Source: an uncultured Bacilli bacterium (GTDB taxonomy: Bacteria; Bacillota_I; Bacilli_A; RF39; UBA660). From it: a DNA stretch of 64,000 nt. The stretch is taken from contig OZ007022.1 in NCBI GenBank assembly GCA_963931515.1, positions 882,122 through 946,121 on the forward strand, given 5' to 3'. Under the pieces are notes generated by a model. That model was not told the DNA's origin. It ran no database searches and saw only the letters and a program-made list of their open reading frames with translations. Positions 1 through 64,000 of this stretch are shown one piece after another. Numbering within the stretch: the first letter of the stretch is position 1; the number at the start of each line of letters is the position of its first letter. The translations under genes were made by a program, and so were the position numbers.

Positions 1-697
1 CTTTAGATACTTGGATAGTGCCATCTTTATCTTCTTCAGCATTGGTGATGATTATATCTAAGGTGGTTAAAGCACTTCTAGCATCACCGTTGGCATAGTT
101 AGCAATTATTTTTAAGTCTTCTTCGCTAATGTTTATTTTTTGTTTACCAAAACCTCTTTCATCAGTAATAGCTCTTTTAAGTAAGGTTAAAATATCATTA
201 CTAGATAATTCTTTTAAGACAAATACTCTACATCTTGAAAGTAAGGCGTTATTGATTTCAAAGGATGGGTTTTCGGTGGTGGCGCCAATTAAGAAGATTG
301 AGCCTTTTTCAACGAATGGTAAAAAGGCATCTTGCTGGGCTTTATTAAATCGATGAATTTCATCGACAAAGACAATGGTTTTGATACCTAGTCTCTTATT
401 ATTTTCGGCATCTTCCATAACTTTTTTAATTTCTTTGATACCTGAGGTTACAGCCGAGAATGTAATAAATTCAGATTTTGTTTCATGGGCAATTATTCTA
501 GCTAATGTGGTTTTCCCTACTCCTGGTGGGCCCCAAAAAATCATGGAAGATATGTTATCTGATTCAATCATTTTTCTAAGTAGTTTACCCTCTCCTATTA
601 AATGAGTTTGACCGGCAAATTCAGTTAGGTTTCTTGGGCGCATTCTAGATGCGAGTGGTTCATTTTTAGGTATTTCAAATAGTGACTGTTGATGCAT
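1..697 (-). CDS. rarA: Recombination factor RarA/MgsA (AAA+ ATPase); N-terminal part, gene runs off the window start
   Basis: Minus-strand translation from ATG at 695-697 (RBS GAGGTGA): MHQQSLFEIPKNEPLASRMRPRNLTEF...MIFWGPPGVGKTTLARIIAHET (Walker A)...VFVDEIHRFNKAQQDAFLPFVEKG. Not in the ORF track because the 3' end is outside the window. Confidence 0.8.
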   Translation of the reverse strand, partial: MHQQSLFEIPKNEPLASRMRPRNLTEFAGQTHLIGEGKLLRKMIESDNISSMIFWGPPGVGKTTLARIIAHETKSEFITFSAVTSGIKEIKKVMEDAENNKRLGIKTIVFVDEIHRFNKAQQDAFLPFVEKGSIFLIGATTENPSFEINNALLSRCRVFVLKELSSNDILTLLKRAITDERGFGKQKINISEEDLKIIANYANGDARSALTTLDIIITNAEEDKDGTIQVSK

Positions 698-1041
698 GTT
701 ATCACCTCTAATAAAATTATATATTATTGGTAGTTTTGATTCAAGTTTGGGTTTTAAATAGAGCTATTAATGCAATTGCTTGTGTTGTTCTAGTGACAAA
801 AACTCGACATTCATTCCTGCTTTTATTGACATTGTCATCGTTAAATCAAAATAGAATTTTTTACTTTTTTATATCAAATATATCATAATCCAACTTTTAT
901 GAGAATTATTACGATAAATATCAACACGATTTTATATTTTTTTCACATGAATGTGTTATAAATGGTTTATAAAATAAAGCTTTCTTAAAGTAAACTACTA
1001 TAATTAAACCACCATTAATTTCGTTATGGTGGTTTCTATAT

Positions 1042-2280
1042 TTATCTTTTTTTATTTCCTTTTCCTTTTGTTAATTCATCGTATAAATTTTTTAAGTGGG
1101 AATTATCCAAATTTGGTAAGTTTTCAATAATAACATTTGCCATGCGAGCTTTATCTTCGTCTGAAAATTCAATATATTCGTCTGGGTCTACTGGTGGTAA
1201 TTCGCTATCATCTTCTAAAGAAATTGTATAGTCAAAATCATTTTTATGATATATTCCAACACTTTCTGATATTGATGATAGTTGCCCATTTAAAAATCTA
1301 CTATTTTTCCACCCTTTACTACTGATAAATAGGCTTTCAGCATCTGATGTTGGTAAATTATTTTGTATATTAGCTTTTTTATTAATCATAGAAAAATTTC
1401 TACTAAATTTATATGGTCTATAAGCTGAAAATACAAAATCTAAATCATAATTTCTAATGAAATCGTTTAGCAAAAACAAATCTGATTTTAAATGAGAAGT
1501 CTTGGCTTCTAGTGATGTATCAATTGTTTTATCATAAAATATAACGCCAGAAGAATGTTCTAACATTCCCATTCTTTCAAATGCATAATTTTTCATTTCT
1601 ATTTTTGGAAAGTTAAAGGTATGATTTAGTTTTCCTTCTAAAACTGCATTTATAATTCTAGTTTCATTTGCTAGTATTTTTTCTAAGACAGTAAATAAAT
1701 CTTTTCTATCAGTCATTAATGATTTTATATTATCAGAGTGATTGAAAACACTTTCAAATTCTTGCATATTGGCTTTGATGACTTTTTCTTCTAGACCTAA
1801 TATGTGAAAAAGTCTAGTTGAAGAAATAGTTACTTTGGTTTTTTTTCCAATACTACTATCAATAATAAACACTTTATCTTTATATAATTTTTCATATAAA
1901 TACATATTATGTTCTAAGGCTTTGAATATTTGCTCTAGTTGCTTTTCTGTTAAAAGAGAATTTAAATTTTTTATTTGTTCTCCTTTGTGTAGAGTAATAC
2001 TTAAATCCTCTATAGATAATTTGTAAATTTTTGTTTTTTGAAATTCATCAATAAAGTCATAAATTATATCATATAATTCATATTGTTTTATTATTTCTTT
2101 TACATCTTCAAATTGCATTAATAACATCATTAAAATTTCCGTTGTATTTTCTTCTATATCTAACTGTAACACACCAATTAAATCTATACCATATTTTTGG
2201 ATTAAATGATGATTACATAATTTTAAAAAGTTTGCTAGGTCGCTTGTTGTTATTATTGATTTGCTTTGGTCATTATACAT
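1042..2280 (-). CDS. Hypothetical protein, 412 aa, acidic C-terminus, no recognisable motif
   Basis: Long ORF with RBS GGAG 8 nt upstream of the ATG; sits between rarA and an IS3 element. Confidence 0.55.
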   Translation of the reverse strand: MYNDQSKSIITTSDLANFLKLCNHHLIQKYGIDLIGVLQLDIEENTTEILMMLLMQFEDVKEIIKQYELYDIIYDFIDEFQKTKIYKLSIEDLSITLHKGEQIKNLNSLLTEKQLEQIFKALEHNMYLYEKLYKDKVFIIDSSIGKKTKVTISSTRLFHILGLEEKVIKANMQEFESVFNHSDNIKSLMTDRKDLFTVLEKILANETRIINAVLEGKLNHTFNFPKIEMKNYAFERMGMLEHSSGVIFYDKTIDTSLEAKTSHLKSDLFLLNDFIRNYDLDFVFSAYRPYKFSRNFSMINKKANIQNNLPTSDAESLFISSKGWKNSRFLNGQLSSISESVGIYHKNDFDYTISLEDDSELPPVDPDEYIEFSDEDKARMANVIIENLPNLDNSHLKNLYDELTKGKGNKKR

Positions 2281-2396
2281 AAATATGTCTCCAATCTATT
2301 CTTAATTTATTTCATATACGTTTTTTTTGTTGATGTTAGTATAGATATATAGACACAAAAATATAGAGAGTGATAAAATAAAATCAACGAAAGGAA

Positions 2397-2678
2397 GTGT
2401 CTATAATGACTAGAGGAAAACGTTATGATGAAGATTTTAAAAAAATGATAGTTGAATTATATACAGATCAGAATAAACCAGCTAGTGAAATAGAACGTGA
2501 ATATGGCGTAAGTAATGCAAGCATATATAAATGGATAGAGGAATATTCACCTATCAAAACAGACGATGGAACCGTTACTAACAATAAAGAAATTAAAAAG
2601 TTAAAAAAGGAATTAGCTCAAACCAAAGAAGAATTAGAAATACTAAAAAAAGCGATTGCCATATTCACGCAAAAATAG
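2397..2678 (+). CDS. IS3-family transposase OrfA (HTH domain)
   Basis: 93 aa with helix-turn-helix and leucine-zipper-like C-terminus (KKLKKELAQTKEELEILKKA); A7G at 2644-2651 near its 3' end. Confidence 0.8.
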   Translation: MSIMTRGKRYDEDFKKMIVELYTDQNKPASEIEREYGVSNASIYKWIEEYSPIKTDDGTVTNNKEIKKLKKELAQTKEELEILKKAIAIFTQK

Positions 2679-2728
2679 AAGATAAAATTAATTTTATTAA
2701 TAAATATAAAAGTCAATATAATGTAAGA

Positions 2729-3562
2729 TTGTTATGTGAGTGTTTAAATATTCATCATTCAGTTTACTATTATCATTGCAATCATAAAGAAAATAGTTAT
2801 CATAAATCAAACCAAGAATTAGATGAGAAAATAAAACAAATATATTTTGAATCTAAGCGAAGATATGGTTCACCTAAAATAACTAAAGTGTTAAACCGAA
2901 AAGGCGTTAAAGTAAGTCAAAAAAGAGTTGCTAGAAGAATGAAAAAATTAGGTCTAAGAAGTATAATTGTTAAAAAATATAATCATGCAAGTAGTTCAAA
3001 AAGCGATGAAACAAAAGAATATTCAAACCTTTTAAAGCAAGCTTTTTCAGCTAATAAACCAAGTGAGAAATGGGTCAGTGATATAACTTATATTTATACC
3101 AATGAAACAGGATGGACATATTTAGCTGTAGTTATAGACTTATTTGATTTAAAAGTGGTTGGTTGGTCTTATGGAATCAAAATGACAGATGACTTAGTAA
3201 TAGATGCTTTTAAAAAAGCAATGATAAATCGTGGATTAAACAAAGATGGTATATTTCATTCTGACAGAGGTAGTCAGTATACATCAAATGATTTTGGAAA
3301 ATTATTAAACCAACATAATATAAAACATTCATATAGTAAAAAAGGTTATCCATATGATAACGCAAGTATGGAAAGCTTCAATGCCATATTAAAGAAAGAA
3401 GAAGTAAATGTTAATACGTATAAAACATTTAAAGAAGCAAAACTAGCAATCTTTGAATTTATTGAAAGTTGGTACAACAATCACAGGATTCATAGTACAC
3501 TAGGATATATAACTCCAAATGAAAAATTTAATCAATATAAAGCTAGTTTAGCTATAGTTTAA
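2729..3562 (+). CDS. IS3-family transposase OrfB (DDE integrase core); probably made as an OrfAB fusion by -1 frameshift
   Basis: rve-type catalytic core (WVSDITYI...HSDRGSQYTS...YDNASMESFN); the -1 frame is open from the A7G site (2644-2651) into this ORF; annotated start is TTG. Confidence 0.8.
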   Translation: MLCECLNIHHSVYYYHCNHKENSYHKSNQELDEKIKQIYFESKRRYGSPKITKVLNRKGVKVSQKRVARRMKKLGLRSIIVKKYNHASSSKSDETKEYSNLLKQAFSANKPSEKWVSDITYIYTNETGWTYLAVVIDLFDLKVVGWSYGIKMTDDLVIDAFKKAMINRGLNKDGIFHSDRGSQYTSNDFGKLLNQHNIKHSYSKKGYPYDNASMESFNAILKKEEVNVNTYKTFKEAKLAIFEFIESWYNNHRIHSTLGYITPNEKFNQYKASLAIV

Positions 3563-3613
3563 ATTTCTCTTAAAAAATGTGTCTAAAAACTTGACCTAAA
3601 TCCAGATTGTCTT

Positions 3614-4033
3614 TTATTTACATGTATAGCCTTGCACTTCTAAAACTTGTTTTAATTCGGAGATGGTTATTTCTTGGGTGGTGTCTATTCCTATGAAACT
3701 ACCACCATGTTCTTTGGTTACAAATCTAATTCCATCATCGGTTACAGAGGCGCTCATATATGGTTTAGTTTGTCTTATCATATTAACATAATTTTGTCTT
3801 TGGTCTAAAAGTTCTTCTGGGAAAATCATATTAACGGTAAATACCATATCTTTTATTTTTTTATTATTAACTTTTATTTCTAGGTTTGATTTTGTTTTAA
3901 TATTAGATGAGGTGCCTTCGGCTGTGCAGGTTAAGGTTTTGGTGTTTTTAGAGTCAATTAAGAAAACTATAATTCCAAATGCTATGAGTAATAATACTAT
4001 AAATACTATCAACTTTTTATCTATTTTTTTCAT
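3614..4033 (-). CDS. Hypothetical membrane-anchored protein (139 aa)
   Basis: N-terminal TM helix; last gene of a ccdA / thioredoxin-like / this-gene operon on the minus strand. Confidence 0.5.
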   Translation of the reverse strand: MKKIDKKLIVFIVLLLIAFGIIVFLIDSKNTKTLTCTAEGTSSNIKTKSNLEIKVNNKKIKDMVFTVNMIFPEELLDQRQNYVNMIRQTKPYMSASVTDDGIRFVTKEHGGSFIGIDTTQEITISELKQVLEVQGYTCK

Positions 4034-4040
4034 ATATTTC

Positions 4041-4496
4041 CTACTTTCCTAAGACATCCATTATTTTATCTTCATTTACGGCTCCAACTAATGTTTCTTT
4101 AACTTTGCCATTTTCAAATATTATGAGTGTTGGAGTAGCGCTGATTTCATATTTTTCTATGATTTCATCATTTTCACTATCATCCATGTCAACGGTTGCT
4201 ATTTTGAGATTTTCATTATTTTTGGCAATATCTATTAATGTAGTTAACATAGCTACACAAGGTGGACAGGATTTAGATGTAAATTCTAAGACAACTGGTT
4301 TATCTGATTTTAAAACTTCTTTTGAAAAGTTTTCATCAGTGACTTTAACTATTCCGACATTGGCAGCTTCTTCTGGCTCTTCTAAGTTACTTTGACTAAA
4401 ATAATAGATGCCGGTGAATGCACATAATATAGCTATAAAAATTACGATTTCAATTATTAATTTTACTTTTTTATTCATGTTATACCTCCTAACCAA
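4041..4496 (-). CDS. Membrane-anchored thioredoxin-like thiol-disulfide oxidoreductase (TlpA/ResA-like)
   Basis: N-terminal TM anchor plus thioredoxin fold with CPPC active site (SKSCPPCVAM). Confidence 0.7.
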   Translation of the reverse strand: MVRRYNMNKKVKLIIEIVIFIAILCAFTGIYYFSQSNLEEPEEAANVGIVKVTDENFSKEVLKSDKPVVLEFTSKSCPPCVAMLTTLIDIAKNNENLKIATVDMDDSENDEIIEKYEISATPTLIIFENGKVKETLVGAVNEDKIMDVLGK

Positions 4497-5142
4497 TTAT
4501 GCCGATAATTCCTGTGATGGTGTACCAAACTCCACTTAGAATTAAGATGCTTCCCGATATTTTGTTTATGATATTATAATGTTTCTTTATGAAGTCAAAG
4601 GTGCTTTTCATTTTTTCTAGGAATAATGTTGTTACAATAAACGGGATGGCAAGTCCTAGAGAATAGATTAATAATAAGGTTGCTCCTTTTAAAACACTGC
4701 CTGTGGTGCTGGCTAATATTAAAGCGGATGATAAGAAGGCACCAACACATGGGGTCCATGATAATGAGAAGATTATGCCAAATAAGACTGATGTTATAAA
4801 TGTTAAGTTTTTCTTTTCTTGATTTGTGCCTTTTGTTTTATTTAAAAATTTGATGAATAAGACACCGATATAATTTAAACCAATTATGATTAAGAATATT
4901 CCAAAAATGATATTGATATAATCTGTATACTCATGAACAAATTTGCCAAAAGTACTGGCAAATACACCTAAGAGAATAAAGATTATACTGAATCCGCAAA
5001 CAAAGCCTAATGAATTAATGATGGATTTTTTCATACTTTTACTTTCGGTAGCAAAATAAGAAATATAAATTGGAATTACAGGTAATATGCATGGTGAGAT
5101 GAAAGAAGCAATTCCCTCAATAAATGTAATTAGATATTCCAT
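4489..5142 (-). CDS. ccdA: Cytochrome c-type biogenesis / disulfide reductant transporter CcdA (DsbD family)
   Basis: Polytopic membrane protein with the two conserved cysteines (FISPCILP and WTPCVG). Confidence 0.7.
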   Translation of the reverse strand: MEYLITFIEGIASFISPCILPVIPIYISYFATESKSMKKSIINSLGFVCGFSIIFILLGVFASTFGKFVHEYTDYINIIFGIFLIIIGLNYIGVLFIKFLNKTKGTNQEKKNLTFITSVLFGIIFSLSWTPCVGAFLSSALILASTTGSVLKGATLLLIYSLGLAIPFIVTTLFLEKMKSTFDFIKKHYNIINKISGSILILSGVWYTITGIIGIIG

Positions 5143-5284
5143 TTTTAACCTCCATACTATTTACTTAACACTATCAATGATAACACAAAAGAATTTTCTA
5201 TTCAACAGAGTGCACACTATATTTGTATAATCTAAAACTTAGTTTTAATAAATTATGAGCTAAATAAATAAGCATTATTTTAAT

Positions 5285-6034
5285 TTACTTTTTTAATACT
5301 TTTGTTATATAGTCAAATCCATTTTTTATTTTTTCTTCCGTAGTAATATTTTTACTATAAATTTTTCTTAATTTATCCATTACTAAAGTTTTGCCATCAT
5401 ACATTTCATAAAAGCTAGCATATCCCTTTTCTTTAAAATCAAATATATTTGAAAATGGCTTATTATTTAAAATTGGATCTGTTACCATTTCACTATACTG
5501 CCATACTATATATGGTGATTCAAATTCGGCTCTTGGTGTTTGTGGGTATATGGTTTTCCATTTTTCAAACCAGAGAAAGTGCAATGTTTCATGGGCGCAT
5601 GTTTCTATTAATTGCTGATCACTCATATTAATTGAAACGGAAAAACTAAAACTATCTAAATACCTAGGGAACACAGGTATTAAGCCTACTCTTCCCTCAA
5701 CTATGTCTATGTTATTTGGCCAGCTTATCTTTAAGTAGTTAGATAATGTTTTAAAATAAAGGTCATTGTATGGCTGCCATATTTCATTATATCTTTGAAT
5801 TTCTTTTTCTATTTCATTTTTATGTTTTTCATAACTTTCTCTAACAACATTTTCAATTATTTGGTTTATTTTTTCTTTTGAAAGATTTTTGTCTAGGTTT
5901 TCTAATTTCGGAAAATATTTGATAGTAAAATTATGAATATTAAATAAATCGTCATTTTCATAGTAGGCCCATTTTATAAGTTCTATGTTTTCTTGCAAAG
6001 ACATTTTTCTAAATTTTAGTTTTGGGGTTTTCAT
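5285..6034 (-). CDS. Hypothetical protein with an HExxH motif (CAHETLHFLW); third gene of the Y-family polymerase operon
   Basis: ORF overlaps the preceding small gene by 26 nt; true start may be the internal Met (MSLQENIEL). Confidence 0.5.
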   Translation of the reverse strand: MKTPKLKFRKMSLQENIELIKWAYYENDDLFNIHNFTIKYFPKLENLDKNLSKEKINQIIENVVRESYEKHKNEIEKEIQRYNEIWQPYNDLYFKTLSNYLKISWPNNIDIVEGRVGLIPVFPRYLDSFSFSVSINMSDQQLIETCAHETLHFLWFEKWKTIYPQTPRAEFESPYIVWQYSEMVTDPILNNKPFSNIFDFKEKGYASFYEMYDGKTLVMDKLRKIYSKNITTEEKIKNGFDYITKVLKK

Positions 6035-6239
6035 TAATATTCTCCTTTACATTTTTATTTAATTTGTCATTATTAATATTTATTATATCATTTATTCTAG
6101 TGATTTCGTTTATTTTTTCTTGATAACCTTTTAAGGCCGAAAAGGGAGCAAACTGAGCGGAACGATTTTTTAATGACATTGGTTTTCTTTTTTTAGATAC
6201 ATGATGTGGCATATTTATAATATCATCATAGTTAGGCAT
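6009..6239 (-). CDS. Small protein (76 aa) co-operonic with the Y-family polymerase (YolD-like by position only)
   Basis: Overlaps the polymerase ORF by 8 nt; no motif recognised. Confidence 0.4.
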   Translation of the reverse strand: MPNYDDIINMPHHVSKKRKPMSLKNRSAQFAPFSALKGYQEKINEITRINDIININNDKLNKNVKENINENPKTKI

Positions 6240-7719
6240 GATGGCCTCCTATTTGTTCGTTTCGCTTTTTGGTGGTAGCGACTTTTTCTAAATCCATAAG
6301 TTTTAAAATGGAATTTTTGCCATATTTTTCTTTAATGTTTAAAAGGGTCCCCTGGAGTTTTCTTTCTTTTGCTTCTTCTCTTTTTTCATTTTCTAAAATG
6401 TTAGTTTGTTTTTCTGAATCTGAAAATAAATCTAGTTGATGATATTTTGTTTTATGAATTTCTAATTTTTCATCTGTTACATCAATGGCGGTTAGGTTAA
6501 TTCTTTTGATTAATAGTTTGGGATTAATAATTTTATCATATAGTTTTATTAGGTTATTCATGATTATTTTAGAAGATGATGTTTTATGGGTTAAGGTTAT
6601 GGTCCCGTGAGCATGTTTAGGAATTTTTCTTCCATAAAAGTCAGTGGTTATTTCTCCTTCATAATTATTATTTATGTTTTGAATGTCATAACCAATGGTT
6701 AAGGTTAGTTTATCTGTGACAAGGCTTTTGGCTGTAAGGTCAAGGGCAAGTGAATCAGCCATTTCACAGATAACTAATTTAGTTTCTTTATAATTATATG
6801 GACAATCAAGTACTTGACCTGAGGTTATACATCTATTATTTGGAGTATAGGATTTTATAGACTCTATTGTACATGGCTCATATCCCCAAGCATGATCGAT
6901 TAATAGTTCGGCATTTATACCGAATAATTTATAAAGTAAGTCTTCATTTTGAATAGAACATCTAGCAATATCTCCCATGGTATAGATGCCATACTTTTCT
7001 AATCTTTTGGCTATTCCTTTACCTACCCGCCAAATATCGGTAATTGGTTTATGATACCATATTTGTTTTCGATAAGACGTTTCATCAAGTTTAGCTATTC
7101 TAACACCATATTTGTTTGGCTTTGTGTGTTTGGCAACGATGTCCATTGCAACTTTAGCTAGAAATAAATTGGTACCTATGCCAGCAGTGGCAGTAATACC
7201 TGTTTGTTTATAAATGTCATTAATTATTTTGGTGACAAGTTCTTCTGAGGCAAGGTTATAGTATTTTAAATAATTAGTTATGTCGGCAAATATTTCATCA
7301 ATGGAATATACAAATATGTCATCACTTGATAAATATTTTAGATATATGCTATAGATTTTGGCTGATGTATCTATATAATGAGCCATTCTGGGTTTGGCTA
7401 TTATGAAAGATAATTCTTTGGTTTTATCTTTTTTTAATTCATCATCATTAGATGATCGACCAGTAAATGGTTTATAACTATTTTGTTTTTTTCTTAGTTT
7501 ATTTATTTCTTTGACTTTTGATATTACTTCAAATAGTCTTGCTCTACCACCTACTCCATACTGTTTTAATGATGGGCTTACGGCAAGGCAAATGGTTTTT
7601 TCAGTTCTTTCTTTATCAGCAACAACGAGGTTTGTTTTTAAAGGATCTAATCCTCTTTCTACGCATTCTACTGAAGCATAGAAACTTTTTAAATCGATAC
7701 ATATATATGTCTTTTCCAT
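6232..7719 (-). CDS. Y-family (translesion) DNA polymerase, UmuC/DinB/UvrX-like
   Basis: N-terminus MEKTYICIDLKSFYASVECVERGLDP and palm/fingers region typical of the ImpB/MucB/SamB family; 495 aa. Confidence 0.8.
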   Translation of the reverse strand: MEKTYICIDLKSFYASVECVERGLDPLKTNLVVADKERTEKTICLAVSPSLKQYGVGGRARLFEVISKVKEINKLRKKQNSYKPFTGRSSNDDELKKDKTKELSFIIAKPRMAHYIDTSAKIYSIYLKYLSSDDIFVYSIDEIFADITNYLKYYNLASEELVTKIINDIYKQTGITATAGIGTNLFLAKVAMDIVAKHTKPNKYGVRIAKLDETSYRKQIWYHKPITDIWRVGKGIAKRLEKYGIYTMGDIARCSIQNEDLLYKLFGINAELLIDHAWGYEPCTIESIKSYTPNNRCITSGQVLDCPYNYKETKLVICEMADSLALDLTAKSLVTDKLTLTIGYDIQNINNNYEGEITTDFYGRKIPKHAHGTITLTHKTSSSKIIMNNLIKLYDKIINPKLLIKRINLTAIDVTDEKLEIHKTKYHQLDLFSDSEKQTNILENEKREEAKERKLQGTLLNIKEKYGKNSILKLMDLEKVATTKKRNEQIGGHHA

Positions 7720-7744
7720 TTATATCACCATAATTATTTTATCA

Positions 7745-7758
7745 CGAACGTTTGTTCT
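7745..7758. promoter_or_regulatory. LexA (SOS) box candidate upstream of the Y-family polymerase operon
   Basis: CGAACGTTTGTTCT fits the Gram-positive consensus CGAAC-N4-GTTCG; 27 bp upstream of the polymerase start codon. Confidence 0.55.
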
Positions 7759-7821
7759 TTTGAATGATTTTTTTGTTTTTGGAAAAATTTTACAAAAAAA
7801 GATTATATTTTGATAACCTTG

Positions 7822-8496
7822 TTATGTCAAAAATATAAGCCATATTCCTAAGATGATAAAAATAATAAAAGTGATTATACTAAATTTACTAATACTAATT
7901 TTTTTCATATTGTTTTTTTCTAGGGCTTTGGTTTCTCCAATATGTTTTAGACCAAATAGTTTGGTTTTACTTAAATCTTCACTTGTGTATAATCCGAAAG
8001 CCATTGGATTATCATATTCTGAGTATTCAAAGTCTTTTAATTTTAATAGATCAAAAAACATGATTAAGTCAGCTGAACATCCTGATATATTTAAAATGGA
8101 CAACCAAATTAATACATTATTGTTTGTAAGAATTCCTATGATATAAGTAATAACTCCAATTATGATGAATGGGAATAATAAAGAAATTAAAATATTTCTT
8201 TTACTGATATTTTGTTTACATAAACAACATAATATCCCCTTCTCTAGATGAGCACCATAGGTAATGTTTTTGAATTTGGCACCATTAATAACGTAAGCTA
8301 TACTATGAAGTAATTCGTGGAGAATTAGATATGGAATGATAAGTAAAAATATTAATTCAAAATCTTTATCAGTCATAGTAATCTCATTAGAGAAAAAGAA
8401 AGTTATGAATATCATAATAATAAAAATTATAACTGATATTATTTGGAGAATTACTCCATTCATTTCATATATACAGTATTTCTTTTCTTGGTTCAT
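7822..8496 (-). CDS. Membrane protein with HExxH motif (DUF3267-like putative zincin peptidase)
   Basis: Several TM helices and HELLHSIAYV motif. Confidence 0.5.
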   Translation of the reverse strand: MNQEKKYCIYEMNGVILQIISVIIFIIMIFITFFFSNEITMTDKDFELIFLLIIPYLILHELLHSIAYVINGAKFKNITYGAHLEKGILCCLCKQNISKRNILISLLFPFIIIGVITYIIGILTNNNVLIWLSILNISGCSADLIMFFDLLKLKDFEYSEYDNPMAFGLYTSEDLSKTKLFGLKHIGETKALEKNNMKKISISKFSIITFIIFIILGIWLIFLT

Positions 8497-8645
8497 TTTG
8501 CGACTCCTATAATTAATTTATATGTATTAATGTTTTTTTGTAATTTTGATAGAGCAATTTTACTTTTATTTTTGCTATACTTCACCTCTATGCTTTTTAA
8601 TACATTTTAATTATAACATAACTTCTTTAGCTAATATAGTCTCTA

Positions 8646-8660
8646 CTGATTACGGGAGTT
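8646..8660. repeat. 15-nt fragment identical to part of tRNA-Gly, inverted relative to the gene
   Basis: ctgattacgggagtt is the exact reverse complement of plus 10133-10147 inside the tRNA-Gly gene. Confidence 0.6.
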
Positions 8661-8699
8661 TTAGCTATTTTATATAAGAACAAAATACCAAAATAAATT

Positions 8700-8812
8700 T
8701 TGGCATTAGCTTACCTCACGGTAAGCTTTTTCTACTTCACAGAAACCTAAGGCTTCTCCATAGACCAGTATCGGATGGTTGCCACCCTAATTTTTTTGTC
8801 AAAATTTATTGA
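8700..8812 (-). ncRNA. Candidate omega-RNA (reRNA) scaffold in the right end of the tnpB element
   Basis: Directly abuts the tnpB stop codon (8813-8815); two hairpins (gcttacc-tcac-ggtaagc; agaaacc-taa-ggcttct); the second locus copy keeps the hairpins through compensatory substitutions. Confidence 0.45.
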
Positions 8813-9959
8813 TTAAATAGATTGTTCAATTCCTCTCATATATATTTCTAAACCTTTAAACATTATATTAACTGCTGCATTATAATCACGTTCATGCTCT
8901 ATATGACATATTGGACATTCCCATTTTCTTATACTTAAATCTTTGACTTCCTTATTTTGATAATTACAAACATTGCATATTTGACTACTTGGATAATATC
9001 TATCTATTTGTATCAGTTTTTTATTATTCCAGTTAGCTTTATATTTAAGTACTCTAATTATTTCTGATATTGGGTTTTCATTTAAACCTTTTGCTACATA
9101 GTGATTCTTCTGCATATTTCTTACATCTAAATCTTCAGTTACTATAATGTCATTTTCGTTTATTAGTTTATTTGTTATATCATGTATCATATGTTTTCTT
9201 GCATTTCTTATTTTTTGATATAATCTTTGTATTTTTAATTTCATTTTATATCTATTTTTACTTCCTTTTTTACATCTTGATATTCCTCTTTGTAAGCCTA
9301 TCATTCTTTTTGTGTTAAGTTTTATATTATTTTCTATTTTCTCATTAAATGATGTTACTATTAAATCTTTTATCCCTAGATCTATTCCTATTATACTTGT
9401 TGGAACAAAAGATGGTCGTATTAATTCTTCGTTGGTTAAGACACTTACATAATATCTTCCTGCATCTTTTTTAATTACGGCACTTTTTACCTCACCAGGT
9501 ATAATATTTTTATTCCTATATCCTCTAATTTTTACTTCTTTTAATTTTGGTAAGGTAATTGTCTTATTTTTTAAATCTAATTTTATACTGTTATAATTAT
9601 TACCTTTATAACCACTTTTTATATTATTAGTTTTATAACTTTCATGAACTCCTTTAGCTTTAAATCTAGGATAACCACTTCCGTTATAAAATCTTTTATA
9701 AGCATCTTCTAAATTAAATAGACTATTTCGAAGTGCGCAGCTATCAACTTCTTTTAAAAATGGATATTCTTTAGAAAGTGATGGTATCAATTTAATTTGG
9801 TCATAAGCTGTTTTACTTTTGCCTGCTATCTTATATTCTTTAATTTTATCATCTAAAAAATAATTATATATAAATCTAGCGCAACCAATAGTTTTATTAA
9901 TTAACTCTTCTTGCTTTTCATTAGGATACATTCTAAATACATAACCTTTTAGTATTTTC
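8813..9959 (-). CDS. tnpB: TnpB (IS200/IS605 OrfB; RuvC-like RNA-guided nuclease family)
   Basis: MKILKGYVFRMYPNEKQEEL start typical of OrfB; C-terminal zinc finger and RuvC-III region (CNVCNYQ...WECPICHIEHERDYNAAVNI). The track ORF extends to 10030 from an upstream start; ATG at 9957-9959 is preferred. Confidence 0.8.
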
Positions 9960-10109
9960 ATAACATCACCCTCTATCATTATTGCAATCAATATATCACG
10001 AATAGTTATATTTGTAAATAGTTTTAGCAAACGTTTGTTTACTGTTCAAAAATGCACTTTCCTTATATAATAAAAAACCCACACTTAAATGTATGAGTTT
10101 AAATTTCAA

Positions 10110-10183
10110 TGGAGCGGATGAGGAGAATCGAACTCCCGTAATCAGCTTGGAAGGCTGGGGTTCTACCATTGAACTACATCCGC
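10110..10183 (-). tRNA. tRNA-Gly (anticodon UCC)
   Basis: Reverse complement reads GCGGATGTAGTTCAATGGTAGAAC...CCTTCCAAGCTGA...GGGAGTTCGATTCTCC...CGCTCCA: cloverleaf with T-arm GTTCGATTC, anticodon loop CTTCCAA, encoded CCA. Confidence 0.85.
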
Positions 10184-10279
10184 AATTAGTAGACAATATA
10201 AATTATACTATATTTTGAATATTTGTCAATAGCACCCCAGCCGTTTTTTGAAAAAAATATAATACTGGAAATTGACAAT

Positions 10280-10618
10280 TCAGTTTTGATAAGTTTGAAA
10301 GTATATTAAGAGTAATATACCAGCAATTAAAAAACTACTTCCTAATAATTCTATTTCATATAATCTTTTTTCATGATAAGAAGCTTTTTCTAATGCTTTA
10401 TAATTTCTAATGAAGAAATAAATATAAATTAATAGAGTGACAATTAATGTGAGTTCAAAAATTTTATTTGATTTATCATGATATGTTTCTTGGTTTGTTG
10501 TTACATACTCCTCCTCTATTTTATCACCATATACATTTAAAAGAGAGATGATGGCAAAAATAATCCAAAGAAGTTCTTCAAATTTTAGTCTTTTAATTTC
10601 ATTTGTGGTATCATTCAT
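10280..10618 (-). CDS. Hypothetical small membrane protein (112 aa)
   Basis: Three predicted hydrophobic helices; no motif. Confidence 0.45.
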   Translation of the reverse strand: MNDTTNEIKRLKFEELLWIIFAIISLLNVYGDKIEEEYVTTNQETYHDKSNKIFELTLIVTLLIYIYFFIRNYKALEKASYHEKRLYEIELLGSSFLIAGILLLIYFQTYQN

Positions 10619-10718
10619 ATTATATTTTATTCTATTAAAAATAGTGTAATGATTTTATATTAAAATTAAAAAGTCCTTGATTTTTCATTTATATCAAAGA
10701 CTAACTATTAAATTATAT

Positions 10719-12050
10719 TTATTTTAACTTTTTTAATAACTTTTTACTATTTAACAAGATTCTATCTTTGGCTTCTGTTTCTCTAAAACGTGGTAATAGT
10801 TTAAAGTCATCTAATATTCTATATACTAACATTCTTTCATCTAGGTATTTAATGTTATTTAACTCTTTATAATATTTCTTTATGTATTCAAATAAATGTT
10901 TATAATCTTCTGGTTTTTGATATGGATCCATTTCGATATTAGCCCATTTCCACGGAGTTTCTGCACTCATATATAACAATCTCAAATCATAATCAAATGG
11001 CGCAATTATAGAATCGTTGAAGTCAATTAGTTTTATGTTTTTATTATTATCTATTAGGATATTATCGAAGTGCAAATCATTATGGATTAGGCAAAATTTA
11101 TTGTCAGATAATATTTCATCATATTTATCTAGTGATTTTAAAATTAAAGATTGCTCTTCTTTACTAAACATATCTAATGTTTGATTAAAACTGGATATAA
11201 TTTTATCTTTTATGTAGTCACTCCAATTATATTTTGGATATGTTTTATGATGTATTTTTTGAAGTACTTGTACTATTTTTTGAATTAACGTTTCTCTTTC
11301 TTGTTCATTCATTTTATACCAATGATAATAAACTGTTTTCCCATTTACTTTCTCCATTATTTCGTAGACATAAGGTATAACACTTTTAGATTTATCAAAT
11401 TTATATAATATAGGAATGTTTTCATTGTTTTGATTAGATTTATAAAAATTGGATTCGGTATTAAATTGCTTTTCTTTTGCTGTATTGGTACAAACTTTAA
11501 TAATAAATATATCATTTACGTTAAAGATACTATTATTAAATCCAGCGTTTACCTCTTCTAATTTTTTGATATCTCCAAATATATCTTGATTAGTTTTTGC
11601 TATTTTGCGAGCAAGTTCTAATCTTTTTTCGGTTAAATTTTCTTTTACTTCAAATATTTTAAATACTACTTTAGTGTTTTTATTAAAATTAGGGTTAATG
11701 GTTTCGAAATGCTTTATATGGGATTTTTTCCAAGTTTCAAAATTTTCTTTACCTTCAAGTTTAGAAAGATTTTCATCGATGTTTTTAAATTCTGTTATTA
11801 TTACTTTTTTAGTTTTGGTTGTGCAGGCGGTTTTGTCGTTATCGAAAACTAACATTTCTTCTTCATTATCATTTGGAACTTCTTTTTTATCATATAAATA
11901 AGTTGTAGCTGTTTTCATACCTTCTAACACCAATTTAATTTGGTTATCATTGTCATAAGCAAAACGCCATGTTTTTAAATTGTTATTCATGCTATCACCA
12001 CCAATTCTAATACTTTTTTTATTATTTATGCATTTATAGATTTCTAACAT
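10719..12050 (-). CDS. ASCH-domain / phosphotransferase (APH/choline-kinase-like) fusion protein
   Basis: N-terminal ASCH-like segment (LVLEGMKTATTYLYD) and C-terminal kinase motifs (LIHNDLHFDNILID, IDFNDS). Confidence 0.6.
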   Translation of the reverse strand: MLEIYKCINNKKSIRIGGDSMNNNLKTWRFAYDNDNQIKLVLEGMKTATTYLYDKKEVPNDNEEEMLVFDNDKTACTTKTKKVIITEFKNIDENLSKLEGKENFETWKKSHIKHFETINPNFNKNTKVVFKIFEVKENLTEKRLELARKIAKTNQDIFGDIKKLEEVNAGFNNSIFNVNDIFIIKVCTNTAKEKQFNTESNFYKSNQNNENIPILYKFDKSKSVIPYVYEIMEKVNGKTVYYHWYKMNEQERETLIQKIVQVLQKIHHKTYPKYNWSDYIKDKIISSFNQTLDMFSKEEQSLILKSLDKYDEILSDNKFCLIHNDLHFDNILIDNNKNIKLIDFNDSIIAPFDYDLRLLYMSAETPWKWANIEMDPYQKPEDYKHLFEYIKKYYKELNNIKYLDERMLVYRILDDFKLLPRFRETEAKDRILLNSKKLLKKLK

Positions 12051-12402
12051 TTTTTACAATTCCTTCATTTATCTGAATAGGTTAAAAAATTTCATTTGTA
12101 TAAAAATAAAATAGTTAAATTAGCTATCTTATAATACCTTTTTCTTTTGAAGAAGTTAAAATAACCTTCTTTTTATCTTTCCCATCACTAAATTTCCATT
12201 TCATTGGAATAACATCTTTAAGGGCTTCTTTAGTAGAAATGGTTGGCCTTGATTGTTTAAAAAAATCCTTTGGAAACTTATTATTTTTTTCCACTTACCA
12301 TCACTCCTATCTTAATAAAATTATACTAAAAAAGGTTAATAAATTCAATGAAAAAAATTTAAAAGTAGTATAACATAGTTAATATTTTATTGTCAATTTA
12401 AT

Positions 12403-12822
12403 CTAATTTGTTTGCAAATTATCATTAACAATTACAAGTTTATCTTCCTTTGAAAGAAAAACAATTATTTTTATTAATTCAGCTAATAAATCTTCTGAAA
12501 TTCTTCCAAAGACATAGTAGTCCAATTTGTTTTTATCAAAATAAAATAATTTATCAGCTTTAATGTAAGATGGTTTGGCAAATTTTCTTGTTTTACCATT
12601 TTTCTTAAATTCCACAACTTCTACATTTTCCATATATGATAGTTTTTTCTTTCTTTGCTTTTCACTTTTAAAACTTGAAATAACAGTTGTAACCATAGTA
12701 TAATCTAATCCACAAATACTATCAGGATTATCATCTATCACAACAAATGAATGCCGGCCAATTTCTTTTCTGTTTTCAGCGATATATTTGTTTACCACAA
12801 TGATATATCCTACTTTACACAT
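12403..12822 (-). CDS. Hypothetical protein (139 aa)
   Basis: Isolated ORF with strong RBS (AAGGAAGGAGAG); resemblance to the MazF/PemK fold is too weak to call. Confidence 0.45.
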   Translation of the reverse strand: MCKVGYIIVVNKYIAENRKEIGRHSFVVIDDNPDSICGLDYTMVTTVISSFKSEKQRKKKLSYMENVEVVEFKKNGKTRKFAKPSYIKADKLFYFDKNKLDYYVFGRISEDLLAELIKIIVFLSKEDKLVIVNDNLQTN

Positions 12823-12949
12823 AATATTACTCTCCTTCCTTTTTTGAGCATTACATTAATTTTTTCACCATCTTTCATATATTAATATACGACAAAAAGT
12901 TTTAGATTCCTTTTAAAAAAATAAAAAAAGTAGATTCATTTGAACCTAC

Positions 12950-14098
12950 TTATTTTGAAAATAATACTTTTTCTGATTTATATTGCTTAATGATGTATCC
13001 TAGTACTATTGCTATATAAATAAAGGTTGATATAATCATTAAGGCAATGTTTAGCCCATTGACATTACCAGCATTTATATCAGTAAAGATTAATGAGTAA
13101 TTTAAAAATGGTACTACTGATAACAATGGGGTTGTTGTAATGCTTATCATAAAGGCAATCATACCTGGGAATAATGATATGAATGTTAGTGGAGTTAAGG
13201 CACTTTGAGCTTCTTTAAATGTTTTACATGTACTGGCGATTGAAATACATAATCCACTAATAAAGAATGAATATACGATGATGATAATGAAGGCCATAAC
13301 AATACTAAGCGGTGTAAACATAATATCTAAGCCATCATATATCGAGAACATATTCTCGGCAATGACTAATGAAATGATAGCTAGAATAAAACTTATCACA
13401 CCAGTTATGATTGATGATAAGGTTACCCCTAAAAATTTTCCTAGAATAATGTCTTTACTTTTAATTGGGAAGGTTAATAATGTTTCTAATGTTCCTCTTT
13501 CTTTTTCACCAGCTGTTGTGTCGGTTGCTGGATAAGTCGCAGATACTGTTATAGCCATGATAACGAATAAAAAGGCATAATTTTTGATGAAGTCTGCAAA
13601 GTAATTATCTTGTTCTAAAGCTTTTTCTTCTACGGTTATGATGTTTAAGACACTATCCGCATCAACACCGTTTTGGGTTAGATAGTTTTGCTGCAAGTAA
13701 CTTTTATAGGCATTAAAATACTGTTCGGTTAAATTTTGGGCATATGCTGTGCTATCTGATGAATCAATATTTAAAGTATATTTATTTTCATCTTTGGTTA
13801 CATAAAGATTGATTTCACCATTTTCGTATTTTTCTTTTAGTTCATCTTCTTTACCCTCAACTACTTTGATATCCATTTCTTTGGCAATATTTTTTTCTGC
13901 TTCTGATAAATTATAAGCAAAACCAATAGTGTTATATTCATTAATATCTTTTTCGGTTTGTGATTCAAATAGTGCTGACATACCAAGCATAATTAATGGT
14001 ATAAATATTGGAATGATAAGCATCATGGATAGTGATTTTTTATCTCTAAATAGTTCTCTAAGTTCTTTTTTTAGAATATTCCATAGATTACTCTTCAT
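12950..14098 (-). CDS. ABC-2 type transporter permease
   Basis: Six TM helices after a large extracytoplasmic loop; overlaps the upstream ATPase gene by 11 nt. Confidence 0.7.
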   Translation of the reverse strand: MKSNLWNILKKELRELFRDKKSLSMMLIIPIFIPLIMLGMSALFESQTEKDINEYNTIGFAYNLSEAEKNIAKEMDIKVVEGKEDELKEKYENGEINLYVTKDENKYTLNIDSSDSTAYAQNLTEQYFNAYKSYLQQNYLTQNGVDADSVLNIITVEEKALEQDNYFADFIKNYAFLFVIMAITVSATYPATDTTAGEKERGTLETLLTFPIKSKDIILGKFLGVTLSSIITGVISFILAIISLVIAENMFSIYDGLDIMFTPLSIVMAFIIIIVYSFFISGLCISIASTCKTFKEAQSALTPLTFISLFPGMIAFMISITTTPLLSVVPFLNYSLIFTDINAGNVNGLNIALMIISTFIYIAIVLGYIIKQYKSEKVLFSK

Positions 14099-14864
14099 TT
14101 GTTACACCTCCAATCATAGCAAAAAAGGCATCTCTTAAGTTAGTTGTATTGGTATCTTCTTTTATTTTTGAAGGTGTACCTGAGTTTATGACAACACCTT
14201 TATTAATCATGATTACTCTATCACAGATGTTTTCAGCTTCTTCCATGTAATGGGTTGAATAAAGGATGGTCTTCCCTCTTTCTTTTTCTCTTTTTATAAA
14301 ATCTAAGATTATTTGGCTAGAGATAATATCTAATCCAGTTGTAGCTTCATCTAAAATATAATATTTAGGATCATGAACTAGGCATCTCGCAATATTTACC
14401 CTTTGGGTTTGGCCAGTTGAAAGACTGCCTATTTTACTATTTAAGAAGTTTTGCATATCTAAAATATCTGTTATTTCTTTAATTCTCTCTTCGGCTTTTT
14501 TATCATCTATTCCGTAAATTTCCGCACACATTTTAAGTAATTCATAGGTTGTTAAAGTGTCATATAGTTTGGTATTACCTGAAAGATAGGCGATATTCTC
14601 CTTAATTTCTATTTCATTATTTTTATAATTTAGTCCATCAAATTCAATGGTTCCTTCGGTTGGTTCTAATATACCAGCAATCATTCTAAGTAAGGTTGTT
14701 TTTCCAGCACCATTAGGACCCAATATACCGATAATTTCACCATCGTTTGCTTCAAAGGAAATTCCATTGTCGGCATAAAATACTTCTTTTTCTCGTTTGT
14801 TTTTTTGTTTAATAAACCGCTTTTTTAAATCATTTGCTTTTATCATAAATACCTCCAAAAGCAT
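14088..14864 (-). CDS. ABC transporter ATP-binding protein
   Basis: Walker A GPNGAGKTT, signature LSTGQTQR, Walker B ILDEATTGLD. Confidence 0.85.
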   Translation of the reverse strand: MLLEVFMIKANDLKKRFIKQKNKREKEVFYADNGISFEANDGEIIGILGPNGAGKTTLLRMIAGILEPTEGTIEFDGLNYKNNEIEIKENIAYLSGNTKLYDTLTTYELLKMCAEIYGIDDKKAEERIKEITDILDMQNFLNSKIGSLSTGQTQRVNIARCLVHDPKYYILDEATTGLDIISSQIILDFIKREKERGKTILYSTHYMEEAENICDRVIMINKGVVINSGTPSKIKEDTNTTNLRDAFFAMIGGVTNEE

Positions 14865-14951
14865 TTTATCATATATAACTATGTGTTTACTAGTAGATGT
14901 GAAAATTTTGTGGAAATTTTTATATTTTTTGGAATATAATTAAATGGTGAT

Positions 14952-15878
14952 TTGATGAATATAATTGATAAGAAGTTTAAAGAGCTTACAGATGATATAA
15001 AGGATAAGGAAGAATTAGAAATCTTTTATCACATTAAAGAGCGTTTTTTACTTGTAAATGAAAAGACAAGAAAGTCTTGTGAAGATTTTTTTAACAAGTT
15101 TTTATATTGGGGTAAATTAGATTTTAAGAATAAGGATTTTGAATTTTTTGAATTAAAAGCCAAGACACTTAAAAACCATATTGATGATTTTATATGGCTT
15201 TACGATAATTTATGTGATTATCAATCTAAGAAGGTGTTGCTGGGGACTTTAGATAATTGGTATAACTGGAATTTTACGGATTTAGCTTCGGTTATGCAAA
15301 ATCTATATGATGATTATTTTGATTTGGATTTAATTCCAAAGTGCGAGATGGAAGTGTTTGTAGATTTGGGAGCTTATATTGGTGATAGTACTTTATCTTT
15401 TATAAAAAATTATGGAGCTGATAGTTATAATAAGATATACTGCTATGAAATAAGTAAAGATAATTTTGAATATTTAAAGACTAACCTGAAACCTTATGAA
15501 GATATAGATTTAAGATTAAAAGGCGCTGGTGCAGAAAACGGGACAATGTATTTAAAGGAAAATGGCGAGTTATCTTCTACACAGGTTAGTGATAATGGTG
15601 ATATTCCTATTCAGATGGTTACGTTAGATGATGATATAAAAGAAGAGATTACAATTATTAAAAGTGACATTGAGGGCTCTGAGCGAATGGCTTTGATGGG
15701 GGCTAAAGGTCATATTATGAATGAGCACCCTAAACTTTTATTTTCTATTTATCACAGTAATGATGATGTATGGCAGATTCCTAGGATGATTAAAGAAATG
15801 GATGAAAGTTATAGATTTTATTTAAGGTATCATGGCGGAATGATTTATCCAACGGAAATTACTTTAATTGCACTTTAA
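14952..15878 (+). CDS. FkbM-family methyltransferase
   Basis: VDLGAYIGDSTLSF and downstream SAM-binding segments typical of FkbM-domain proteins. Confidence 0.65.
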   Translation: MMNIIDKKFKELTDDIKDKEELEIFYHIKERFLLVNEKTRKSCEDFFNKFLYWGKLDFKNKDFEFFELKAKTLKNHIDDFIWLYDNLCDYQSKKVLLGTLDNWYNWNFTDLASVMQNLYDDYFDLDLIPKCEMEVFVDLGAYIGDSTLSFIKNYGADSYNKIYCYEISKDNFEYLKTNLKPYEDIDLRLKGAGAENGTMYLKENGELSSTQVSDNGDIPIQMVTLDDDIKEEITIIKSDIEGSERMALMGAKGHIMNEHPKLLFSIYHSNDDVWQIPRMIKEMDESYRFYLRYHGGMIYPTEITLIAL

Positions 15879-15880
15879 AA

Positions 15881-15910
15881 AGTTTACGATGATTTTTCGT
15901 AAACTTTTTT
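15881..15910. terminator. Hairpin terminator between convergent genes
   Basis: agtttacg / cgtaaact stem followed by a T-run. Confidence 0.55.
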
Positions 15911-18377
15911 ATTCAACTGATTTTAATGATTCGATCATATCAACTTTTCTTAATTTAAAGTAAGTTACCACTTGCATGATAAGGGCGAAAACTAAAGTTA
16001 AAACACTCGCATAGACAAAGCTTAAAACTTTGACCGTTTTTAAGAACATGATGTCATCGCATTCGATGAATCCAATAATTACTCGGTGAAGTGGTACTGA
16101 TATTATTAGACCGATAATAATACCAATAATAACGACAACTAATGTTTCTCTATAGATATATTCATTAGATTCTCTACCATTAAACCCTAAGACTTTTAAA
16201 GTGGCTATTTCTCTTTGTCTTTCACTAATATTGATAGAAGTTAAATTATATAAAACGGTTAAAGCTAATAGAGATGATACAACGACAATTAATATGACAA
16301 TGTTATTTAAACCTTTAATTTCATTATTGGCGCTTTCTTTCAAATCATCTGAAAAGTTGACAGTCATGACACTACCTGTATTTAAAATATCTTTAGCTTT
16401 AGTGCCTTTTTTATTTTGAGATGCGACCATATTATAAGTTATATCTTCATTAAATATTTTATTATATAAGTCTTTAGAAATATATATATAATTACTTATA
16501 TAGTTTTCGGCGATGCCAGTTATTTTAATTTTTCTTTCTTCAGCATCTTCATTTTGAATAATTATGTTGTCCCCTACTTCGAGATTTAGTTTATCGGCTA
16601 TTTTAGGTGTAATGATAACACCATCATTATTTAAAGTTAAATGATCACCTGTTTTATTATCTAGTAAGTTAAAATAGTCTTCAAAAGTTTCTCCATTATT
16701 TTCAGGGATAACGACATATACTGATAATGATTCATCATCACCATATTTTAAGTCATATGAATACTGATTAAATAATAATGGATTTTTAATTTTATCATTA
16801 ATATCTGTTAGGTCTTGAGATGTTTGGACATTATTATTTAAAACTATCATATTATCATATGTAAATAGTTCTCCATATTGTTTATCACCAACTCCGTTGA
16901 TACTATCTTTAAGAGCAAAGCCAATGAAGATTAAGAAAGTACAGCCAGCTGAACCAATCAGAGTCATAAAAACTCTTTTTTTATAACGGAAGATATTTCT
17001 CGTGGTGATTTTTGAAGAAAATGATAGTTTAGACCAGAAGAATTTTATTTTTTCTAAAAATATAGTTTTACCACTTTTAGGACTTTCTGGTCTTAATAAG
17101 TTAGCTGGTTTTTCTTTTAAAGATTTACGGCAATTCCAAACAGTAACAATAGTCATAAGAGTAATAGCGACAAGTAAACAGCCGGTAAATAAATTTATAT
17201 CAAAATAATATTCTAAATCCGGGATGTGGAACTGAAAGATATTATAGACAAGCGGTGGGATAAATATAGTTCCTATTAAATAGCCAATAATTGCTCCAAT
17301 GATTGTTCCTGATAAAACGTATCCTAAATAGTTTAAGGTGATTCTGGTGTTGGATATTCCTAATGATGAAAATGTACCCATTTCAGTTCGCTCTTCGGTA
17401 ATCATTCTAGTCATAGTGTTTGAGGTCATAAGGAAAACAATTGAAACAAATATTAATGGGATTATAGTAGCGATGGTTGTTACTTGGAAGTACTGATTTT
17501 CTAATGTGTTATAGCCGGTTACTTCCGCATTTCTGCCGGTGATATACCAGCTTGAATCTAAGTCTATTACCCCTGCATTTGTATTTCCTGTTAGCATGGC
17601 TGATTTAATTAAAGCATCTTTTACTTCGGTTAATCTAGCTTCTTCTCTTTCACTTTGAATGCTTTCTACTTCGTTTGTTAATTCATCTAAGAAATCATCA
17701 TAGGCTTTAGAATACGGGATGTCATCTTCTGTTTTTTTACCGGTTATATATATTTCGGTATAGGTATCTAAATTGAATGCAGTTTTAGGAACATAAATAT
17801 ATGAGTGAAGTTTTCCGTTTCCGATATTGGTATATCCATAGTTAGTACCGGTATATAACGGTGAAATGATTGTTCCGACAACTTTAAATTCCTTGGTTTT
17901 AAGGGTGCTTTCATCTGAGGTTATTTTGATGGTGTCACCAACTTTATAAAATGCACTATCAGCTAAACATTCATTATCGTTTTTAGGTTTTCTACCACTA
18001 ATTAATTCATATTGATTTATGTTTTCGGTTATGGCATGAACTTTGATGGCTTCTTCGCCATTTAAGACATAAGCTGAATAAGATGGAATGGCATCTGAAA
18101 CAGTATCTAGTTTTTTTAAAGCATTTACGTCTTCATCAGTAAGTCCTAGAGTACTTCTTACTGTTAAATCCATTAAATTGGTGTTTTCGTAGTAATCGTT
18201 TTGGATTCTTTTGATGCTTGGAACTGAGCTTTGGATTCCAGCATAAAAACCAATACCAATTAAAACGATTATTAATAAGGAAAAGTATCTTCCAAATGAA
18301 TGTTTTAATTTTCTAATGGTATTTTTTAATAGCATATTATCACCACACAATCTCTTTTGGATCTTTTGGATTTTCAT
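15909..18377 (-). CDS. ABC transporter permease, FtsX/MacB-like (822 aa, two FtsX domains)
   Basis: Large extracytoplasmic domains separating two 4-TM FtsX-type bundles. Confidence 0.75.
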   Translation of the reverse strand: MKIQKIQKRLCGDNMLLKNTIRKLKHSFGRYFSLLIIVLIGIGFYAGIQSSVPSIKRIQNDYYENTNLMDLTVRSTLGLTDEDVNALKKLDTVSDAIPSYSAYVLNGEEAIKVHAITENINQYELISGRKPKNDNECLADSAFYKVGDTIKITSDESTLKTKEFKVVGTIISPLYTGTNYGYTNIGNGKLHSYIYVPKTAFNLDTYTEIYITGKKTEDDIPYSKAYDDFLDELTNEVESIQSEREEARLTEVKDALIKSAMLTGNTNAGVIDLDSSWYITGRNAEVTGYNTLENQYFQVTTIATIIPLIFVSIVFLMTSNTMTRMITEERTEMGTFSSLGISNTRITLNYLGYVLSGTIIGAIIGYLIGTIFIPPLVYNIFQFHIPDLEYYFDINLFTGCLLVAITLMTIVTVWNCRKSLKEKPANLLRPESPKSGKTIFLEKIKFFWSKLSFSSKITTRNIFRYKKRVFMTLIGSAGCTFLIFIGFALKDSINGVGDKQYGELFTYDNMIVLNNNVQTSQDLTDINDKIKNPLLFNQYSYDLKYGDDESLSVYVVIPENNGETFEDYFNLLDNKTGDHLTLNNDGVIITPKIADKLNLEVGDNIIIQNEDAEERKIKITGIAENYISNYIYISKDLYNKIFNEDITYNMVASQNKKGTKAKDILNTGSVMTVNFSDDLKESANNEIKGLNNIVILIVVVSSLLALTVLYNLTSINISERQREIATLKVLGFNGRESNEYIYRETLVVVIIGIIIGLIISVPLHRVIIGFIECDDIMFLKTVKVLSFVYASVLTLVFALIMQVVTYFKLRKVDMIESLKSVE

Positions 18378-19038
18378 TTATTTTTATATCGGTGACAGTA
18401 CCATTTTTAACGGTTATTACTTTATGAGCTACTTCGGCAACCAACGAATTATGAGTGATTACAATAGTTGTGATATGGTATTTATCACAAACTGTTTTTA
18501 AAAGTTCTAAAATTTTACTTCCTGTATCACTATCTAAGGCTCCGGTTGGCTCATCACATAGTAAGATTTTAGGGTTTTTAGCTATAGCTCTAGCGATAGC
18601 GACACGTTGTTGCTCACCACCTGATAATTGTGATGGAAAGTTATTTAATCTATGTCCTAGACCAACTTGCTTTAATATTTCTTTTGGCTTAAAAGCTTTT
18701 TTAGATAATTGACAAGCTAGTTCAACGTTTTCTAAGGTAGTTAGGTTTTGAATTAAATTATAAAATTGAAAGACAAATCCAATATCATATCTTCTATATA
18801 GTAATAAATCTTTGGCTTTAAATTTAGCAATGTTTTTACCATCAACTAAAATATTTCCTGATGTTGGGTTATCCATACCACCTAACATATTTAAAATGGT
18901 TGTTTTTCCAGCACCACTAGGACCTAGTACAACAACAAATTCACCTTCTTCGATTTCAAATGAGCAATCATCAACGGCTTTAACTGGTGTAGAACCTTTA
19001 TAAATTTTTCCAACTTTATCAAATTTTATATATGCCAT
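18340..19038 (-). CDS. ABC transporter ATP-binding protein (MacB/LolD-type)
   Basis: Walker A GPSGAGKTT, signature LSGGEQQRVAIARA, Walker B LLCDEPTGALD; RBS GGAGGG. Confidence 0.85.
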   Translation of the reverse strand: MAYIKFDKVGKIYKGSTPVKAVDDCSFEIEEGEFVVVLGPSGAGKTTILNMLGGMDNPTSGNILVDGKNIAKFKAKDLLLYRRYDIGFVFQFYNLIQNLTTLENVELACQLSKKAFKPKEILKQVGLGHRLNNFPSQLSGGEQQRVAIARAIAKNPKILLCDEPTGALDSDTGSKILELLKTVCDKYHITTIVITHNSLVAEVAHKVITVKNGTVTDIKINENPKDPKEIVW

Positions 19039-19100
19039 AATATCCCTCCATTATCTATAATTATTATAACTAAGTTTGGGCTTTTTTACAAATATAATAC

Positions 19101-19127
19101 AAAAAAGAACTATTTTTATTATAGTTC
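19101..19127 (-). terminator. Rho-independent terminator of exoA
   Basis: gaactat / atagttc hairpin overlapping the stop codon, followed on the minus strand by T6. Confidence 0.55.
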
Positions 19128-19874
19128 TATATCAATTCCAATTGGACAGTGGTCACTACCATAAATATCACGGTAGATTTTAACATCTTTAACGTTATTT
19201 ATAAATCTATTAGAAACTAAAAAATAGTCAATACGCCATCCGATATTTCTATCTCTAACTCCTGGCATATAACTCCACCAAGTATAGGCACCAGTTAAAT
19301 CAGGGTTAAAGTGTCTAAAGGTGTCAGTGAAGCCACTATTTAAAAGTTCAGTAAATTTATTTCTTTCTTCATAAGTAAAGCCAGCATTTCCAATATTAGC
19401 TTTAGCATTACAAATGTCGATTTCTTCGTGGGCGACATTGAAATCACCACATATTATTACAGGTTTCTTTTCATCTAATTCTTTTAAATATTTTCTAAAG
19501 ACATCTTCAAAGTGCATTCTTGAATCCATTCTGGATAAATCTCTTTTGACATTTGGAACATAAACATTTACTAAGTAAAAATCTTCAAATTCTAAAGTGA
19601 TTGTCCTACCCTCTTTGTCGTATTCTTCTTCGATATCTCCGTATGTTACATTCAAAGGTTTTACTTTAGAATAAATTAAAGTTCCTGAATATCCTTTACG
19701 AACAGCTGGAAATAAATACATATCATAACCCTCTGGTCTAAAATCAAATTGATCTTCCATAGCTTTAGATTCTTGAATACAAAATATATCGGCATTTACA
19801 TCATTAAAGAAATCAACTAAACCTTTTTTCAAACAAGCACGAATGCCTGCGACATTCCATGAAACTAATTTCAT
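19119..19874 (-). CDS. exoA: Exodeoxyribonuclease III (AP endonuclease)
   Basis: MKLVSWNVAGIRA start, ICGDFNVAHEEID and C-terminal SDHCPIGIDI typical of the Xth/ExoA family. Confidence 0.85.
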   Translation of the reverse strand: MKLVSWNVAGIRACLKKGLVDFFNDVNADIFCIQESKAMEDQFDFRPEGYDMYLFPAVRKGYSGTLIYSKVKPLNVTYGDIEEEYDKEGRTITLEFEDFYLVNVYVPNVKRDLSRMDSRMHFEDVFRKYLKELDEKKPVIICGDFNVAHEEIDICNAKANIGNAGFTYEERNKFTELLNSGFTDTFRHFNPDLTGAYTWWSYMPGVRDRNIGWRIDYFLVSNRFINNVKDVKIYRDIYGSDHCPIGIDIEL

Positions 19875-19920
19875 AATTAATCACCTATATTATTATACCA
19901 AAAAAAGCGATTTCTCGCTT

Positions 19921-20796
19921 TTAAAATTCGATTAATTCGTACTCTCTTTCACCAAAGCCTAGTTCGCTTGCTGCTTCAACAGTATGAACACCATGTCTTG
20001 ATTCGATTCTTTCGATTAATTTATCTCTACCTGGGTCTTTTGAATTATAAACTAAATCTAGACAAGCTTGGTCAACGGCAATTGGATCAGTACTAGCTAA
20101 AACTCCAATATCCTCCATACAAGGTGCAGAGGCATTACCATCACAATCACAATCTACTGAGATATTTTTCATAACATTTATATATACAATATTATCTTTG
20201 AAATGATTTACAACGCTTTCAGCTGCATCGGCCATTGCTTCTAGGAATCTATCTTGCTCTGGAAGGTTATCCCAAAGTTTTGTTTGATCGTTAGTAGCGC
20301 CTGCTGTATGAATTAAAGTTTTACCGGCAGAAGATGCACAACCGATTGAAAGTTGTTTTAAAGCTCCACCATATCCACCCATGGCATGACCTTTAAAGTG
20401 AGATAGAACTAACATTGAATCATAGTTGGCTAAATCTTTACCAACATAATTTTTCTTTAAAATTTTTCCATTTGGAACATCTAATTCTAAATCTGGTCCT
20501 TCTTCATCTAATAAATCAAATTTGAAATATTTATCCCATTCGTGTTCTTTAATTAACTGTTTATGTTTTTCTGTAGAGTTTCTAGCTCCTTCATAAGCCG
20601 TGTTACATTCAACTACTGTACCATTTACATGGTCTACTAATGGTTTTACAAATTCTGGTCTTAGGTAGTTTTGATTACCTTTTTCACCAGAGTGTAATTT
20701 AACTGCTACATTACCTTTTAGATTTACGCCTAATTTTTCATAGATTTTAATTAGACTTTCTTTAGTAATTTCTTTTGTAAAATAAACTTTTGACAT
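19921..20796 (-). CDS. DUF362-like protein
   Basis: VLSHFKGHAMGGYGGALKQLSIGCAS and Cys-rich C-terminal segment (VDCDCDGNASAPCMED). Confidence 0.5.
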   Translation of the reverse strand: MSKVYFTKEITKESLIKIYEKLGVNLKGNVAVKLHSGEKGNQNYLRPEFVKPLVDHVNGTVVECNTAYEGARNSTEKHKQLIKEHEWDKYFKFDLLDEEGPDLELDVPNGKILKKNYVGKDLANYDSMLVLSHFKGHAMGGYGGALKQLSIGCASSAGKTLIHTAGATNDQTKLWDNLPEQDRFLEAMADAAESVVNHFKDNIVYINVMKNISVDCDCDGNASAPCMEDIGVLASTDPIAVDQACLDLVYNSKDPGRDKLIERIESRHGVHTVEAASELGFGEREYELIEF

Positions 20797-20989
20797 TGTG
20801 TCAACCTCCTTTACAATATAATTATATTATTTTTTTTAGAAAAATGCAACTGAGGATTTTTTGGGCATTTTAATTTTTTTTTAATATTTTTGATGTTTGT
20901 TAAAGAATGTAAGTAATGATATTATTATATATGTGGTTATTTATCACAGATTTTATTTAAAGTTATAAAATAAATTAGGGAGTGATTTT

Positions 20990-22360
20990 ATGTTTAAATA
21001 TGAAACTAATTCTAGATTAGTTAAACCTGGTCAGACATTCGTAGCTATTAAAGGTTATACAGTGGATGGCCATGATTATATAAATGATGCGATTAAAAAT
21101 GGAGCTACTGCAGTTATTGCGGAAAAGAAAGTTAAATGTAGTGTTCCTGTAACTGCTGTAGAAAATTCAGCTAAGTATTATCAAGAATTACTTGTTAAAG
21201 AATATAAAGATGATTTTAAAGATTTAAAATTAATTGGGATTACTGGTACTAATGGTAAGACGACATCGGCTTATTTGACTTATCAAATGCTTTTATCTTT
21301 AGGTAAAAAAGTTGCTTATATTGGAACTTTAGGTTTTATGTGTGAAGACTATTTTGAGGAACTACCAAATACTTCACCAGAAATTTTAACTACTTACAAG
21401 TTGCTTGATAAGGCTAAAAATTTGAAATGCGAATATGTGGTTATGGAAGTTAGTAATTTTGCTTTAGACCAAAAGAGAATTGAAGGACTCGAGTTTGTAG
21501 CTGGAGCTTTTACTAATTTAACTGAGGACCATTTAGATTATCACAAAACAATGGAAAATTATTTAGAAGCTAAATTGAAATTAACTGATTATATAAAAAA
21601 AGACGGTGTTTTACTTGTTAATAAAGATGATGAGGCTAGTAAAAGATTTATAGAAAGATTTAAAAATACCAAGACTTATGGATTTGGAGATGCGGATTAT
21701 GATATTATTAGTGACGACATTCATCCAGACCATACTGATATTAAATTTAAAGTTAAAGGGCACGAATATAAAGTTACTACTAATTTGACAAGTAAATTTA
21801 ATGTTTATAATTATTTTACAATGTTTGGTATTTTATGTGAATTAGGTTTTGATATTGATATGTTAATTAATAAAACTAGTGATTTAAAAGCACCTAAAGG
21901 TAGATGTGAAACTTATAAGGTTAAAAATGGTTTTGCGGTTGTCGATTATGCCCATACACCTGATGCAGTTTTAAAGGTTGTTACAGCTTATAAAGAACTT
22001 GCCAAAGCAAGAGTTATTACATTAGTTGGTTGTGGTGGTGATAGAGATCCAATGAAAAGACCTATTATGGGTGAGATTGCTTCTAATTATAGTGATTATG
22101 TAATCTTTACTAATGATAATCCAAGAACTGAAGATCCAGAAAATATTATGAAAGATATTTTAAAAGGAGTTAAGAAAGATAATTATGAAGTTTGTTTAGA
22201 TAGGCGTGAAGCTATTAAAAAAGCTTTAGATATGATTGAAAAAGATGATATTGTATTGTTACTTGGTAAGGGTCATGAAGATTATCAAATTTTAGGTCAT
22301 ACTAAAGTACATTTAGATGATAGTGAAGAAATACTTAAATATATAGAAAAAAGCGAATAA
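20990..22360 (+). CDS. murE: UDP-N-acetylmuramoyl-L-alanyl-D-glutamate ligase MurE
   Basis: Mur-ligase P-loop GITGTNGKTT and the MurE-specific DNPR motif (TNDNPRTEDP). Confidence 0.85.
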   Translation: MFKYETNSRLVKPGQTFVAIKGYTVDGHDYINDAIKNGATAVIAEKKVKCSVPVTAVENSAKYYQELLVKEYKDDFKDLKLIGITGTNGKTTSAYLTYQMLLSLGKKVAYIGTLGFMCEDYFEELPNTSPEILTTYKLLDKAKNLKCEYVVMEVSNFALDQKRIEGLEFVAGAFTNLTEDHLDYHKTMENYLEAKLKLTDYIKKDGVLLVNKDDEASKRFIERFKNTKTYGFGDADYDIISDDIHPDHTDIKFKVKGHEYKVTTNLTSKFNVYNYFTMFGILCELGFDIDMLINKTSDLKAPKGRCETYKVKNGFAVVDYAHTPDAVLKVVTAYKELAKARVITLVGCGGDRDPMKRPIMGEIASNYSDYVIFTNDNPRTEDPENIMKDILKGVKKDNYEVCLDRREAIKKALDMIEKDDIVLLLGKGHEDYQILGHTKVHLDDSEEILKYIEKSE

Positions 22361-22376
22361 TTGAAATTCGCTTTTT
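22353..22376. terminator. Hairpin terminator at the murE 3' end
   Basis: gcgaat / attcgc stem overlapping the stop codon plus T5. Confidence 0.55.
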
Positions 22377-22743
22377 ATATTGTAGTAGGCGCGAGAAAAT
22401 CGAAGACTTTAATATTTCTCAAAATACCATAAATTATAAAAATTACTATTACTACATACCAAACTTTTTCGGGAATTTTTTTATATAATGATTTATCTTT
22501 TCTTATTAAGTAATCAATATACAAATATAGGCCTATTGGAAGTGAAATAAAAAGTAGTGGATTATATCTAAAGGCTCCATAAAAATCTAATTTTAAAAGT
22601 GAAAGTAACATTCTAGTAATACCACATCCTGGACAATAAAAGCCTGTAATTGTTTTGATTGGACAAGGTATATAAAAATGAACGTAACTAGAGATTAATA
22701 AATATGTAATTAATAAAAGTAATACAATTAAAAATTTCTTCAT
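22375..22743 (-). CDS. DUF2752-like membrane protein
   Basis: GFYCPGCGITRMLLSLL motif and 3-4 TM helices. Confidence 0.5.
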   Translation of the reverse strand: MKKFLIVLLLLITYLLISSYVHFYIPCPIKTITGFYCPGCGITRMLLSLLKLDFYGAFRYNPLLFISLPIGLYLYIDYLIRKDKSLYKKIPEKVWYVVIVIFIIYGILRNIKVFDFLAPTTI

Positions 22744-22755
22744 AAAGAAAAAAGC

Positions 22756-23130
22756 TTAAGCGCTTTGTCCTTGTCTTGCTCTAGTTATTTCATTTAAACC
22801 ATTTTGAATTAGGGCATAATTAATAATACCAAAACCAATTAACTGCAAAAGTAAAAATATTACAGAATTATCTTCAGCTCGTAAATTATTTTTTTCTTTA
22901 GCTATCATTAATAATTTACCCATTTTGTAGGCCCAATAGATACCATAAATACCACAGGTAATAATTGTTAATAAAAATGCTACTCCACCTGATGATAAGC
23001 TAGTATCTTCACTGGCTTGTTCTGTCTCGTTGGTGATACAGATAAACCAATAAATTCCATAAATTCCGCAGGTTACAATGGTTAAAATAATACTAGTAGC
23101 AATTCCTCTTTCTCTCATACTCTCACCCAC
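22756..23130 (-). CDS. Small membrane protein with an internally duplicated TCGIYGIYW motif
   Basis: Two copies of T(I/V)(V/T)TCGIYGIYW within TM segments. Confidence 0.45.
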   Translation of the reverse strand: MGESMRERGIATSIILTIVTCGIYGIYWFICITNETEQASEDTSLSSGGVAFLLTIITCGIYGIYWAYKMGKLLMIAKEKNNLRAEDNSVIFLLLQLIGFGIINYALIQNGLNEITRARQGQSA

Positions 23131-23160
23131 TATTAATATAAACTATATACTATATGAATG

Positions 23161-23766
23161 TTAATCATTATTTAAAAATTTTTGGGCTTTATTTTTTATT
23201 CTGGAGATTGCATTATCAATTGACTTATTATCTTTATCTAAAATTTCAGCAATTTCACGGTAGTTAAAACCGCTTATTTTAAGTTCGAAAACAGCACTTT
23301 CAAATGGAGTTAAAGTTTTTTGAATATTTTTGACTAGTTCTTTAGCATTTTCATTATCAATTAATTTATTTTCTGGATTACTATTACTATCTTCTAATAA
23401 ATTTTCTAATCCTTTGTTATCGTGGGCTAGGTCTTCAACGTAATATGATTCGTTTAACAGTTGGTGTTTAAAGCGGCTAGCTGATTTAACAAGACTAATT
23501 AATCTTCTTTCGATGCAGGTTTTAGCATACGTAAAAAAAGTTGTGTCTTTATTCTCATCAAAGGTGTTTATGGCAGTACTAAAGCCGATCATTCCTTCTT
23601 GGATTAAATCATTTAAGTCAAAGCCGGTATTTTGAGTTGTATTATATATTTTTTTTGCTAGACCGATGATTAATGGTTTATATTTATGAAATAATGTTTC
23701 GGTGGCTTCTTCATTATCTGCTACCATAGATAATACTTCATAATCGTTTGCGTTATCATATTTCAC
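23161..23766 (-). CDS. Sigma-70 family sigma factor (SigH-like by context)
   Basis: Region-2 and region-4 HTH features; sits downstream of rlmB as in the Bacillus mrnC-rlmB-sigH arrangement. Confidence 0.65.
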   Translation of the reverse strand: MKYDNANDYEVLSMVADNEEATETLFHKYKPLIIGLAKKIYNTTQNTGFDLNDLIQEGMIGFSTAINTFDENKDTTFFTYAKTCIERRLISLVKSASRFKHQLLNESYYVEDLAHDNKGLENLLEDSNSNPENKLIDNENAKELVKNIQKTLTPFESAVFELKISGFNYREIAEILDKDNKSIDNAISRIKNKAQKFLNND

Positions 23767-24458
23767 CTTTTTCTCACCGCCTCGTAAATGACTAAAGCAG
23801 CTGCGACTGAAGCATTTAAACTGTTTACAGTACCATACATTGGTATTTTGGCTATAAAGTCACAGTTCTCAGCTACTAGTCTACTCATTCCTTTTCCCTC
23901 GTTACCGATAATAAGAGCTATTTTTCCGGTATAATCTATTTTTTTGTAATCAGTTCCTTCCATATCAGTTCCAATAATCCAAAATCCGTTATCTTTTAAA
24001 GTCTTGATGGCATTTGTAAGATTGCTGACCATAGCTATATTTACTTTTTCTAAGGTTCCAGCACTAGTTTTCATAACTGTAGCATTTACTTTGACAGACC
24101 TATCTTTAGGTATGATTATACTAGTTATACCGGCAGCTTCACAGGTTCTGATGATGGCTCCAAAATTATGTGGATCTTCTAAGTGATCTAATATTACTAT
24201 AATATTTTTGTCTAATAATTTATCTAAAAAACAATAATTATAGTCTTTGATATCGAGAATAATACCTTGATGATTTCCGTTTTCAATTTTATCTAATTCA
24301 TGTTTAGGTAATAATTTGGTTTGAATGTTATTGTCTTTTATTTTATTTAATATATCTTTGTCATTGAAGTTGTCATAAAGATATATTTTATTTACGATTT
24401 TTGGATTATTTAATATTTCTTTTGCGACGTTTTTTCCAAATACATGCATTTTAATCAC
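23763..24458 (-). CDS. rlmB: TrmH-family 23S rRNA 2'-O-methyltransferase RlmB
   Basis: SpoU methylase motifs (LDHLEDPHNFGAIIRT, LIIGNEGKGMSRL). Confidence 0.75.
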   Translation of the reverse strand: MIKMHVFGKNVAKEILNNPKIVNKIYLYDNFNDKDILNKIKDNNIQTKLLPKHELDKIENGNHQGIILDIKDYNYCFLDKLLDKNIIVILDHLEDPHNFGAIIRTCEAAGITSIIIPKDRSVKVNATVMKTSAGTLEKVNIAMVSNLTNAIKTLKDNGFWIIGTDMEGTDYKKIDYTGKIALIIGNEGKGMSRLVAENCDFIAKIPMYGTVNSLNASVAAALVIYEAVRKR

Positions 24459-25197
24459 CTACTATATATTTCATAATTTCATTTATTCTGTTTTGATTAT
24501 TTTTGATTTCTAAATAACCTAATAGAGCTTCAAGTCCGGTGGCTTTTTTATAAGTTATTATACTAGTATGTTTAGGATGAGATAGAACTTTATGATTTCT
24601 AGCTCTTTTGACGATTTCCAATTCTTCACTGGTTAGAAAGTTATCTTCTATCATTTTATCTAGAAAATTACTTTGGGCTTTAGCTGATACGTATTTTATG
24701 GCCATTTCTTGTAAGTCTTTTACTTTATAATTTCCCTTTTTGGTTAAATATTTTCTGATATACAGTTCATATGTGGCATCTCCTAGATAGGCTAAGGCTA
24801 GAGAATTTATATTTAAAATGTTTAAGTAATTTAATATAAGTTTAATATCGTTTTGGTCTTTTTCTCTATTTAATGTTTTTTTTAATTTTAAAACTTCTTC
24901 TGGAGTTTGAACTAAATAGTTTTCAATTGTTTTTCCTTTGTATTCATTATAATAATGAGTACTAAAGTTAATAATATTATCTATGAAATAAACTTTATAA
25001 TTATCTATTTCTTTATCGAAGGTGCAGTTAAATGTTTTTAGTAATATGTCATTATACTCTTTTGTTACGGCAATATCAATATCATGACATGTATCTTTAA
25101 TGCCATTTAATACTAAAGCAGCAGAGCCAATTATGATGATGTTTTGGCTATCTAAATTATATTTTTGTAATATTTGTAGTACTTCACTTTTATTCAT
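24451..25197 (-). CDS. mrnC: Mini-ribonuclease III-like protein with an extra ~115-aa N-terminal region
   Basis: C-terminal half carries the Mini-III signature (SLALAYLGDATYELYIRKYL); N-terminal half is unassigned. Confidence 0.6.
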   Translation of the reverse strand: MNKSEVLQILQKYNLDSQNIIIIGSAALVLNGIKDTCHDIDIAVTKEYNDILLKTFNCTFDKEIDNYKVYFIDNIINFSTHYYNEYKGKTIENYLVQTPEEVLKLKKTLNREKDQNDIKLILNYLNILNINSLALAYLGDATYELYIRKYLTKKGNYKVKDLQEMAIKYVSAKAQSNFLDKMIEDNFLTSEELEIVKRARNHKVLSHPKHTSIITYKKATGLEALLGYLEIKNNQNRINEIMKYIVGD

Positions 25198-26053
25198 TTT
25201 CTTCTATCCTATCAAAAGTTACCCCTTTAATATAGCCATTTTTTACATCACCAATTATTAATGATATTACTTTATCATAGTCGATATTTCCACCTTTAAT
25301 TAGACAGCCTCTTTTTTTGCCTATTTCTTCGATACTTGTGACGATATCTTCATCTAGATAATCTAAATTATATCTTTCTTTTAAGATATTAGGATAATAT
25401 TTTTCTAAGGTAATTAAGATATGACAAGCAACATCAAATAAAGGTAAGGTTTCTTCTTTAATAGCTGTTAGGGCCGCTAGATTTAAAGCTTCTCTTTGAT
25501 CTAGTTTTGGCCATAGTATACCTGGGGTGTCTAGTAATTCTATTTTGTCATTTACTCTTATCCAACCAATACTTTTAGTAACTCCTGGTTTATTACCAAT
25601 ACTAGCGACTTTTTTACCAGCCAAATGGTTTATTAAGGTTGATTTTCCAACATTTGGGACACCTATTACTAATACTCTTGCTTTCCTATTTAAAAGGCCT
25701 TGTTTTTCTCTTTTTTCCCACTTTTCTTTTAAAAGTTTCTCTGTTGTATTTAAAATCTGCTTTAAATTACTATTATTTTCTAAATTAATAAGAATAACGG
25801 TATAGCCTTTACTTTCATAGTATTTTATCCATTTGTTGGTTTCATCTTTATCACATAAGTCAGCTTTGGTCATTATCATTAATCTTGGTTTATCACTAGT
25901 GTATTCATCAATATCAATTATTTTAGATGACTTAGGCATACGACTATCTACTACTTCATAAATGATATCAATGTATTTTAAATTTTCTTTGATTAATCTT
26001 TTGGTTTTAGCCATATGACCAGGGTACCAGTTAATATTTAGTTTCTCATTCAT
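25190..26053 (-). CDS. rbgA: Ribosome biogenesis GTPase A (RbgA/YlqF)
   Basis: MNEKLNINWYPGHMAKT start and circularly permuted GTPase motifs (DSRMP, VIGVPNVGKST); ATG at 26051-26053 preferred over the track's upstream GTG. Confidence 0.8.
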   Translation of the reverse strand: MNEKLNINWYPGHMAKTKRLIKENLKYIDIIYEVVDSRMPKSSKIIDIDEYTSDKPRLMIMTKADLCDKDETNKWIKYYESKGYTVILINLENNSNLKQILNTTEKLLKEKWEKREKQGLLNRKARVLVIGVPNVGKSTLINHLAGKKVASIGNKPGVTKSIGWIRVNDKIELLDTPGILWPKLDQREALNLAALTAIKEETLPLFDVACHILITLEKYYPNILKERYNLDYLDEDIVTSIEEIGKKRGCLIKGGNIDYDKVISLIIGDVKNGYIKGVTFDRIEENE

Positions 26054-26067
26054 TATAATCACTTCCT
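26019..26067. repeat. 49-bp direct repeat, copy 1 (covers the rbgA RBS and first codons)
   Basis: agttaatatttagtttctcattcattataatcacttcctatttattgttt recurs at 27109-27157 with a single-T difference. Confidence 0.8.
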
Positions 26068-26069
26068 AT

Positions 26070-26920
26070 TTATTGTTTCATTTCTAATTTCTTGTTTACC
26101 TTACCTTCTAATCGTTTTCTTTCTTTTTCAAGTTCTTTTAAACTTTTCTTAGGTGTAGGCATATCTTCGGGCATCATTCCACCAATGTCAGCAATCGCTT
26201 TTCTAACCTTTTTACCCACTTCATAATGGACATTTTTGGCATTGTATTCTCCTTGAACATTATCCCTTATAAGTTTTTGCTTCGTTTGATTGATTCTAAA
26301 CAAATTAGCTACTAGCTCATCATCATTCATATTATCTAAAATATCTTCTCTATATCGTAACTTTTTTCTTTTAAAAATGTCATCAGCTGTTTCACCATTG
26401 TATAGTCCTTTATATCCCGCATTATGAAACTCAGCCATATTTTTACTCCTGCAGATGAGGCAACTTTTTGTAAAGTATAATTACCTTGTTTTGTTAATTT
26501 TCTTTGATAAAGTCTTTTTTCATCCTCTGATAGAGAATCATATTCTTGTTCGGTGATTTCCTGCTTTCTCGTTTGAACAGCAAAATAAGTTTGACCTAAT
26601 GCGACAACTTCTTTACTTGGATCAGCATTTTGTACTATCAAATAACAAATATATCTTGATAATTTATAATCCTTAATAAATTCTTGTTTGCCTTTTCCTG
26701 TTTTTATTGGCTTGTTGATTTCAACAACCCAATCTTCATTACCATGAATACTATTATTTGCAGACATTATTGCTTTATCAATTACTTTCTTAAAATTTCT
26801 CCAATCTTTATATTCTAAAACCTTTTGCAGATCACGGGCAAGCCAATATTCGTTACCATATTCATCAATATGTTTTATATCTTCAAAAGTTTTACTAGTA
26901 TATTTATTAACAATTTCCAT
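26070..26920 (-). pseudogene. dinD: DNA-damage-inducible protein D (DinD) homologue, frameshifted
   Basis: Two overlapping ORFs (26336-26920 and 26070-26438) together align along DinD (LSRYICYLIVQNADPSKEVVALGQTYFAVQTRKQE; EFHNAGYKGLY...MPTPKKSLKELE); frames switch at the T5 run 26440-26444. Confidence 0.7.
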
Positions 26921-27108
26921 TATGCTTGCCTCCTTTTTAAAATATAATATATAAGTTTTTATCCTACTATATCAACTAAAAAATACCTCATTTTTGAATA
27001 AAAATAACTTTTTTTGCTATTTTTAGTCATTTTTAAAAAAATACGCAATGTTTCAATGCTCGTAAATTCTTTATTTATAAAGATTTTTCAAAGGGATTTA
27101 CTAAATTG

Positions 27109-27157
27109 GTATCAAGCAGTTAATATTAGTTTCTCATTCATTATAATCACTTCCTAT
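27109..27157. repeat. 49-bp direct repeat, copy 2
   Basis: Near-identical to 26019-26067; the two copies bracket the dinD pseudogene. Confidence 0.8.
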
Positions 27158-27260
27158 TTATTGTTTAAATAGCAAAATGTATTTATCATTATTACTGCCT
27201 GTTAAATCTATTTAATTATATCATAAATTTAAAGCAAAAGAAAAAGTAGTATTTTTACTA

Positions 27261-27743
27261 CTAATTAGAATAATTAATTTGAATGTATTTTAGTATTTCT
27301 TCAATGTTTTTTTCAGAAACGAAGTCATAACCTTTATGAAACATTTCTTTTGTTTTAGAATCTTTTTGTTTCATGGCTTTTCCAGCTAGTTTGACAATTA
27401 TCTTTTTGAATATATTTAATTTTGAATAGTTAATGCCACCTCTTAGGTAAAATAAAGGTTTATCTATTTGATTAGATTTTTTTAGTTCATTTAGATAATC
27501 ACTAGAAAAAGGATAAGCCCCGACAGCACCATAGATAACGATGTTAAAGTTATCTTGAAGTTTAGATTTCCCTTGTATTTTTCCAGCACAAATCCATCCT
27601 AAAAAAATAGCTTTATCTTCTTTGGTTAAATGTTTTGCTGCTTCGGCTGAAGTATAATATGGAATTTTTAGTTTGTCACTTAACATTTTGGCATATCTTA
27701 AGGTGTGATTTGTTTTACTTTCGTATATTATAGCTTTAATCAT
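27261..27743 (-). CDS. Flavodoxin-like protein (160 aa)
   Basis: MIKAIIYESKTNHTLRYAKML N-terminus typical of short flavodoxin-fold proteins. Confidence 0.5.
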   Translation of the reverse strand: MIKAIIYESKTNHTLRYAKMLSDKLKIPYYTSAEAAKHLTKEDKAIFLGWICAGKIQGKSKLQDNFNIVIYGAVGAYPFSSDYLNELKKSNQIDKPLFYLRGGINYSKLNIFKKIIVKLAGKAMKQKDSKTKEMFHKGYDFVSEKNIEEILKYIQINYSN

Positions 27744-27835
27744 AAAATAGACTCCTTTATAATCTTTAATATTATTATATCATACATTATCAAAAACGAA
27801 ATATTCATAGAACAAAAGTCAAAAATTATTTTAAC

Positions 27836-27945
27836 TTAGCTTACCTCACGATAAGCTTTTTCTACTTCACAGGGACCTTAGGTCCCTCCATAGACCAATA
27901 TCGGATAGTCGCTACCCTACTTTTTTACTTTGTCAAAATTTAACA
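27836..27945 (-). ncRNA. Orphan omega-RNA-like structured module (second copy of the tnpB right end, no tnpB attached)
   Basis: About 85% identical to 8707-8808; hairpin 2 differs by paired substitutions (agggacc-tta-ggtccct versus agaaacc-taa-ggcttct), hairpin 3 likewise; strand inferred from the tnpB-linked copy. Confidence 0.45.
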
Positions 27946-28110
27946 ATTGTTTTATTTTTTATTATATAATAGATTAACTACTCATTCTTAATGTTTGTTT
28001 AAATTAACCCTTAATATTTTTATATCATCACCTCATCTCTTTGATGTACTTAGCATATCACAAACATTTGTTCTTGTAAATAGTTTTTTATTTCTTACAA
28101 AGCAAATTCT
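27836..28110. mobile_element. tnpB-less IS200/IS605-derived remnant (right-end block plus internal left-end block)
   Basis: 27836-27945 matches the element-1 right end; 28025-28100 resembles element-1 9960-10040 (shared catcacc...atatcac...ttgtaaatagtttt). Confidence 0.45.
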
Positions 28111-28215
28111 TAGTATAAAAAAGGGGTGAAATAAATTTCACCCTTCACCCTAACGGGTGATTTTTTTTGCTTTAATCAAAATTTATTGGTAAAATTTAGT
28201 TTAAAGTGATGTTAT

Positions 28216-29376
28216 ATGATATTGTGTACTAGTAAAGATAAAGATTTTGAAAATTATAAAGAACGTATTTCTATTAGAAAAGTATTTTTTACTATTAAAG
28301 AAATTTTTAAAGATCATTGGGATGATTATCAAACTAAATATTCTCATATTAAAAGACGTCCTATTATCAATATTGTAATTGATAAATTTCTTAAATGTAA
28401 AACTTTTCTTCTTGGTTATTCTGTTTATAAATGTCCTATTTGTGATAAGGAAAAAGTTGTCCCTAATACTTGTAAAACTAGATTCTGTTCTTCTTGTGGT
28501 AATAAATACAATGAAGATAGAGCTATTTCTATCTTTTCTAAACTATTTAAATGGCGTCATCGTCATGTTGTTTTTACTATTCCAGAAGATTTAAGAGGAA
28601 TCTTTCAAAATAATAGAAAACTATTAAATCTTCTTTTTCAAGCTTCTGCTATTACTATTAAATATTGGTTTAAAGAAAAATACAAAAGGGACAATCTCAT
28701 TCCTGCCTTTATATCTGTCCTTCATACTTATGGTAGAGCTTTAAATTGGAATCCACACATTCATATGATTTTATTAGATGGTGGTATATCCAAAACAAAT
28801 TTTAAAAACATAGACTTCTTTTCATATGCTTCTTTCAGAAAACGATTTATGAAAGTCATTCTAGATTTATTAGAAAATGAACTTGGAAAAGATGAATTTA
28901 GACAAATCAAAAACGATTTATATCGTAGATACAAAGATGGCTTTTATGTTTACGCCCCTAAATCATTATATAAATCTATTAAAGATCTCTTAAAATATGT
29001 TTGTAGATATTTATCGAGACCTGTTATGGCTGAATCTCGTATTTTAGATTATGATGGTATCTTTGTCACCTTTTGGTATCAAAGGCATACTGATAACGTA
29101 ATTGTTATAGAAAAAATTCATGCTTATGAATTTATTCATCGATTAATTATTCATATCCCTGAACCAAATTTTAAATATATTAGATTTTATGGTGCTTACA
29201 ATAACAAAACTATTATTACTATTGATGTAGCTAAATTTATGGATAATGACAGAATTAATTTTAAAAAATCTCTAAACAAATGGCGTAATAAAATTTTAAT
29301 TAATTTTCATGTTGATCCTCTTATTTGTCCACATTGTCACGAAGAAATGGTATACTATAATAGTTACTACACGTAA
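28216..29376 (+). CDS. IS91-family (HUH, Y2) rolling-circle transposase
   Basis: N-terminal zinc-binding CPICDK...CKTRFCSSCG; HUH motif LHTYGRALNWNPHIHMILLDGG; catalytic tyrosine pair in LKYVCRYLSRPVMAESRI. Confidence 0.75.
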   Translation: MILCTSKDKDFENYKERISIRKVFFTIKEIFKDHWDDYQTKYSHIKRRPIINIVIDKFLKCKTFLLGYSVYKCPICDKEKVVPNTCKTRFCSSCGNKYNEDRAISIFSKLFKWRHRHVVFTIPEDLRGIFQNNRKLLNLLFQASAITIKYWFKEKYKRDNLIPAFISVLHTYGRALNWNPHIHMILLDGGISKTNFKNIDFFSYASFRKRFMKVILDLLENELGKDEFRQIKNDLYRRYKDGFYVYAPKSLYKSIKDLLKYVCRYLSRPVMAESRILDYDGIFVTFWYQRHTDNVIVIEKIHAYEFIHRLIIHIPEPNFKYIRFYGAYNNKTIITIDVAKFMDNDRINFKKSLNKWRNKILINFHVDPLICPHCHEEMVYYNSYYT

Positions 29377-29389
29377 CTAAGGAGGTCAT

Positions 29390-29638
29390 ATGAAACAAAA
29401 TTTATATATTAATAATTCTAATGAAGAATTTGATACTTGGTTTTATGATAATACATCTGATGATATTGAAACTACTTGTTTATCCTGTGGTTATACAGAA
29501 TTAGTCCCTGATTTTATTTATGATGAAATGTCTAGAAAAAAATACCATTTTAAAATTAGAAAAAAAGTTTCTACTTTAACTTGTCAAAAATGTGGCAAAA
29601 ATACAGCTATTCCTTCATCGTTTTTAAAAAATAACTGA
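29390..29638 (+). CDS. Small zinc-ribbon protein (82 aa) immediately downstream of the IS91-family transposase
   Basis: Two CxxC pairs (CLSCGY, CQKCGK); strong RBS AAGGAGG; followed by a hairpin terminator at 29655-29690. Confidence 0.5.
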   Translation: MKQNLYINNSNEEFDTWFYDNTSDDIETTCLSCGYTELVPDFIYDEMSRKKYHFKIRKKVSTLTCQKCGKNTAIPSSFLKNN

Positions 29639-29704
29639 TGTTATTCTTTTTGGCATGTTCATATTTTTCATCACCTATTTTTTAGGTGATTTTTTTATCC
29701 ATTC

Positions 29705-29730
29705 TATAAATGCACTTTCCTTATATATAA
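29705..29730. repeat. Second copy of the IS200/IS605-type left-end terminal block
   Basis: aaatgcactttccttatata matches 10048-10070 at the outer left end of the tnpB element. Confidence 0.5.
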
Positions 29731-29752
29731 AAAATAAGTAGAATTAATCTAC

Positions 29753-30319
29753 TTATTCAAAGGTTCCTATTTTATCTAGAGGGAAAATTGCGAAGTTAGT
29801 TGTTCCTTCGATGTCTTCACTTGGAATTAGGCCAATAATTCGGCTATCAGTTGAGTTAGTACGATTGTCGCCCATAACAAAATAATAACCTCTTGGTATT
29901 TTTTCATAGCCGAGTTCTTCTAAACTAAAGTCAGCTGTTGTTTTGTTATTTAAAAATGATTCAGCTACATACTCACCATTAATATATAATTTTCCTTCTT
30001 TATATTCAACAGTCTCACCAGGAAGACCAACTATTCTTTTGATTAGTTTAGTATTATTGTAATTAAAGACTACAACATCAAATCTTTCATAATTTTTATC
30101 GTATTTTTTTAACAACAATATTTCTTTATCATCTAAAGTTGAAAACATTGATAATCCTTCTACCTGAACTGGTGTTATAATATAGCTTCTAACTAGAACG
30201 ACAGCTATAATGATTACAATATAAGGTATGGTTCCTTTTAAAAAACCACTTATTTTATTTTCTTTTTTTTCTTCAGTTGCTGGATTTACTTTAGTGTTTT
30301 GCTTTTCATTTTGTGTCAT
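29753..30319 (-). CDS. lepB: Signal peptidase I
   Basis: TM anchor, catalytic Ser box (VEGLSMFSTL) and GDNRTNSTDSRIIG box. Confidence 0.8.
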   Translation of the reverse strand: MTQNEKQNTKVNPATEEKKENKISGFLKGTIPYIVIIIAVVLVRSYIITPVQVEGLSMFSTLDDKEILLLKKYDKNYERFDVVVFNYNNTKLIKRIVGLPGETVEYKEGKLYINGEYVAESFLNNKTTADFSLEELGYEKIPRGYYFVMGDNRTNSTDSRIIGLIPSEDIEGTTNFAIFPLDKIGTFE

Positions 30320-30360
30320 AGATTTCCCTCCTTAACGAAAAAATAAGGACGTTAAAGGCC

Positions 30361-30699
30361 TTATTTTCTTTCTTTGATTTTTGCTTGTCCTTTAAGGTCA
30401 CGTAAATAATTAAGTTTAGCTCTTCTAACTTTACCTTTTCTAATTACTTCTACGCTATCAACCTTAGGTGAGCTATATGGGAAAGTTCTTTCTACACCTA
30501 CACCACTAGATTTTTTTCTAACAGTATAGTTTTTACTTACTCCGCTACCTTTGATAGCTATTACGATACCTTCGAACGCTTGAATTCTTTCACGTTTTCC
30601 TTCGATGATACGAACGTTTACTTTAATGGTATCACCAACACGGAATTCTGGTAAATCTGTTCTGATTTGTTTTTGGGTAATTTTATCTACCAAATTCAC
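30361..30699 (-). CDS. rplS: 50S ribosomal protein L19
   Basis: [27 protein letters not shown]...[13 protein letters not shown]...[14 protein letters not shown]; GTG start at 30697-30699 with RBS AAGGAG 8 nt upstream. Confidence 0.8.
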
Positions 30700-30811
30700 A
30701 GCAATCACTCCTTTGCATAAATCTATGATCATAAGTAAATTTAACTCCCAGCGGATCACGACGTATTAAATTGTATCATATATTTTGAAAGAATGCAAGA
30801 GATTGAAAATT

Positions 30812-31267
30812 TTACCTGGATTTTCCTTGTGATTTAGTACTTTGTTTAGTAAGTTCTTTTAGCTTTTGATTTAATTCTAATTCAACCATCCCAACTTTGT
30901 GTAAAAGTTGTTTAATATATTTTTTATCTAAGAATTTAGAATATTTATTCATGATTATATTTTTATATCTAGCAACATCATCAATAACAAGTTCTAATTC
31001 ATCTGGATCATCATCATCGTCATCAATAACAGTGAAAAGAAATGTAAGATAAGTATTTAGTTTATGTTTTGTTTTTCTTTTTAAAACATTTTCAATTAAT
31101 GAAGGTTCCATTAAGACTAATCTACTAACTTCAACACCTTCATAAGGGACATTATTTCTAGGTTTTATTTTAAAACCATGTAGATGACTATAATCAATAT
31201 ATCCATAAACTATTTCATTATTATCTTTATCACAAATGTAATATCTTTCATCCATTTTTCTCACCAT
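30812..31267 (-). CDS. Hypothetical protein (151 aa) between trmD and rplS, with an acidic DDDDDDPDE tract
   Basis: ORF overlaps the trmD 3' end by 20 nt; no motif recognised. Confidence 0.45.
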
Positions 31268-31928
31268 TTTCTAATAAGTCTGGGCGTCTTTGTTTAGTCT
31301 TTTTTAGAGCTTCTTCTTCACGGTATTTTCTTATATTAGCATGATGACCTGATAATAGAACATCTGGTACTTTCATACCTCTAAAATCTACAGGCTTAGT
31401 ATAAACTGGGTAGTCTAATAAGTTATTATTAAAAGAATCGTTTAGATGTGATTCTTTTTCAATAACACCATCTATTAATCTAGTTATACTATCTGTTATA
31501 ACCATACTAGCTAGTTCTCCACCAGTTAAAACATAATCACCAATGCTTATTTCCATATCAGCTAGAGTTCTAATGCGTTCATCAAAGCCTTCATAGTGAC
31601 CACATATTAATATTAGATGTTTTTCCTTAGTTAGTTCGTAAGCTAGTTTTTGGTTATAGGTTTTACCTTGAGGAGTCATTAATATAACTTTAGTATTCTC
31701 TTTTTTTAAGTCATCTACAGCATCGAAAATGGGCTGTGGCATTAATACCATACCATGTCCGCCACCATAACCATAATCATCGACTTTTTTATGAGGATCT
31801 TTACTATATTTTCGAATGTCATGAATTTGAATATCGACGAGTTTTTGCTTGATTGCTCTTTTAATTATGGAAGTATTTAAAAAGCCATCAAACATTTCAG
31901 GAAAAATTGTTAGGATATCAATCTTCAT
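31248..31928 (-). CDS. trmD: tRNA (guanine37-N1)-methyltransferase TrmD
   Basis: [25 protein letters not shown] and SPOUT-fold C-terminus. Confidence 0.85.
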
Positions 31929-32397
31929 CGGTAAATCCTTTGATCAAATCTAAGTGAATGTCTTTACCGATATTTTTTACAAATTCATCAACATAAGGGA
32001 TAAGATATTCTTTATCACCTTGGACAACTAAAATTTCATGTCCTTTATTATCTATAATATTAGTTAAAGAGCCAATATATTTATCTTTATCGTAAACTTT
32101 TTTACCATATAAATCTTCATTGAGTGGTCCTGGAAATGTGTATTCATCTTTATTTATATAAACTTTTTCGCCTTTAAATTTTAATACTTCATTTATATTG
32201 TTATATCCATCAAAAGTTACCATATCATAATTTTTATGTTTACGATAGGCTTTTATTTTTAACTTTTCCCCATTTATATATAGAATATTACTCGGTTTAA
32301 AAATGGTACTTTTATATTTTAAATTAGAGATGATACGGACTTCGCCCTTAATGCCATGGGTATTTACTAAATCACCAATATATAGCATTTTTATCAC
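31918..32397 (-). CDS. rimM: 16S rRNA processing protein RimM
   Basis: [19 protein letters not shown] start and PRC-barrel C-terminus; overlaps trmD. Confidence 0.8.
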
Positions 32398-32399
32398 CT

Positions 32400-33122
32400 C
32401 TACTTCGTTAATTCATATAAAATAATACTTGTGGCTACACCGACGTTTAGACTTTCGCACTTACTATTCATCGGAATATACAAATATTCATCACACATAT
32501 CTAATAGTTTTGGATTTACACCATTACCTTCATTTCCCATTATTATAGCAAATTTCGAGATTTTTTCAAGGGTTTTAAGGTCTTTTCCTCCATCAACTTT
32601 GGTGCCATAAACAGGTATTTTACCTTTGATTTCATTTAGAAAAATTGTTAAATCTTTTTTTATTATATTGGTTTTAAAAATCATACCTTGTGATGATCTA
32701 ATTACTTTATCACTATAAGGATCTGCACATTTATCGTTGATAATTATGGTATCAATATTAAAAGCTACACTGCTTCTAATGATTGTTCCTAAGTTCCCTG
32801 GATCTTGAATACTATCTAAAATTAATAATTTATTTCCTTTTAAAGTCATGGGTTTAGGTGTACATATACCAATAATGCCAACAGGCGATTCTACTTCGGT
32901 TAAGGTATTTAAAACATTTTCGGTGATGTAATTTGTTTCAACATCTAGATTAAAGGTTTTATTTTCTAATAAGAGTAATTCTTTTAAATATCCACTTTCA
33001 TATGCTTCTTTAACTAGATGGGCACCTTCAACTAGAAAAAGATTTTGCTTATTGCGATATTTTTTTGTTTTGAGTTTAGTGAGCTGTTTTATTTTTGGAT
33101 TATTAACTGAACTATAAAGCAT
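32400..33122 (-). CDS. TrmH/SpoU-family RNA methyltransferase
   Basis: SPOUT motifs (LDSIQDPGNLGTIIRS, IIMGNEGNGV, SLNVGVATSI). Confidence 0.7.
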   Translation of the reverse strand: MLYSSVNNPKIKQLTKLKTKKYRNKQNLFLVEGAHLVKEAYESGYLKELLLLENKTFNLDVETNYITENVLNTLTEVESPVGIIGICTPKPMTLKGNKLLILDSIQDPGNLGTIIRSSVAFNIDTIIINDKCADPYSDKVIRSSQGMIFKTNIIKKDLTIFLNEIKGKIPVYGTKVDGGKDLKTLEKISKFAIIMGNEGNGVNPKLLDMCDEYLYIPMNSKCESLNVGVATSIILYELTK

Positions 33123-33139
33123 GTTTTCCTCTTTTTAGA

Positions 33140-33511
33140 TTACTCATCTTGAGTGGTGTTATAATTATAACTAAATCTAGTGCCATCATAAGTGATTTCA
33201 ACAACATTATCCATTTTAAAGCTTTCATCGGTTTTAGGATTTATAATTTCACCAGATGGAAGTAAGCCTTTTTCTTGAAGTTCTCTTAGCGTTACGGTAC
33301 AGGTCTCAGTTTGGCATTTAGTCATATTAAAAATATCTTCACCAACATAATTTTTAGCGGCTCTTTCAAAACTGTCTATTTGTTCTTCGTAGACTTCATT
33401 TGTGTTATCAACGATGGTTCTTTGAATGATTGGTACAGTAATCATGGCAAGAATACCTAAAATGACAATAACTCCTAATAATTCAACGAGTGTAAAACCT
33501 TTATTTTTCAT
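33140..33511 (-). CDS. Prepilin-type N-terminal cleavage/methylation domain protein (pseudopilin-like)
   Basis: MKNKGFTLVELLGVIVILGILA class-III signal peptide. Confidence 0.65.
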   Translation of the reverse strand: MKNKGFTLVELLGVIVILGILAMITVPIIQRTIVDNTNEVYEEQIDSFERAAKNYVGEDIFNMTKCQTETCTVTLRELQEKGLLPSGEIINPKTDESFKMDNVVEITYDGTRFSYNYNTTQDE

Positions 33512-33601
33512 TTTTCTTCACCTACTATAAATTATAAATTAGGCATGAGGATTAGTCAAGGTTTATAAAAATTTTGACATAGAAAAAGCACGCTTTGGTG
33601 C

Positions 33602-34831
33602 TTATTGTTCAGTTGTTTCTTCAGTAGGTATTTCTGGGTTAGATGGTTCTTCATATATTTTTAACTGACTATTTAAAATATATCCTGTTTGACCTTGATA
33701 AGTTACTCTAGACCATGTTTCACTAGTTCCAGTTCTTGTTATAATGGTTTCTTCTTGAATAGACGATATTTTGTTATCTAGTTCAGTAGATGGAGATTTA
33801 CGAAAGATGGCACTACCAACTGTGACTACTTGTTCATTAGTTTCACTAAAAGTCACTTTTTTAATGGCTTCGGCATTTGGATCTAAGCTTACTTCGCTAT
33901 CGTCTTTAGCTTGGTCAGAGGCGTTTGTAGATAATCTAAAATAGGCTATATTTAGATCTACTCTACCACTTATACCACTAACTATGCCATTACTAGTGTA
34001 CTGCCAAATATTATATTTTCCTGCATAATTGGTTTTATCTGTGTAATGAGCAAGCCATACTTTATATTTATTTAAGTTATTCATATTCCAAATTGGTCCA
34101 AAGGTGCTTTTACTTCCATAATGCATGGCAGTGTATCCGGCGCTTTGAATTCTATTTAGGAATGTTATAGCATTTTTATTTAATTGATCATAACTAACAC
34201 CGGCTAAACGATGACGATTAAAATCTTCTAAGTCGAAAGCTACTGGATAAGTTATGTTATAGTTTTTAATGGCGTTTATGGTGAAATTAGCTTCTTCTAA
34301 GGCTTCCATTTCGTTTTTGGCTACAGAATAAAAATATATACCGACATGAATGTTATTGGCTAAAGCTCCTTCAATATTCTTTTTAAAATATGGGTCCATG
34401 ACTATTTTGCCAGTACCATATCCACGATATCCTACTCTTATAATGGCAAAGTCAATACCATCTTGTTTGACTTTAGACCAGTTAATATTGCCTTGATATT
34501 TTGATACGTCAATGCCAAGTGAAGTTCCACTTGTTTCATACTGTTTAATATCATTCACGGTAAAACTACCTCTAGTATCTTTTGGTCTATTTTGTTTCAT
34601 TCCATCTTCTTTATCATTGATGGGAGCGACTTCTATTTCAGGTTCTTTTTCAACTATTGGGACAGTATATGTGGGAATGCTATATTTTTTTAGTAAGCTA
34701 TTATTTTCTGCGCAATAGTTTGTTTCCATATTTAATATGGTATTATAAGATGAACTTAGAATGATAGATAAAATTAAAATGATTAAAAAAGGCGTATATT
34801 TTAAGGCTTTTAAATTTAATATTTTTTTCAT
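33602..34831 (-). CDS. Secreted GH25-family muramidase (lysozyme)
   Basis: Signal peptide and GH25 catalytic module (LGIDVSKYQGNINWSKVKQDGIDFAIIRVGYRG). Confidence 0.7.
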   Translation of the reverse strand: MKKILNLKALKYTPFLIILILSIILSSSYNTILNMETNYCAENNSLLKKYSIPTYTVPIVEKEPEIEVAPINDKEDGMKQNRPKDTRGSFTVNDIKQYETSGTSLGIDVSKYQGNINWSKVKQDGIDFAIIRVGYRGYGTGKIVMDPYFKKNIEGALANNIHVGIYFYSVAKNEMEALEEANFTINAIKNYNITYPVAFDLEDFNRHRLAGVSYDQLNKNAITFLNRIQSAGYTAMHYGSKSTFGPIWNMNNLNKYKVWLAHYTDKTNYAGKYNIWQYTSNGIVSGISGRVDLNIAYFRLSTNASDQAKDDSEVSLDPNAEAIKKVTFSETNEQVVTVGSAIFRKSPSTELDNKISSIQEETIITRTGTSETWSRVTYQGQTGYILNSQLKIYEEPSNPEIPTEETTEQ

Positions 34832-34894
34832 ATTTTTCTCCCTACTAGAACTTTACAATAACATTATATATTTTATGTTAACCAATGTAAAGCA

Positions 34895-36511
34895 CTAAAT
34901 TAATTTAACGAGAGCAAGGTGTTTCTTTTCAACTTCTTTAAGTTTTTGTTTTAATTGGTCTTTACACTTTTCATAGTATTTACTTTTTGATAAAATGTTT
35001 AAATATTCATTTATTTTGTTTAGGTAATAGTCTAATGATGTTTCTTTATATTTATCAATATAGATATATATTAGTTCTTCATCGGCTTCATATATGCCTT
35101 TTTGGGCAGCTTTTTTAAAATATTCAGTGGCTTTATTTATATCTTTTTCAGTGCCGGTTTGATGATTACCATTTAGATAAAAATATTTAGCTAGGTTATA
35201 GAATGCCCAATGGTCTAAGATGTTTAAAGGAACTTCAGTGGCTAATTTATAGTATTTGAAAGCTTTTGTCATATCTATTTCACCAGCAATGCCTAAGCGG
35301 TAATACTCGCCTATCTTATTACATGCCCAACTTTCCTCTTTATCAGCACCAAACATAAAATATTTATAAGCTTTTTTATAATTTCCTTTTTTCTCGTAGA
35401 TTTTTCCTAAATTATTTCCAGCATAAACATAATCATGAGCGAATGCTTTTTTGAAATATTCAATGGCTTTAGTTTCACTTTGAGGTTCATTTGGAACTAG
35501 ACCATTTAAGTAACATACACCGATTGTGTTAGTGGCAGCTACACTGCCTACCTTTTCAGCTTTTTTTAGATAATGCCAAGCAAGTTTTAAATCATCTTTA
35601 GAAAGATCGCCTATTTTCTTTTGATATATCATTTGGGCAATTAGCCAACATGACCTTGGATGATTTTTGTCAGCGGCAATTTTAAAGTATTCATAACTTT
35701 TGATATATCTTGGATATCCGGTCATTTGACCTGTGTATTCCATCTCACCGATTTCATAACAAGCATATGGATTTTTTTCTTTAGCTAGTTTTTTTAAGGA
35801 ATGAGTATAATTGATTCCATCTTGTATTTGAAGTTTTAAGAATTTCTCTAATTCTGTTACAGAAATGTTGGTACTATTTAAAATGTTTTCGATGATTTCT
35901 TTATGTGTGGTTTGTGTATATATAGGTTGTTTTTTCTCTAAGACAATATATATAAGAATATCGCATAAGGTTTTATATGTTTCATTTTGAGAGATTTGCT
36001 TATAGATAGTTTCAGTAAATGTACTAGAGACGCTTTCATCATTTTTGGCTATGTTATATAGTTCTAAAAGTAGTTTTTTTAATGTTGAATGATTTTGAGT
36101 TTTCTCTATTAATTCTTGGTGAGATAGTTTTGAATAAACTTCTCCATCTAGTATAGATAAAAGGCCGGTGATGACGTCGTCAAAAATTTCTAGGTTTTCT
36201 TGGTAATGATTTTTATAAGATATATATTTTTGTCTAAATTCTGTTCCGATGGCACGGTAGCCAATACAGTAATTATTAACTGTAGAATCACTGACATTAT
36301 CAACACTAAAGAGGCAATAGAATATTTCTGTTTGATTGGCAAAGCTTTTATTTTGGGCAAGTTCTTTGACAATTTTACAAAAGTTACCCAATGATAGTTG
36401 ATTTTGATTGTTATTCATTTTTACGAATTGTTTTTTCATTTTTATCACCGTATGTATTATATCATATTTTGAGTGAAATGTGTGGATTTTTTGTTTTAAT
36501 GTGGAATACAC
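34895..36511 (-). CDS. Sel1/TPR-like repeat protein (538 aa)
   Basis: Tandem ~36-aa Sel1-like repeats in the C-terminal half (repeated A..YFKKAA..G and NLG..YE.G patterns). Confidence 0.6.
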   Translation of the reverse strand: MYSTLKQKIHTFHSKYDIIHTVIKMKKQFVKMNNNQNQLSLGNFCKIVKELAQNKSFANQTEIFYCLFSVDNVSDSTVNNYCIGYRAIGTEFRQKYISYKNHYQENLEIFDDVITGLLSILDGEVYSKLSHQELIEKTQNHSTLKKLLLELYNIAKNDESVSSTFTETIYKQISQNETYKTLCDILIYIVLEKKQPIYTQTTHKEIIENILNSTNISVTELEKFLKLQIQDGINYTHSLKKLAKEKNPYACYEIGEMEYTGQMTGYPRYIKSYEYFKIAADKNHPRSCWLIAQMIYQKKIGDLSKDDLKLAWHYLKKAEKVGSVAATNTIGVCYLNGLVPNEPQSETKAIEYFKKAFAHDYVYAGNNLGKIYEKKGNYKKAYKYFMFGADKEESWACNKIGEYYRLGIAGEIDMTKAFKYYKLATEVPLNILDHWAFYNLAKYFYLNGNHQTGTEKDINKATEYFKKAAQKGIYEADEELIYIYIDKYKETSLDYYLNKINEYLNILSKSKYYEKCKDQLKQKLKEVEKKHLALVKLI

Positions 36512-36565
36512 ATGTTGGGCATTTTACTATAAATTGCTTATAATGTACTAGGAAGGAGTTTTTAT

Positions 36566-37870
36566 ATGAAAAAGTTTAAAAATTTTTTAAAGAATTATAA
36601 GACGATGCTTATCTTAATATTAGCAATGATTATTGGGGCAATATGTGGTCTTATATTTAAAGAAGATGCGATGGTGGTTAAACCACTAGGAGATTTATTT
36701 TTGAATTTGATGTTTGTAATTATTGTACCGCTTGTGTTTTTAACAATTTCACTTGCGGTGGCTAAAGTCAAACATCCAAAAAGACTTGGTAAAATTATGA
36801 TATCAACGGTTATTGTGTTTTTGATTACTTCGATAATTGCGGTTGGTATTGGATTTATAAGTACTTATTTTGTTGATTTGGTTGATGCGGGTGATTCTTC
36901 ATCTATTAGGGAATTATTTGATGGTGAGGTAGCTAGTGATACTGATTTGAATTTTTTAGAGAGAACTGTTCAGTTAATTAGTGTTGATGATTTTACTGGA
37001 TTACTTTCTAAAGATAATGTGGTAGCTTTGCTAGTATGTGCTTTGATTGTTGGTTTTTCAATGAGAATGAGTGGCGAGAAAGCGGAACCTCTTTTAAAGG
37101 TTATGGAAAGTGCGCATAGTGTAGTATTTAATTTCATAAAGATAACTATGTACTATGCTCCAATTGGTATTGGTTGTTATTTTGCTTCATATGTTGGAAG
37201 TTTTGGTGCTAGTATTGCAACAGGTTTCCTTAAGACGTTTATTTTATATGCATTAGTAGCTCTTGCTTATTATGTAATTATTTATACTTTATATGCCTTT
37301 ATTTCTGGAGGTAAGAAAGCGGTTGTTGTTTGGTGGAAAAATATTTTACCTTCAACATTTACAGCTTTAGCTACATGTTCTTCTGCAGCGTGCATTCCAA
37401 TTAATATTGATTCAGCTAAAAAGATGAATGTATCTGATGATGTTGCTGATACTACAATTTCACTTGCGACTAATTTACATCAAGATGGTTCAATGATTGG
37501 TAGTGTGTTTAAAATTATGTTCTTAGTTTGCCTATTTGGAACAAATATTGCTGATGCTGGAACTACTATTCAAATTTTAGTTACAGCTTTGGTTGCTTCT
37601 GTGTTAATTAGTGCAGTTCCAATTGGTGGAGGTACTATTAGTGAGATGGTTATTATTTCAATGATGGGTTATCCAGTTGCAGCTTTACCAGTACTTACAA
37701 TGATTGCGACAGTTATTGATGCTCCAGCTACGGCTTTAAATGCAGTTGGTGATACTAGTTGTACATTACTTGTTTCAAGAGCTGTCGATGGTAATGATTG
37801 GTTAGATAAAAATAAAGTTATTGGTGAAGCAGAAATTAAAGGTAAAAATAAGAAAAGTAAAAGAAAATAA
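36566..37870 (+). CDS. Dicarboxylate/amino acid:cation symporter (DAACS family)
   Basis: Polytopic transporter with the SSAACIPINID reentrant-loop motif. Confidence 0.75.
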   Translation: MKKFKNFLKNYKTMLILILAMIIGAICGLIFKEDAMVVKPLGDLFLNLMFVIIVPLVFLTISLAVAKVKHPKRLGKIMISTVIVFLITSIIAVGIGFISTYFVDLVDAGDSSSIRELFDGEVASDTDLNFLERTVQLISVDDFTGLLSKDNVVALLVCALIVGFSMRMSGEKAEPLLKVMESAHSVVFNFIKITMYYAPIGIGCYFASYVGSFGASIATGFLKTFILYALVALAYYVIIYTLYAFISGGKKAVVVWWKNILPSTFTALATCSSAACIPINIDSAKKMNVSDDVADTTISLATNLHQDGSMIGSVFKIMFLVCLFGTNIADAGTTIQILVTALVASVLISAVPIGGGTISEMVIISMMGYPVAALPVLTMIATVIDAPATALNAVGDTSCTLLVSRAVDGNDWLDKNKVIGEAEIKGKNKKSKRK

Positions 37871-37897
37871 TAAAGAGTTCATTTGTGATGAACTCTT

Positions 37898-38428
37898 TTA
37901 GTTTGTTAAATATTGATTTATAAAATTTATTAAAGCATTACATATGTTTTCAATATTATCTATGTATAAGTATTTGGGGTTTAGTATTATTTGGATAATG
38001 TCAACACTATTATATTCAAATTCTTTATGATAATTTTTATTATATATTGTTTTGACATTATTGTTTTTAAATGAAGTTTCTAATTGTTTTATTACTGGGA
38101 AAATAGCATTTAGATTTTTAGATGTTTCAATTTCGAGATCAAAGCCATTATCTTTATTATCTATAGTAATACTGATAAGCAATTTTATGTTTTGATTATT
38201 AATTAGATTCAAAAGAATTGGTTTAAAATTTTCTTCTAAATTGGTTTCACTTATATTTATTAAAAATGAACTTTCAGTAGCATTAGAGATATATTTGGCG
38301 ATGGTGTTACTGTTTTTTTCATTTTCGTTTACTTTTGGAGTAATTATAATGACTGGGGTTAGGCCCATTTTTATTATGTATGGAGAGTTTGAAAAGTTAT
38401 AGTTTTTGATTTCATCTTTAAAATTCAT
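37898..38428 (-). CDS. Hypothetical protein (176 aa)
   Basis: ORF only; Asn-rich, no motif. Confidence 0.4.
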   Translation of the reverse strand: MNFKDEIKNYNFSNSPYIIKMGLTPVIIITPKVNENEKNSNTIAKYISNATESSFLINISETNLEENFKPILLNLINNQNIKLLISITIDNKDNGFDLEIETSKNLNAIFPVIKQLETSFKNNNVKTIYNKNYHKEFEYNSVDIIQIILNPKYLYIDNIENICNALINFINQYLTN

Positions 38429-38514
38429 ATTATCACCATTATTATTTTATCACATCTTGTCTTAATATAGGGGCAATAATTAAATATATGTAATATTTAA
38501 ACGTTATTAAAAAT

Positions 38515-39588
38515 TTAATGTCTTGAAATATTTAGAATGATTCCCATGGATGCGAGGGTTATGAGTAGGCTTGAACCACCATATGATAAAAACGGTAATG
38601 TTACCCCAGTTACTGGTATTAAACCAATAACGACACTTAGGTTTAATAAGGCTTGAAAGGCTAACATGAAAATGATTCCAAAAGCTAAATATTTACCAAA
38701 TAAATCTTCACATTTTAGGGCTATTTTAATAGCTTGATATATGATAAAAGCAAATAGTCCAGAGACAATAAGGACACCCATAAAGCCAAATTCTTCACTG
38801 ATTATTGAGAATATGAAATCAGTTTGGGGTTCTGGAAGGTAGAAATGTTTTTGTCTAGAACCACCTAACCCATAACCAAACAAGCCACCTGGTCCTATTG
38901 CATACAATGACTGAATAATTTGAAATCCACTACCTAATGGATCACTCCAAGGGTTTAAGAAAGATAAAATTCTTTTTAATCTATAAGGAGCAGCTAAAAT
39001 TAAGGCAACGATTCCACCTACTCCTAAAAGGCCGATTTTCAAAAAGAATTTTAAATCTACTCCTCCGACGAATAGTAAACCAATAACACCCATGACTAAG
39101 ATAACACCAGTTCCAAAATCGGGCTGAAGCATAATTAAAAGAAAGATTATTAAAGTTAAACCGAGGATTGGCATAACACCTTTTTTTATATTGCCAATAT
39201 CTTTTTTATTGTTATATAGATATTTACTGGTGAATATTATCATGGCTAGTTTCATGAATTCACTGGGCTGGATACCAAATGAACCAATGCCAAACCAACT
39301 TTTACTACCATTTCTTTCAGTTCCAACAATTAAAACTAGAACAATTAAGATAAAACAAACTAGGAAAATTTTAGAAGCATACTTATAATATTTTTTATAA
39401 TCTATTTTACTTACAAAATACATGATAATAATACCTAAAATTAAAAAGAGTCCTTGGTTTTTAACGTATTTAAATGGGTCATCAAATTTATATTCGGCCC
39501 AAATGCTTGAGGAAGAATAAACCATTAAAAGTCCAAACAAGGATAAAATAATAACACTTATAAATAAACTTAGATTAAATTTTTTCAT
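38515..39588 (-). CDS. ftsW: SEDS-family peptidoglycan glycosyltransferase FtsW/RodA
   Basis: Ten-TM SEDS architecture with conserved PEPQTDFIFS and GGSS motifs; start taken at MKKFNLSLF. Confidence 0.8.
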   Translation of the reverse strand: MKKFNLSLFISVIILSLFGLLMVYSSSSIWAEYKFDDPFKYVKNQGLFLILGIIIMYFVSKIDYKKYYKYASKIFLVCFILIVLVLIVGTERNGSKSWFGIGSFGIQPSEFMKLAMIIFTSKYLYNNKKDIGNIKKGVMPILGLTLIIFLLIMLQPDFGTGVILVMGVIGLLFVGGVDLKFFLKIGLLGVGGIVALILAAPYRLKRILSFLNPWSDPLGSGFQIIQSLYAIGPGGLFGYGLGGSRQKHFYLPEPQTDFIFSIISEEFGFMGVLIVSGLFAFIIYQAIKIALKCEDLFGKYLAFGIIFMLAFQALLNLSVVIGLIPVTGVTLPFLSYGGSSLLITLASMGIILNISRH

Positions 39589-40586
39589 AACCACACCCCA
39601 TATACTAAGGCAAACATTGATGCAATTAAGCCAATGGTCCAAAACATTTTAACGATGTCGGTTTCTTTCATACCTATTTTTTCAAAGGTGTGATGAATCG
39701 GCGTCATAGGAAATACTCTTTTTTTAGTAAGTTTATAAACGGTTATTTGAATTATACAGCTTAATGTTTCTAAGACAAAAACGATACCAATGAGAACTAA
39801 TAACAATTCATGGCGGGTTGTTATGGCATAGGCTCCTAATGTAGCTCCTAAACATAGTGATCCGGTGTCACCCATGAAAACTTTAGCTTTATTAGTATTG
39901 AAAATTAGAAAGCCTAATAAAGCTCCTATCAACGTGAAAGCAAATATGGCAATATCTTCATAACCTTCTAACCAGCCTGTATTCCAAGAGATAATACCAA
40001 AGGTTAAGAAACCAATTACAGATAGGCCACCAGCTAGGCCATCTAGACCATCGGTTAAATTTACCGCATTACTGCTTGCGACAAGGATAAAAAGAATTAA
40101 AATTCCATAAAGCCAACCAATATTTTGTTTAATATTTAGACTGTGAATCCAAAGTAAGGGTTCACTACCCGATTTCATGAAAAGATAGAAGAAGATAATA
40201 GCGACAAGGACTTGAAGGGTGAATTTTTGACTTTTAGTTAAGCCTTTATTGTTATGTTTTTTTATAATTAGATAATCATCTATGAATCCGATGATAGCAT
40301 AACTGATAAAGGTGAATATTATGATAATTAAAGTATAGGTTACTTCTATTTTTTTTAAGTATATGAATATTAAGGTGATGATGATGGTTGGTAAGATAAA
40401 GATAAGCCCACCCATAGTAGGGGTGCCTTCTTTTGATTTGTGAGTTCTTTGAAGATAAATGCTTAAGTTTTGAGAGGCATGGATTTTTTTTAATAAAGGA
40501 ATGATGATTAATCCGGTTATAACAGCAAAGATGAAACTAATCATCATGGCCATGATTGATTTTGTTAATATAAGCACGGTAATCAC
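39585..40586 (-). CDS. mraY: Phospho-N-acetylmuramoyl-pentapeptide transferase MraY
   Basis: NAVNLTDGLDGLA and VFMGDTGSL motifs. Confidence 0.85.
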   Translation of the reverse strand: MITVLILTKSIMAMMISFIFAVITGLIIIPLLKKIHASQNLSIYLQRTHKSKEGTPTMGGLIFILPTIIITLIFIYLKKIEVTYTLIIIIFTFISYAIIGFIDDYLIIKKHNNKGLTKSQKFTLQVLVAIIFFYLFMKSGSEPLLWIHSLNIKQNIGWLYGILILFILVASSNAVNLTDGLDGLAGGLSVIGFLTFGIISWNTGWLEGYEDIAIFAFTLIGALLGFLIFNTNKAKVFMGDTGSLCLGATLGAYAITTRHELLLVLIGIVFVLETLSCIIQITVYKLTKKRVFPMTPIHHTFEKIGMKETDIVKMFWTIGLIASMFALVYGVWL

Positions 40587-40588
40587 CT

Positions 40589-42493
40589 CTACTCTGTGAA
40601 TAATCTAATGGTTTTGCCTTCTTCTAGTTTTGTTCCAGCTTCAGGCGACTGATAGGTAACTTTATCACCACTACCTTCAATTGATACTTTAAAATTCTTT
40701 AATTCTTTTTTAGCATCGGTTACTGATTTATTTGTGACGTCAGGAACAGTATAAGTTTTAGGGTCTGGCCATTTATATTTTTTATCTTTTCCGCCTTCGC
40801 TTCTTGGTATATCTAAGGCTTTAATGCAATCTTTTAAAACGGCTTTGGAAATTGGACCAACAGTGGTTCCACCATACTGAACTGTTCCTTTTGGGTTATC
40901 TATGGCAATATAAACTACAACCTGTGGGTTATCGGCTGGTAAAAATCCAATGAATGACAAGATGTAATTATTTGAAAGGTAGGCACCATTTTGAACTTTT
41001 TGAGCAGTTCCGGTTTTACCCCCTACTCTATATCCATCTATGTAAGATGTTCGTCCACTACCGTTGGCGACAACGTTTTCTAAGGCTTCTCTTACTTTTT
41101 TACTTGTCTCTTCACTGATGACTTTTCTTACTTCAGTTGGTTTGTTTTCTTTGATAACAGTATTTGTTTCAGGTTCGTTTATACTTTTTACAATATAAGG
41201 TTTATATAAAGTTCCACCATTAATAGCAGCACTTACGGCGGTGACTTGCTGAATCGGAGTTACTGATACGCCTTGGCCAAAAGCAGTTGTGGCCAGTTCT
41301 ACAGGGCCAACTTTACTTCTATCAAATATAATTCCTGTGGATTCACCATTTAGGTCAATACCAGTTTTTTTACCAAATCCAAATTTATCTATGTAATCAA
41401 ATAAGGTGTTTTTACCTAATCTTTGACCTAAAATAACGAATCCTGGGTTACATGAGTTTTCAACTACTTGCATGAATGTTTCTTTTCCATGACCACCATG
41501 TTTCCAACAATGGATAGTAGCATTTTCTACTTTGATACTGCCTTTGTCATAGTAAGTATCTTTTTCTAAGTCAACTTTTCCTTCTTCTAAAGCAGCGGCT
41601 AAAGTTATTATTTTGAAAGTAGAACCCGGTTCATAGGTGGCCCATATTGGTAGGTTTCTATTTATTTCTTCTATACTGTAGTCTTGATAATTATTTGAGT
41701 CGAAGGTTGGTCTTGCGGACATGGCTAATATTTCTCCAGTATTTGGGTCCATGACTAAGCCGATTGCTCTATCTGGGTTATATTTTGTTACGGCGTTACT
41801 TAATTCTCTTTCTAATGAGGCTTGTATTTCATTGTTGATGGTTAGGGTTATATTCATACCATCTTGAGGTTGTTCGTATACTTCGCTTAAGGATAATTTG
41901 TTTCCTTTGGCGTCACTAAAGTATTTGATTGCTCCATCTTCACCGGTTAGGTATTCATCATAAGTTAGTTCAAGACCGCTTAATCCTTGGTTGTCTATTC
42001 CAACAAACCCCAATGTATGAGCCATATAGCTATCGTAAGGATAGACTCTTTTTGATTCTTTAACTAAATATACACCATCTAATTTTAAGGCTTTTATTTT
42101 GTCAGCGGTTTCATATGATAATTTTCTACCTTCTGGGTGCACTCTTTCAATAGATGTTTTTTTACTGACATGTTTATACATACTTTCATAACTCACATTT
42201 AATATTTCAGCTAATTTAGTAGCAGTTTCTTCTTTGTTTTTGATTTGGTTTGGAATAACCACTAATGATGTTGTTGTGGCGTTATCGGCTAGAATAACAC
42301 CTGTTCTATCGTATATTAATCCCCTATCTGCTTTAATTGGTAAGTTTCTACTCCATAGGTCACTAGCTTTTTTGTTTAGTTTTTTATAATCAATTACTTG
42401 GATATAAAATACTCTTAAAATGATAACAATAAAAATAAATAATATTATGAGTAAAGTTATTTTCATTCTTTTGTGTATATTTTTAAAGAACAT
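40589..42493 (-). CDS. Penicillin-binding protein (class B transpeptidase, FtsI/PBP2B-like) with C-terminal PASTA domain
   Basis: Transpeptidase motifs (STFK, SCN, KTGT) and a PASTA domain at the C-terminus. Confidence 0.8.
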   Translation of the reverse strand: MFFKNIHKRMKITLLIILFIFIVIILRVFYIQVIDYKKLNKKASDLWSRNLPIKADRGLIYDRTGVILADNATTTSLVVIPNQIKNKEETATKLAEILNVSYESMYKHVSKKTSIERVHPEGRKLSYETADKIKALKLDGVYLVKESKRVYPYDSYMAHTLGFVGIDNQGLSGLELTYDEYLTGEDGAIKYFSDAKGNKLSLSEVYEQPQDGMNITLTINNEIQASLERELSNAVTKYNPDRAIGLVMDPNTGEILAMSARPTFDSNNYQDYSIEEINRNLPIWATYEPGSTFKIITLAAALEEGKVDLEKDTYYDKGSIKVENATIHCWKHGGHGKETFMQVVENSCNPGFVILGQRLGKNTLFDYIDKFGFGKKTGIDLNGESTGIIFDRSKVGPVELATTAFGQGVSVTPIQQVTAVSAAINGGTLYKPYIVKSINEPETNTVIKENKPTEVRKVISEETSKKVREALENVVANGSGRTSYIDGYRVGGKTGTAQKVQNGAYLSNNYILSFIGFLPADNPQVVVYIAIDNPKGTVQYGGTTVGPISKAVLKDCIKALDIPRSEGGKDKKYKWPDPKTYTVPDVTNKSVTDAKKELKNFKVSIEGSGDKVTYQSPEAGTKLEEGKTIRLFTE

Positions 42494-42564
42494 ATAATCA
42501 CCAATTAAATATATGATTATGGCCTAGAATTGTTTACAAAAAAACTTGGCTATTTTTACCAAGT

Positions 42565-43485
42565 TTATTCAATTGTGTATGGATTAGACTGACTTCCATC
42601 TCCGCCTGTGATTTTGATTGATGATGAGAGATAAATGGCCGGACGAACACTATGCCCACCACCATCTACTTGACCGTAGGAGCTATTTAATGTTCCATTG
42701 TGATCTACATAGAATGCACCGTTTGTACCCGTACCATTGTTGCTCGGAGATATAGTCCACCAAATGTAACCACTAAACATCCAGGTAGTATTTCTACATG
42801 TACTATAATTATCATTTGTTAAGGAATGAGTGCCACATAAACTAATATTTGAATTTGTACGTAAATATTCTGAAGTTGTAGCTAAACCAATTTTACCATT
42901 CCATATAGTATTTCTTTCAGAATTTATGGTGTTTGCTAAGTCATCGTCATCCCATAATGTTAATCCAACTTTCCAATCATGTGCAACTATTTGATTTTGA
43001 GCTGTTGAATTTAGTCCATTATAATAAGTGCTATTTAAATATGTATTTAGTGTGGATGGACGGGTCCAATTATTTGATCCCGACCTATCCCAATATTGAT
43101 CTCCTATGCTAGCTATTCTCATTATTTTTATTGTTCCATCACATTCTACTGATATTATTCTCCAGCCGGCTGTTTCATTATTAAATGTGACATAATTATT
43201 TGGATTTTGTCCTGTAAAGAAATACCTACACTCATAAGGGTCTTTTTCTAATCCTGCGTTTTCTATTATTTCTTCAGCTGGTGTTTTGGCAATGCAAGTT
43301 GCATATAGTTCATCTATCGCTCCTTGAACATTGGTACTCTCTAAACCACTTTCACTATTATCATACGTAGTTTGATTACTTGGAAAATATGTCATGGCTA
43401 AAACACTCACACCACCACATACAATAAGTCCTGTTATATACCCAGGTAGATATCCAAATACGATTTTTTTTATTTTCTCTTTCAT
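42565..43485 (-). CDS. Secreted/membrane-anchored Cys-containing protein, paralogue A (306 aa)
   Basis: N-terminal TM anchor; conserved blocks ESGLESTNVQGAIDELY, DPYECRYFFTGQNPNNY, AGWRIISVECDG; paralogous to 61656-62579. Confidence 0.5.
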   Translation of the reverse strand: MKEKIKKIVFGYLPGYITGLIVCGGVSVLAMTYFPSNQTTYDNSESGLESTNVQGAIDELYATCIAKTPAEEIIENAGLEKDPYECRYFFTGQNPNNYVTFNNETAGWRIISVECDGTIKIMRIASIGDQYWDRSGSNNWTRPSTLNTYLNSTYYNGLNSTAQNQIVAHDWKVGLTLWDDDDLANTINSERNTIWNGKIGLATTSEYLRTNSNISLCGTHSLTNDNYSTCRNTTWMFSGYIWWTISPSNNGTGTNGAFYVDHNGTLNSSYGQVDGGGHSVRPAIYLSSSIKITGGDGSQSNPYTIE

Positions 43486-43565
43486 TTTTGTTTCTCTCCT
43501 TATATTAGATTTTCTATTCTAACACAATTTCACTCCACGTTTCGTGGCTAGTCAAGACAAAAATG

Positions 43566-43586
43566 CCACATTATGCAACAATGTGG
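43566..43586. promoter_or_regulatory. Palindromic operator candidate in the divergent promoter region
   Basis: CCACATT-atgcaac-AATGTGG, 14 bp upstream of the XRE regulator start. Confidence 0.4.
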
Positions 43587-43599
43587 ATGGTGATGTAAA

Positions 43600-43833
43600 A
43601 TGATAGGAAAGATTATAAAATATGCAAGAAAACAATCTGGTTTGACGCAAGAGGAGCTTGGCAAGTTAGCTAATATAAATAGAACAACTTTGGGTAATTA
43701 TGAAACGGAGTTTAGACAACCAACTTTTGAGATGATTGAGACTTTGCTTAATAAATGTGGAGTTAAAATATTTTTTGAGATGAGTAATGGTGAAAAATTT
43801 GAAAGTAAGGATGTTTTAAGAAAAGACATTTAA
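43600..43833 (+). CDS. XRE-family HTH transcriptional regulator
   Basis: HTH (ARKQSGLTQEELGKLANINRTTLGNYE). Confidence 0.65.
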   Translation: MIGKIIKYARKQSGLTQEELGKLANINRTTLGNYETEFRQPTFEMIETLLNKCGVKIFFEMSNGEKFESKDVLRKDI

Positions 43834-43860
43834 AAAGAGTTACGTTTTGTAACTCTTTTG

Positions 43861-44991
43861 TTATACCATCATGAATGTTCCTGGTAAATATATTAAAATT
43901 ATAGCAGCGACTAACATAATTATGCCAGCAATTAATCTATTATATGTTCCTATTGTATTTTCAATGATTAATTCTTTAATGATGACATTTACAACGCCGA
44001 CTAGAATTAAGCTAGTGATTAAATACATAAGGAAGTATAAGAACATGTAAGGTGCGGATGTTGTAACATTTTGCATTTCGAAGGCAGTTTCTAATAGTAC
44101 TGATGAACTTTGTGATTGGTTAACTAAAACAAACGAAGTTATAACACTAGTAATTATGATTCCAAGTGAATACATGAGGAATTGTTTTTTACCAAATAGT
44201 TCTTGAAGTATTTGAAGAATGCTTTTTTTAGGGATGTTTATTTTTAGATGTGCGTCAATACTAATGGCGGCAATGATGATTGCTACAATGGCAATGAAGG
44301 TTCTAATAAAGGTTGTTTGATTAATAGTAAATTCGGCATTAGTAAGGGCAAATATCATATAGGTGATGGTACTTGTAAAAACAAATATGCCGCCTAATAT
44401 TAAACGTTTTTTATTATTATATACAGCTAGCATGATACCGGCTAAAAATAGGATAATCCAAAGAGAGCCTAGATTTATTGCATCTCCTATTCCTTCAGTA
44501 AAGGCAATTGTTATTGGGCTTGTTTCTTTAACATTTGTTTCACCTAATAAACTAAAGTGGATGGTTGGGTCTTGGCTTTGATTAATATTTGTTGGGACTG
44601 ACTTACCATTTTTAATTAATTCGACAGCATTTATATTTTCTTGTTTTAAACTATCAATAATAGTTTGTTTCATTTGTTTACCTATTTCATCGTTAAAGCC
44701 AGAAAAATATTTATTTCCAATAATGGTGAATGGTACTCCTTCATTATTATCACCAAAAGCTGTTCTAACTTGATTTAAAAGTTCAAGATTATCGTCATTG
44801 TTCCACACTTCATATGTTTGAATATTAAGGTTTTTGCCTAGTTGTTTTTGAAGAATGTCTAAATATTTTTCTTCATCTGCGCAGTGCGGGCAACCGTCAC
44901 CGTGAAAAAGGGTTAAAGTTACTTCTTCGGCATTTACTTTAGTAAATGGAATGATTAAAATTAAAGTTAAAATTAATATTATTTTTTTCAT
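43861..44991 (-). CDS. Membrane protein with N-terminal secreted thioredoxin/glutaredoxin-like CxxC domain
   Basis: Signal peptide, CPHC motif (GDGCPHCADEE), then about 7 TM helices; overlaps the cysteine desulfurase gene by 4 nt. Confidence 0.5.
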   Translation of the reverse strand: MKKIILILTLILIIPFTKVNAEEVTLTLFHGDGCPHCADEEKYLDILQKQLGKNLNIQTYEVWNNDDNLELLNQVRTAFGDNNEGVPFTIIGNKYFSGFNDEIGKQMKQTIIDSLKQENINAVELIKNGKSVPTNINQSQDPTIHFSLLGETNVKETSPITIAFTEGIGDAINLGSLWIILFLAGIMLAVYNNKKRLILGGIFVFTSTITYMIFALTNAEFTINQTTFIRTFIAIVAIIIAAISIDAHLKINIPKKSILQILQELFGKKQFLMYSLGIIITSVITSFVLVNQSQSSSVLLETAFEMQNVTTSAPYMFLYFLMYLITSLILVGVVNVIIKELIIENTIGTYNRLIAGIIMLVAAIILIYLPGTFMMV

Positions 44992-46103
44992 TGTTTACCT
45001 CCTAATTTTTTATAACTTTCATCAAAGGCTTTTAAAAAGTTTTCAATATCTAATTTTGTTGTTTTTTTAGAAATGCTTATTCTGACACTAGTTTTAGCTT
45101 TTTCTTCGTCGTTTGTGAGGGCTAGAACTGGTTTTGAGGCATTTCCTGTTGAACAAGCACTCCTAGTAGATATGTATACATCTTTTTCTTCTAGACTATG
45201 AAGTAAGGTTTCTGGTTTTATTCCTTTAATACTGATGTTTAATATATGAGGAATAGAGTTTTCATTACTATTGATGGATACATTTGAGTATTTTTTTAAA
45301 TTTTCTTTTACTATTTGATTTAATTTTTGAACTTTTTTTATATCCTCATCAATGTTTTGGTAGCTTAGTCTTAATGCTTTGGCAGTAGAGACAATGAGCT
45401 CTAGTGGCGGAGTGCCACTACGAAATACGGTTGTGCTTTTACCACCAGCAATTAAAGGTTCTATATTCAAATTTTCTTTTTTATATAAAACGCCTATTCC
45501 TTTAAAGCCAAAAAATTTATGAGCGGAAAAACTAGCTGCATCGACGTTAGTTAAGTCAAATTTTATTTTACCAACAGCTTGAGTTATATCACTATGAAAA
45601 ATTATTTTAGGATAGTTTTTTAATAATTTTCCAATTTCTTCGATGGGCTGGCGAATTCCTGTTTCACTACTTACCATACTTATTGTAACGAGTATGGTAT
45701 CATCTGTTAATAGTTTTTTTAATTCATCTATTTTAACGATTCCGTTTTTTAAAGGAACATAATCTATTTTGAAGCCTTTTTCTTCTAGCTGTTTTAATGG
45801 ACTATATATAGATGAATGTTCTAAGGCGGTGGTTATAATATGCTTTCCCCTATTTTGATATTTTTCCATGGCTTTAATGATAGTATTATTACTTTCACTA
45901 GCGCCTGATGTGTAAATTATTTCGTTCGGTTTTACATTTAAAATGTTGGCTATTTGGTTAGTGCTTGCATCTATTAGGTGTTTTGCATTTACGCCCAATT
46001 TATGAAGTGAATTAGGATTACCTATATATTTTGTGGCTTTTATAAAACTATCTAAAACTTCTTCATCAACTGGGGTTGTCGCACTATAATCTAAATATGT
46101 CAT
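44988..46103 (-). CDS. Cysteine desulfurase (NifS/IscS-like class V aminotransferase)
   Basis: PLP-lysine region SFSAHKFFGFKGIGVL and active-site Cys loop (STRSACSTGN). Confidence 0.75.
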   Translation of the reverse strand: MTYLDYSATTPVDEEVLDSFIKATKYIGNPNSLHKLGVNAKHLIDASTNQIANILNVKPNEIIYTSGASESNNTIIKAMEKYQNRGKHIITTALEHSSIYSPLKQLEEKGFKIDYVPLKNGIVKIDELKKLLTDDTILVTISMVSSETGIRQPIEEIGKLLKNYPKIIFHSDITQAVGKIKFDLTNVDAASFSAHKFFGFKGIGVLYKKENLNIEPLIAGGKSTTVFRSGTPPLELIVSTAKALRLSYQNIDEDIKKVQKLNQIVKENLKKYSNVSINSNENSIPHILNISIKGIKPETLLHSLEEKDVYISTRSACSTGNASKPVLALTNDEEKAKTSVRISISKKTTKLDIENFLKAFDESYKKLGGKQ

Positions 46104-46115
46104 AATTGTTCCTTT

Positions 46116-47936
46116 CTATTTGATGGTATCAAAACCACTACGTTTGAATAATTTTTCTAAATCATAATTTGAATAATATATCATGGTTGGCCTTCCATGA
46201 GGACAGTTAAATGGATTTTTACAATTTCTTAAATCAGTAATTAAAGCTTCCATTTCTTCCATGGTGATATTAGTATTGGCTTTAATTGCATGTTTACAGC
46301 TCATCATAGTGGCAACTTTTTCATTGAATTTTTCGATGCTAAAATCTTTACGTGTCGCAATTACTATTTCAATTATTTTTCTGATTGATTCTTCTTCATA
46401 GCCTTTTGGAAGCCAAGCTGGGTGCTGTTTTATGATAACTGAGTTAATACCGAATTCCTCGATTTTGAATTTCAAATCTTCTAAAATATGCATGTTTTCT
46501 TTTAGGATTATGAATTCGTCGGTTGATAGTTCAATGGTGATTGGAAAAAGTAATGAGGTTGATGCTATGTTAGGTTTGCCCATGGCTTCTTTAAACTTTT
46601 CATAGTTACATCTTTCTTTAGCAGCGTGCTGGTCAATGATATACATACCTTTTTCATTTTGAGCAATAATGTATGTACCATGAACTAAACCTACAGGATA
46701 CATTTCAGGCATAAATTCTTTTTCTTCTTCTTTGGTGTTTATTTGATATTCTTCATTATCCATGGTTACTTCGTGAACGATATCGCCGTTATTTTCATCT
46801 TCATATATACTTTCATTGACTATAATTTCTGGTTCCTCGAATTCTATAGGTTCTGGCTTTATTTCGGGTGTGCTATGAGAATGTCTTTCTAAATCAAAGC
46901 GTAGTTCTTCTCTTTTCGGTTTTTCTTTTCTAATTGAAACTTCTGGTATTAAATTGCGGTCAGTAATAGCGGCCATAATGGTTACTTTAATTAATTCTAA
47001 TAATGTATCCATTTTACTAAATTTGATATCCATTTTAGTTGGATGTATGTTTACATCAATGACACTTGGGTCCACTAAAATATTGATAACAGTTATTGGA
47101 TATCTGTTATCTGGTTTATATGAGTGGTAAGCGTCATTTATAGTTCTATTAATATCCATGTTTCTAACTACTCTACCATTGACGATGGTCACCATGTTAT
47201 TACGACTAGATCTATGTACTTCTGGCAAGGATATATAACCAGATATTTCATAGTCGGGGTTTTCTCCTTTAATTGGTACCATTTTTCTAGCAACGTCAGT
47301 TCCATATATATTTTGTATAACTTTCAAGATGTTACCAGAACCATCTGTTCTTAAGATAATATTATCGTTGTTTTGTAAAGTGAAACGAATATTTGGCTGA
47401 GACAAAGCTAGTTTATTTATGTAGTCAGTTATACTTGCAAGTTCAGTATATAAGCTTTTCATGTGTTTTAATCTAGCTGGAGTGTTATAAAAAAGTTCAC
47501 TGACGGTAATAGTAGTGCCTTTTCTAGCATCGCCTAGACCTACTTCTAGAATTTTTCCACCATTTATGACAACATGTGTTCCAATATCTCCCATACATGT
47601 TTTTAAATCAACTTTACTTACAGCGGCAATTGAAGCGAGAGCTTCGCCTCTGAAACCTAAAGTAGTTAATCTATATAAATCATCTTCATCATCTATTTTA
47701 CTAGTGGCATGTCTTGAAAAAGCTAAGACAGCATCATCTTTATCCATGCCTTTACCATTATCGATGACTTTTATTTGTCTTGTTCCAGCGTCTTCTAGTT
47801 CAACTTTGATTTCAGTACTTCCGGCATCAATACTATTTTCGACTAACTCTTTGACAACTGAGGCACATCTTTCGACAACTTCACCTGCAGCTATTTTATT
47901 TGCAAGAAGTTCATCCATTACTTTTATTACGGACAT
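46116..47936 (-). CDS. mutL: DNA mismatch repair protein MutL
   Basis: GHKL ATPase N-terminus (VELVENSIDAGSTEI, DNGKGM) and MutL C-terminal dimerisation domain. Confidence 0.9.
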   Translation of the reverse strand: MSVIKVMDELLANKIAAGEVVERCASVVKELVENSIDAGSTEIKVELEDAGTRQIKVIDNGKGMDKDDAVLAFSRHATSKIDDEDDLYRLTTLGFRGEALASIAAVSKVDLKTCMGDIGTHVVINGGKILEVGLGDARKGTTITVSELFYNTPARLKHMKSLYTELASITDYINKLALSQPNIRFTLQNNDNIILRTDGSGNILKVIQNIYGTDVARKMVPIKGENPDYEISGYISLPEVHRSSRNNMVTIVNGRVVRNMDINRTINDAYHSYKPDNRYPITVINILVDPSVIDVNIHPTKMDIKFSKMDTLLELIKVTIMAAITDRNLIPEVSIRKEKPKREELRFDLERHSHSTPEIKPEPIEFEEPEIIVNESIYEDENNGDIVHEVTMDNEEYQINTKEEEKEFMPEMYPVGLVHGTYIIAQNEKGMYIIDQHAAKERCNYEKFKEAMGKPNIASTSLLFPITIELSTDEFIILKENMHILEDLKFKIEEFGINSVIIKQHPAWLPKGYEEESIRKIIEIVIATRKDFSIEKFNEKVATMMSCKHAIKANTNITMEEMEALITDLRNCKNPFNCPHGRPTMIYYSNYDLEKLFKRSGFDTIK

Positions 47937-48037
47937 AACATCACCCTACTTTTAACCTTCTTATAAGATTATACCATTATTTATAAGTAAAAAACAATAA
48001 AAGAAAGTTGTAATTTAATCATGTTATGTTTTTAATG

Positions 48038-48125
48038 GTTACTATTCACAGTCCCTTTAAAATATCATAATTTGTTTTAATATATTTTTCTTAAGCTATG
48101 AATAGTAACGTTTTTCAAAAGGGAC
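48038..48125. repeat. Interleaved inverted-repeat pairs A-B ... A'-B' upstream of the Rpn gene
   Basis: A gttactattcacag (48038-48051) pairs with A' ctatgaatagtaac (48096-48109); B gtcccttt (48051-48058) pairs with B' aaagggac (48118-48125). Confidence 0.6.
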
Positions 48126-48157
48126 AAGTAATTTACTAAGATATTACTTGTTTTTTT
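48126..48157 (+). terminator. Hairpin terminator
   Basis: caagtaat / attacttg stem followed by T7. Confidence 0.5.
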
Positions 48158-48286
48158 GTGGTAACTTAATAATAGTAGTGAAAAAAGAAATAATGAATAA
48201 AATTTGCAATTTTTTTTGGAATTTTAGAAGGAAATAAGATGTCTACGCCGTATGTTTATATATGAAGGGGCAAAGAAAGGAGTTAT

Positions 48287-49189
48287 ATGAAAATAGAACA
48301 TTTAGAAAACCTAGACCAAACGTTATCTTTGATTCCTTTAAACTATGATAGAGCTTTTAAAAGTGTGTTTAAAATAAATTTAGATATTTTAAAATACTTT
48401 TTAAAAGTAACTATTCCTATCAATATAAACGATAATGATAGTATAAATCTTTTAGATAGTGAAATACCTGTCACCAGTAAAAATGAATATAAAAGAACCG
48501 TCGATATTCTAGTCGTCATTAATAATAAAATATTTATTGATGTAGAGATGAATAAAAGTAAATTTGAATATGTATCTGAACGTAATTTTTCATATGGAGA
48601 TATTATATCTACAAGAGTTATAGAAATGGGAGAAGATATAAATAATTTAAAATATAAATATGTATATCAGCTTAATTTGAATGAAAGTCCATATGAAGAT
48701 ATACTAGAAGATGATATAGTTTTGTATGGATTAAAGAGTCACAAGATATATAATTCTAATAGGCATACCTTAACTAAATCACTTGAACTTTACAGAAATT
48801 TATATTACAATGAAGGTAATAGAAATAAAGAAGTTATTTGGTATACGATGCTTACAGCGCGAACGTTTAGTGAGTTATATGAACTAGCTAGACAAGTACT
48901 AGATGAAGATAAAGTTCAAAAGTTAATGGAGGCGGTTATAAATATGAGTAAAGATGAGTTTATTATTCATGAGTGGCAGAAAGAAAAGATGGATGCTTTA
49001 GTTAAGCATAATGAGATGGAGGGAGCTAAAAAAGATGGAATCGAAGAAGGCAAAAGTATTGGAATCAAAGAAAGTAAACTAGAAATAGCTCAGAATTTAC
49101 TTAATATGAAAATAAGCATAAAAGATATTTCAAAAGCTACTGGTCTAACTATCCAAGAAATCGAAAAATTAAGAAGCACTAATGAATAA
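48287..49189 (+). CDS. Rpn-family recombination-promoting nuclease / putative transposase (PD-(D/E)XK, YhgA-like)
   Basis: N-terminal nuclease region (DRAFKSVF..., VDILVVINNKIFIDVEMN) and characteristic C-terminal tail (IAQNLLNMKISIKDISKATGLTIQEIEKL). Confidence 0.7.
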   Translation: MKIEHLENLDQTLSLIPLNYDRAFKSVFKINLDILKYFLKVTIPININDNDSINLLDSEIPVTSKNEYKRTVDILVVINNKIFIDVEMNKSKFEYVSERNFSYGDIISTRVIEMGEDINNLKYKYVYQLNLNESPYEDILEDDIVLYGLKSHKIYNSNRHTLTKSLELYRNLYYNEGNRNKEVIWYTMLTARTFSELYELARQVLDEDKVQKLMEAVINMSKDEFIIHEWQKEKMDALVKHNEMEGAKKDGIEEGKSIGIKESKLEIAQNLLNMKISIKDISKATGLTIQEIEKLRSTNE

Positions 49190-49230
49190 ATTTAGTGCTT
49201 TTAAATTGATGTTTACAATATATTTATCTT

Positions 49231-49244
49231 CTGTGAATAGTAAC
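49231..49244. repeat. Third copy of the 14-bp motif (ctgtgaatagtaac) downstream of the Rpn gene
   Basis: Same orientation as 48096-48109; one mismatch. Confidence 0.6.
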
Positions 49245-49268
49245 TTTTAATGTATGCAAAACAGGGAA

Positions 49269-49403
49269 TTATACTTTCTCGGCTTCCTTTTGTAGTAATT
49301 TAATTTTTTCTTCAGTTAGACCACTTACTTTTGAGATAGTTTTAATATCAATATTTTCTTTAAGTCTATTTTCAGCTATTTGTATTTGATTTTCTTTTTT
49401 TAT
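49269..49403 (-). pseudogene. Relic encoding an Rpn C-terminal-tail-like peptide (no start codon)
   Basis: Minus-strand frame reads ...IAENRLKENIDIKTISKVSGLTEEKIKLLQKEAEKV*, resembling the Rpn tail IAQNLLNMKISIKDISKATGLTIQEIEKL; preceded by an in-frame stop. Confidence 0.35.
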
Positions 49404-49420
49404 TTATCAAAAAAGAAGGT

Positions 49421-50071
49421 TTAATTTGTAATTTTACCTTCTTTTAAATATTTAACAATATCGACTTTTTCTTTGACATTGTTTGAGTGAGATATAATGA
49501 TAATACATTTTTTATCTTTATGAGCTAGATTTATGAAGATGTCTAAAACTTCTTCTTCGGTTTCTTTATCTAAGTTTCCGGTTGGTTCATCGGCTAAGAT
49601 AATACTTGGGTTATAAGCTAAGGCTCTAGCAATAGCGACACGTTGTTGCTGACCACCGGATAGAGTTAGAATTTTTTGACCCGCTTTTGATTTATCAATT
49701 CCAACTTTTTCTAGACATTCTAAGGCTTTTTGCTTTTTATCTTTTCCTTTATAACCACTGATATCCATTGATAAAATGACGTTTTCTAAAGCGGTTAAGT
49801 AAGGAAGTAAGTTATAACTTTGAAAGACAATACCAACATCATGGCACCTATAATAATCGTGATTTATTTTGTTTAAACTTTTACCGTTATAAAGTATTTC
49901 TCCTTCTTTATAGGTTTCTAAACCGGCCATTAGACTTAACAGTGTTGATTTACCAGCTCCACTTTTACCAAATATACCATATACTTTTCCTTCTTGAAAA
50001 TTTAAGTTTAAGTTTTTTAAAACATTGTCTCCATTTTTGTATGCGAAGTTTAAGTTTTTTAATTTTAAAAT
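49421..50071 (-). CDS. ABC transporter ATP-binding protein with no canonical start codon (candidate ATT start)
   Basis: Frame is open from the permease stop through Walker A (GKSGAGKSTLL) to the signature and Walker B, but has no ATG/GTG/TTG before the Walker A; AAGGAGG lies 7 nt upstream of ATT at 50069-50071. Confidence 0.65.
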   Translation of the reverse strand: MLKLKNLNFAYKNGDNVLKNLNLNFQEGKVYGIFGKSGAGKSTLLSLMAGLETYKEGEILYNGKSLNKINHDYYRCHDVGIVFQSYNLLPYLTALENVILSMDISGYKGKDKKQKALECLEKVGIDKSKAGQKILTLSGGQQQRVAIARALAYNPSIILADEPTGNLDKETEEEVLDIFINLAHKDKKCIIIISHSNNVKEKVDIVKYLKEGKITN

Positions 50072-50083
50072 AGTATCGCCTCC

Positions 50084-51511
50084 TTAAGTTTGATTTCTAA
50101 GTATTTGATTTGGATTATATTTAGTAATAAATATTGCGGATACGGAGCCACTAACTGTAACTAGAATTAAGCCAAAGCTAAATAATAGAATAATGGTTTT
50201 TGTATCTAATGTTACTTTTAGACTATCTTCATAGTTTTGATTTGCCCTTTGTTCATTTGGTCTTTCGAATCCTCTTCCACCAAAGTTTGCCCTAGTGTTT
50301 TCTGTTTGGGCTTGCTGAGACGCAATTTCGTTTTCAAGCATTTTATTAGTGACTGGCTGACTTAATAGTTTGCCTCCAATTATACCTATTATAAATGCTA
50401 TAACAGTGACGATAAAAAGTTCAGCTAGCAAGCTTAATATTAATTTGACTTTACTCATACCTATAGCTCTTAGAACACCTATTTCGTATTTTCTATCTCT
50501 AATGTTTAACATATTTATAACAGCTAATATAATAGCACCAACAATTAAAATAATGATTAAGAAGGTCATAGAAAAGTTACTGATGTTTTTAATTGGTGTT
50601 AAGGTGTTTGTAATCTCATCTGAGTTATCAGATAAGGTGTAATAATCACTTAATCCTTTTTCTTTTACTTCCTCGGTGTAGGCTTCTAAGTCATCTTGGC
50701 TTTTTAAATAAATAGTAGCGTTTAAACTGTTTGAATTATCAACTTCTTCTAAAATGTTATTGATTACTGTAATATTGGTATAAATTTGGTTTTGAGCATT
50801 TAAGACATTCATGTTCAGAAAATCTTCAGAACTACTGTCACTAGTTGTTTCAAAGATACCGGTTATTTCAAATGTGTAAGTTTTAGAAGAATCAGATGGT
50901 AAATAGAATGTTATTTCATCACCTACTTCTAAATCATTTTGGTTAGCTAACTCTTCACTAATTACGATATGATTTTCTTCGTCATCACTAGTAATCATCG
51001 AACCTGAGGTTATTTTAGAAGTGCCATTTATAAAGTTTTCAATATAAGAGGTATCTGAGTAAGCGGTTATTTTAAAGTCACCTAAGCTTTCCATATTTTG
51101 TTTGTTTTCACCTCGTCCACCAGGCATTTCTCCTTCTGGCGGAGTTTCACTATTATCTTTTGGTTCAAATTTTTCACTCATATCAATAGCATCAATTTCA
51201 TCTGATGATAAACTAGCGTCTAAGGTATAATAATAACTAGATACATAATCAGAGTTGGCATAGTTTTCAATATCGCTTACGCTAAGTTTTGTGTAAGTTG
51301 TGTTTTCATCTCTAAGTTTACTCATGTCTAATCTAAAGGATACAGCTAATTCATTTTTGTTTTTATAGCTTTCGATTAGTTTATTTCCTGATGTGTTTAT
51401 TGATAAGGCGACGGTAGAACTTAGGGCTACTACTAAAACTATTAATCCTATTAAAATGTTTCTTCCTAAATGTCTTTTTATATTAATCCAGGCATTTTTT
51501 ACAATGTACAT
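50084..51511 (-). CDS. ABC transporter permease, FtsX-like (475 aa)
   Basis: N-terminal TM, large extracytoplasmic domain, C-terminal FtsX 3-TM bundle. Confidence 0.75.
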   Translation of the reverse strand: MYIVKNAWINIKRHLGRNILIGLIVLVVALSSTVALSINTSGNKLIESYKNKNELAVSFRLDMSKLRDENTTYTKLSVSDIENYANSDYVSSYYYTLDASLSSDEIDAIDMSEKFEPKDNSETPPEGEMPGGRGENKQNMESLGDFKITAYSDTSYIENFINGTSKITSGSMITSDDEENHIVISEELANQNDLEVGDEITFYLPSDSSKTYTFEITGIFETTSDSSSEDFLNMNVLNAQNQIYTNITVINNILEEVDNSNSLNATIYLKSQDDLEAYTEEVKEKGLSDYYTLSDNSDEITNTLTPIKNISNFSMTFLIIILIVGAIILAVINMLNIRDRKYEIGVLRAIGMSKVKLILSLLAELFIVTVIAFIIGIIGGKLLSQPVTNKMLENEIASQQAQTENTRANFGGRGFERPNEQRANQNYEDSLKVTLDTKTIILLFSFGLILVTVSGSVSAIFITKYNPNQILRNQT

Positions 51512-51636
51512 TTCTCTCCTTTCACATTTTAAGTATATTTGGAATGTGTGAAATAATTATGCGTCCAAAGTGAAAAAAAGGAGAAAATAATCTAGGCAAA
51601 GGCATAAAAATATTATATAATATAGTTGTTTGATGT

Positions 51637-51712
51637 GCTGGAGTAGCTCAGTTGGTAGAGCAGCTGTCTCGTAATCAGCAGGTCGCAGGTTCAAGTCCTG
51701 TTTCCAGCACCA
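51637..51712 (+). tRNA. tRNA-Thr (anticodon CGU)
   Basis: GCTGGAGTAGCTCAGTTGGTAGAGC...anticodon loop CTCGTAA...GGTTCAAGTCC...CCAGCACCA; 76 nt with encoded CCA. Confidence 0.85.
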
Positions 51713-51722
51713 TATGAAAATA

Positions 51723-51747
51723 AACCGTTGAAGATCAACGGTTTTTA
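51723..51747 (+). terminator. Rho-independent terminator after tRNA-Thr
   Basis: aaccgttga-aga-tcaacggtt followed by TTTTT. Confidence 0.65.
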
Positions 51748-51812
51748 TGTTTAATTAGTACAAGTTTTATTTATATAATTTTACAACGTTTTTGAATTAG
51801 TTTGAATTGCAT

Positions 51813-52184
51813 CTAATTTATGTCACTTTGCCAAAGACCATGTTTATTACAGTAAGCATAAACTTTAGCATTTTCTTTATAATCAAATATCCAAATTGGT
51901 TCATCACCTGGTTTAAAGTTATGAATTTCCACTGTATTATCATACTTTAAAGCAACAAAATTAATATAATGATCTTCATCCATTGGATGTAATACCTCAC
52001 CTACTTTAACAATAATTTTATTATCTCTTACTTCAGCAGTTGGAACGTGTTTTTCTAAAGCTGCATCTACTGAACCAGCAGCTAATTCTTCCATTGGCTC
52101 ACCACAACACATTAGTGTTCCTTTACCATTTACTACTAAGGCAACGACGTTGCCACATTTTTTACATAAATAAAATTTTACCAT
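51813..52184 (-). CDS. Desulfoferrodoxin (superoxide reductase)
   Basis: N-terminal desulforedoxin Cys cluster (CKKCGN...CCGEPM) and C-terminal neelaredoxin site (CNKHGLW). Confidence 0.8.
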   Translation of the reverse strand: MVKFYLCKKCGNVVALVVNGKGTLMCCGEPMEELAAGSVDAALEKHVPTAEVRDNKIIVKVGEVLHPMDEDHYINFVALKYDNTVEIHNFKPGDEPIWIFDYKENAKVYAYCNKHGLWQSDIN

Positions 52185-52628
52185 TTTTACATCTCCATTC
52201 TTATTATATTTACATTATCATTTTATATGTTTATGGGGCTTTAGTCAACTTATCGGCACCAAAAAACATGCTTTTCTGTCATAAAGCATGCTTTTGGATG
52301 GTTTTTAGAGAAATTATAAGATTATAATGACAGTTATAACTTATAATCTTTATCAAGTCCCCATATATGCGCATATTACTTAATAGCTTGATTGATAATT
52401 GCGCTTCTTTCTTCCCCTATACTAAACTTCCACATATAAGGTAAGCAAAGAAGAATTAGATACTACTTACAAAATAAATTTTTAATAGGTAATAAATACA
52501 GATTAAAATTTTAAATTGTAAGATAGGTGATTAATTTTTTTTCGCTATCCTATTAAGTAATTTCATAATATCATCTTTATTTATAGATGTCAATATATGT
52601 TTTGTAATAAGTTTTTAATTTTTAAAAT

Positions 52629-52657
52629 TTGACATATTATGTGTAAATGCTTATAAC
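52629..52657 (+). promoter_or_regulatory. Sigma-A-type promoter candidate in a 690-bp non-coding region
   Basis: TTGACA, 17-nt spacer, TATAAC; no annotated plus-strand gene downstream. Confidence 0.35.
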
Positions 52658-52825
52658 TCTTTGAAGTGAGTAATTGTACATTTTATCATTATGCTTAATA
52701 ATGTTTTTATGTTAGCTAAAATGAATAAAATCTTGTTTTTTTTATTATAAATCATAGTAATTTCCCCTAGCGGGAGTGTATTATAACATCGTTAGTATTA
52801 CTTGTCAAATATACATAAAGAGAAA

Positions 52826-52862
52826 TGTTAAAATAAAAAGTCTTGAAATGAAAAACAAGACT
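52826..52862 (-). terminator. Rho-independent terminator after tRNA-Leu
   Basis: agtcttg / caagact hairpin followed on the minus strand by TTTTATTTT. Confidence 0.55.
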
Positions 52863-52875
52863 ATTAATTACAATT

Positions 52876-52962
52876 TGGTGCATGAGATGGGACTTGAACC
52901 CACACAAGGAAATCCTCACTACCCCCTCAAAGTAGCGCGTCTACCTATTCCGCCACCCATGC
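52876..52962 (-). tRNA. tRNA-Leu (anticodon GAG)
   Basis: Reverse complement: GCATGGGTGGCGGAATAGGTAGACGC...anticodon loop TTGAGGG...long variable arm...GGTTCAAGTCCC...CATGCACCA; 87 nt. Confidence 0.8.
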
Positions 52963-52973
52963 ATTTGAACTAA

Positions 52974-53369
52974 CTAATCAGTAGTTAGTTCTACGTTCAT
53001 ATTTGTAATGCCACCTAGGTCATATATTTTTGTATATCCCATTTTTTCTAATGTTTTAGCAGTTTCACTACTTCTCACACCGGTTCGACAATAAACGGCT
53101 ATGGCTTTATCTTTGTCATAATTAACTTCATTTTCTATTTCGGTATCTGGGATATTAATAGCTCCTTTTATATGACCTGATTCATATTCTTCCTTAGTTC
53201 TAACATCAATTATAGTAATATTTTTATCTTGAATGATTTGTGATATTTCTTCAGATGTTGGAGTTTGAATTACCGATTTACTGTTTCCACCTAAGGTCAT
53301 TACAATAAACACAGCAACAATTAAAAGAATTATTAAAAACACAAATATTAGATTTTTATTTTTTTTCAT
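52974..53369 (-). CDS. Rhodanese-domain protein (membrane-anchored sulfurtransferase)
   Basis: N-terminal TM and rhodanese active-site loop CRTGVRS. Confidence 0.7.
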   Translation of the reverse strand: MKKNKNLIFVFLIILLIVAVFIVMTLGGNSKSVIQTPTSEEISQIIQDKNITIIDVRTKEEYESGHIKGAINIPDTEIENEVNYDKDKAIAVYCRTGVRSSETAKTLEKMGYTKIYDLGGITNMNVELTTD

Positions 53370-53374
53370 TATAT

Positions 53375-54691
53375 TTATCCTTTCAAAGCTTTAAACATTT
53401 TTTTCCATAAGTTTTTAGATGAATAATTTAATATACCTACTTTATAAATACGCATACCATATTTGAGTAAGGCCCAAATAGTTATTATCAATAAAATAAT
53501 GGCAATAACAACTTCGGCGATTCCAATTTGACCTAGCATTAATAATGATGGAGCTAAAATTGCTGATATGAATGGAATAAATGATAGTATTTTTATGAAT
53601 ATTGATCCTTCAAACATTCCAGCCATCATAGCTAGATAATAGCCGATTAATGATATGATGACGATTGGCATTTGCATTTGCTGGAAGTCTTCGATGTTTG
53701 TAGTCATAGACGCTAGAATTCCGGCTAATAGAGCATAAGCTATAAATGTCAATATCATTAGTATTAAAGCAAGTGGAATAATGTAGGCTAAATTACTAGC
53801 AATATCACTTTTAATTATGGTATCTATAATAGAATTTATATCTATACCACTAGAGGATAATGGCGTTCCAATAATTTTTCTAACACCAAATCCTATTATA
53901 ACATAAATCACTAATAATATAGCTTGAAATAAAACGAATAAGTTACTAGCCAATACTTTAGAAAAAAGATGTGTTTTTGGAGATACATTAGAGATGATGA
54001 TTTCCATGCCTCTGGTTGTTTTTTCGTCGTTGATTTCCGCTCCGACCATTTGTACTAAAAATATAGTTAAGGTAAAAAATGGAAGGATTAAAAGTGGAAA
54101 TATGGTACTCATAATCATCTGCATGTTTTCACCTTCGGTTTTTTTACTTTCATCAAGTATTTCTCTTTCAATATTTAGAGGTTCAGATATTTTAGCAAGT
54201 TCATTTGGGTCAATATTACTTTCTTGCATGGCAATGGTTGTTTTAGTGTTATTTAAAATTGTTGATATACCAGTATATAAAGATGTGTTTACGTATCCTT
54301 CGGTTATTAATGTAGCTTTGATATAGTTTGTTTCATCATTATCTATTTTTAAGTACCAAGCATCTTTATTTTCATTATCTTTAAATATTTCATCTGATGT
54401 TTTGTTTGTCTTTTCTAATTTGAAAGCATTTTCTTCATCGTTTGTGAGATTTTTGTAAGAATCGTTTTGTGCTTTTAAAATATCATATGTTTTATTAGTG
54501 TTATCTTGGACATAAATTATTTGAGTTTCATCAAAGTCACCACCAAAAAAGCTTATTACAGAATCTATATTTAAAAGACCGATAATTAAAATAGCAAATA
54601 TTACATTAGCAATTACAAACCATTTAGTATTTATTTTTCTTCTTAAGCTGATTTTGGTTAAAAATTTTAGTTTATTTGTCATAGGTTTCAC
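53375..54691 (-). CDS. ABC-2 type transporter permease
   Basis: N-terminal TM, extracytoplasmic domain, C-terminal 5-6 TM bundle; overlaps the ATPase gene. Confidence 0.65.
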   Translation of the reverse strand: MKPMTNKLKFLTKISLRRKINTKWFVIANVIFAILIIGLLNIDSVISFFGGDFDETQIIYVQDNTNKTYDILKAQNDSYKNLTNDEENAFKLEKTNKTSDEIFKDNENKDAWYLKIDNDETNYIKATLITEGYVNTSLYTGISTILNNTKTTIAMQESNIDPNELAKISEPLNIEREILDESKKTEGENMQMIMSTIFPLLILPFFTLTIFLVQMVGAEINDEKTTRGMEIIISNVSPKTHLFSKVLASNLFVLFQAILLVIYVIIGFGVRKIIGTPLSSSGIDINSIIDTIIKSDIASNLAYIIPLALILMILTFIAYALLAGILASMTTNIEDFQQMQMPIVIISLIGYYLAMMAGMFEGSIFIKILSFIPFISAILAPSLLMLGQIGIAEVVIAIILLIITIWALLKYGMRIYKVGILNYSSKNLWKKMFKALKG

Positions 54692-55571
54692 CTACTGTTT
54701 CAATAAATATTTCATTTAAGCTTGGTTCTTCAACACTAAATTTAGTGATGTTTTTTCCTTTACTTACTACTTCAAATACTTTACTGGCAATGCTTTCGTC
54801 ACTTATTTTTATTTGATATTTTAAATTATCTAAAGTGACTGATAAAACACCAGGGATTTTTTTGATTTTATCTACATCAATATCTCCGACTACTTCTACA
54901 GTTTTTTTACGAAATTTTCGTTTGATATCTTTTAGGTCTCCAGATAAAACAGTTTTCCCATTTTTTAAAACAACTAGTTTTTTACAAAATAATTCGACGT
55001 GCTCCATCCGGTGAGATGAGAAAATGATAATACTTCCATTATTTGCCATTTCTTTTATTTCGTTTTTAAACATTTCAACATTGAAAGGATCTAGTCCAGA
55101 AAAAGGTTCATCTAATATTAATAATTTGGGATTGTTTATTATAGCTGTAATGAACTGGATTTTTTGTTGATTACCTTTAGATAGTTCTTTGATTTTTTTA
55201 TCTTTATATTCTTCGATTTTGAATTTTTTTAATAATTCATCTAGTTTATTTAAAATATTTTTTTCTTGCATACCTTTTAAAGTTCCGTAATAGATGGCTT
55301 GCTCTTTAACAGTCATTTTAGTTAGTAAACTACGTTCTTCTGTTAAAAAACCGATTTGATCGGTTATGTTATAATCAATTAGATGTTCATCTAGGGTGAT
55401 TTTGCCACTAGTTGGTTTTAGAAGGCCTACTATCATTCTAAAGGTAGTTGTTTTTCCAGCTCCGTTAACACCTAATAGGCCGAATATTTCACCAGGTTTT
55501 ACTTCAAATGATAGGTTATCAACGGCTAAAAAATCTCCATAGTATTTAGTTATATTTTCTACTTTTAGCAT
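54672..55571 (-). CDS. ABC transporter ATP-binding protein
   Basis: Walker A GVNGAGKTT, signature LSKGNQQK, Walker B LILDEPFSGLD. Confidence 0.85.
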   Translation of the reverse strand: MLKVENITKYYGDFLAVDNLSFEVKPGEIFGLLGVNGAGKTTTFRMIVGLLKPTSGKITLDEHLIDYNITDQIGFLTEERSLLTKMTVKEQAIYYGTLKGMQEKNILNKLDELLKKFKIEEYKDKKIKELSKGNQQKIQFITAIINNPKLLILDEPFSGLDPFNVEMFKNEIKEMANNGSIIIFSSHRMEHVELFCKKLVVLKNGKTVLSGDLKDIKRKFRKKTVEVVGDIDVDKIKKIPGVLSVTLDNLKYQIKISDESIASKVFEVVSKGKNITKFSVEEPSLNEIFIETVGETYDK

Positions 55572-55580
55572 ATATTTCTC

Positions 55581-56630
55581 CTACTTTATTAATCTTATAA
55601 TGTCATTATAGGTTATTAATATCATTAGGGCCATCAATAAGAAGAATCCTATTGAATGAATGGTGTTTTCAAGTCTTGGGTCAACTGGTTTTCCTTTTAT
55701 TTTTTCAATTATAATGAATAATAGTCTACCACCATCGAAGGCGGGAATTGGTAATAAGTTAATTAAACCAACATTTACACTTAATAAAGCAGTTAAGCTT
55801 AGTATTGACCAAATTCCACTATTGGCAGCGGTTCCAACGATGCTGAAAATACCGACTGGACCTGATAAAGCATTGATGTTTAAGTTACCAGTTATTAGAT
55901 AACCAATAATTAAAATCATTTGGTGAAGTAAGCTAAAGGTTTTTGAAAAAGCATATTTTACCGATGCGAAGAAACCTGTTTGAACTTCATCAGTGATGGC
56001 AAAACCATATTTATATACTTCTTCACCATCTTGCTTAACTTTTTTTGGTTTTAAATTAATGGTCTCAGTTTTTCCATTTCTTTCAACTTCCATTTTTATA
56101 GTTTTTCCATTATTTACTTGAAGTTGTAGAGCAAGTGTATCATAAGTACTAGCATCTTTACCGTTTACTTTTAAAATTCTATCACCTGTTTGTAATCCAG
56201 AAGTATAAGCTGGATAATCTTCACTTATTTCACCTACAATGGCTTTATTTTGTGGAGCTCCAGTGAATAAAGCAATTATGAAGAAAAGGACAATGGCTAA
56301 GATGAAATTATTCATAATACCGGCAATGACGGTCATGAATTTTTGACCAAACGTTTTAACAGAGAATTTCATGTTTTTAGGAACATTTGGGTCGTCATCT
56401 ATTTCTTCACCGGCCATTTGGACGAAACCACCAATTGGAATTAATCTTAGCGAATATTCTGTTTCGTCGTTTTTTCTTGTCCATTTATGGATTCTTGGAC
56501 CCATACCAATTGAAAATTCATAAACATATATGCCAGATTTTTTAGCAAATATAAAATGTCCGAATTCATGAATTAAAACTATTACTCCTAATATTAAAAT
56601 AAAGCAAATTAAATTTATAATAAATGTCAT
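55581..56630 (-). CDS. rseP: Site-2 (RIP) zinc metalloprotease RseP/RasP
   Basis: HEFGHF zinc motif in TM1, central PDZ domain, C-terminal LDGG motif (PAFDGGRL). Confidence 0.8.
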   Translation of the reverse strand: MTFIINLICFILILGVIVLIHEFGHFIFAKKSGIYVYEFSIGMGPRIHKWTRKNDETEYSLRLIPIGGFVQMAGEEIDDDPNVPKNMKFSVKTFGQKFMTVIAGIMNNFILAIVLFFIIALFTGAPQNKAIVGEISEDYPAYTSGLQTGDRILKVNGKDASTYDTLALQLQVNNGKTIKMEVERNGKTETINLKPKKVKQDGEEVYKYGFAITDEVQTGFFASVKYAFSKTFSLLHQMILIIGYLITGNLNINALSGPVGIFSIVGTAANSGIWSILSLTALLSVNVGLINLLPIPAFDGGRLLFIIIEKIKGKPVDPRLENTIHSIGFFLLMALMILITYNDIIRLIK

Positions 56631-56642
56631 ATAATCTCCCCT

Positions 56643-57440
56643 TTATATAATTGTGATAAAGAACATAAATCCTAACAATACAAAGATAATACTATCTAAT
56701 CTATCTAAGATGCCACCATGTCCTGGTATAAGGTTTGAAAAGTCTTTTTTACCAAAGTATCTTTTGATAGCTGAGAATACTAAGTCACCGTATTGTCCTA
56801 ATAAGGATAGGAATGTACAGATGGCTAGTAATTCAATTTTTGAGAAATTTGGATCTATTACTGTGTGATGGAACATCGCACCGATAAAGACACCCATTAT
56901 TGTTCCACCTATCATGCCTTCGACGGTTTTCTTTGGTGAAATTTCAGCAAGAAGTGGGTGTTTACCAATTAACATTCCTGTTATATAAGCAAAAATATCA
57001 GTAGCCATTGGGATTATAAGTAAGAATATTAATAAGTTTATGTCAATAGAACGAATCAATATTAATAGTGACATGGATATTCCTAAGAAAAGTAAGCCGC
57101 CTATTAGATAAAAGGCATCGTTGATACTATATTTAGAACGTTCATGGTAAAATACTGTTGGTATTAGAAAAGCCATGAAAAGTGCGGATAAAATTCTATA
57201 ATCTAGTGTGAATACTCCTGATAAGTCTTTAGAATTAAAGGCAATTAGTATCGTTATAAAAATATATGCGATTAATTGAATAAAAATTGGACTTTGTTTT
57301 TTTGTGGCTTTAGTATCTAGAAATTCTTTTAGGGCGATTATAGAAATTACATATACCCCTAAATTAAAGACTGTACCTCCATAATAAATTAAAGGAATTA
57401 TAATAGCAAGAGCAATGATTGCACTAATTACTCTGGTTTT
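56643..57440 (-). CDS. cdsA: Phosphatidate cytidylyltransferase CdsA
   Basis: C-terminal signature SAIKRYFGKKDFSNLIPGHGGILDRLDS; start taken at MKTRVISAI. Confidence 0.8.
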   Translation of the reverse strand, partial: KTRVISAIIALAIIIPLIYYGGTVFNLGVYVISIIALKEFLDTKATKKQSPIFIQLIAYIFITILIAFNSKDLSGVFTLDYRILSALFMAFLIPTVFYHERSKYSINDAFYLIGGLLFLGISMSLLILIRSIDINLLIFLLIIPMATDIFAYITGMLIGKHPLLAEISPKKTVEGMIGGTIMGVFIGAMFHHTVIDPNFSKIELLAICTFLSLLGQYGDLVFSAIKRYFGKKDFSNLIPGHGGILDRLDSIIFVLLGFMFFITII

Positions 57441-58155
57441 CATAATCAATACCTCCAAATCTTCTATCACGTTTTGTGTATTCTAATATGGCTTTATCAA
57501 ACTCTTTTTCATCAAAGTCTGGAAAATATGTTTTAGGAAAATAAAATTCTGCATAAGAGTTTTGCCAAAGCATGAAATTACTTAGTCTTTGCTCACCAGA
57601 TGTTCTAATCATTAAATCGACAGGTGGCAGGTCTTGATATAAGTATTTACTATAGTTATTTTCATCTAGTTTGTTTATATCTAATTTATTATTTTGAACA
57701 TCATTTACTATTTTTTTAGTGGCATCAATTATTTCAGCGTGGCCACCATAATTGAAACAAATGTTGAAGGTTCTACCTTCATACATTTTAGTTTCATCTT
57801 CTATTTCTTGCATGGCTTTTAAAACCTTGCTTGAAAGGTTTTCTTTTCTTCCTGAGAAAACAGCTTTTATTTTTTCTTCATGACAGAAGTTTAAAATATC
57901 TTTTAATTGATTAGTTAATAATCCCATAATAAAGGATACTTCAGCTTTACTTCTTTTAAAGTTTTCCGTTGAAAATAAATATGCACTTATATAGTGTATA
58001 TCTTTAGAGAAAATATAGGCAGTTAACTTTTTTAGGTTTAAAAATCCTTGTTTATGCCCCTCACTTCTATTCATTCCTCTTTCAGTTGCCCATCTACCGT
58101 TACCATCGACGATGAGGGCGACGTGATTTGGAACTTTTAATTTTGAATAATCCAT
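57424..58155 (-). CDS. uppS: Isoprenyl transferase (undecaprenyl-diphosphate synthase UppS)
   Basis: HVALIVDGNGRWA and conserved C-terminal RxG/ELW-type region (EQRLSNFMLWQNSYAEFYF). Confidence 0.85.
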   Translation of the reverse strand: MDYSKLKVPNHVALIVDGNGRWATERGMNRSEGHKQGFLNLKKLTAYIFSKDIHYISAYLFSTENFKRSKAEVSFIMGLLTNQLKDILNFCHEEKIKAVFSGRKENLSSKVLKAMQEIEDETKMYEGRTFNICFNYGGHAEIIDATKKIVNDVQNNKLDINKLDENNYSKYLYQDLPPVDLMIRTSGEQRLSNFMLWQNSYAEFYFPKTYFPDFDEKEFDKAILEYTKRDRRFGGIDYENQSN

Positions 58156-58334
58156 TTTACTACCTCACTATCCATTATTAATTATAATATATTTTTATGT
58201 TTAAAACAACGATATTAAAGATTTTTAGTTTGGTTTACAAAAAATAACAAAAAATAAGAACATTAATAAAGGGTTAAAATGTTCTTATTATGTATTTGAT
58301 TATTCAATTGTGTATTATCGGAGTTCTCCGATAA

Positions 58335-58424
58335 TATACATTATCGTAGATTTTTAGTTATCGGAGAAAATGAAAGAAATCCTTATGATTAAAGGGTTTC
58401 TTTTTGACTTTTCTCCGATAACAA
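58335..58424. repeat. RIT left terminal inverted repeat
   Basis: Reverse complement of 61581-61670 with one mismatch; preceded by an extra 20-bp palindrome (58315-58334, TTATCGGAG/TTCTCCGATAA). Confidence 0.8.
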
Positions 58425-58466
58425 TTATAATAGTTTCCGCTGGCAAAGTGTCAGTAAGGAAGGAGT

Positions 58467-59690
58467 GTGTATATGAATACACAAGATTTTAAAATTTATA
58501 TTAAAAATATTAGGAAGGAGGCATTAGAAATTGGATATTCTATTAAAACGATGGATGGATATTTAGTGATATGGAATAAATTCATTAAATGGAAAAATGA
58601 AATTCATTTTGTATATGATGAAAAAGAATACTCTAAATTTTTGTTTGATTATTATCATTTTGATGTTAGTAAATTTACTAATAAATCTAAGTCTAGACAT
58701 CAACAATTAATGAGATCAAAAAGAATACTAGATAATTTTGATAGTTATAAAATACATATACTTAAAAGAAGCTTGCCTAAAGCATTATATTCTAATTATC
58801 CTAGTAATTGGAATATAATTTTAGATGGTTATTTAAATTATTTAAAAAATGTAAGACAAAATAGCGATAACAGTATTAAAATCAAAGGAGATTATTTAGT
58901 TCATTTGCTATCTTATTTTTATCAAAATAAAATAAATGATTTAAAACAATTATCTAAATTAGATATTACAAATTTTATAAATAAAGTGGTAGAAAAAGGT
59001 AATATTTCCAAAAGAAGAAACTTCTATGTTCTAGGTGACTTTTTAAAATATTTATTTATAGAAAATATTCTACTTGAAGATTTATCTGTTTATGTTCCAA
59101 GAATTAATCGAAGAAAGAAAAGAAAACTACCAACTTATTTAAAACAAGAAAATATTGAAAAGTTGCTTGAAAGCATTCCGAAATTAAAAAAGGTTGATAT
59201 CAGAAATTATGCCATCATCTTACTTGCCGCAAGACTGGGACTTAGACTAAGTGATATTTTAAATATTAAACTAAAAGATATTGATTGGAAAAATAAAAAA
59301 ATAAATATTATACAGCCTAAAACTAATAACTTAAATATACTCCCTTTATCTAAAGAGGTTGGGTGGGCCATTATTGATTATATTAATAAAGCTAGGCCTA
59401 AATGTAATAATGAATACTTGTTCATCAAAATGCATTATCCGTTTGAAAAAATGGAACAATTTACTGATTTTAATAAATATTTTGATAAGTGTGATTTTAA
59501 GCAAAAAGATACAAAAAAAGGAATTCATAATCTAAGACATTCCCTCGCAACCAATCTATTAGATAATGATATTCCTATTCACATTATTTCATCAGTCTTA
59601 GGTCATACATCTACTGATACTACCTCTAATACATATCTAAAGATTGACCTTAAAAATCTTAAAAAAGTATGTTTGGAGGTAGATGAATAA
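58467..59690 (+). CDS. Tyrosine recombinase, RIT subunit A-like (407 aa)
   Basis: Catalytic R..H..R..Y region (HNLRHSLATNLL ... GHTSTDTTSNTYLK). Confidence 0.75.
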   Translation: MYMNTQDFKIYIKNIRKEALEIGYSIKTMDGYLVIWNKFIKWKNEIHFVYDEKEYSKFLFDYYHFDVSKFTNKSKSRHQQLMRSKRILDNFDSYKIHILKRSLPKALYSNYPSNWNIILDGYLNYLKNVRQNSDNSIKIKGDYLVHLLSYFYQNKINDLKQLSKLDITNFINKVVEKGNISKRRNFYVLGDFLKYLFIENILLEDLSVYVPRINRRKKRKLPTYLKQENIEKLLESIPKLKKVDIRNYAIILLAARLGLRLSDILNIKLKDIDWKNKKINIIQPKTNNLNILPLSKEVGWAIIDYINKARPKCNNEYLFIKMHYPFEKMEQFTDFNKYFDKCDFKQKDTKKGIHNLRHSLATNLLDNDIPIHIISSVLGHTSTDTTSNTYLKIDLKNLKKVCLEVDE

Positions 59691-60628
59691 TGCGAGAATA
59701 TAATACCATATTTGATGAATTTATTCAATTTAAACATTTTTTAGGATATAAATATAAAACTGATGAAATAGTTATTAATGAAATAAAAAATTATCTAATA
59801 GAACATAATATTACTAAAATAACTAAAGAAGTTACCGAAGATTATGCGGGGTTAAATACTAATATATCATCTAATACAATAGCCAGAAATATGGGAGTAT
59901 TTAGAGAATTTTGTAATTTTTTAAAATATCAAAAAGATATAGATTGTTATCAAATACCAAACAAAATATATCCACAAAACCATAATAACTTTATTCCTTA
60001 TATATTTTCATATGAAGAAATTAAGTTGATTTATTCTAACTTAAACGAACCACTAAAAGATTATCATTATAGTTACTATAAACAAAAAGCTTATCCTTTA
60101 ATTATTAAAATACTTTATCAAACTGGTATGCGAATCGGAGAACTGTTAAATATTAAGCTTGAAGATTATAATTATGAATTATCTGCGTTTAAACTTACGG
60201 ATACTAAAAATAATGAAGAAAGATATGTGGCTATTTCTGATAAATTAAATGAAGAAATAAATAAATTTGTAACTAAATTTTTCTATAATAAATCAAATGA
60301 TGAATATATTTTTAAAATACACGGAGATTCAGCTACAAAATATTTTAAAAAAGTATTAATGTTATCTAATATTAAAATAACTGATAAAGGGCCTAGACTA
60401 CATGATTTAAGGCATACTTACCTTGTTCATAATATTGATAAAGCTATTAAAGAAAATAGAGATGTAAATCAAATATTACCTATACTAAAAACTCAGATTG
60501 GACATAAAAGTTTAAATTCTATTGCTTATTATTTTCATATTAATAAAGATATATTAGGAACAGTTAATGAAATATCAGAGAACGAACTAGGTTATCTAAT
60601 ACCAAGTATAGGTGAAGATAATGAATAA
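59690..60628 (+). CDS. Tyrosine recombinase, RIT subunit B-like (312 aa)
   Basis: LHDLRHTYLVHNI ... GHKSLNSIAYYFHI; start overlaps the previous stop (ATGA). Confidence 0.75.
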   Translation: MREYNTIFDEFIQFKHFLGYKYKTDEIVINEIKNYLIEHNITKITKEVTEDYAGLNTNISSNTIARNMGVFREFCNFLKYQKDIDCYQIPNKIYPQNHNNFIPYIFSYEEIKLIYSNLNEPLKDYHYSYYKQKAYPLIIKILYQTGMRIGELLNIKLEDYNYELSAFKLTDTKNNEERYVAISDKLNEEINKFVTKFFYNKSNDEYIFKIHGDSATKYFKKVLMLSNIKITDKGPRLHDLRHTYLVHNIDKAIKENRDVNQILPILKTQIGHKSLNSIAYYFHINKDILGTVNEISENELGYLIPSIGEDNE

Positions 60629-61580
60629 AGATTTTTCATATTACTTATCAAAGTTTTTAAAAGACTACTTAATTATAGAAAGAAATATGTCATTACATAC
60701 TGTTCGTTCCTATAAAAAGACATTTCAAACACTTATAGATTATTTAGTAAACATTAAAAATTTTAAGTTACAAAATATCACATTTGAAAATATAGCTAGA
60801 GAAATAATTATAGAGTTTTTAAATTACCTAGAAGATGATAAAAAAAACAGTATTAGAACAAGGAATCAGAGGCTAGCCTGTATAAAATCATTTTATCAGT
60901 ACTGTATGATAGATGAAATAGATAATATTGATAACATCAGAAAAATATTGAGTATTAAAGCAAAAAAAGAAACTAAGAAAGTAATGAGTTATCTTACAGA
61001 AGATGAATTACAAAAATTATTTAATAGTATAGATACAACAACAAATAAAGGTAGAAGGAACTTAACCTTACTCACACTTTTATATGATACAGCAGCTAGA
61101 ACCAGTGAAATTATTAATCTTAAAGTAGAAAATATACATTTAGAAGAAAAATATATAATATTAACTGGAAAAGGTAATAAACAAAGAATAGTATCTATGA
61201 TGGAACAAACAAAAAAATTATTAATTAATTATATTAAAGAAAATCATATAAAAAGTGGCTATTTATTTAATATTAATGGCAACAAAATGAACGAAAGATT
61301 TTTAAGAGATATTGTAAAAGTAACAAATTCATTAGACAAACAAATATCACCACATACATTTAGACATACAAGAGCTGTCCATTTACTCGATAAAGGAGTT
61401 AATATAATATATATTCAGGAATTACTTGGACACACATCAGTTAATACAACGATGGAATATGCGAAAGTAATAGAAAAGTCAAAATTTGAAGCCATTGAAA
61501 AAGCAAATCCTAAGATGGATAATAATTTGCCTGATTGGAATGATGATAAAGATTTACTTAGCCAACTATTGAACTTGTAA
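60612..61580 (+). CDS. Tyrosine recombinase, RIT subunit C-like (322 aa)
   Basis: XerC/D-like N-terminal core-binding region and HTFRHTRAVHLL ... GHTSVNTTMEYAK. Confidence 0.75.
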   Translation: MKIMNKDFSYYLSKFLKDYLIIERNMSLHTVRSYKKTFQTLIDYLVNIKNFKLQNITFENIAREIIIEFLNYLEDDKKNSIRTRNQRLACIKSFYQYCMIDEIDNIDNIRKILSIKAKKETKKVMSYLTEDELQKLFNSIDTTTNKGRRNLTLLTLLYDTAARTSEIINLKVENIHLEEKYIILTGKGNKQRIVSMMEQTKKLLINYIKENHIKSGYLFNINGNKMNERFLRDIVKVTNSLDKQISPHTFRHTRAVHLLDKGVNIIYIQELLGHTSVNTTMEYAKVIEKSKFEAIEKANPKMDNNLPDWNDDKDLLSQLLNL

Positions 61581-61670
61581 TTGTTATCGGAGAAAAGTCA
61601 AAAAGAAACCCTTTAATCATAAGGATTTCTTTCATTTTCTCCGATAACTAAAAATCTACGATAATGTGTA
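61581..61670. repeat. RIT right terminal inverted repeat
   Basis: Inverted copy of 58335-58424; its outer 15 bp supply the last four codons and stop of the flanking gene. Confidence 0.8.
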
Positions 61671-62579
61671 AGGGTCTGACTCAGTTCCGGTTCCTGATAA
61701 TTTTAGGTCTGAGGAAAGATAGAGAACAGGAAGAATATTATTTGAAACTCTTGGAAGAGTATCATAATAAGAGCCTGTAATTGGTCCACAATATACATAA
61801 TTACTCATATTTTGAGATTTTGTCAAGGTCCACCAATATTCGTCGCTTTGGCTTACATCTAACCAACTAGTAGATTCACATGTATGATTAAAAACCGAAT
61901 TATCATAATACAAATCATATGTACCACATTCTTCTATATTAGAATTAATTCTTATATATTCACTTAATGTTGCTAAAGCAATTTCCCCATTCCATGTTGT
62001 ATTATTTTCATCATTTATTTGGTCGGCTAAATCATTATTGTTTTCGTTTAATCCTCCTATGCTAAAGTCGTGAGCAACAATTTGATTTTGAGCTGTTGAT
62101 GTTAAACTATTATAATATGTGTTGTTTAAATAAGTGTTCAAATCTGCTGGACGATTCCAATTGGTTGAATTTGAACTATCCCATGCCATACCTCCTATAC
62201 TTTCATTCCTTATTATCTTTATGCTTCCATCACATTCTACTGATATAATTCTCCAGCCGGCTTGTTCATTATTAAATGTTATATAGTTATTTGGGTTTTG
62301 CCCAGTAAAGAAATATCTACATTCATATGGATCTTTTTCTAAATCTACTTTTTCAAGCATTTGCTCTCCTGTTGTTGGTTCCTTTGTACATTCTGTATAA
62401 AGTTCATCTATTGCTTCTTGAACATTATTTGATTCTAAGCCACTTTCAGTATTACTATAAAACACTTCATTACTTGGGAATGTTATAGCAGCATATACGG
62501 CTACTCCACTTATTAAAAGTCCTCCTATGATAAAAGCGATTAAATTTGTTTTTAAATATCTCTTTATATTTTGTTTCAT
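61656..62579 (-). CDS. Secreted/membrane-anchored Cys-containing protein, paralogue B (307 aa); last codons supplied by the RIT repeat
   Basis: Same conserved blocks as paralogue A; ends ...DPYTLS* where the final codons lie in the RIT repeat; the displaced native end (YTIE*, plus terminator) sits at 58262-58314. Confidence 0.55.
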   Translation of the reverse strand: MKQNIKRYLKTNLIAFIIGGLLISGVAVYAAITFPSNEVFYSNTESGLESNNVQEAIDELYTECTKEPTTGEQMLEKVDLEKDPYECRYFFTGQNPNNYITFNNEQAGWRIISVECDGSIKIIRNESIGGMAWDSSNSTNWNRPADLNTYLNNTYYNSLTSTAQNQIVAHDFSIGGLNENNNDLADQINDENNTTWNGEIALATLSEYIRINSNIEECGTYDLYYDNSVFNHTCESTSWLDVSQSDEYWWTLTKSQNMSNYVYCGPITGSYYDTLPRVSNNILPVLYLSSDLKLSGTGTESDPYTLS

Positions 62580-62740
62580 ATTTTTCTCCCTTTTTATATA
62601 CTTAAACTACTTATTCTCTTGGAAATTATATTATTGTTCGTTGCTTTTATCGGTCGTATTGACCTACTTATAATAAGTATAAATCATTTTGGGGTATACT
62701 GTCAATAATGATTTTAAAAAAATATTAAGTAGGTGAACCG

Positions 62741-62956
62741 ATGAAGATAAATGCTTTAGATTACGATTCAAAAGAACTTTTTAAGATAATTAGAGAATGG
62801 TCTGAACTTACTCAAGAGGAGTTTGCGAAGAAGATTAATGTTTCTAAGGGAACTGTTCAAAATTATGAGCAAGGAAAAAGAAATTATACTTTTAAAAGTT
62901 TAATGGAAATATGTAAGAAGAGTAATATTAATATAATTTTTGAAAAGAAAAAATAA
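62741..62956 (+). CDS. XRE-family HTH transcriptional regulator (71 aa)
   Basis: HTH (WSELTQEEFAKKINVSKGTVQNYEQG); divergent from paralogue B. Confidence 0.6.
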   Translation: MKINALDYDSKELFKIIREWSELTQEEFAKKINVSKGTVQNYEQGKRNYTFKSLMEICKKSNINIIFEKKK

Positions 62957-63006
62957 AGCTGATTTGACTTTATTTTTTTGTAAGAAAAAAAGTATCTACT
63001 CGATAC

Positions 63007-63876
63007 TTATTTCATTTGTTTAGCAACTTCTTCGGCAAAGTTTTCTTCTCTTTTTTCCATACCCTCGCCTACTTCATATCTATACATAGCAACGATTTTA
63101 CCACCGTTATTTTTAGCATATGTTTTAACGTTGATATCACTATCTTTAACGAATGGTTGCTCTTCTAGGCAAATTTCTTTATAGAATTTATTAAGTCTAC
63201 CTTGAACCATTTTTTCAGCTATTTCAGCAGGTTTTCCTTCATTCATAGCTTGTTCTTTTAAGACTGTTTTTTCTCTTTCTAAAACGTCTACTGGAACGTC
63301 AGCTTCACTTACATAACTTGGACGCATAGCGGCAGCATGCATAGCGATATCTTTGGCAACTGTACTATCAGTTCCTTCTGTAACAATTAATACGGCAATT
63401 TTACCACCCATGTGGATGTATTCACCAAATGTTTCATTATCATTTTTAGTTACTTTAGCAAATCTTCTTAATGATAATTTTTCACCAATTTTGGCTGTTT
63501 TAGAAACAATAAAGTCATTAATTGTTCCACCATCATATGGTAAGTTTAATGCTTCTTCTAAAGTTTTTGCATCACTATTTATAATGGTTTTTAAAGTTTC
63601 ACTTACTAATTCTTGGAATTCTGCATTTTTAGCTACGAAGTCTGTTTCAGAGTTCATTTCTAATATTACAGCATTATTTCCTTCAGTTAAAATAGCAGCG
63701 ATACCTTCAGCAGCAATTCTATCAGCTTTTTTAGCAGCTTTAGAAATACCTTTTTCTCTTAACCAATCAATAGCTTCATCAATACTACCGTTTGTAGCTT
63801 CTAATGCTTTTTTGCAGTCAAGCATTCCAGCTCCAGTTTTCTCTCTTAGTTCTTTTACTAAACTTGCACTAATCAT
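63007..63876 (-). CDS. tsf: Elongation factor Ts
   Basis: MISASLVKELREKTGAGMLDCKKALEATNGSIDEAIDWLREKG; RBS AGGAGG 6 nt upstream of ATG at 63874-63876. Confidence 0.85.
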   Translation of the reverse strand: MISASLVKELREKTGAGMLDCKKALEATNGSIDEAIDWLREKGISKAAKKADRIAAEGIAAILTEGNNAVILEMNSETDFVAKNAEFQELVSETLKTIINSDAKTLEEALNLPYDGGTINDFIVSKTAKIGEKLSLRRFAKVTKNDNETFGEYIHMGGKIAVLIVTEGTDSTVAKDIAMHAAAMRPSYVSEADVPVDVLEREKTVLKEQAMNEGKPAEIAEKMVQGRLNKFYKEICLEEQPFVKDSDINVKTYAKNNGGKIVAMYRYEVGEGMEKREENFAEEVAKQMK

Positions 63877-63930
63877 ATATTTCCTCCTTTTTTTATTTAA
63901 AAAAGATGACACTAGGTCATCTTAATTTAC

Positions 63931-64000
63931 TATTTTAAAGCATCAATTAATTCAGCTTTTTTCATTGTAGAATATCCTTTGATTTCTTTAGCTTTAGCTA
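63931..64000 (-). CDS. 3' end of an unidentified gene upstream of tsf (partial)
   Basis: Minus-strand frame ends ...AKAKEIKGYSTMKKAELIDALK*; synteny would suggest rpsB but the tail does not confirm it. Confidence 0.3.

Follow-up and report, generated by a model that had tools for sequence, protein, structure and literature searches.

Two predicted exported DUF6273 proteins of an uncultured Bacilli bacterium, each facing a small XRE gene, belong to an expanded family that includes targets of diversity-generating retroelements

INTRODUCTION

The 64,000-nt stretch of DNA analysed here (hereafter, the window) contains two genes, named A and B, for proteins of just over 300 residues, each facing a small gene for an XRE-type regulator across an intergenic region with a palindrome. 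What kind of proteins are these, what accounts for their unusual C-terminal composition, and what might the facing regulators and palindromes do? The first-pass annotation had proposed two paralogous modules coding for secreted, lectin-like or adhesin-like proteins of unplaceable family under dedicated control. This reading proved partly right: the modules, the export signal, the lectin-like fold and the regulator pairing were supported, while the family placement and a region related to diversity-generating retroelements (DGRs; VR, variable region; TR, template repeat) had been missed.

RESULTS

A and B are members of the DUF6273 family with a predicted lectin-like fold

Protein A matched Pfam DUF6273 (PF19789) over residues 129–287 (31.7 bits, E = 1.7e-7; gathering threshold 23.5 bits), which places the family. 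Protein B scored 11.6 bits against the same model, under the 23.5-bit cutoff, and is 53% identical to A over its full length (BLASTP, E = 5e-110). Every sequence block quoted earlier as common to both proteins, namely ESGLES(T/N)NVQ(G/E)AIDELY, DPYECRYFFTGQNPNNY and AGWRIISVECDG, was present in this alignment. PF19789 was found in most homologues. A tblastn search of the 64 kb showed A and B to be the only family copies in the window. The coordinates of these genes, and of the features described below, are given in Table 1.

The AlphaFold2 (AF2) model of A had a pLDDT of 79.7. The predicted fold agrees with the sole solved DUF6273 domain, the N-terminal domain of ThomasA (PDB 9qa6), and shows structural similarity to C-type lectin-like domains, with which the earlier guess of a lectin-like or adhesin-like protein is consistent. 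A and B are called lectin-like here in the sense of fold, not of demonstrated sugar binding. The Ca2+/carbohydrate motifs EPN/QPD and WND, which mark true sugar-binding C-type lectins, are generally missing from C-lectin folds of the DGR type. Phage DUF6273 proteins were matched in BFVD (E = 5e-8); a search of PDB sequences gave matches at chance level only, and an NCBIfam search nothing meaningful.

The N-terminus of A has a Lys-rich start followed by about 22 hydrophobic residues, and residues 2–33 form a low-confidence helix in the AF2 model. Residues V28 and A30 were invariant in 44 homologues, at positions -3 and -1 of the N-terminal export signal, in line with the secretion that had been proposed for both proteins. 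The signal peptide of A is presumably cleaved, and the proteins of the family would be secreted. A lipoprotein was rejected, as conservation of the Cys within the hydrophobic stretch is low (24%) and the residues preceding it do not fit a lipobox; a signal of the SipW/TasA type, suggested by the string ...A-T-Y-F-P-S... and by ...GYSAFS... in phage homologues, was supported by no library model. The conserved N-terminal motif contains the entropy minimum of the protein (0.40 bits, residues 51–60), and 44 repeats of it were found inside one giant protein. Among the cysteines, C64, C217 and C230 are 98–100% conserved across the family, and C86 and C115 are each conserved at 51%.

In total, 1767 homologues were found; among reference genomes, 457 stretches were confirmed as belonging to the family. 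Of these, the best 80 came almost all from seven metagenome-assembled genomes (MAGs) labelled 'uncultured Bacilli bacterium'. Three of the seven contained at least 15–18 family loci each, and the 1.52-Mb genome from which the window derives contained at least four copies. The family, which includes pseudogenes, gene fragments and mosaic alleles, is lineage-specific and massively expanded in small-genome Bacilli MAGs.

Table 1. Features of modules A and B and of the adjoining element (positions within the window; coordinates of promoter-like sites on the minus strand run in the direction of reading)
Feature	Position	Strand	Remarks
Paralogue A	42565-43485	-	306 aa; stand-alone DUF6273 protein with a C-type-lectin-like fold, predicted to be exported
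Signal peptide or signal anchor, A residues 1-30, ending V-x-A	43396..43485	-	Predicted
Conserved motif TYFPSN..TYDN.ESGL..NVQ.AIDELY..C, A residues 32-64	43294..43392	-	Lowest entropy
Hypervariable stretch, A residues 246-279	42649..42750	-	Homologous to sister-copy VR; intermediate, decayed-looking footprint
Extended -10-like element TGTGTTAGAAT upstream of A	43516..43526	-	Recurrent TGTGnTATAAT-like motif
Second inverted repeat CCACG-TTT-CGTGG, A intergenic region	43535..43547	.	CCAC/GTGG ends as in first palindrome; function putative
Palindrome CCACATT-N7-AATGTGG	43566..43586	.	Candidate XRE-A operator over -10 of A's best promoter-like site
Promoter-like TTTACA-18-CATAAT for A	43599..43570	-	10/12 matches
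XRE-A, single-domain HTH_3 regulator, divergent from A	43600..43833	+	77 aa; Pfam HTH_3 E 9e-13
Recombinase-in-trio-like element at B 3' end	58335..61670	+	Outside module but rewrites B's end
Paralogue B	61656-62579	-	307 aa; 53% identical to A
VR-equivalent stretch, B residues 253-281	61737..61823	-	DGR footprint absent
GGTC-N5-GACC inverted repeat	62652..62664	.	Alternative or additional XRE-B operator candidate
Palindrome ACTTAT-A-ATAAGT (62666-62678), extended as TACTTATAATAAGTA	62665..62679	.	Over -10/+1 of B promoter-like site
Promoter-like TTGACA-18-TATACT for B	62705..62676	-	11/12 matches
XRE-B, HTH_3 regulator, divergent from B	62741..62956	+	71 aa; Pfam HTH_3 E 2e-10

Most family genes face a divergent XRE gene across inverted repeats

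Both facing genes were confirmed to code for HTH_3 regulators (XRE-A, 48.5 bits; XRE-B, 41.1 bits; Pfam cutoff 23). The two modules are paralogous, as proposed. The closest library models of XRE-A were Cro/CI-type repressors, antitoxins and restriction-modification (R-M) control proteins. Among 67 copies of the family, 45 had a divergent XRE gene within 500 bp (at least 47 after a Pfam check), none had a co-directional one, and about 30% had none at all; some of the partner regulators were tandem double-HTH proteins. The earlier reading had been made to depend on conservation of the pairing among homologues; at least 70% of them show it, so that the reading stands on this point. The identities of the XREs did not correlate with those of the lectin-like proteins (Spearman -0.06; the observed value was reached in 1574 of 2000 permutations), and the modules have thus not simply duplicated and diverged together as units. 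The XRE at family loci might serve another purpose.

The two palindromes were located exactly where the first-pass annotation had placed them. A lone palindrome with arms of 6–7 nt is unremarkable in DNA of 29% GC. Across the family, 26 of 43 unique intergenic regions between an XRE and a lectin-like gene had an inverted repeat whose arms measured 7 nt or more, versus 9.9 ± 2.7 (maximum 20) in 200 dinucleotide shuffles of these regions; the rate was 60%, and 163 further intergenic regions from these loci gave 37%. Loci with similar XREs had the same repeat: L039 and L071 contained it between the -35 and -10 elements, while L079 and L030 contained three sites each of a common repeat. A TGTGnTATAAT-like motif was seen upstream of many family genes when these were inspected by eye. 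In a variant assembly, an IS66-family element lies inside the palindrome of A.

These repeats suggest that the XRE may repress the lectin-like gene that it faces. Alternatively, neither palindrome would be an operator: that of A would form a hairpin in the leader RNA, that of B would be due to chance, and the XREs would regulate themselves or something else. We regard this as unlikely, but it deserves serious consideration. The palindrome of A was, in addition, picked up as a weak terminator-like hairpin, with a stem of nine pairs followed by CATTTTTG, although only three of the pairs are G-C. The palindrome of B, proposed earlier for a conservation check, was kept at one of the two orthologous loci (L052) and had lost its right half at the other (L050), even though the XRE there is 93% identical to XRE-B; the arms of the neighbouring GGTC-N5-GACC repeat were kept in three of three orthologous B loci, with a variable spacer. 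Arms of 6–7 nt are common in shuffled sequences, arms of 7 nt were reached by the 37% of control regions mentioned above, and the lack of correlation between XRE and lectin-like identities also fits this alternative. Against it stand the enrichment across the family, which exceeded the maximum of the shuffles, the presence at several loci of two or three copies of one half-site pair common to loci with similar XREs, and the recurrent placement over the -10 element.

Sister copies are DGR targets, and A and B seem to have lost the footprint in part or entirely

In the literature, DUF6273 domains are described as C-lectin-like, with a DGR variable region at the C-terminus. The C-terminal halves of A and B had been noted as rich in Ser, Thr and Asn and as containing Trp; the composition was correctly described, but the position was not recognized as that of a VR of which sister copies are proven targets. 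At L054, L058 and L073, the mismatches between VR and TR fell on template adenines in 20 of 21, 19 of 19 and 21 of 24 cases, respectively; these three copies are proven DGR targets. At L117 and L118, from related organisms, all mismatches were adenine-specific (16/16 and 15/15), and L116, also from a related organism, contains a complete MSL-Avd-RT cassette with RVT_1, bAvd and MutS_I open reading frames. The DGR reverse transcriptase (RT) of a related cassette reads LPIGNMTSQFLS...YMDD and lacks SQxxAN. Family-wide, the VR has a footprint of raised GC content (0.47 vs 0.31), third-position C (0.35 vs 0.08) and AAY-derived residues (97% vs 82%), and one VR scaffold was common to diverged paralogues of a single MAG. 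A short template-specific DNA pattern was found in the metagenome collection at L115 and L116 and had no match in the viral collection; a long one had no match in either.

Residues 246–279 of A and 253–281 of B align with the VRs of L054, L058 and L073, between W-T-L and V-R-P anchors, and entropy peaks at this stretch of A (2.7–3.2 bits). The odd C-terminal composition of both proteins is explained by this position. The stretch of A has a GC content of 0.45 (vs 0.33 for the remainder of the gene), a third-position C frequency of 0.24 (vs 0.09) and 97% residues of the AAY set. It preserves the template scaffold in parts only, is four codons longer than the scaffold common to the sister copies, has A or T at many third positions, and keeps the GTT CGT CCG GCC motif at its 3' edge. 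That of B has a GC content of 0.28 (vs 0.31), third-position C of 0.03 and 90% AAY-set residues, contains K, Q and M, reads ILP in place of VRP and could not be aligned with L050 or L052, the orthologous loci. The footprint is complete in P0105, a paralogue from the genome of the window (VR GC content 0.56, third-position C 0.52, AAY set 100%). A has the look of a former target, with a VR drifting back to the A+T-rich composition of the genome, and in B no trace of the footprint is left. Judged from composition, both would be retired targets. The presence of an XRE and that of a DGR footprint were not significantly linked (p = 0.09). Tblastn with the L116 proteins as queries found no RT, Avd or MSL homologue in the 64 kb, and no RT homologue lay on the contig of the window among the best 120 of 1273. 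Ten uncharacterized open reading frames of the window were checked for RT; they turned out to be housekeeping genes or parts of a TnpB/IS605 element and of an IS91-type transposase. None of the TRs of the fetched loci matched A or B, and those of L116, L117 and L118 did not match the paralogues of the same genome either. A search for a template open reading frame with the C-terminus of P0105 gave 12 candidates only.

A, and possibly B, might instead still be active targets, rewritten in trans by a TR and an RT located elsewhere in the 1.52-Mb genome. The proven sister copies have templates with no RT within 8 kb, cellular DGR targets more than 100 kb from their RT are documented in the literature, P0105 shows the full footprint in this very genome, and A itself keeps the GC enrichment, the AAY-set residues and the 3'-edge motif. 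We nevertheless hold continued activity to be improbable. The window contains no repeat of the 3' region of A or B and no template repeat. Nine alleles of A (at least 95% identity) were nearly invariant within the stretch, where the differences came down to T252S, Y270H and an indel of one residue, and showed whole-block swaps outside it, a comparison of limited power since several of the assemblies may derive from the same samples. The extra codons and drifted third positions of A, and the absence of any footprint in B, also argue against continued activity.

B lies at a conserved locus next to a recombinase element

A is flanked by the ftsI/mraY/ftsW cluster and mutL, B by tsf and uppS. The B locus is syntenic across species. 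XRE-B shares 93% identity with its counterparts at L050 and L052, the orthologous loci (dN/dS 0.05–0.09), and for XRE, rpsB, tsf, uppS and cdsA dN was 0.03–0.08 and dN/dS 0.04–0.09. For the lectin-like gene, dN was 0.39–0.41, and dN/dS was near 0.3 but reached 0.74 within the variable stretch; its non-synonymous divergence is thus about 5–10 times that of its neighbours.

The element inserted at the 3' end of B is absent from L050 and L052. It contains three Phage_integrase open reading frames (E = 1e-29, 2e-18 and 1e-32) between 96-nt inverted repeats that are 98% complementary. The repeat begins at ACATTATCGTAG, which forms the last three codons and the stop codon of B, and includes a terminator-like hairpin downstream of the gene. 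We take the element to be of the recombinase-in-trio (RIT) type, in which three tandem tyrosine recombinase genes lie between long terminal inverted repeats.

Could the modules be prophage remnants, each with a tail-fibre or receptor-binding gene and a CI/Cro-like repressor? DUF6273 proteins are common as phage DGR targets and receptor-binding proteins, the N-terminal motif of A also occurs in phage open reading frames, A weakly resembles a PHROG tail-fibre family (E = 0.007), phage repressor families are among the matches of the XREs, and one viral contig carries two homologues in tandem. However, the flanks of A and B contain no other phage genes, every copy has a signal peptide, dozens of copies are dispersed among housekeeping genes, and the synteny of the B locus across species also makes such an origin very improbable. 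A toxin-antitoxin or anti-phage defence module, with the XRE as antitoxin or controller, would be the least probable reading of all: the sub-threshold matches of the XREs to HipB, PezA and MqsA-type antitoxin and R-M control-protein models span the generic HTH only and lie far under the curated cutoffs, the two genes are divergent rather than co-transcribed, the partner is a lectin-fold protein with an export signal, and neither A nor B has a PADLOC match.

DISCUSSION

On balance, A and B are members of an expanded family of DUF6273 proteins that includes DGR targets among the sister copies; they are probably exported, retired from this variation and served by private XRE repressors. A protein of the family consists of a predicted signal peptide, the conserved N-terminal motif shared with phage proteins, a conserved lectin-like body and, directly before a conserved VRPxLYLSS...GxGxxxxPY tail, a hypervariable stretch at the surface. 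In sister copies, an RT acting with Avd and MutS-like accessory proteins rewrites the VR from an adenine-rich TR. The small, divergent, Cro/CI-like XRE would bind locus-specific inverted repeats over the -10 element of the lectin-like gene, and binding at such private operators would allow copies to be switched one by one. The family proteins may bind ligands; the outcome would then be a repertoire of ligand-binding surfaces varied at the level of sequence (by DGRs, divergence of paralogues and recombination) and at that of expression (by the private repressor). A wider and more tentative proposal, doubtful as it stands, is a two-layer repertoire in which one or a few TRs rewrite the binding loops of many dispersed paralogues in trans and a private XRE switches each of them, A and B being 'frozen' specificities that are no longer hypermutated yet still privately controlled.

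Small-genome bacteria can have multigene families of variable surface proteins, such as Vsp/Vlp/Vsa of Mycoplasma, in which switching relies on site-specific inversion or slipped-strand changes. The present family resembles them in being a large, exported, paralogous family of a reduced low-GC genome, with a hypervariable region, pseudogenes and mosaic alleles; it differs in that variation occurs via DGRs and divergence and that the candidate switch is a transcription factor for each copy, and no homology is implied. XRE-A and XRE-B are like Cro/CI-type repressors in being small single-domain HTH_3 proteins of 71–77 aa, with inverted repeats over promoter elements and multiple half-site pairs at several loci. 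Unlike in phage immunity switches or R-M C proteins, the partner of the XRE is an exported lectin-like gene, not a lytic, restriction or toxin gene.

Known DGR targets with a C-lectin fold include Mtd of Bordetella phage, TvpA of Treponema denticola (PDB 2y3c), and the DUF6273 'tentaclins' and Mtd-like proteins of gut phages. In contrast to these, the proteins of the A/B family are cellular, bear a signal peptide, stand alone at about 300 aa and reach at least 15–18 copies per MAG, and most copies are paired with a private XRE gene; the footprint is decayed in A and absent in B, and for both a template was undetected in the window. The DGR surveys compared here give no more than seven non-adjacent targets for Treponema or 15 targets, spread over nine loci, for Thiohalocapsa. 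Cellular DGR targets are mostly known from computation, and their expression is largely unknown. In ThomasA, the IgA peptidase of Thomasclavelia ramosa, catalysis does not require the DUF6273 domain, for which no function is known; it is fused there to an M64 peptidase, beta-domains and a sortase motif, while A and B have no peptidase domain.

Taken alone, A and B give a modest result: their placement in a known family and an explanation for their C-terminal composition. The family as a whole offers a very large repertoire of targets of a single type per small genome. Its copies range from actively templated to fully decayed, which opens both entry to and exit from a hypermutation system to study, and most of them have a dedicated small predicted repressor with directly testable candidate operators. 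The function of the N-terminal domain of ThomasA, the solved relative, might be clarified through this family. Should the two-layer model be true, the number of DGR targets per genome would exceed the figures of these DGR surveys and the family would take up a sizeable share of a chromosome of about 1.5 Mb. It would be a bacterial surface repertoire that joins hypermutation with per-gene switching, letting cells express chosen subsets, and would explain how uncultured gut Bacilli vary their surface towards the host, phages and neighbouring cells.

Two lectin-like modules and their N-terminal motif

The two modules proposed in the first-pass annotation, each consisting of a gene for a secreted protein and a divergent XRE gene, held up on inspection. 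The products of the paralogous genes A and B showed 53% identity from end to end (E 5e-110), both facing ORFs matched Pfam HTH_3, every sequence block quoted for the pair was present in the A/B alignment, and a sequence check found both palindromes where they had been placed (43566–43586 and 62666–62678). A tblastn search revealed no third copy in the window. Both proteins have a Lys-rich start followed by about 22 hydrophobic residues; since V28 and A30, invariant in 44 homologues, fit the -3/-1 rule, a cleavable signal peptide is predicted.

The best-conserved part of the protein, residues 32–64 (TYFPSN..TYDN.ESGL..NVQ.AIDELY..C; window 43294–43392), was also found in phage ORFs, one with three tandem copies; in a 150-aa phage ORF, YDNxESGLxxxNVQxAIDE(L) lies at the N-terminus. 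Giant proteins repeat the motif up to 44 times, with 44 matched stretches in homologue P0133. By its behaviour, YDNxESGLxxxNVQxAIDE(L) would appear to be an independent module. At the retrieved locus L081, a signal peptide and the motif are joined to 196 aa of unrelated C-terminal sequence, with its own XRE gene adjoining.

Location of the features discussed (positions without a locus number refer to the window)
Feature	Position	Strand	Description
A	42565–43485	minus	ORF, 306 aa
XRE-A	43600–43833	divergent from A	77 aa; HTH_3 E 9e-13
B	61656–62579	minus	ORF, 307 aa
XRE-B	62741–62956	divergent from B	71 aa; HTH_3 E 2e-10
Protein adjoining XRE-A	43861–44991	minus	376 aa
TnpB/IS605-type ORF	8813–10030	minus	within 8706–10076
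IS91/Y2-type transposase	28216–29376	plus	within 27836–29734
Exact direct repeat	26038–26078; 27126–27166		41 nt
Recombinase-in-trio-like element	58335–61670		three tandem Phage_integrase ORFs within inverted repeats
Phage_integrase ORFs	58467–59690; 59690–60628; 60612–61580		of that element
N-terminal motif, further sites	L097 2707–3807; L102 5965–6417; P0133		P0133, 5298 aa
IS66-family insertion	L003 1625–3390		variant assembly of the A locus
Divergent ORF	L054 7598–7786	minus	62 aa
Template repeats	L054 9062–9228; L073 9062–9226		each 120 nt downstream of target gene
Premature in-frame stop	L012 3557–4462; L032 8001–8903; L038 490–1386; L055 535–1461; L064 35–913		family copies
Multi-domain homologue	L085 289–3867		1192 aa
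Tandem homologues	L088 4475–6840		387 and 332 aa

Family assignment and spread

A lectin-like or adhesin-like protein had been suggested, with the family left unplaced. By homology, A and B are assigned to DUF6273 and to the C-lectin-fold class of diversity-generating retroelement (DGR) variable proteins, their binding being putative. A large protein database contained 1767 homologues, nearly all metagenomic, and 10,072 relatives (E up to 1e-3, multi-domain proteins included) turned up when 1.84 billion representatives were searched with a profile. The number of stretches confirmed in reference genomes was 457; the best 80 of these lay almost all in seven MAGs titled 'uncultured Bacilli bacterium', three of which accounted for 15–18 loci each. 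Besides A and B, the window's genome (a 1,520,450-bp contig) encodes at least two further paralogues, P0105 and a 316-aa protein.

The L085 protein combines four DUF6273 domains with one Rib domain, an architecture typical of Gram-positive surface proteins. In the tandem homologues of L088 (a 63-kb IMG/VR contig), the N-termini are rich in Arg/Lys and a ...GYSAFS... segment recalls signals of the TasA/SipW type; neither variable stretch is DGR-like in appearance.

Pairing with XRE genes and candidate operators

Upstream sequence of 700 bp or more was available for 67 unique full-length copies. A divergent XRE-like ORF lay no more than 500 bp away in 45 of them, and a co-directional one in none. 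Pfam added two, so the regulator pairing, loss of which among homologues would have spoken against the proposed module, is kept in at least 47 of the 67 (70%). Some partner regulators are tandem double-HTH proteins. Upstream of a proven DGR target of L054, a 62-aa divergent ORF takes the place of the XRE gene. It had no Pfam match; since by eye it looks ribbon-helix-helix-like, a different small regulator may be present at some family copies.

Inverted repeats with arms of at least 7 nt occurred in 26 of 43 shared intergenic regions, versus 9.9 ± 2.7 in shuffles; the frequency in control intergenic regions was 37%. The repeats are specific to the locus and often several per locus (ATCCA..TGGAT at three sites in L079, ATAACTT..AAGTTAT at three in L030), and similar XREs have the same repeat at their loci. 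L039 and L071 both carry ATGTCT-N7-AGACAT between TTGACA and TATAAT. Each window palindrome overlaps the -10 element of the promoter-like site that matched best for its lectin gene (TTTACA-18-CATAAT, 10/12 matches, for A; TTGACA-18-TATACT, 11/12, for B). However, A's palindrome doubles, by score, as a weak terminator-like hairpin, and it is conceivable, if unlikely, that the palindromes are not operators. Conservation of B's palindrome at other copies was borne out in part: of the two loci orthologous to B, L052 has kept it and L050 has not, and GGTC-N5-GACC (62652–62664) is kept in all three.

In L003, A's palindrome is interrupted by an IS66-family transposase element, and there is a short target duplication, ACATTGTTG. 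The left arm and the putative -35 lie on one side of the element, the right arm and the -10 on the other, a natural disruption of what is the candidate operator and promoter of A.

Sister copies as DGR targets

A six-frame profile scan detected orphan 3′ fragments directly downstream of full-length family genes. Translation of the L054 fragment gives SPNSSNSNNVFNVNNNGNVNNNNANNTNNAVRPAITLSS, the corresponding gene sequence being SPDSGVSGRVFEVTNYGNVYSTYAFSANNAVRPAITLSS; the DNA mismatches are nearly all adenines on the fragment side, and beyond the mismatch zone about 100 bases, beginning GCGGTCCGCCCTGCC, are identical. A systematic scan of one MAG identified three targets, with template adenines accounting for 20/21, 19/19 and 21/24 of the mismatches. 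A complete cassette, retrieved with a template-specific pattern, was found in L116, from a related A+T-rich organism; it comprises a family-type target, a template repeat (TR), a 374-aa RVT_1 protein (LPIGNMTSQ...YMDD), a bAvd-like ORF and MutS_I-like ORFs. In two more chromosomal cassettes, 16/16 and 15/15 mismatches were adenine-specific. MutS-like accessory genes alongside avd are an already known DGR architecture (published DGR survey).

The two TR copies of L054 and L073 lie on separate contigs of the same MAG, and no RT was found within 8 kb of either, which suggests that the RT acts in trans and that a genome can carry more than a single copy of the TR. The L054 copy is followed by a 136-aa MutS_I-like ORF.

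In a set of 53 unique family genes, the variable region (VR) differed from the rest of the gene in GC (0.47 vs 0.31), third-position C (0.35 vs 0.08) and AAY-derived-set residues (97% vs 82%). Four paralogues of MAG BRZ_L__bin94, just 61% identical across the 300 nt upstream of the VR, have one common VR scaffold with an identical 3′ edge, their VRs varying at 20, 22 and 8 sites of codon positions 1, 2 and 3. Such a pattern would be expected if one template homed into several diverged paralogues.

DGR status of A and B

In P0105, the template scaffold is preserved at nearly every codon (GC 0.56, third-position C 0.52). Only pieces of it persist in A (GCA TTC TAT GTA and GTT CGT CCG GCC), whose variable stretch is four codons longer and intermediate in composition (GC 0.45, third-position C 0.24), with drift to A/T at many of its third positions. 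That of B has no footprint (GC 0.28, third-position C 0.03); it contains K, Q and M, and VRP is replaced by ILP. The 64-kb window contained no TR, RT, Avd or MSL (MutS-like) homologues, and within the available sequence neither A nor B had the TR that defines DGR targets. From their composition, A would be a former DGR target in decay and B a fully decayed one. That A is a still-active target of a remote DGR seems improbable; its variable stretch is almost invariant across nine near-identical alleles. The differences among these alleles are block swaps (the signal segment; SIKITG vs DLTLS; in P0002, the entire N-terminal half), which points to recombination between paralogues.

Evolution of the loci and mobile elements

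XRE identity and lectin identity were uncorrelated. Two MAGs show synteny with B's locus (rpsB-tsf-XRE-lectin-uppS-cdsA). At these orthologous loci, XRE identity is 93%, and dN is 0.03–0.08 and dN/dS 0.04–0.09 for the flanking genes; for the lectin gene, dN is 0.39–0.41 and dN/dS about 0.3 (variable stretch 0.74), and its final ~240 nt are unalignable. Family loci also hold orphan 5′ and 3′ fragments and copies with premature stops. Since these stops, near profile positions 37–205, lie away from the conserved Trp positions, the copies look like pseudogenes more than recoding. Together, the divergence rates, the lack of XRE/lectin correlation, the synteny and the broken copies indicate that lectin genes probably arise, are lost and are exchanged rapidly at stable sites marked by a regulator.

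The recombinase-in-trio-like element ends in inverted repeats (96 nt, 98%), the right one providing B's final three codons (T-L-S), stop codon and downstream terminator-like hairpin. The element is missing at L050 and L052 and present in all assemblies with B. The flanks of the TnpB/IS605 and IS91/Y2 ORFs carry related repeats D3 (91 nt, 87%), D5 and D8; D3 could represent the end of an element or a region resembling a guide RNA. The copies of the 41-nt repeat are spaced 1088 nt apart. At Rfam gathering thresholds, the whole window yielded three tRNAs only. In the protein adjoining XRE-A, which had no Pfam match, a signal peptide is accompanied by a thioredoxin-like CPHC motif and several predicted membrane spans; that this protein might be a thiol-disulfide oxidoreductase with relevance for Cys-containing exported proteins, A among them, is pure speculation.

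Interpretation

We consider it reasonably probable, on sequence grounds, that A and B are binding proteins of lectin fold destined for export, that a DGR diversifies the specificity loop in sister copies, and that A and B would each be under a private Cro/CI-like repressor working at the promoter. Phage ORFs share the N-terminal motif, and family copies are dispersed among housekeeping genes; that the modules are prophage remnants is very improbable, and so is a toxin-antitoxin or defence module for each pair. Relative to the DUF6273 papers and DGR surveys consulted, what appears new is the cellular stand-alone form with a predicted signal peptide, in dozens of copies per small genome, its conserved pairing with private XRE genes, and the gradient of variable regions from templated to decayed.

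Follow-up and report, generated by a model that had tools for sequence, protein, structure and literature searches.

A mobile insertion cassette with IS66-family, ISBst12-like ends that very likely carries an Rpn nuclease gene as its cargo

In annotations, Rpn (YhgA-like) genes have long carried the label 'putative transposase', without ends or target sites being defined for them (PMC5350276). In a 64-kb stretch of DNA from an uncultured Bacilli bacterium (the window), one such gene is bracketed by copies of a 14-bp motif, which raises the question whether gene and repeats form one mobile unit and, if so, which enzyme moves it. The original prediction described the locus as a small recombinogenic cassette with three copies of the motif, all of which were confirmed: CTGTGAATAGTAAC occurs on the minus strand at 48038-48051 and on the plus strand at 49231-49244, and the variant CTATGAATAGTAAC occurs once in between. 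The window contains no other exact copy, and only one further match, at 32460, when up to two mismatches are allowed. The outer pair are perfect terminal inverted repeats, 14 bp each, that delimit an element of 1,207 bp (48038-49244), and around this pair lies an 8-bp duplication that had been missed in the first reading of the sequence. Terminal repeats of the GTAA/GTnACT type together with an 8-bp direct repeat, by which the IS66 family (ISBst12 group) is recognized, are both present in the window element. The features of the locus are the following:

48030-48037, no strand: left target-site duplication, TTTTAATG; identical octamer at 49245-49252, single copy in the empty site of L197
48038-48051, plus strand: left terminal inverted repeat GTTACTATTCACAG ('A'); homology with L003, L013, and L012 ends exactly here
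48051-48058, plus strand: B, GTCCCTTT, left arm of the inverted pair B/B' (8 bp); uncompensated changes in L013
48096-48109, plus strand: A', CTATGAATAGTAAC, an additional copy of the right-end repeat inside the element, slightly degenerate
48118-48125, plus strand: B', AAAGGGAC, the other arm, abutting the hairpin; paired with the T-run side of the hairpin in the minimum-free-energy fold
48125-48157, plus strand: terminator-like hairpin followed by seven T; invariant in all four cassette copies
48287-49189, plus strand: likely cargo, a 300-aa Rpn-family PD-(D/E)XK nuclease with HTH_Rpn_C tail (TIGR01784, PF12784, PF27070)
48928-48946, plus strand: candidate start of an RpnS-like C-terminal product, consisting of an internal GGAGG, 11 nt, and an in-frame ATG (Met220); kept in four of four cassette copies
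49217-49244, plus strand: right end with the terminal inverted repeat CTGTGAATAGTAAC at 49231-49244; homology with other copies ends at 49244
49245-49252, no strand: right target-site duplication, TTTTAATG, a perfect 8-bp direct repeat of 48030-48037
49269-49403, minus strand: relic, the last 44 codons and stop of an older, different Rpn paralog (tblastn); adjoins the empty site in L197

A comparison with relatives, as suggested in the original prediction, revealed that the cassette is missing at exactly this site in L197, a strain with a 98% identical MutL. The junction is precisely empty there, with one copy of the octamer (TATTAAAA in mutL orientation, with one SNP), the relic next to it, and neither the cassette nor any copy of the motif. 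In L198 and L199 (MutL identity of 94%) the ABC operon is present, and relic and cassette are both absent. The loci L191-L196, harboring MutL orthologs of 89-92% identity, are uninformative with regard to the empty site, because mutL is preceded by rearranged sequence, with no ABC operon and a tRNA-Thr gene adjoining mutL. The relic itself can be read on the minus strand of 49272-49403 as IKKENQIQIAENRLKENIDIKTISKVSGLTEEKIKLLQKEAEKV, with its stop codon at 49269-49271; it has no start codon, two stops lie directly upstream, and it is cut off on the N-terminal side by the terminator of the ABC operon. Its suspected resemblance to an Rpn C-terminal tail proved to be genuine, with 45% identity to residues 261-300 of the window Rpn (tblastn E = 0.003); in alignments with the C-termini of other Rpn proteins, identity reaches 72% over 32 residues (P0084). 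Its proposed role as a component of the cassette was not borne out, as it lies outside the element and is also found in L197, which has no element. Since the relic also stands next to this empty site, it predates the insertion. The cassette inserted between the mutL promoter and the older Rpn-tail relic, duplicating TTTTAATG.

A contig scan using the Rpn protein as query returned eight loci, additional copies of the cassette among them. Three more Rpn cassettes (L003, L013, and L012) were identified, all with different flanks, and homology between the copies stops exactly at the repeats. The cassette in L003, which belongs to the same genome as the window, is flanked by a duplication matching at seven of eight positions (gCAAAATA/aCAAAATA), and the one in L013, from another MAG species, by a perfect octamer duplication (AAATTTTT on each side); both ends of the cassette in L012 are degenerate. 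The expectation that the motif also flanks other Rpn copies holds for these three cassettes, but not for the close paralogs in L005, L009, and L014 (72-83% identity), which are devoid of any such repeats. An IS256-like element in L009 was considered as mobilizer and rejected, as the repeat is absent from it even when up to three mismatches are allowed. As for the predicted small recombinogenic cassette, the unit is indeed mobile, motif-bounded, multicopy, and missing in a close relative, but its motif is not a recombination site specific to Rpn genes.

Evidence for the nature of the ends comes from other genomes. The same 14-mer terminates elements with an IS66-family DDE transposase (PF03050, ISBst12-like; L076, L093, L104, L171, and L200-L205), the matches to DDE_Tnp_IS66 (E = 7e-11 and 9e-20) being above the Pfam cut-off. 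Insertion sequences with these ends are 1.9-2.6 kb long and show 8-9 bp duplications at most intact copies; a duplication is missing at several full-length copies in metagenome contigs (L076, L093, and L104). One such insertion sequence, of 1,875 bp, occupies six sites in genomes with a GC content of 24-29%, with 9-bp duplications at four of the six sites and with one site stemming from the same sample series as the related MAGs. Some of the autonomous relatives carry an additional small upstream ORF (~104-134 aa), and the cognate transposases share only ~27% identity with annotated members of the IS66 family on plasmids of Bacillus, Deinococcus, and Clostridium. Also found between the same ends were a GNAT acetyltransferase gene (L043, with the duplication AAGCGGCC), other unrelated cargo (L102, L132, and L138), and, as elements of 48-330 bp, many miniature versions without any ORF. 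Taking every element examined together, a perfect duplication of 8 bp is present in ten. An Rpn homolog was present in none of the 170 other motif-carrying loci, and a general link between motif and Rpn had to be given up, the motif being common at loci without Rpn in many unrelated genomes, which is what the original prediction had named as its refutation. Motif pairs in L022, L062, and L064 were dismissed as chance matches inside a phage helicase gene, and a loose resemblance of the ends to the IS6-family end GGTTCTGTTGCAAAG was superseded by the IS66 evidence.

Beyond the repeats of 14-16 bp, cassette and autonomous elements have almost no sequence in common, with the exception of a short TTTTTCTTAA...AAGCTGTGAATAGTAAC similarity between the cassette and L166. 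No IS66-type transposase was detected by tblastn in the 64-kb window, nor in the ~150 kb of DNA examined from the source and sister MAGs, and none of the best 120 homologs of the low-GC transposase could be traced to the source or sister genomes.

It is very likely that the region 48038-49244 represents a non-autonomous transposable cassette, termed mobile insertion cassette (MIC), with IS66-family, ISBst12-like ends and Rpn as cargo. Its ends are identical to those of autonomous insertion sequences, it contains a passenger gene and no transposase, and it shows both a duplication and varying presence at the same site. As the window element encodes Rpn only and no PF03050 protein, it is a derivative of the IS66 family and not an autonomous member of it. 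Since the same ends surround DDE transposases, GNAT, and other cargo without Rpn, Rpn is to be seen as the passenger and not as the transposase.

The reverse assignment would make the cassette an autonomous IS, with Rpn as its own transposase, a PD-(D/E)XK nuclease recognizing the 14-bp ends, and with the miniature elements as its non-autonomous derivatives. The architecture is indeed that of a classic IS, a lone 300-aa ORF between inverted repeats, flanked by a duplication of 8 bp and present in at least four copies; moreover, the C-terminal HTH of Rpn could be DNA-binding, the source-genome fragments examined contained no other transposase, and elements with these ends were in all observed cases next to Rpn genes in this Bacilli clade. 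Nevertheless, the idea was set aside once the same ends had been found around the GNAT gene and the IS66-family transposases. In many genomes, at loci without an Rpn homolog, identical ends enclose such DDE genes or unrelated cargo, and the Rpn paralogs of 72-83% identity have no such ends. No PD-(D/E)XK enzyme is known to perform strand transfer by itself; TnsA of Tn7 requires the DDE protein TnsB. ISPlu15, an ISfinder entry that may be Rpn-like, is not known to have inverted or direct repeats. A role of Rpn as transposase is very unlikely and is also not supported by the work of Kingston et al., in which IS-like behavior of Rpn genes was not found (PMC5350276).

Two further explanations concern the repeats themselves. 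The order A-B-A'-B' and the B/B' pair were found just as described in the original prediction, which had read them as pseudoknot-like or as two operator pairs. Accordingly, the region could be an RNA pseudoknot or riboswitch-like leader, or a set of two operator pairs, regulating Rpn, with the third motif copy being incidental. The sequence 48030-48165 folds far better than shuffled sequence (z = -4.8 for RNA and -3.5 for DNA), a terminator-like hairpin follows directly, and the 250-bp leader is 89% conserved among the cassette copies, a high conservation that is due to the copies being recent. However, an Rfam scan of 47800-49600 at E up to 10 yielded only two microRNA chance matches (E > 1), and of the 21 pairs in A/A' and B/B', seven vary across the four copies, with all changes breaking pairs and none being compensatory, including changes in both B and B' of L013. 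The structure prediction suggested as a check returned two simple hairpins as minimum-free-energy fold, in which B is not paired with B', and A is the element terminus, present in elements with quite different adjoining sequence. This makes a regulatory leader highly improbable. Alternatively, the repeats could be sites of a site-specific recombinase, either with the direct repeats (48079-48109 and 49217-49244) serving as attL/attR after integration of a circle or with the inverted pair as an invertible switch. A direct repeat of 31-33 bp does bracket the Rpn gene, and three tyrosine-recombinase genes are located ~10 kb away (58467-61580). Yet homology between the copies runs left past the inner repeat to the outer 14-mer, the empty site is free of any motif copy, and the assemblies that contain the locus include no variant with the segment in inverted orientation. 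Since the 8-bp flanking duplications are different at every site, they are a signature of transposition and not of site-specific integration, and recombinase sites are scarcely probable at all.

With regard to the mobile insertion cassette, A and A' are an end doublet of the element. Left repeat and A' together form a 72-bp, mini-MITE-like doublet, and doublets of the same repeat, 48-100 bp in length, are also present at other loci. The direct repeat common to A' and the right end amounts to ~31-33 bp (48079-48109 vs. 49217-49244); like the hairpin, it had escaped the original prediction. That the A-A' doublet is an independent MITE was considered and rejected, as the inner pair has no target-site duplication of its own in the window, L003, L012, or L013. 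The stem of the hairpin is built from CAAGTAAT (48125-48132) and ATTACTTG (48143-48150) with a loop of 10 nt, and it probably blocks read-through from outside. A simple promoter and terminator scan was uninformative and missed this AT-rich hairpin, because its stem has just two G-C pairs.

The Rpn gene is the sole ORF of note between the element ends. Its product scores 70.4 bits against TIGR01784 (cut-off 52.1), covering profile positions 3-273 of 273, and is borderline for PF12784 (27.3 vs. a cut-off of 27.4); the assignment to PF27070 was taken from precomputed annotation. With dN/dS values of 0.13-0.28 among the cassette copies, the Rpn cargo is under purifying selection. The C-terminal region contains an indel in a repeat-like segment. 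Rpn (YhgA-like) toxins together with the intragenic antitoxin RpnS constitute an antiphage system (PMC10400941; PMC5350276). The window Rpn resembles this system in that it passes the TIGR01784 cut-off and possesses an HTH_Rpn_C tail as well as a Shine-Dalgarno sequence inside the gene that is conserved and followed by an ATG in frame; by analogy, the Met220 start is a candidate for the production of an 81-aa RpnS-like C-terminal product (PMC10400941). Judged by homology, the protein would cut DNA as a toxic endonuclease, and its gene may contain that of an antitoxin. In contrast to the Rpn genes of Escherichia coli, which are without defined ends or duplications, the window Rpn lies inside a transposable cassette, and its nuclease, toxic, and defense activities are predicted from sequence.

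The following mechanism is conceivable. A cognate DDE transposase of the IS66 type, supplied in trans, would bind both outer repeats and cut the target with a stagger of 8-9 bp, whereupon the cassette would integrate; movement in trans is presumed here. A' and the 31-33 bp shared with the right end may be the remains of two miniature elements that flanked an Rpn gene, the outermost ends of which would subsequently have moved as one unit with Rpn in between. The hairpin and T-run inside the left end would stop transcription from outside, and the conserved region upstream of Rpn would drive its expression. The cassette appears to be derived from an ISBst12-like IS of the IS66 family, but, given how little sequence is shared past the ends, descent from one particular IS is unsupported.

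MIC231 of IS231 from Bacillus cereus, with IS4/IS231 as parent family, is an example of a MIC. Compared to MIC231, the window cassette belongs to a different parent family (IS66/ISBst12-like), carries an Rpn nuclease as cargo, and would be mobilized in trans. MICs have been defined in ISfinder/ISsaga alongside MITEs and solo IRs (PMC3129680), and the likeness extends to IS-type terminal repeats around one or more passenger genes, the lack of a transposase, the target-site duplication, the presumed mobilization in trans, and coexisting MITEs without ORF. ISDge4 of the ISBst12 group, an experimentally transposing element, ends in the repeats GTGACTACTCAGCA/GTAACTGCTCAGCA, with a direct repeat of 8 bp (PMC12898284). 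Its terminal repeats share the form GTnACTnnTCA with the window element, matching at 9 of 14 positions (GTTACTATTCACAG vs. GTGACTACTCAGCA), and direct repeats of 8 bp are found in both. The autonomous relatives with the exact 14-mer of the window encode, like the ISBst12 group, a single large PF03050 transposase, whereas this gene is absent from the window element. A gene caught between copies or ends of miniature elements, with the outermost ends being used, is also known from TIME-COMPs, composites of Tn3-derived elements bounded by two MITE copies (PMC13367494), and is suggested here by the A-A' doublet and the 31-33 bp repeat. In contrast to TIME-COMPs, the window cassette belongs to another transposon family, its right-hand copy is down to ~30 bp, and its composite origin is suggested by the repeat structure.

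All insertions observed in this Bacilli clade follow an Rpn stop codon at a distance of 17-57 bp, a pattern that has to be read in light of the Rpn-based ascertainment of these loci; they comprise the window cassette beside the relic and miniature elements in L006/L018, L007, and L017. It is rather unlikely that the link between IS66-type ends and Rpn in this clade is functional and not accidental, be it that Rpn 3' regions, or an Rpn/HTH tail bound there, guide target choice or, alternatively, that the Rpn toxin-antitoxin cargo acts as an addiction or defense module aiding spread and persistence.

Taken as a whole, the cassette is an element of a known kind carrying a new passenger, and as the element type itself is already well known, the wider significance is modest. 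At first glance the locus resembles a textbook IS, and it is only the comparison that assigns its ends to an IS66-family transposase and leaves Rpn as cargo. For annotation this calls for caution, as inverted repeats, a duplication, and one ORF are no proof that this ORF is a transposase. The elements described here point to an ISBst12-like group of considerable size that had gone unnoted, comprising MITEs and cargo cassettes of its own and occurring in metagenomes from gut, rumen, and fermentation. For the Rpn family, the cassette offers a concrete route by which toxin/antitoxin genes of the antiphage type can move within and between genomes, and its cargo could confer phage defense on the host or aid the persistence of the cassette.

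All features named in the original prediction of a small recombinogenic Rpn cassette, namely the motif copies, the B/B′ pair, the Rpn open reading frame and the relic of a second Rpn tail, are present in the window (28.7% G+C). The outer two 14-mers are perfect inverted repeats of each other, and no further exact copies were found in the 64 kb window.

Features of the Rpn element (window positions)
48030-48037 and 49245-49252: octamer TTTTAATG, directly abutting the outer 14-mers and identical on both sides
48038-48051 (minus strand) and 49231-49244 (plus strand): 14-mer CTGTGAATAGTAAC; A at the left end
48051-48058: B, GTCCCTTT
48096-48109 (plus strand): inner motif copy A′, CTATGAATAGTAAC
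48118-48125: B′, AAAGGGAC
48125-48157: hairpin followed by seven T residues
48235-48270: upstream block shared with the Rpn loci L003, L005, L006, L007, L009 and L014
48287-49189: full-length Rpn-family protein (TIGR01784, 70.4 bits; cut-off 52.1 bits)

The same genome contains a 94% identical paralogue (L003) that has the whole unit in common with the window element, the homology ending exactly at the outer edges of the 14-mers, where the flanks read gCAAAATA and aCAAAATA. Another MAG species carries a copy with AAATTTTT on either side (L013, OZ007038.1), and a decayed copy was found in L012; the source genomes of all compared copies are MAGs labeled 'uncultured Bacilli bacterium'. Identical 14-mer ends also bound ORF-less elements of 161-189 bp (L006, 4966-5126; L007, 4991-5179; L017, 261-449; L018, 300-460), which lie 38-57 bp 3′ of an Rpn stop codon. 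The one in L017 is flanked by the perfect duplication AGGCTTAG, and L019 represents an apparent paralogous empty site. Insertions bearing these ends in this clade of Bacilli, including the one next to the relic at 49269, are all located 17-57 bp 3′ of an Rpn stop codon, a rule possibly subject to ascertainment bias as the loci behind it were retrieved via Rpn homology. It appears quite unlikely that target choice is functionally tied to Rpn 3′ regions, or that the cargo serves for addiction or defense.

Comparison with relatives revealed that the cassette is missing at the precise site in a strain with 98% identical MutL (L197). Read in mutL orientation, this strain contains the Rpn-tail relic, gcatgTATTAAAAacataacatgatt with a single copy of the octamer, and the mutL promoter; the window counterpart reads gcataCATTAAAA, cassette, CATTAAAAacataac. 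Therefore, the cassette was inserted here next to a relic that is older than the cassette and lies outside it. The relic, a start-less peptide of 44 residues (49272-49403, minus strand) with 45% identity to the Rpn tail (E = 0.003) and up to 72% to the C-termini of other Rpn proteins, is thus a real Rpn C-terminus as predicted, though not a part of the cassette. In more distant relatives the region is rearranged and uninformative.

The stretch upstream of mutL (49405-51712) differs among the close relatives L193/L194 and L198. Where MutL is 91% identical, a tRNA-Thr gene adjoins mutL; the window and L198 have an operon of FtsX permease and ABC ATPase in between, and the Rpn-tail relic occurs only in the window/L197 lineage. 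The ABC-transporter ATPase gene (49421-50071, minus strand) was called as a 169-aa ORF apparently lacking its N-terminus, identically in L001 and L198. Upstream, its frame runs on and takes in the Walker A motif (GKSGAGKST) before reaching an ATT codon (50071-50069) located 7 nt after AAGGAGG, and the gene probably uses a start other than ATG, GTG or TTG. Elsewhere in the window, three ORFs in tandem (407, 312 and 322 aa; 58467-61580, plus strand) resemble a recombinase-in-trio element. The first has a precomputed Pfam Phage_integrase match, together with the C-terminal motif region conserved in tyrosine recombinases.

Scanning public collections for the 14-mer GTTACTATTCACAGYY showed that it is not an Rpn-specific site. 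A viral or prophage contig of 39% G+C (L043, IMGVR_UViG_2524614690_000001) carries a 739-bp element (2941-3679), bounded by these perfect repeats and flanked by an 8-bp duplication (AAGCGGCC), whose sole gene encodes a GNAT acetyltransferase (PF00583, E = 6e-15); it adjoins a sigma-70 region-4/RNA polymerase alpha-CTD-like gene. Other cargo cassettes with these ends are found in L102, L132 and L138, and many ORF-less elements of 48-330 bp share them. Autonomous relatives with identical ends exist as well: metagenome contigs contain 2.2-2.6 kb elements with ORFs of 520-650 aa that score above the Pfam cut-off for PF03050 (DDE_Tnp_IS66) and include the IS66 zinc-finger region. One low-GC IS of 1,875 bp with a single ORF was found at six different sites with an identical transposase (P0121), in genomes of 24-29% G+C, one of the sites stemming from the 'BRZ' sample series, like the related MAGs. 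Its inverted repeats of 21 bp start with the window 14-mer, and four of the six sites show 9-bp duplications. Among all elements examined, perfect duplications measured 8 bp (ten), 9 bp (four), 7 bp (one) and 18 bp (one), the last belonging to a full-length IS66-type copy in L171 (7842-10186; CAAAATTTCAAAAAGTTT). In L135 (about 680-4162) two copies lie head to tail, 8 bp apart. An Rpn homolog is absent from all 170 other loci with the motif. Rpn acting as the transposase of an IS-like element, which would have been notable, was rejected, since the same ends bracket GNAT cargo and IS66-family transposases. The prediction of a recombinogenic cassette is partly borne out, the cassette being mobile as judged by copies, duplication and empty site, but not with regard to mechanism, as the ends belong to an IS66-type element.

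In its repeat and its duplication, the element agrees with the ISBst12 group within the IS66 family. The window element resembles ISDge4 of this group, for which transposition was seen experimentally, in repeat type (GTGACTACTCAGCA/GTAACTGCTCAGCA in ISDge4) and in the 8-bp direct repeat (PMC12898284). On plasmids, the annotated genes nearest to the transposase are labeled 'IS66 family transposase' and come from Clostridium, Bacillus and Deinococcus (~27% identity). The cassette would be mobilized in trans by such an enzyme; the window and all retrieved loci of the source and sister genomes yielded no IS66-type transposase, and none of the best 120 transposase homologs was attributable to these genomes. 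The cassette may be of composite origin, from two miniature elements flanking one Rpn gene, as suggested by the A-A′ doublet, the 31-33 bp over which A′ resembles the right end (48079-48109 and 49217-49244), and the miniature elements just downstream of Rpn genes. The doublet never shows a duplication of its own.

The order A-B-A′-B′ had been read as a pseudoknot or as two operator pairs. The region does fold well (z = -4.8), its best fold comprising two simple hairpins, A:A′ and a terminator-like stem, with B not paired with B′. No Rfam match was obtained. A/A′ and B/B′ together make 21 pairs, of which 7 vary among the cassette copies, each change breaking its pair and none being compensated, which is weak evidence given only four recent copies. 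Since A is plainly the transposon terminus, its presence can be explained without invoking an RNA or operator role. The hairpin at 48125-48157 is invariant in all four copies and may block transcription from outside, thereby acting as an insulator.

The Rpn cargo, borderline for PF12784, is under purifying selection, as dN/dS among cassette copies is 0.13-0.28. A conserved internal GGAGG-N11-ATG at Met220 could, by analogy with E. coli Rpn proteins (PMC10400941), give rise to an RpnS-like antitoxin. In the C-terminal segment GIEEGKSIGIKES (49079-49102 region), L012 has lost 8 residues and L003 shows substitutions, reminiscent of the variable repeat region described for Rpn/RpnS proteins. Other close Rpn paralogues of 72-83% identity (L005, L009, L014) lack the 14-mer end repeats of the cassette. 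All paralogues, with or without transposon ends, share the upstream block AAAAAGGAAAT, 7-9 nt, TACG(C/T)CGTATGTTTATATAT(G)AAGG, which includes the palindrome TACGNCGTA and possibly serves as a promoter or operator specific to this family. DUF6273 genes recur beside them (upstream in L006, L007 and L009, downstream in L005; window 42565-43485).

Kingston et al. found Rpn genes, unlike IS elements, to be immobile in laboratory lineages and suggested that they are eroded mobile elements (PMC5350276), and in Wolbachia and Rickettsia 'PDDEXK2 transposases' were taken as transposons from distribution alone (PMC12445526). No literature report of an Rpn gene within defined IS66-type ends was found. 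In ISfinder terms the element described here is a mobile insertion cassette (PMC3129680), a non-autonomous derivative of an ISBst12-like IS with Rpn as its cargo.

Follow-up and report, generated by a model that had tools for sequence, protein, structure and literature searches.

The window (the whole 64-kb stretch of DNA that was analysed) contains what sequence comparisons support as an intact, recently active RIT transposon of 3,350 bp (3.35 kb; 58315-61664), inserted into the last codons of a member of a multigene family that encodes surface proteins. We propose a model, which we hold to be probable, in which the element moves as a circle whose joint carries two recombination cores. RITs are widespread, yet in the literature covered (Ricker 2013 aside) their movement has not been reproduced and their sites are undefined. 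The window and its relatives amount to a natural experiment, in which identical copies occupy many sites in two arrangements and bear readable 6-bp records, yielding a precise target, candidate binding sites and a concrete, testable model of RIT movement. It is these many identical copies that point to how this poorly understood class may move.

Recombinase genes

Only three open reading frames, ritA, ritB and ritC, lie between the inverted repeats, and cargo is absent (Table 1). Their short overlaps may be set beside the 4-8 bp reported for RIT genes (PMC3414803). Two clusters served for BLASTP comparison: a trio on pHG1 (NC_005241 51476-54721), a plasmid named as RIT-rich in PMC3414803 and whose cluster we call RIT-like here, and a trio on a plasmid of Bacillus sp. 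S3. The window proteins match the pHG1 trio gene for gene (A-A 1.7e-50, B-B 1.3e-38, C-C 1.1e-61), with cross pairs at 1e-13 or weaker, and the match to the three-recombinase cluster of the Bacillus plasmid is likewise position for position. The catalytic residues R-K-H-R-H-Y are invariant in an alignment of RitA, RitB and RitC (R258, K283, H352, R355, H378 and Y388 in RitA numbering). Identification as a RIT thus follows from the position-for-position match of three proteins, R-K-H-R-H-Y in all of them, the short overlaps and a length of 3.35 kb without cargo, and the earlier note's reading of three tandem tyrosine recombinases as a RIT element is borne out. The element as a whole shows the ordered RitA-RitB-RitC genes, the catalytic motif, terminal inverted repeats, a size (3,350 bp) near the ~3.5 kb expected of RITs, no cargo and identical copies.

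RitA proteins have been described as containing two sequential core-binding domains, and RitC proteins an extra conserved C-terminal helix (PMC8138268). In an AlphaFold model of the window RitA, which is of low confidence (mean pLDDT 64, pTM 0.37), helical bundles at residues 5-101 and 114-198 precede the catalytic domain; alignment with Xer structures spans ~290 of the 407 residues. RitC is Xer-like by comparison with solved structures, and has ~40 residues after the catalytic tyrosine, the last ~23 of which extend beyond the XerC-like alignment. NCBIfam contains no RIT-specific model and gave just sub-threshold Xer matches for the Rit proteins. The "Tyrovirus" phages, which also encode three recombinases, were considered as relatives and rejected as unrelated, their recombinase genes being dispersed.

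Table 1. Features of the RIT element, its target gene and the unoccupied paralogue, in window positions.
Feature	Coordinates	Strand	Remarks
ritA	58473-59690	+	405 aa from ATG (407 aa from GTG 58467); Phage_integrase E 1e-29
ritB	59690-60628	+	312 aa; 1-bp overlap with ritA; Phage_integrase match
ritC	60621-61580 (alternative start 60612)	+	319 aa; 8-bp overlap with ritB; Phage_integrase match
Outer 6-bp coupling or crossover sequence	58309-58314		TGTGTA (gene sense TACACA); same as 61665-61670
Element-borne palindrome	58315-58334		20 bp; x (TTATCGGAG), TT, y (CTCCGATAA)
Inner spacer	58335-58340		TATACA
Left inverted repeat proper	58341-58430		9-mers a 58341-58349, b 58358-58366, c 58413-58421 (inverted)
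Inward terminator-like hairpin, left repeat	58372-58404
Promoter-like site for ritA	58404-58431	+	TTGACT-16-TATAAT; 11/12 matches; overlaps 9-mer c
Right inverted repeat proper	61575-61664		c' 61584-61592, b' 61639-61647, a' 61656-61664
Right-repeat hairpin, facing into element	61601-61633
Gene-side 6-bp coupling sequence	61665-61670		Gene sense TACACA, Tyr-Thr codons
Target gene	61656-62579	-	307 aa; N-terminal hydrophobic segment; now ends ...DPYTLS*
Displaced last codons	58300-58308	-	ATT GAA TAA (I E stop); identical to paralogue A 42565-42573; downstream arm of target site
Displaced native terminator	58247-58289	-	12-bp stem hairpin then U-run; -14.5 kcal/mol, fold z-score -3.8
Paralogue A	42565-43485	-	Unoccupied site AAT CCA TAC ACA | ATT GAA TAA at 42565-42585

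Ends of the element

The near-perfect inverted repeats of ~90 bp previously placed at 58335-58424 and 61581-61670 lie inside 96-nt arms (58335-58430 and 61575-61670) that are 98% complementary. The outermost 6 nt of each arm (TATACA on the left, TGTGTA on the right) are spacer rather than repeat, leaving an inverted repeat proper of 90 bp, within which three 9-mers and an inward-facing hairpin can be distinguished. TGTGTA is indeed found at both outer junctions, as the earlier note stated, and the sequence that the junctions share is exactly 6 bp, the adjoining bases being different.

A 20-bp palindrome adjoins the outer TGTGTA on the ritA side. Its presence outside the left repeat had been recorded correctly; it belongs to the element and not to the host. 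Host sequence or a chance remnant were both rejected as its source, since the palindrome co-varies with the 9-mer of each element subfamily (CGGAG, CATAG, CAGGG, CTGTT, CACCA) and is missing from the unoccupied paralogue site. Within the 64-kb window the exact sequence TTATCGGAG occurs six times, all six in element ends, a concentration beyond chance. We read x and y as the left arms of two core sites; y, the inner spacer and a together make up a full core-like site, CTCCGATAA-TATACA-TTATCGTAG.

The promoter-like site in the left repeat may drive ritA and could be subject to autoregulation. The promoter scan listed no such site in the right repeat, where a mismatch between the inverted repeats alters the second hexamer (TACAA vs TATAA).

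Target gene and reconstructed site

The target gene is DUF6273-like by way of its homologues, the window copy having no direct Pfam match, and its protein is 53% identical to that of paralogue A. Insertion took place two codons past the Pro codon of ...DPYT|IE*. The right repeat now provides TTA TCG TAG (L S stop), confirming the ...DPYTLS* ending described earlier, and the displaced native codons and hairpin terminator are found beyond the element, as had been claimed. This hairpin contains less G+C than the terminator scan requires. Joining 58314 to 61671 restores ...DPYTIE*, and the last 15 nt of the rebuilt gene, TACACAATTGAATAA, match those that close paralogue A (42565-42579) at every position, the comparison that the earlier note had suggested for the empty site.

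The same note held that the gene had been cut off from its stop and terminator. The native ones are displaced, but the element supplies replacements: LS* takes the place of IE*, and a terminator-like hairpin follows ~25 nt later. From its sequence, the gene thus keeps a stop and probably a terminator, and insertion is probably nearly harmless to it. This would be a transposon built to do little damage: it enters members of a multigene family at their final codons and brings a stop codon and a terminator-like hairpin with it.

When the rebuilt ...DPYTIE protein was used to look for an empty allele of the window's site, only paralogues of at most 64% identity were found, and all contigs with the exact uppS neighbour of this site are occupied. 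Conversely, all sampled contigs with the exact PBP gene neighbouring paralogue A are empty at that locus, with no occupied allele among them. A true empty allele was not recovered for any occupied site.

Copies at other sites

Genomes of related uncultured Bacilli contain identical 3,324-bp copies (measured from a to a'), which occupy no fewer than 12 different sites. There are no differences over this length between the window and locus L035, among L038-L041 or among L074-L076, all of which are different sites. An exact RitB match is recorded for 433 indexed blocks of the collection, and one 1.5-Mb contig carries as many as three copies. These copies stem from several strains, and links between donor and recipient are not proven lineages. 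Since no fewer than 12 unrelated contexts contain identical copies, the inverted repeats are the element's own and not part of a larger host duplication, a possibility the earlier note had raised.

At all 23 distinct sites, which include several element subfamilies, the insertion point follows an invariant CCN by two codons and lies in the motif G-x-G-T/S-x-x-D/N-P-Y/F-x|I/L/V. The gene-side arm of the target bears no resemblance to the element 9-mers. All copies at the window's own site share one orientation.

Spacers and palindrome across copies

Because the 6-bp junction sequences are identical on both sides at just 11 of 22 sites, TGTGTA is not read as a target duplication made by a transposase; it appears to behave as a crossover or coupling sequence. 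Read in the direction of the repeat, all inner spacers start like the Tyr or Phe codon of the target or, in one case, like a Trp codon: 16 start with TAY or TTY, and the other is TGGACA (L012). Inner spacers recur as the gene-side spacers at sites where the element has the opposite arrangement. The inner TATACA of the window is the gene-side spacer at L035, L038 and L040, and with L035 the relationship is reciprocal (window inner TATACA, L035 TACACA, and vice versa). Similarly, TTTGTG, carried by L040, L041 and L048, is the gene-side word at L039. L075 and L076, identical elements on one 77-kb contig, share TATACC and TATATA in the predicted slots, the downstream-side TATATA and inner TATACC of L076 both being found in L075; the transfer may have gone either way. 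Where the foreign spacer word can be distinguished (L076 and L041), it stands on the downstream side. The spacer vocabulary is small (TAY/TTY + NNN), and some of these matches may be coincidence.

In every copy that bears the palindrome it is located on the side away from the coding end of the gene, whether this is the ritA or the ritC side. Within the window's subfamily it is ritA-side at five sites and ritC-side at eight; in a second subfamily it is ritA-side in nearly all sampled copies. Elements of the two arrangements do not differ over 3,324 bp. In 12 of 13 copies the central TT reads in the rit sense, regardless of the end at which the palindrome lies. Interior inversion was therefore rejected as the main source of the two arrangements, as a simple inversion would flip the TT. 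In the remaining L002/L036 copy the centre is AA, which indicates either that interior inversion also occurs or that this copy has a more complex history. L002 is not a copy lacking the palindrome, as was at one point considered: an IS4-like element has split a' from it, leaving an 8-bp target duplication (GATAATGT). In one relative, L024, the palindrome is absent, yet the 6-bp repeats are perfect.

Proposed mechanism and alternatives

In the model that we favour, the excised form would be a circle with the palindromic joint IRR..a'-S1-x-TT-y-S2-a..IRL. This joint would carry two back-to-back cores, each consisting of CTCCGATAA, a 6-bp spacer and TTATCGTAG, and either could recombine with a chromosomal target of the form [...GAY CCN][TWY NNN][ATH...], which codes for P-Y/F-x|I in the terminal part of DUF6273-type genes. 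Recombination at S1 would place the palindrome next to ritA, the arrangement of the window, and recombination at S2 would place it next to ritC. Both outcomes would join the gene end to a long inverted repeat, whose first 9-mer (TTA TCG TAG) would provide a two-codon tail and stop and whose internal hairpin would be a likely terminator. The 6-bp spacers would act as coupling sequences, as in Tn916 and Tn554, with no requirement to match the target, and the core left unused would retain its spacer as the inner one (TATACA in the window), thereby recording an earlier insertion site. Anatomy, identity of copies between sites, constant insertion position, the two arrangements, fixed TT orientation and spacer words common to different copies are all observed. 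The circular intermediate, the position of strand exchange, the pairing of Rit proteins with arms and the choice between cut-out and copy-out movement are the parts of this scheme that we infer.

The same RIT might instead recombine only at its outer junctions, the palindrome and inner core serving as accessory architectural or regulatory binding sites and the two arrangements being stable isoforms or products of occasional rearrangement rather than of alternate cores in a circle. Consistent with this, a regular-expression search of ~78 loci for the excised junction of a single element (a'-6-x-TT-y-6-a) found none, returning just L014, where two different elements stand in tandem, and the IS-displaced palindrome. 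Scanning metagenomes for the 20-bp palindrome yielded one ordinary junction, L048, and neither a circle junction nor a solo footprint; element-sized contigs (L049-L053) stop at the repeats. The clean repeats of palindrome-less L024, suggesting that one core may suffice, and the near-constant ritA-side palindrome of the second subfamily also fit. However, identity over 3,324 bp between opposite arrangements implies frequent interconversion, the inner spacers are target-like words in gene sense that match sites in the opposite arrangement, and the central TT keeps its orientation with respect to the rit genes. We therefore consider recombination at the outer junctions alone unlikely.

Alternatively, the ~230-bp palindromic joint, or each repeat pair, may fold into a single-stranded or cruciform intermediate, in which a' pairs with a and x with y to give one core with a partly unpaired centre; a single strand exchange would then be followed by replication, in the manner of CTX-phage attP(+) or an integron attC site. 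The joint as predicted departs little from a perfect palindrome, S1 in most cases resembles the reverse complement of S2 without being the same, and exonuclease-protected RIT DNA in a Sphingobium mobilome, for which no circle junction was detectable, led to a proposal of hairpin intermediates (PMC5737581). The present data are silent on strandedness, the double-stranded model accounts for all of the observations, and short reads cannot resolve a palindromic junction, which would also explain its absence in PMC5737581; folding is thus an improbable account of the window element. A broader conjecture, doubtful at present and drawn by analogy, is that RITs in general are target-specific transposons with a long palindromic joint and two inverted cores, perhaps acting in folded form (hairpin or cruciform), with replication completing a single exchange. 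If true, this would explain the protected Sphingobium DNA without a circle junction and might explain the need for three different recombinases, with one set acting at the 9-mer arms and another at the unrelated gene-side arm.

Finally, a domesticated invertible switch of the shufflon or phase-variation type, controlling the adjoining surface-protein gene, would account for long inverted repeats around recombinase genes beside such genes, for a promoter-like site in one repeat and for the resemblance of L036 to an interior inversion, but this very improbable reading is largely refuted by identical copies at at least 12 unrelated loci, by a position at the 3' end of target genes with inward-facing terminator-like hairpins, by an interior orientation constant against the palindrome centre in 12 of 13 copies and by the single orientation at the window's site.

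Comparison with known systems

RIT elements were reportedly first described in Cupriavidus metallidurans CH34 and are said to be abundant on pHG1, in work attributed to Van Houdt in 2009 and 2012 and to Ricker in 2013. The window element shares with RITs the ritA-ritB-ritC order, proteins of ~405/312/319 aa, a length of ~3.4 kb, terminal inverted repeats and, within one genome, several identical copies, and the pHG1 trio also has an extra perfect palindrome adjoining one repeat. An "overlapping palindromic sequence" at one end of RITs is mentioned in PMC3414803. In contrast, the window proteins are just 23-31% identical to the pHG1 trio, and the repeats are 90 bp long here against 34 bp in the RIT archetype (PMC10214605). 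The search for RIT binding sites had given "no convincing result" (PMC3414803), and target specificity, empty site and mode of movement are entered as "NT" in Table 1 of a 2023 paper (PMC10214605), whereas the window ends resolve into 9-mer arms and 6-bp spacers and the target is a strict coding motif.

As with lambda-like and ICE integrases that use the 3' ends of tRNA or protein genes, the displaced gene end is functionally replaced; unlike them, the window element targets the motif of a multigene family, giving many sites per genome and a multicopy element, and encodes three Xer-like recombinases rather than one arm-binding integrase. Tn916 and Tn1549 carry a heterologous 6-bp spacer in their circular intermediate and deposit it at one new junction. 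The mixture of identical and non-identical 6-bp flanks in the window element family resembles these coupling sequences, though Tn916 is conjugative, has one integrase and Xis, prefers AT-rich bent targets and has no double core, whereas the window element targets one codon position. The Tn554 family and the strand-biased circularizing elements (SE)/GInts are site-specific, use tyrosine recombinases and carry 6 bp of donor flank to the new site (PMC10214605), and junction spacers likewise differ at 11 of 22 sites here. Tn554 lacks terminal inverted repeats and combines two recombinases with the non-recombinase TnpC, in contrast to the three recombinases and long repeats of the window element, while the four genes of SE/GInt include non-recombinase partners (GinC/Tfp and GinD/Srap) and are accompanied by cargo, where the window element has its three tyrosine recombinases alone. 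Xer-exploiting elements of the CTX-phage type also combine two inverted core-type sites with Xer-like recombinases; CTX phage uses host XerCD and a folded single strand, whereas the recombinases of the window are encoded by the element itself.

Insertion site of the element

The three tandem tyrosine recombinases claimed in the earlier note correspond to three same-strand ORFs (Phage_integrase E 1e-29, 2e-18 and 1e-32), and the claimed inverted repeats enclosing them have arms of 96 nt that are 98% complementary. The genes ritA, ritB and ritC overlap by 1 and 8 bp, and the 3,350-bp element contains no further ORF. As had been proposed, the flanking gene ends ...DPYTLS*, with its last two codons and stop (TTA TCG TAG) inside the right repeat. 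Reconstruction of the empty site by removal of 58315-61670 yields ...GAC CCT TAC ACA ATT GAA TAA (DPYTIE*), whose final 15 nt are identical to the 3' end of paralogue A, a 53% identical DUF6273-like gene. The displaced terminator was recovered as a 12-bp hairpin and U-run downstream of the rebuilt gene end, and TGTGTA is present at both outer junctions. The extra palindrome, TTATCGGAG-TT-CTCCGATAA, was also found outside the left repeat; it belongs to the element and travels with its copies. Within the 64 kb, TTATCGGAG has six exact copies, every one inside the element ends, and the terminal 9-mer of each repeat, TTATCGTAG, is a variant of it.

The unoccupied site in paralogue A shares its 6-mer and downstream arm with the occupied one (15/15 nt). 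No insertion is present there in the window or in any of the strains sampled, whereas the site at 61665 is always occupied. Both DUF6273-like paralogues in the window are paired with a small divergent HTH_3/XRE-type gene, and this pairing recurs in L074 and L075, two loci with related copies.

Features of the window and of comparator loci
Feature	Locus	Position	Strand	Remark
RIT element	window	58315-61664		
Palindrome	window	58315-58334		
Core-like site	window	58326-58349		y-TATACA-a
Left arm	window	58335-58430		
Right arm	window	61575-61670		
TGTGTA	window	58309-58314, 61665-61670		outer junctions
Target gene	window	61656-62579	-	
Paralogue A	window	42565-43485	-	
Unoccupied target site	window	42565-42585		in paralogue A
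HTH_3/XRE-type gene	window	43600-43833	+	77 aa; partner of DUF6273-like paralogue
HTH_3/XRE-type gene	window	62741-62956	+	71 aa; partner of DUF6273-like paralogue
IS4-like element	L036	5976-7529		same as L002
IS4-like element	L038	6212-7384		
IS4-like element	L064	4015-5184		
Abutting RIT ends	L014	131-210		
Two RIT gene trios	L059	1-6689		
32-bp palindrome	L046 (pHG1)	3282-3342		NC_005241 about 51305-51365
RIT ends	L047 (Bacillus sp. S3 plasmid)	3332-3460, 6716-6834		
Shortened ritB	L077	3380-4123		L035 site, another sample

Identity of the element

RitA, RitB and RitC match the first, second and third genes of the trio on Cupriavidus necator pHG1 (E 1.7e-50, 1.3e-38 and 1.1e-61), all cross pairs being 1e-13 or weaker. 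The same position-for-position match was obtained with the three-recombinase cluster on the Bacillus sp. S3 plasmid, and the R-K-H-R-H-Y residues are kept in all three proteins. Plasmid pHG1 was singled out as RIT-rich by Van Houdt et al. (PMC3414803). These similarities identify the window element as a RIT, which makes it a new member of a class already described. In a low-confidence AlphaFold model of RitA, two helical bundles lie ahead of the catalytic domain, which agrees with, without establishing, the "two CB domains" reported for RitA (PMC8138268).

Copies and target specificity

A scan of genome contigs retrieved 26 related three-recombinase elements from uncultured Bacilli and "Tenericutes" metagenome-assembled genomes, many on element-sized contigs. 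The collection indexes the identical RitB protein in 433 blocks, and long-read assemblies carry up to three copies per 1.5-Mb contig. Over the 3,324 bp that run from terminal 9-mer a to a', the window copy and L035 are identical (0 differences), as are L038-L041 with one another and L074-L076 with one another; all these copies lie at different loci. At 23 distinct sites, spanning subfamilies with the 9-mers CGTAG, CATAG, CACAA, CCGTT and CAGGG, one end lies against a gene that encodes G-x-G-T/S-x-x-D/N-P-Y/F-x. The insertion point at all 23 is exactly two codons past the invariant CCN, ahead of an Ile, Leu or Val codon, and a stop within 3-5 codons comes from the element's first 9-mer or the bases right after it. 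Target genes with Pfam matches belong to the DUF6273 family. This distribution marks the element as mobile, multicopy and strictly site-specific. In L077, ritB was called at 247 aa versus 312, which suggests that this copy is decaying.

Anatomy of the ends

From outside to inside, each repeat consists of 9-mer a (TTATCGTAG), 8 nt, b (TTATCGGAG AAAA), a 13-bp hairpin with a T-run, and c (inverted TTATCGGAG). In both repeats the hairpin scored as terminator-like on the strand that reads into the element (2 such sites versus 0.4 expected in the scan). Shortly before ritA, the left repeat also contains TTGACT-16-TATAAT (11/12), which spans c. In the right repeat the matching second hexamer is altered by one of the two mismatches between the repeats, and no promoter-like site was listed there. 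We infer that the ritA promoter-like site may be autoregulated.

Because the left end carries an additional x-TT-y (the palindrome) and a 6-bp spacer, y-TATACA-a forms a complete core-like site. It approximates the reverse complement of the junction formed by joining both ends, CTACGATAA-TGTGTA-TTATCGGAG. The gene-side arm of the target (GGAACTGAGTCAGACCCT) has no resemblance to the 9-mers, while the downstream arm is loosely like them, with consensus (A/T)TA NNN TA(A/G) versus TTATCGTAG. Composition and stop codons could explain this likeness.

The Bacillus sp. S3 plasmid RIT has the same a-b...c layout, composed of the 10-mer TTATGCAAAG; its inverted repeat runs about 30 nt past a, and it adjoins a group II intron maturase gene. 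In L032 and L037 the downstream flanks (ATATCATAG) hold the native target end ATA TCA TAG (I S stop), which nearly equals TTATCATAG, the terminal 9-mer of another RIT subfamily; the ends of the elements appear to imitate the downstream arm of the target.

Two arrangements and proposed movement

The palindrome always lies on the side opposite the gene's coding end, and its sequence co-varies with the subfamily 9-mer. Among copies of the window's subfamily, the ritA side carries it in the window, L033, L037, L039 and L076, and the ritC side in L032, L035, L038, L040, L041, L048 and L074/75, as well as in L002/L036, where it is displaced by an IS. If the interior between the repeats inverted, the palindrome centre would be flipped. 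In 12 of 13 copies the rit-sense strand reads TT at this centre, at either end, and inversion is therefore not the main source of the two arrangements; the AA centre of L002/L036 is the single sign of it. L002/L036 was considered as a palindrome-less copy and rejected, an IS4-like element (DDE_Tnp_1) with an 8-bp duplication having separated a' from the palindrome. L024 is without a palindrome, yet has perfect 6-bp repeats.

The proteobacterial cluster on pHG1 likewise has a perfect 32-bp palindrome, TAGCGCAAATGTGCTG|CAGCACATTTGCGCTA, which overlaps the start of the left 35-bp inverted repeat; RITs in general may carry such an additional palindrome at one end.

We propose an excised circle whose joint, a'-S1-x-TT-y-S2-a, would hold two back-to-back cores with 6-bp spacers S1 and S2. 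Integration via either spacer would produce both arrangements exactly as seen. The joint predicted for the window copy is ...CTACGATAA-TGTGTA-TTATCGGAG-TT-CTCCGATAA-TATACA-TTATCGTAG..., and its predicted empty site, reads of which would be rare, is GACCCTTACACAATTGAATAA. The loci searched yielded no circle junction, no same-element tandem and no solo footprint, and the strains and contigs sampled gave no polymorphic empty/occupied pair.

Binding sites of RIT elements were not convincingly found in earlier work (PMC3414803), their mechanism was not deduced (PMC5737581), and target specificity, empty site and movement were described as untested (PMC10214605); our literature search returned nothing newer on RIT sites or movement. 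Three points are new, as far as we have checked, and directly testable: the specificity for the target site, the reading of the ends as double cores and the record kept in the spacers. Part of the anatomy may be in Ricker 2013.

Spacers that behave as coupling sequences

At 11 of 22 sites the gene-side 6-mer equals the downstream-side one; at the others the two differ by 1-3 bases. Inner spacers, read toward the repeat, start as the target's codon for Tyr, Phe or, in one instance, Trp does, and they match words that stand on the gene side at sites with the opposite arrangement. TTTGTG, for example, is the inner spacer of L040, L041 and L048 and the gene-side word at L039, and TACACG links L032 (inner) with L033 (gene-side). 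L075 and L076 offer the clearest case: the two elements are identical and share a 77-kb contig, and both non-native words of L076 also occur at L075 and occupy the slots that the model predicts.

Spacers of two pairs of identical elements at different loci
Locus	Gene-side	Inner	Downstream
Window	TACACA	TATACA	
L035 (identical to window)	TATACA	TACACA	
L075	TATACC	TATATA	TACACC
L076	TATCAA	TATACC	TATATA

Judged from these words, the spacers act like coupling sequences and preserve a record of the sites used before. Tn916 is similar in carrying donor-derived 6 bp. The same likeness extends to Tn554 and SE elements, with their donor-derived 6 bp (PMC10214605).

Neighbouring insertions at RIT ends

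RIT core sites are directly adjoined in three loci by an IS4-like element (390-393 aa, DDE_Tnp_1, ends ...ACGGACAGTTTT). Its 8-bp duplication in L036, GATAATGT, covers the end of 9-mer a' and the spacer, and exactly 11 nt separate its end from a CTCCGATAA 9-mer in both L036 and L038. The IS4-like element may target RIT ends.

L014 has two RITs of different subfamilies in tandem at one gene end, the palindrome end of one lying against the terminal 9-mer of the other, an L012-type element; an occupied site is therefore still a target. L059 contains two different RIT gene trios about 0.5 kb apart.
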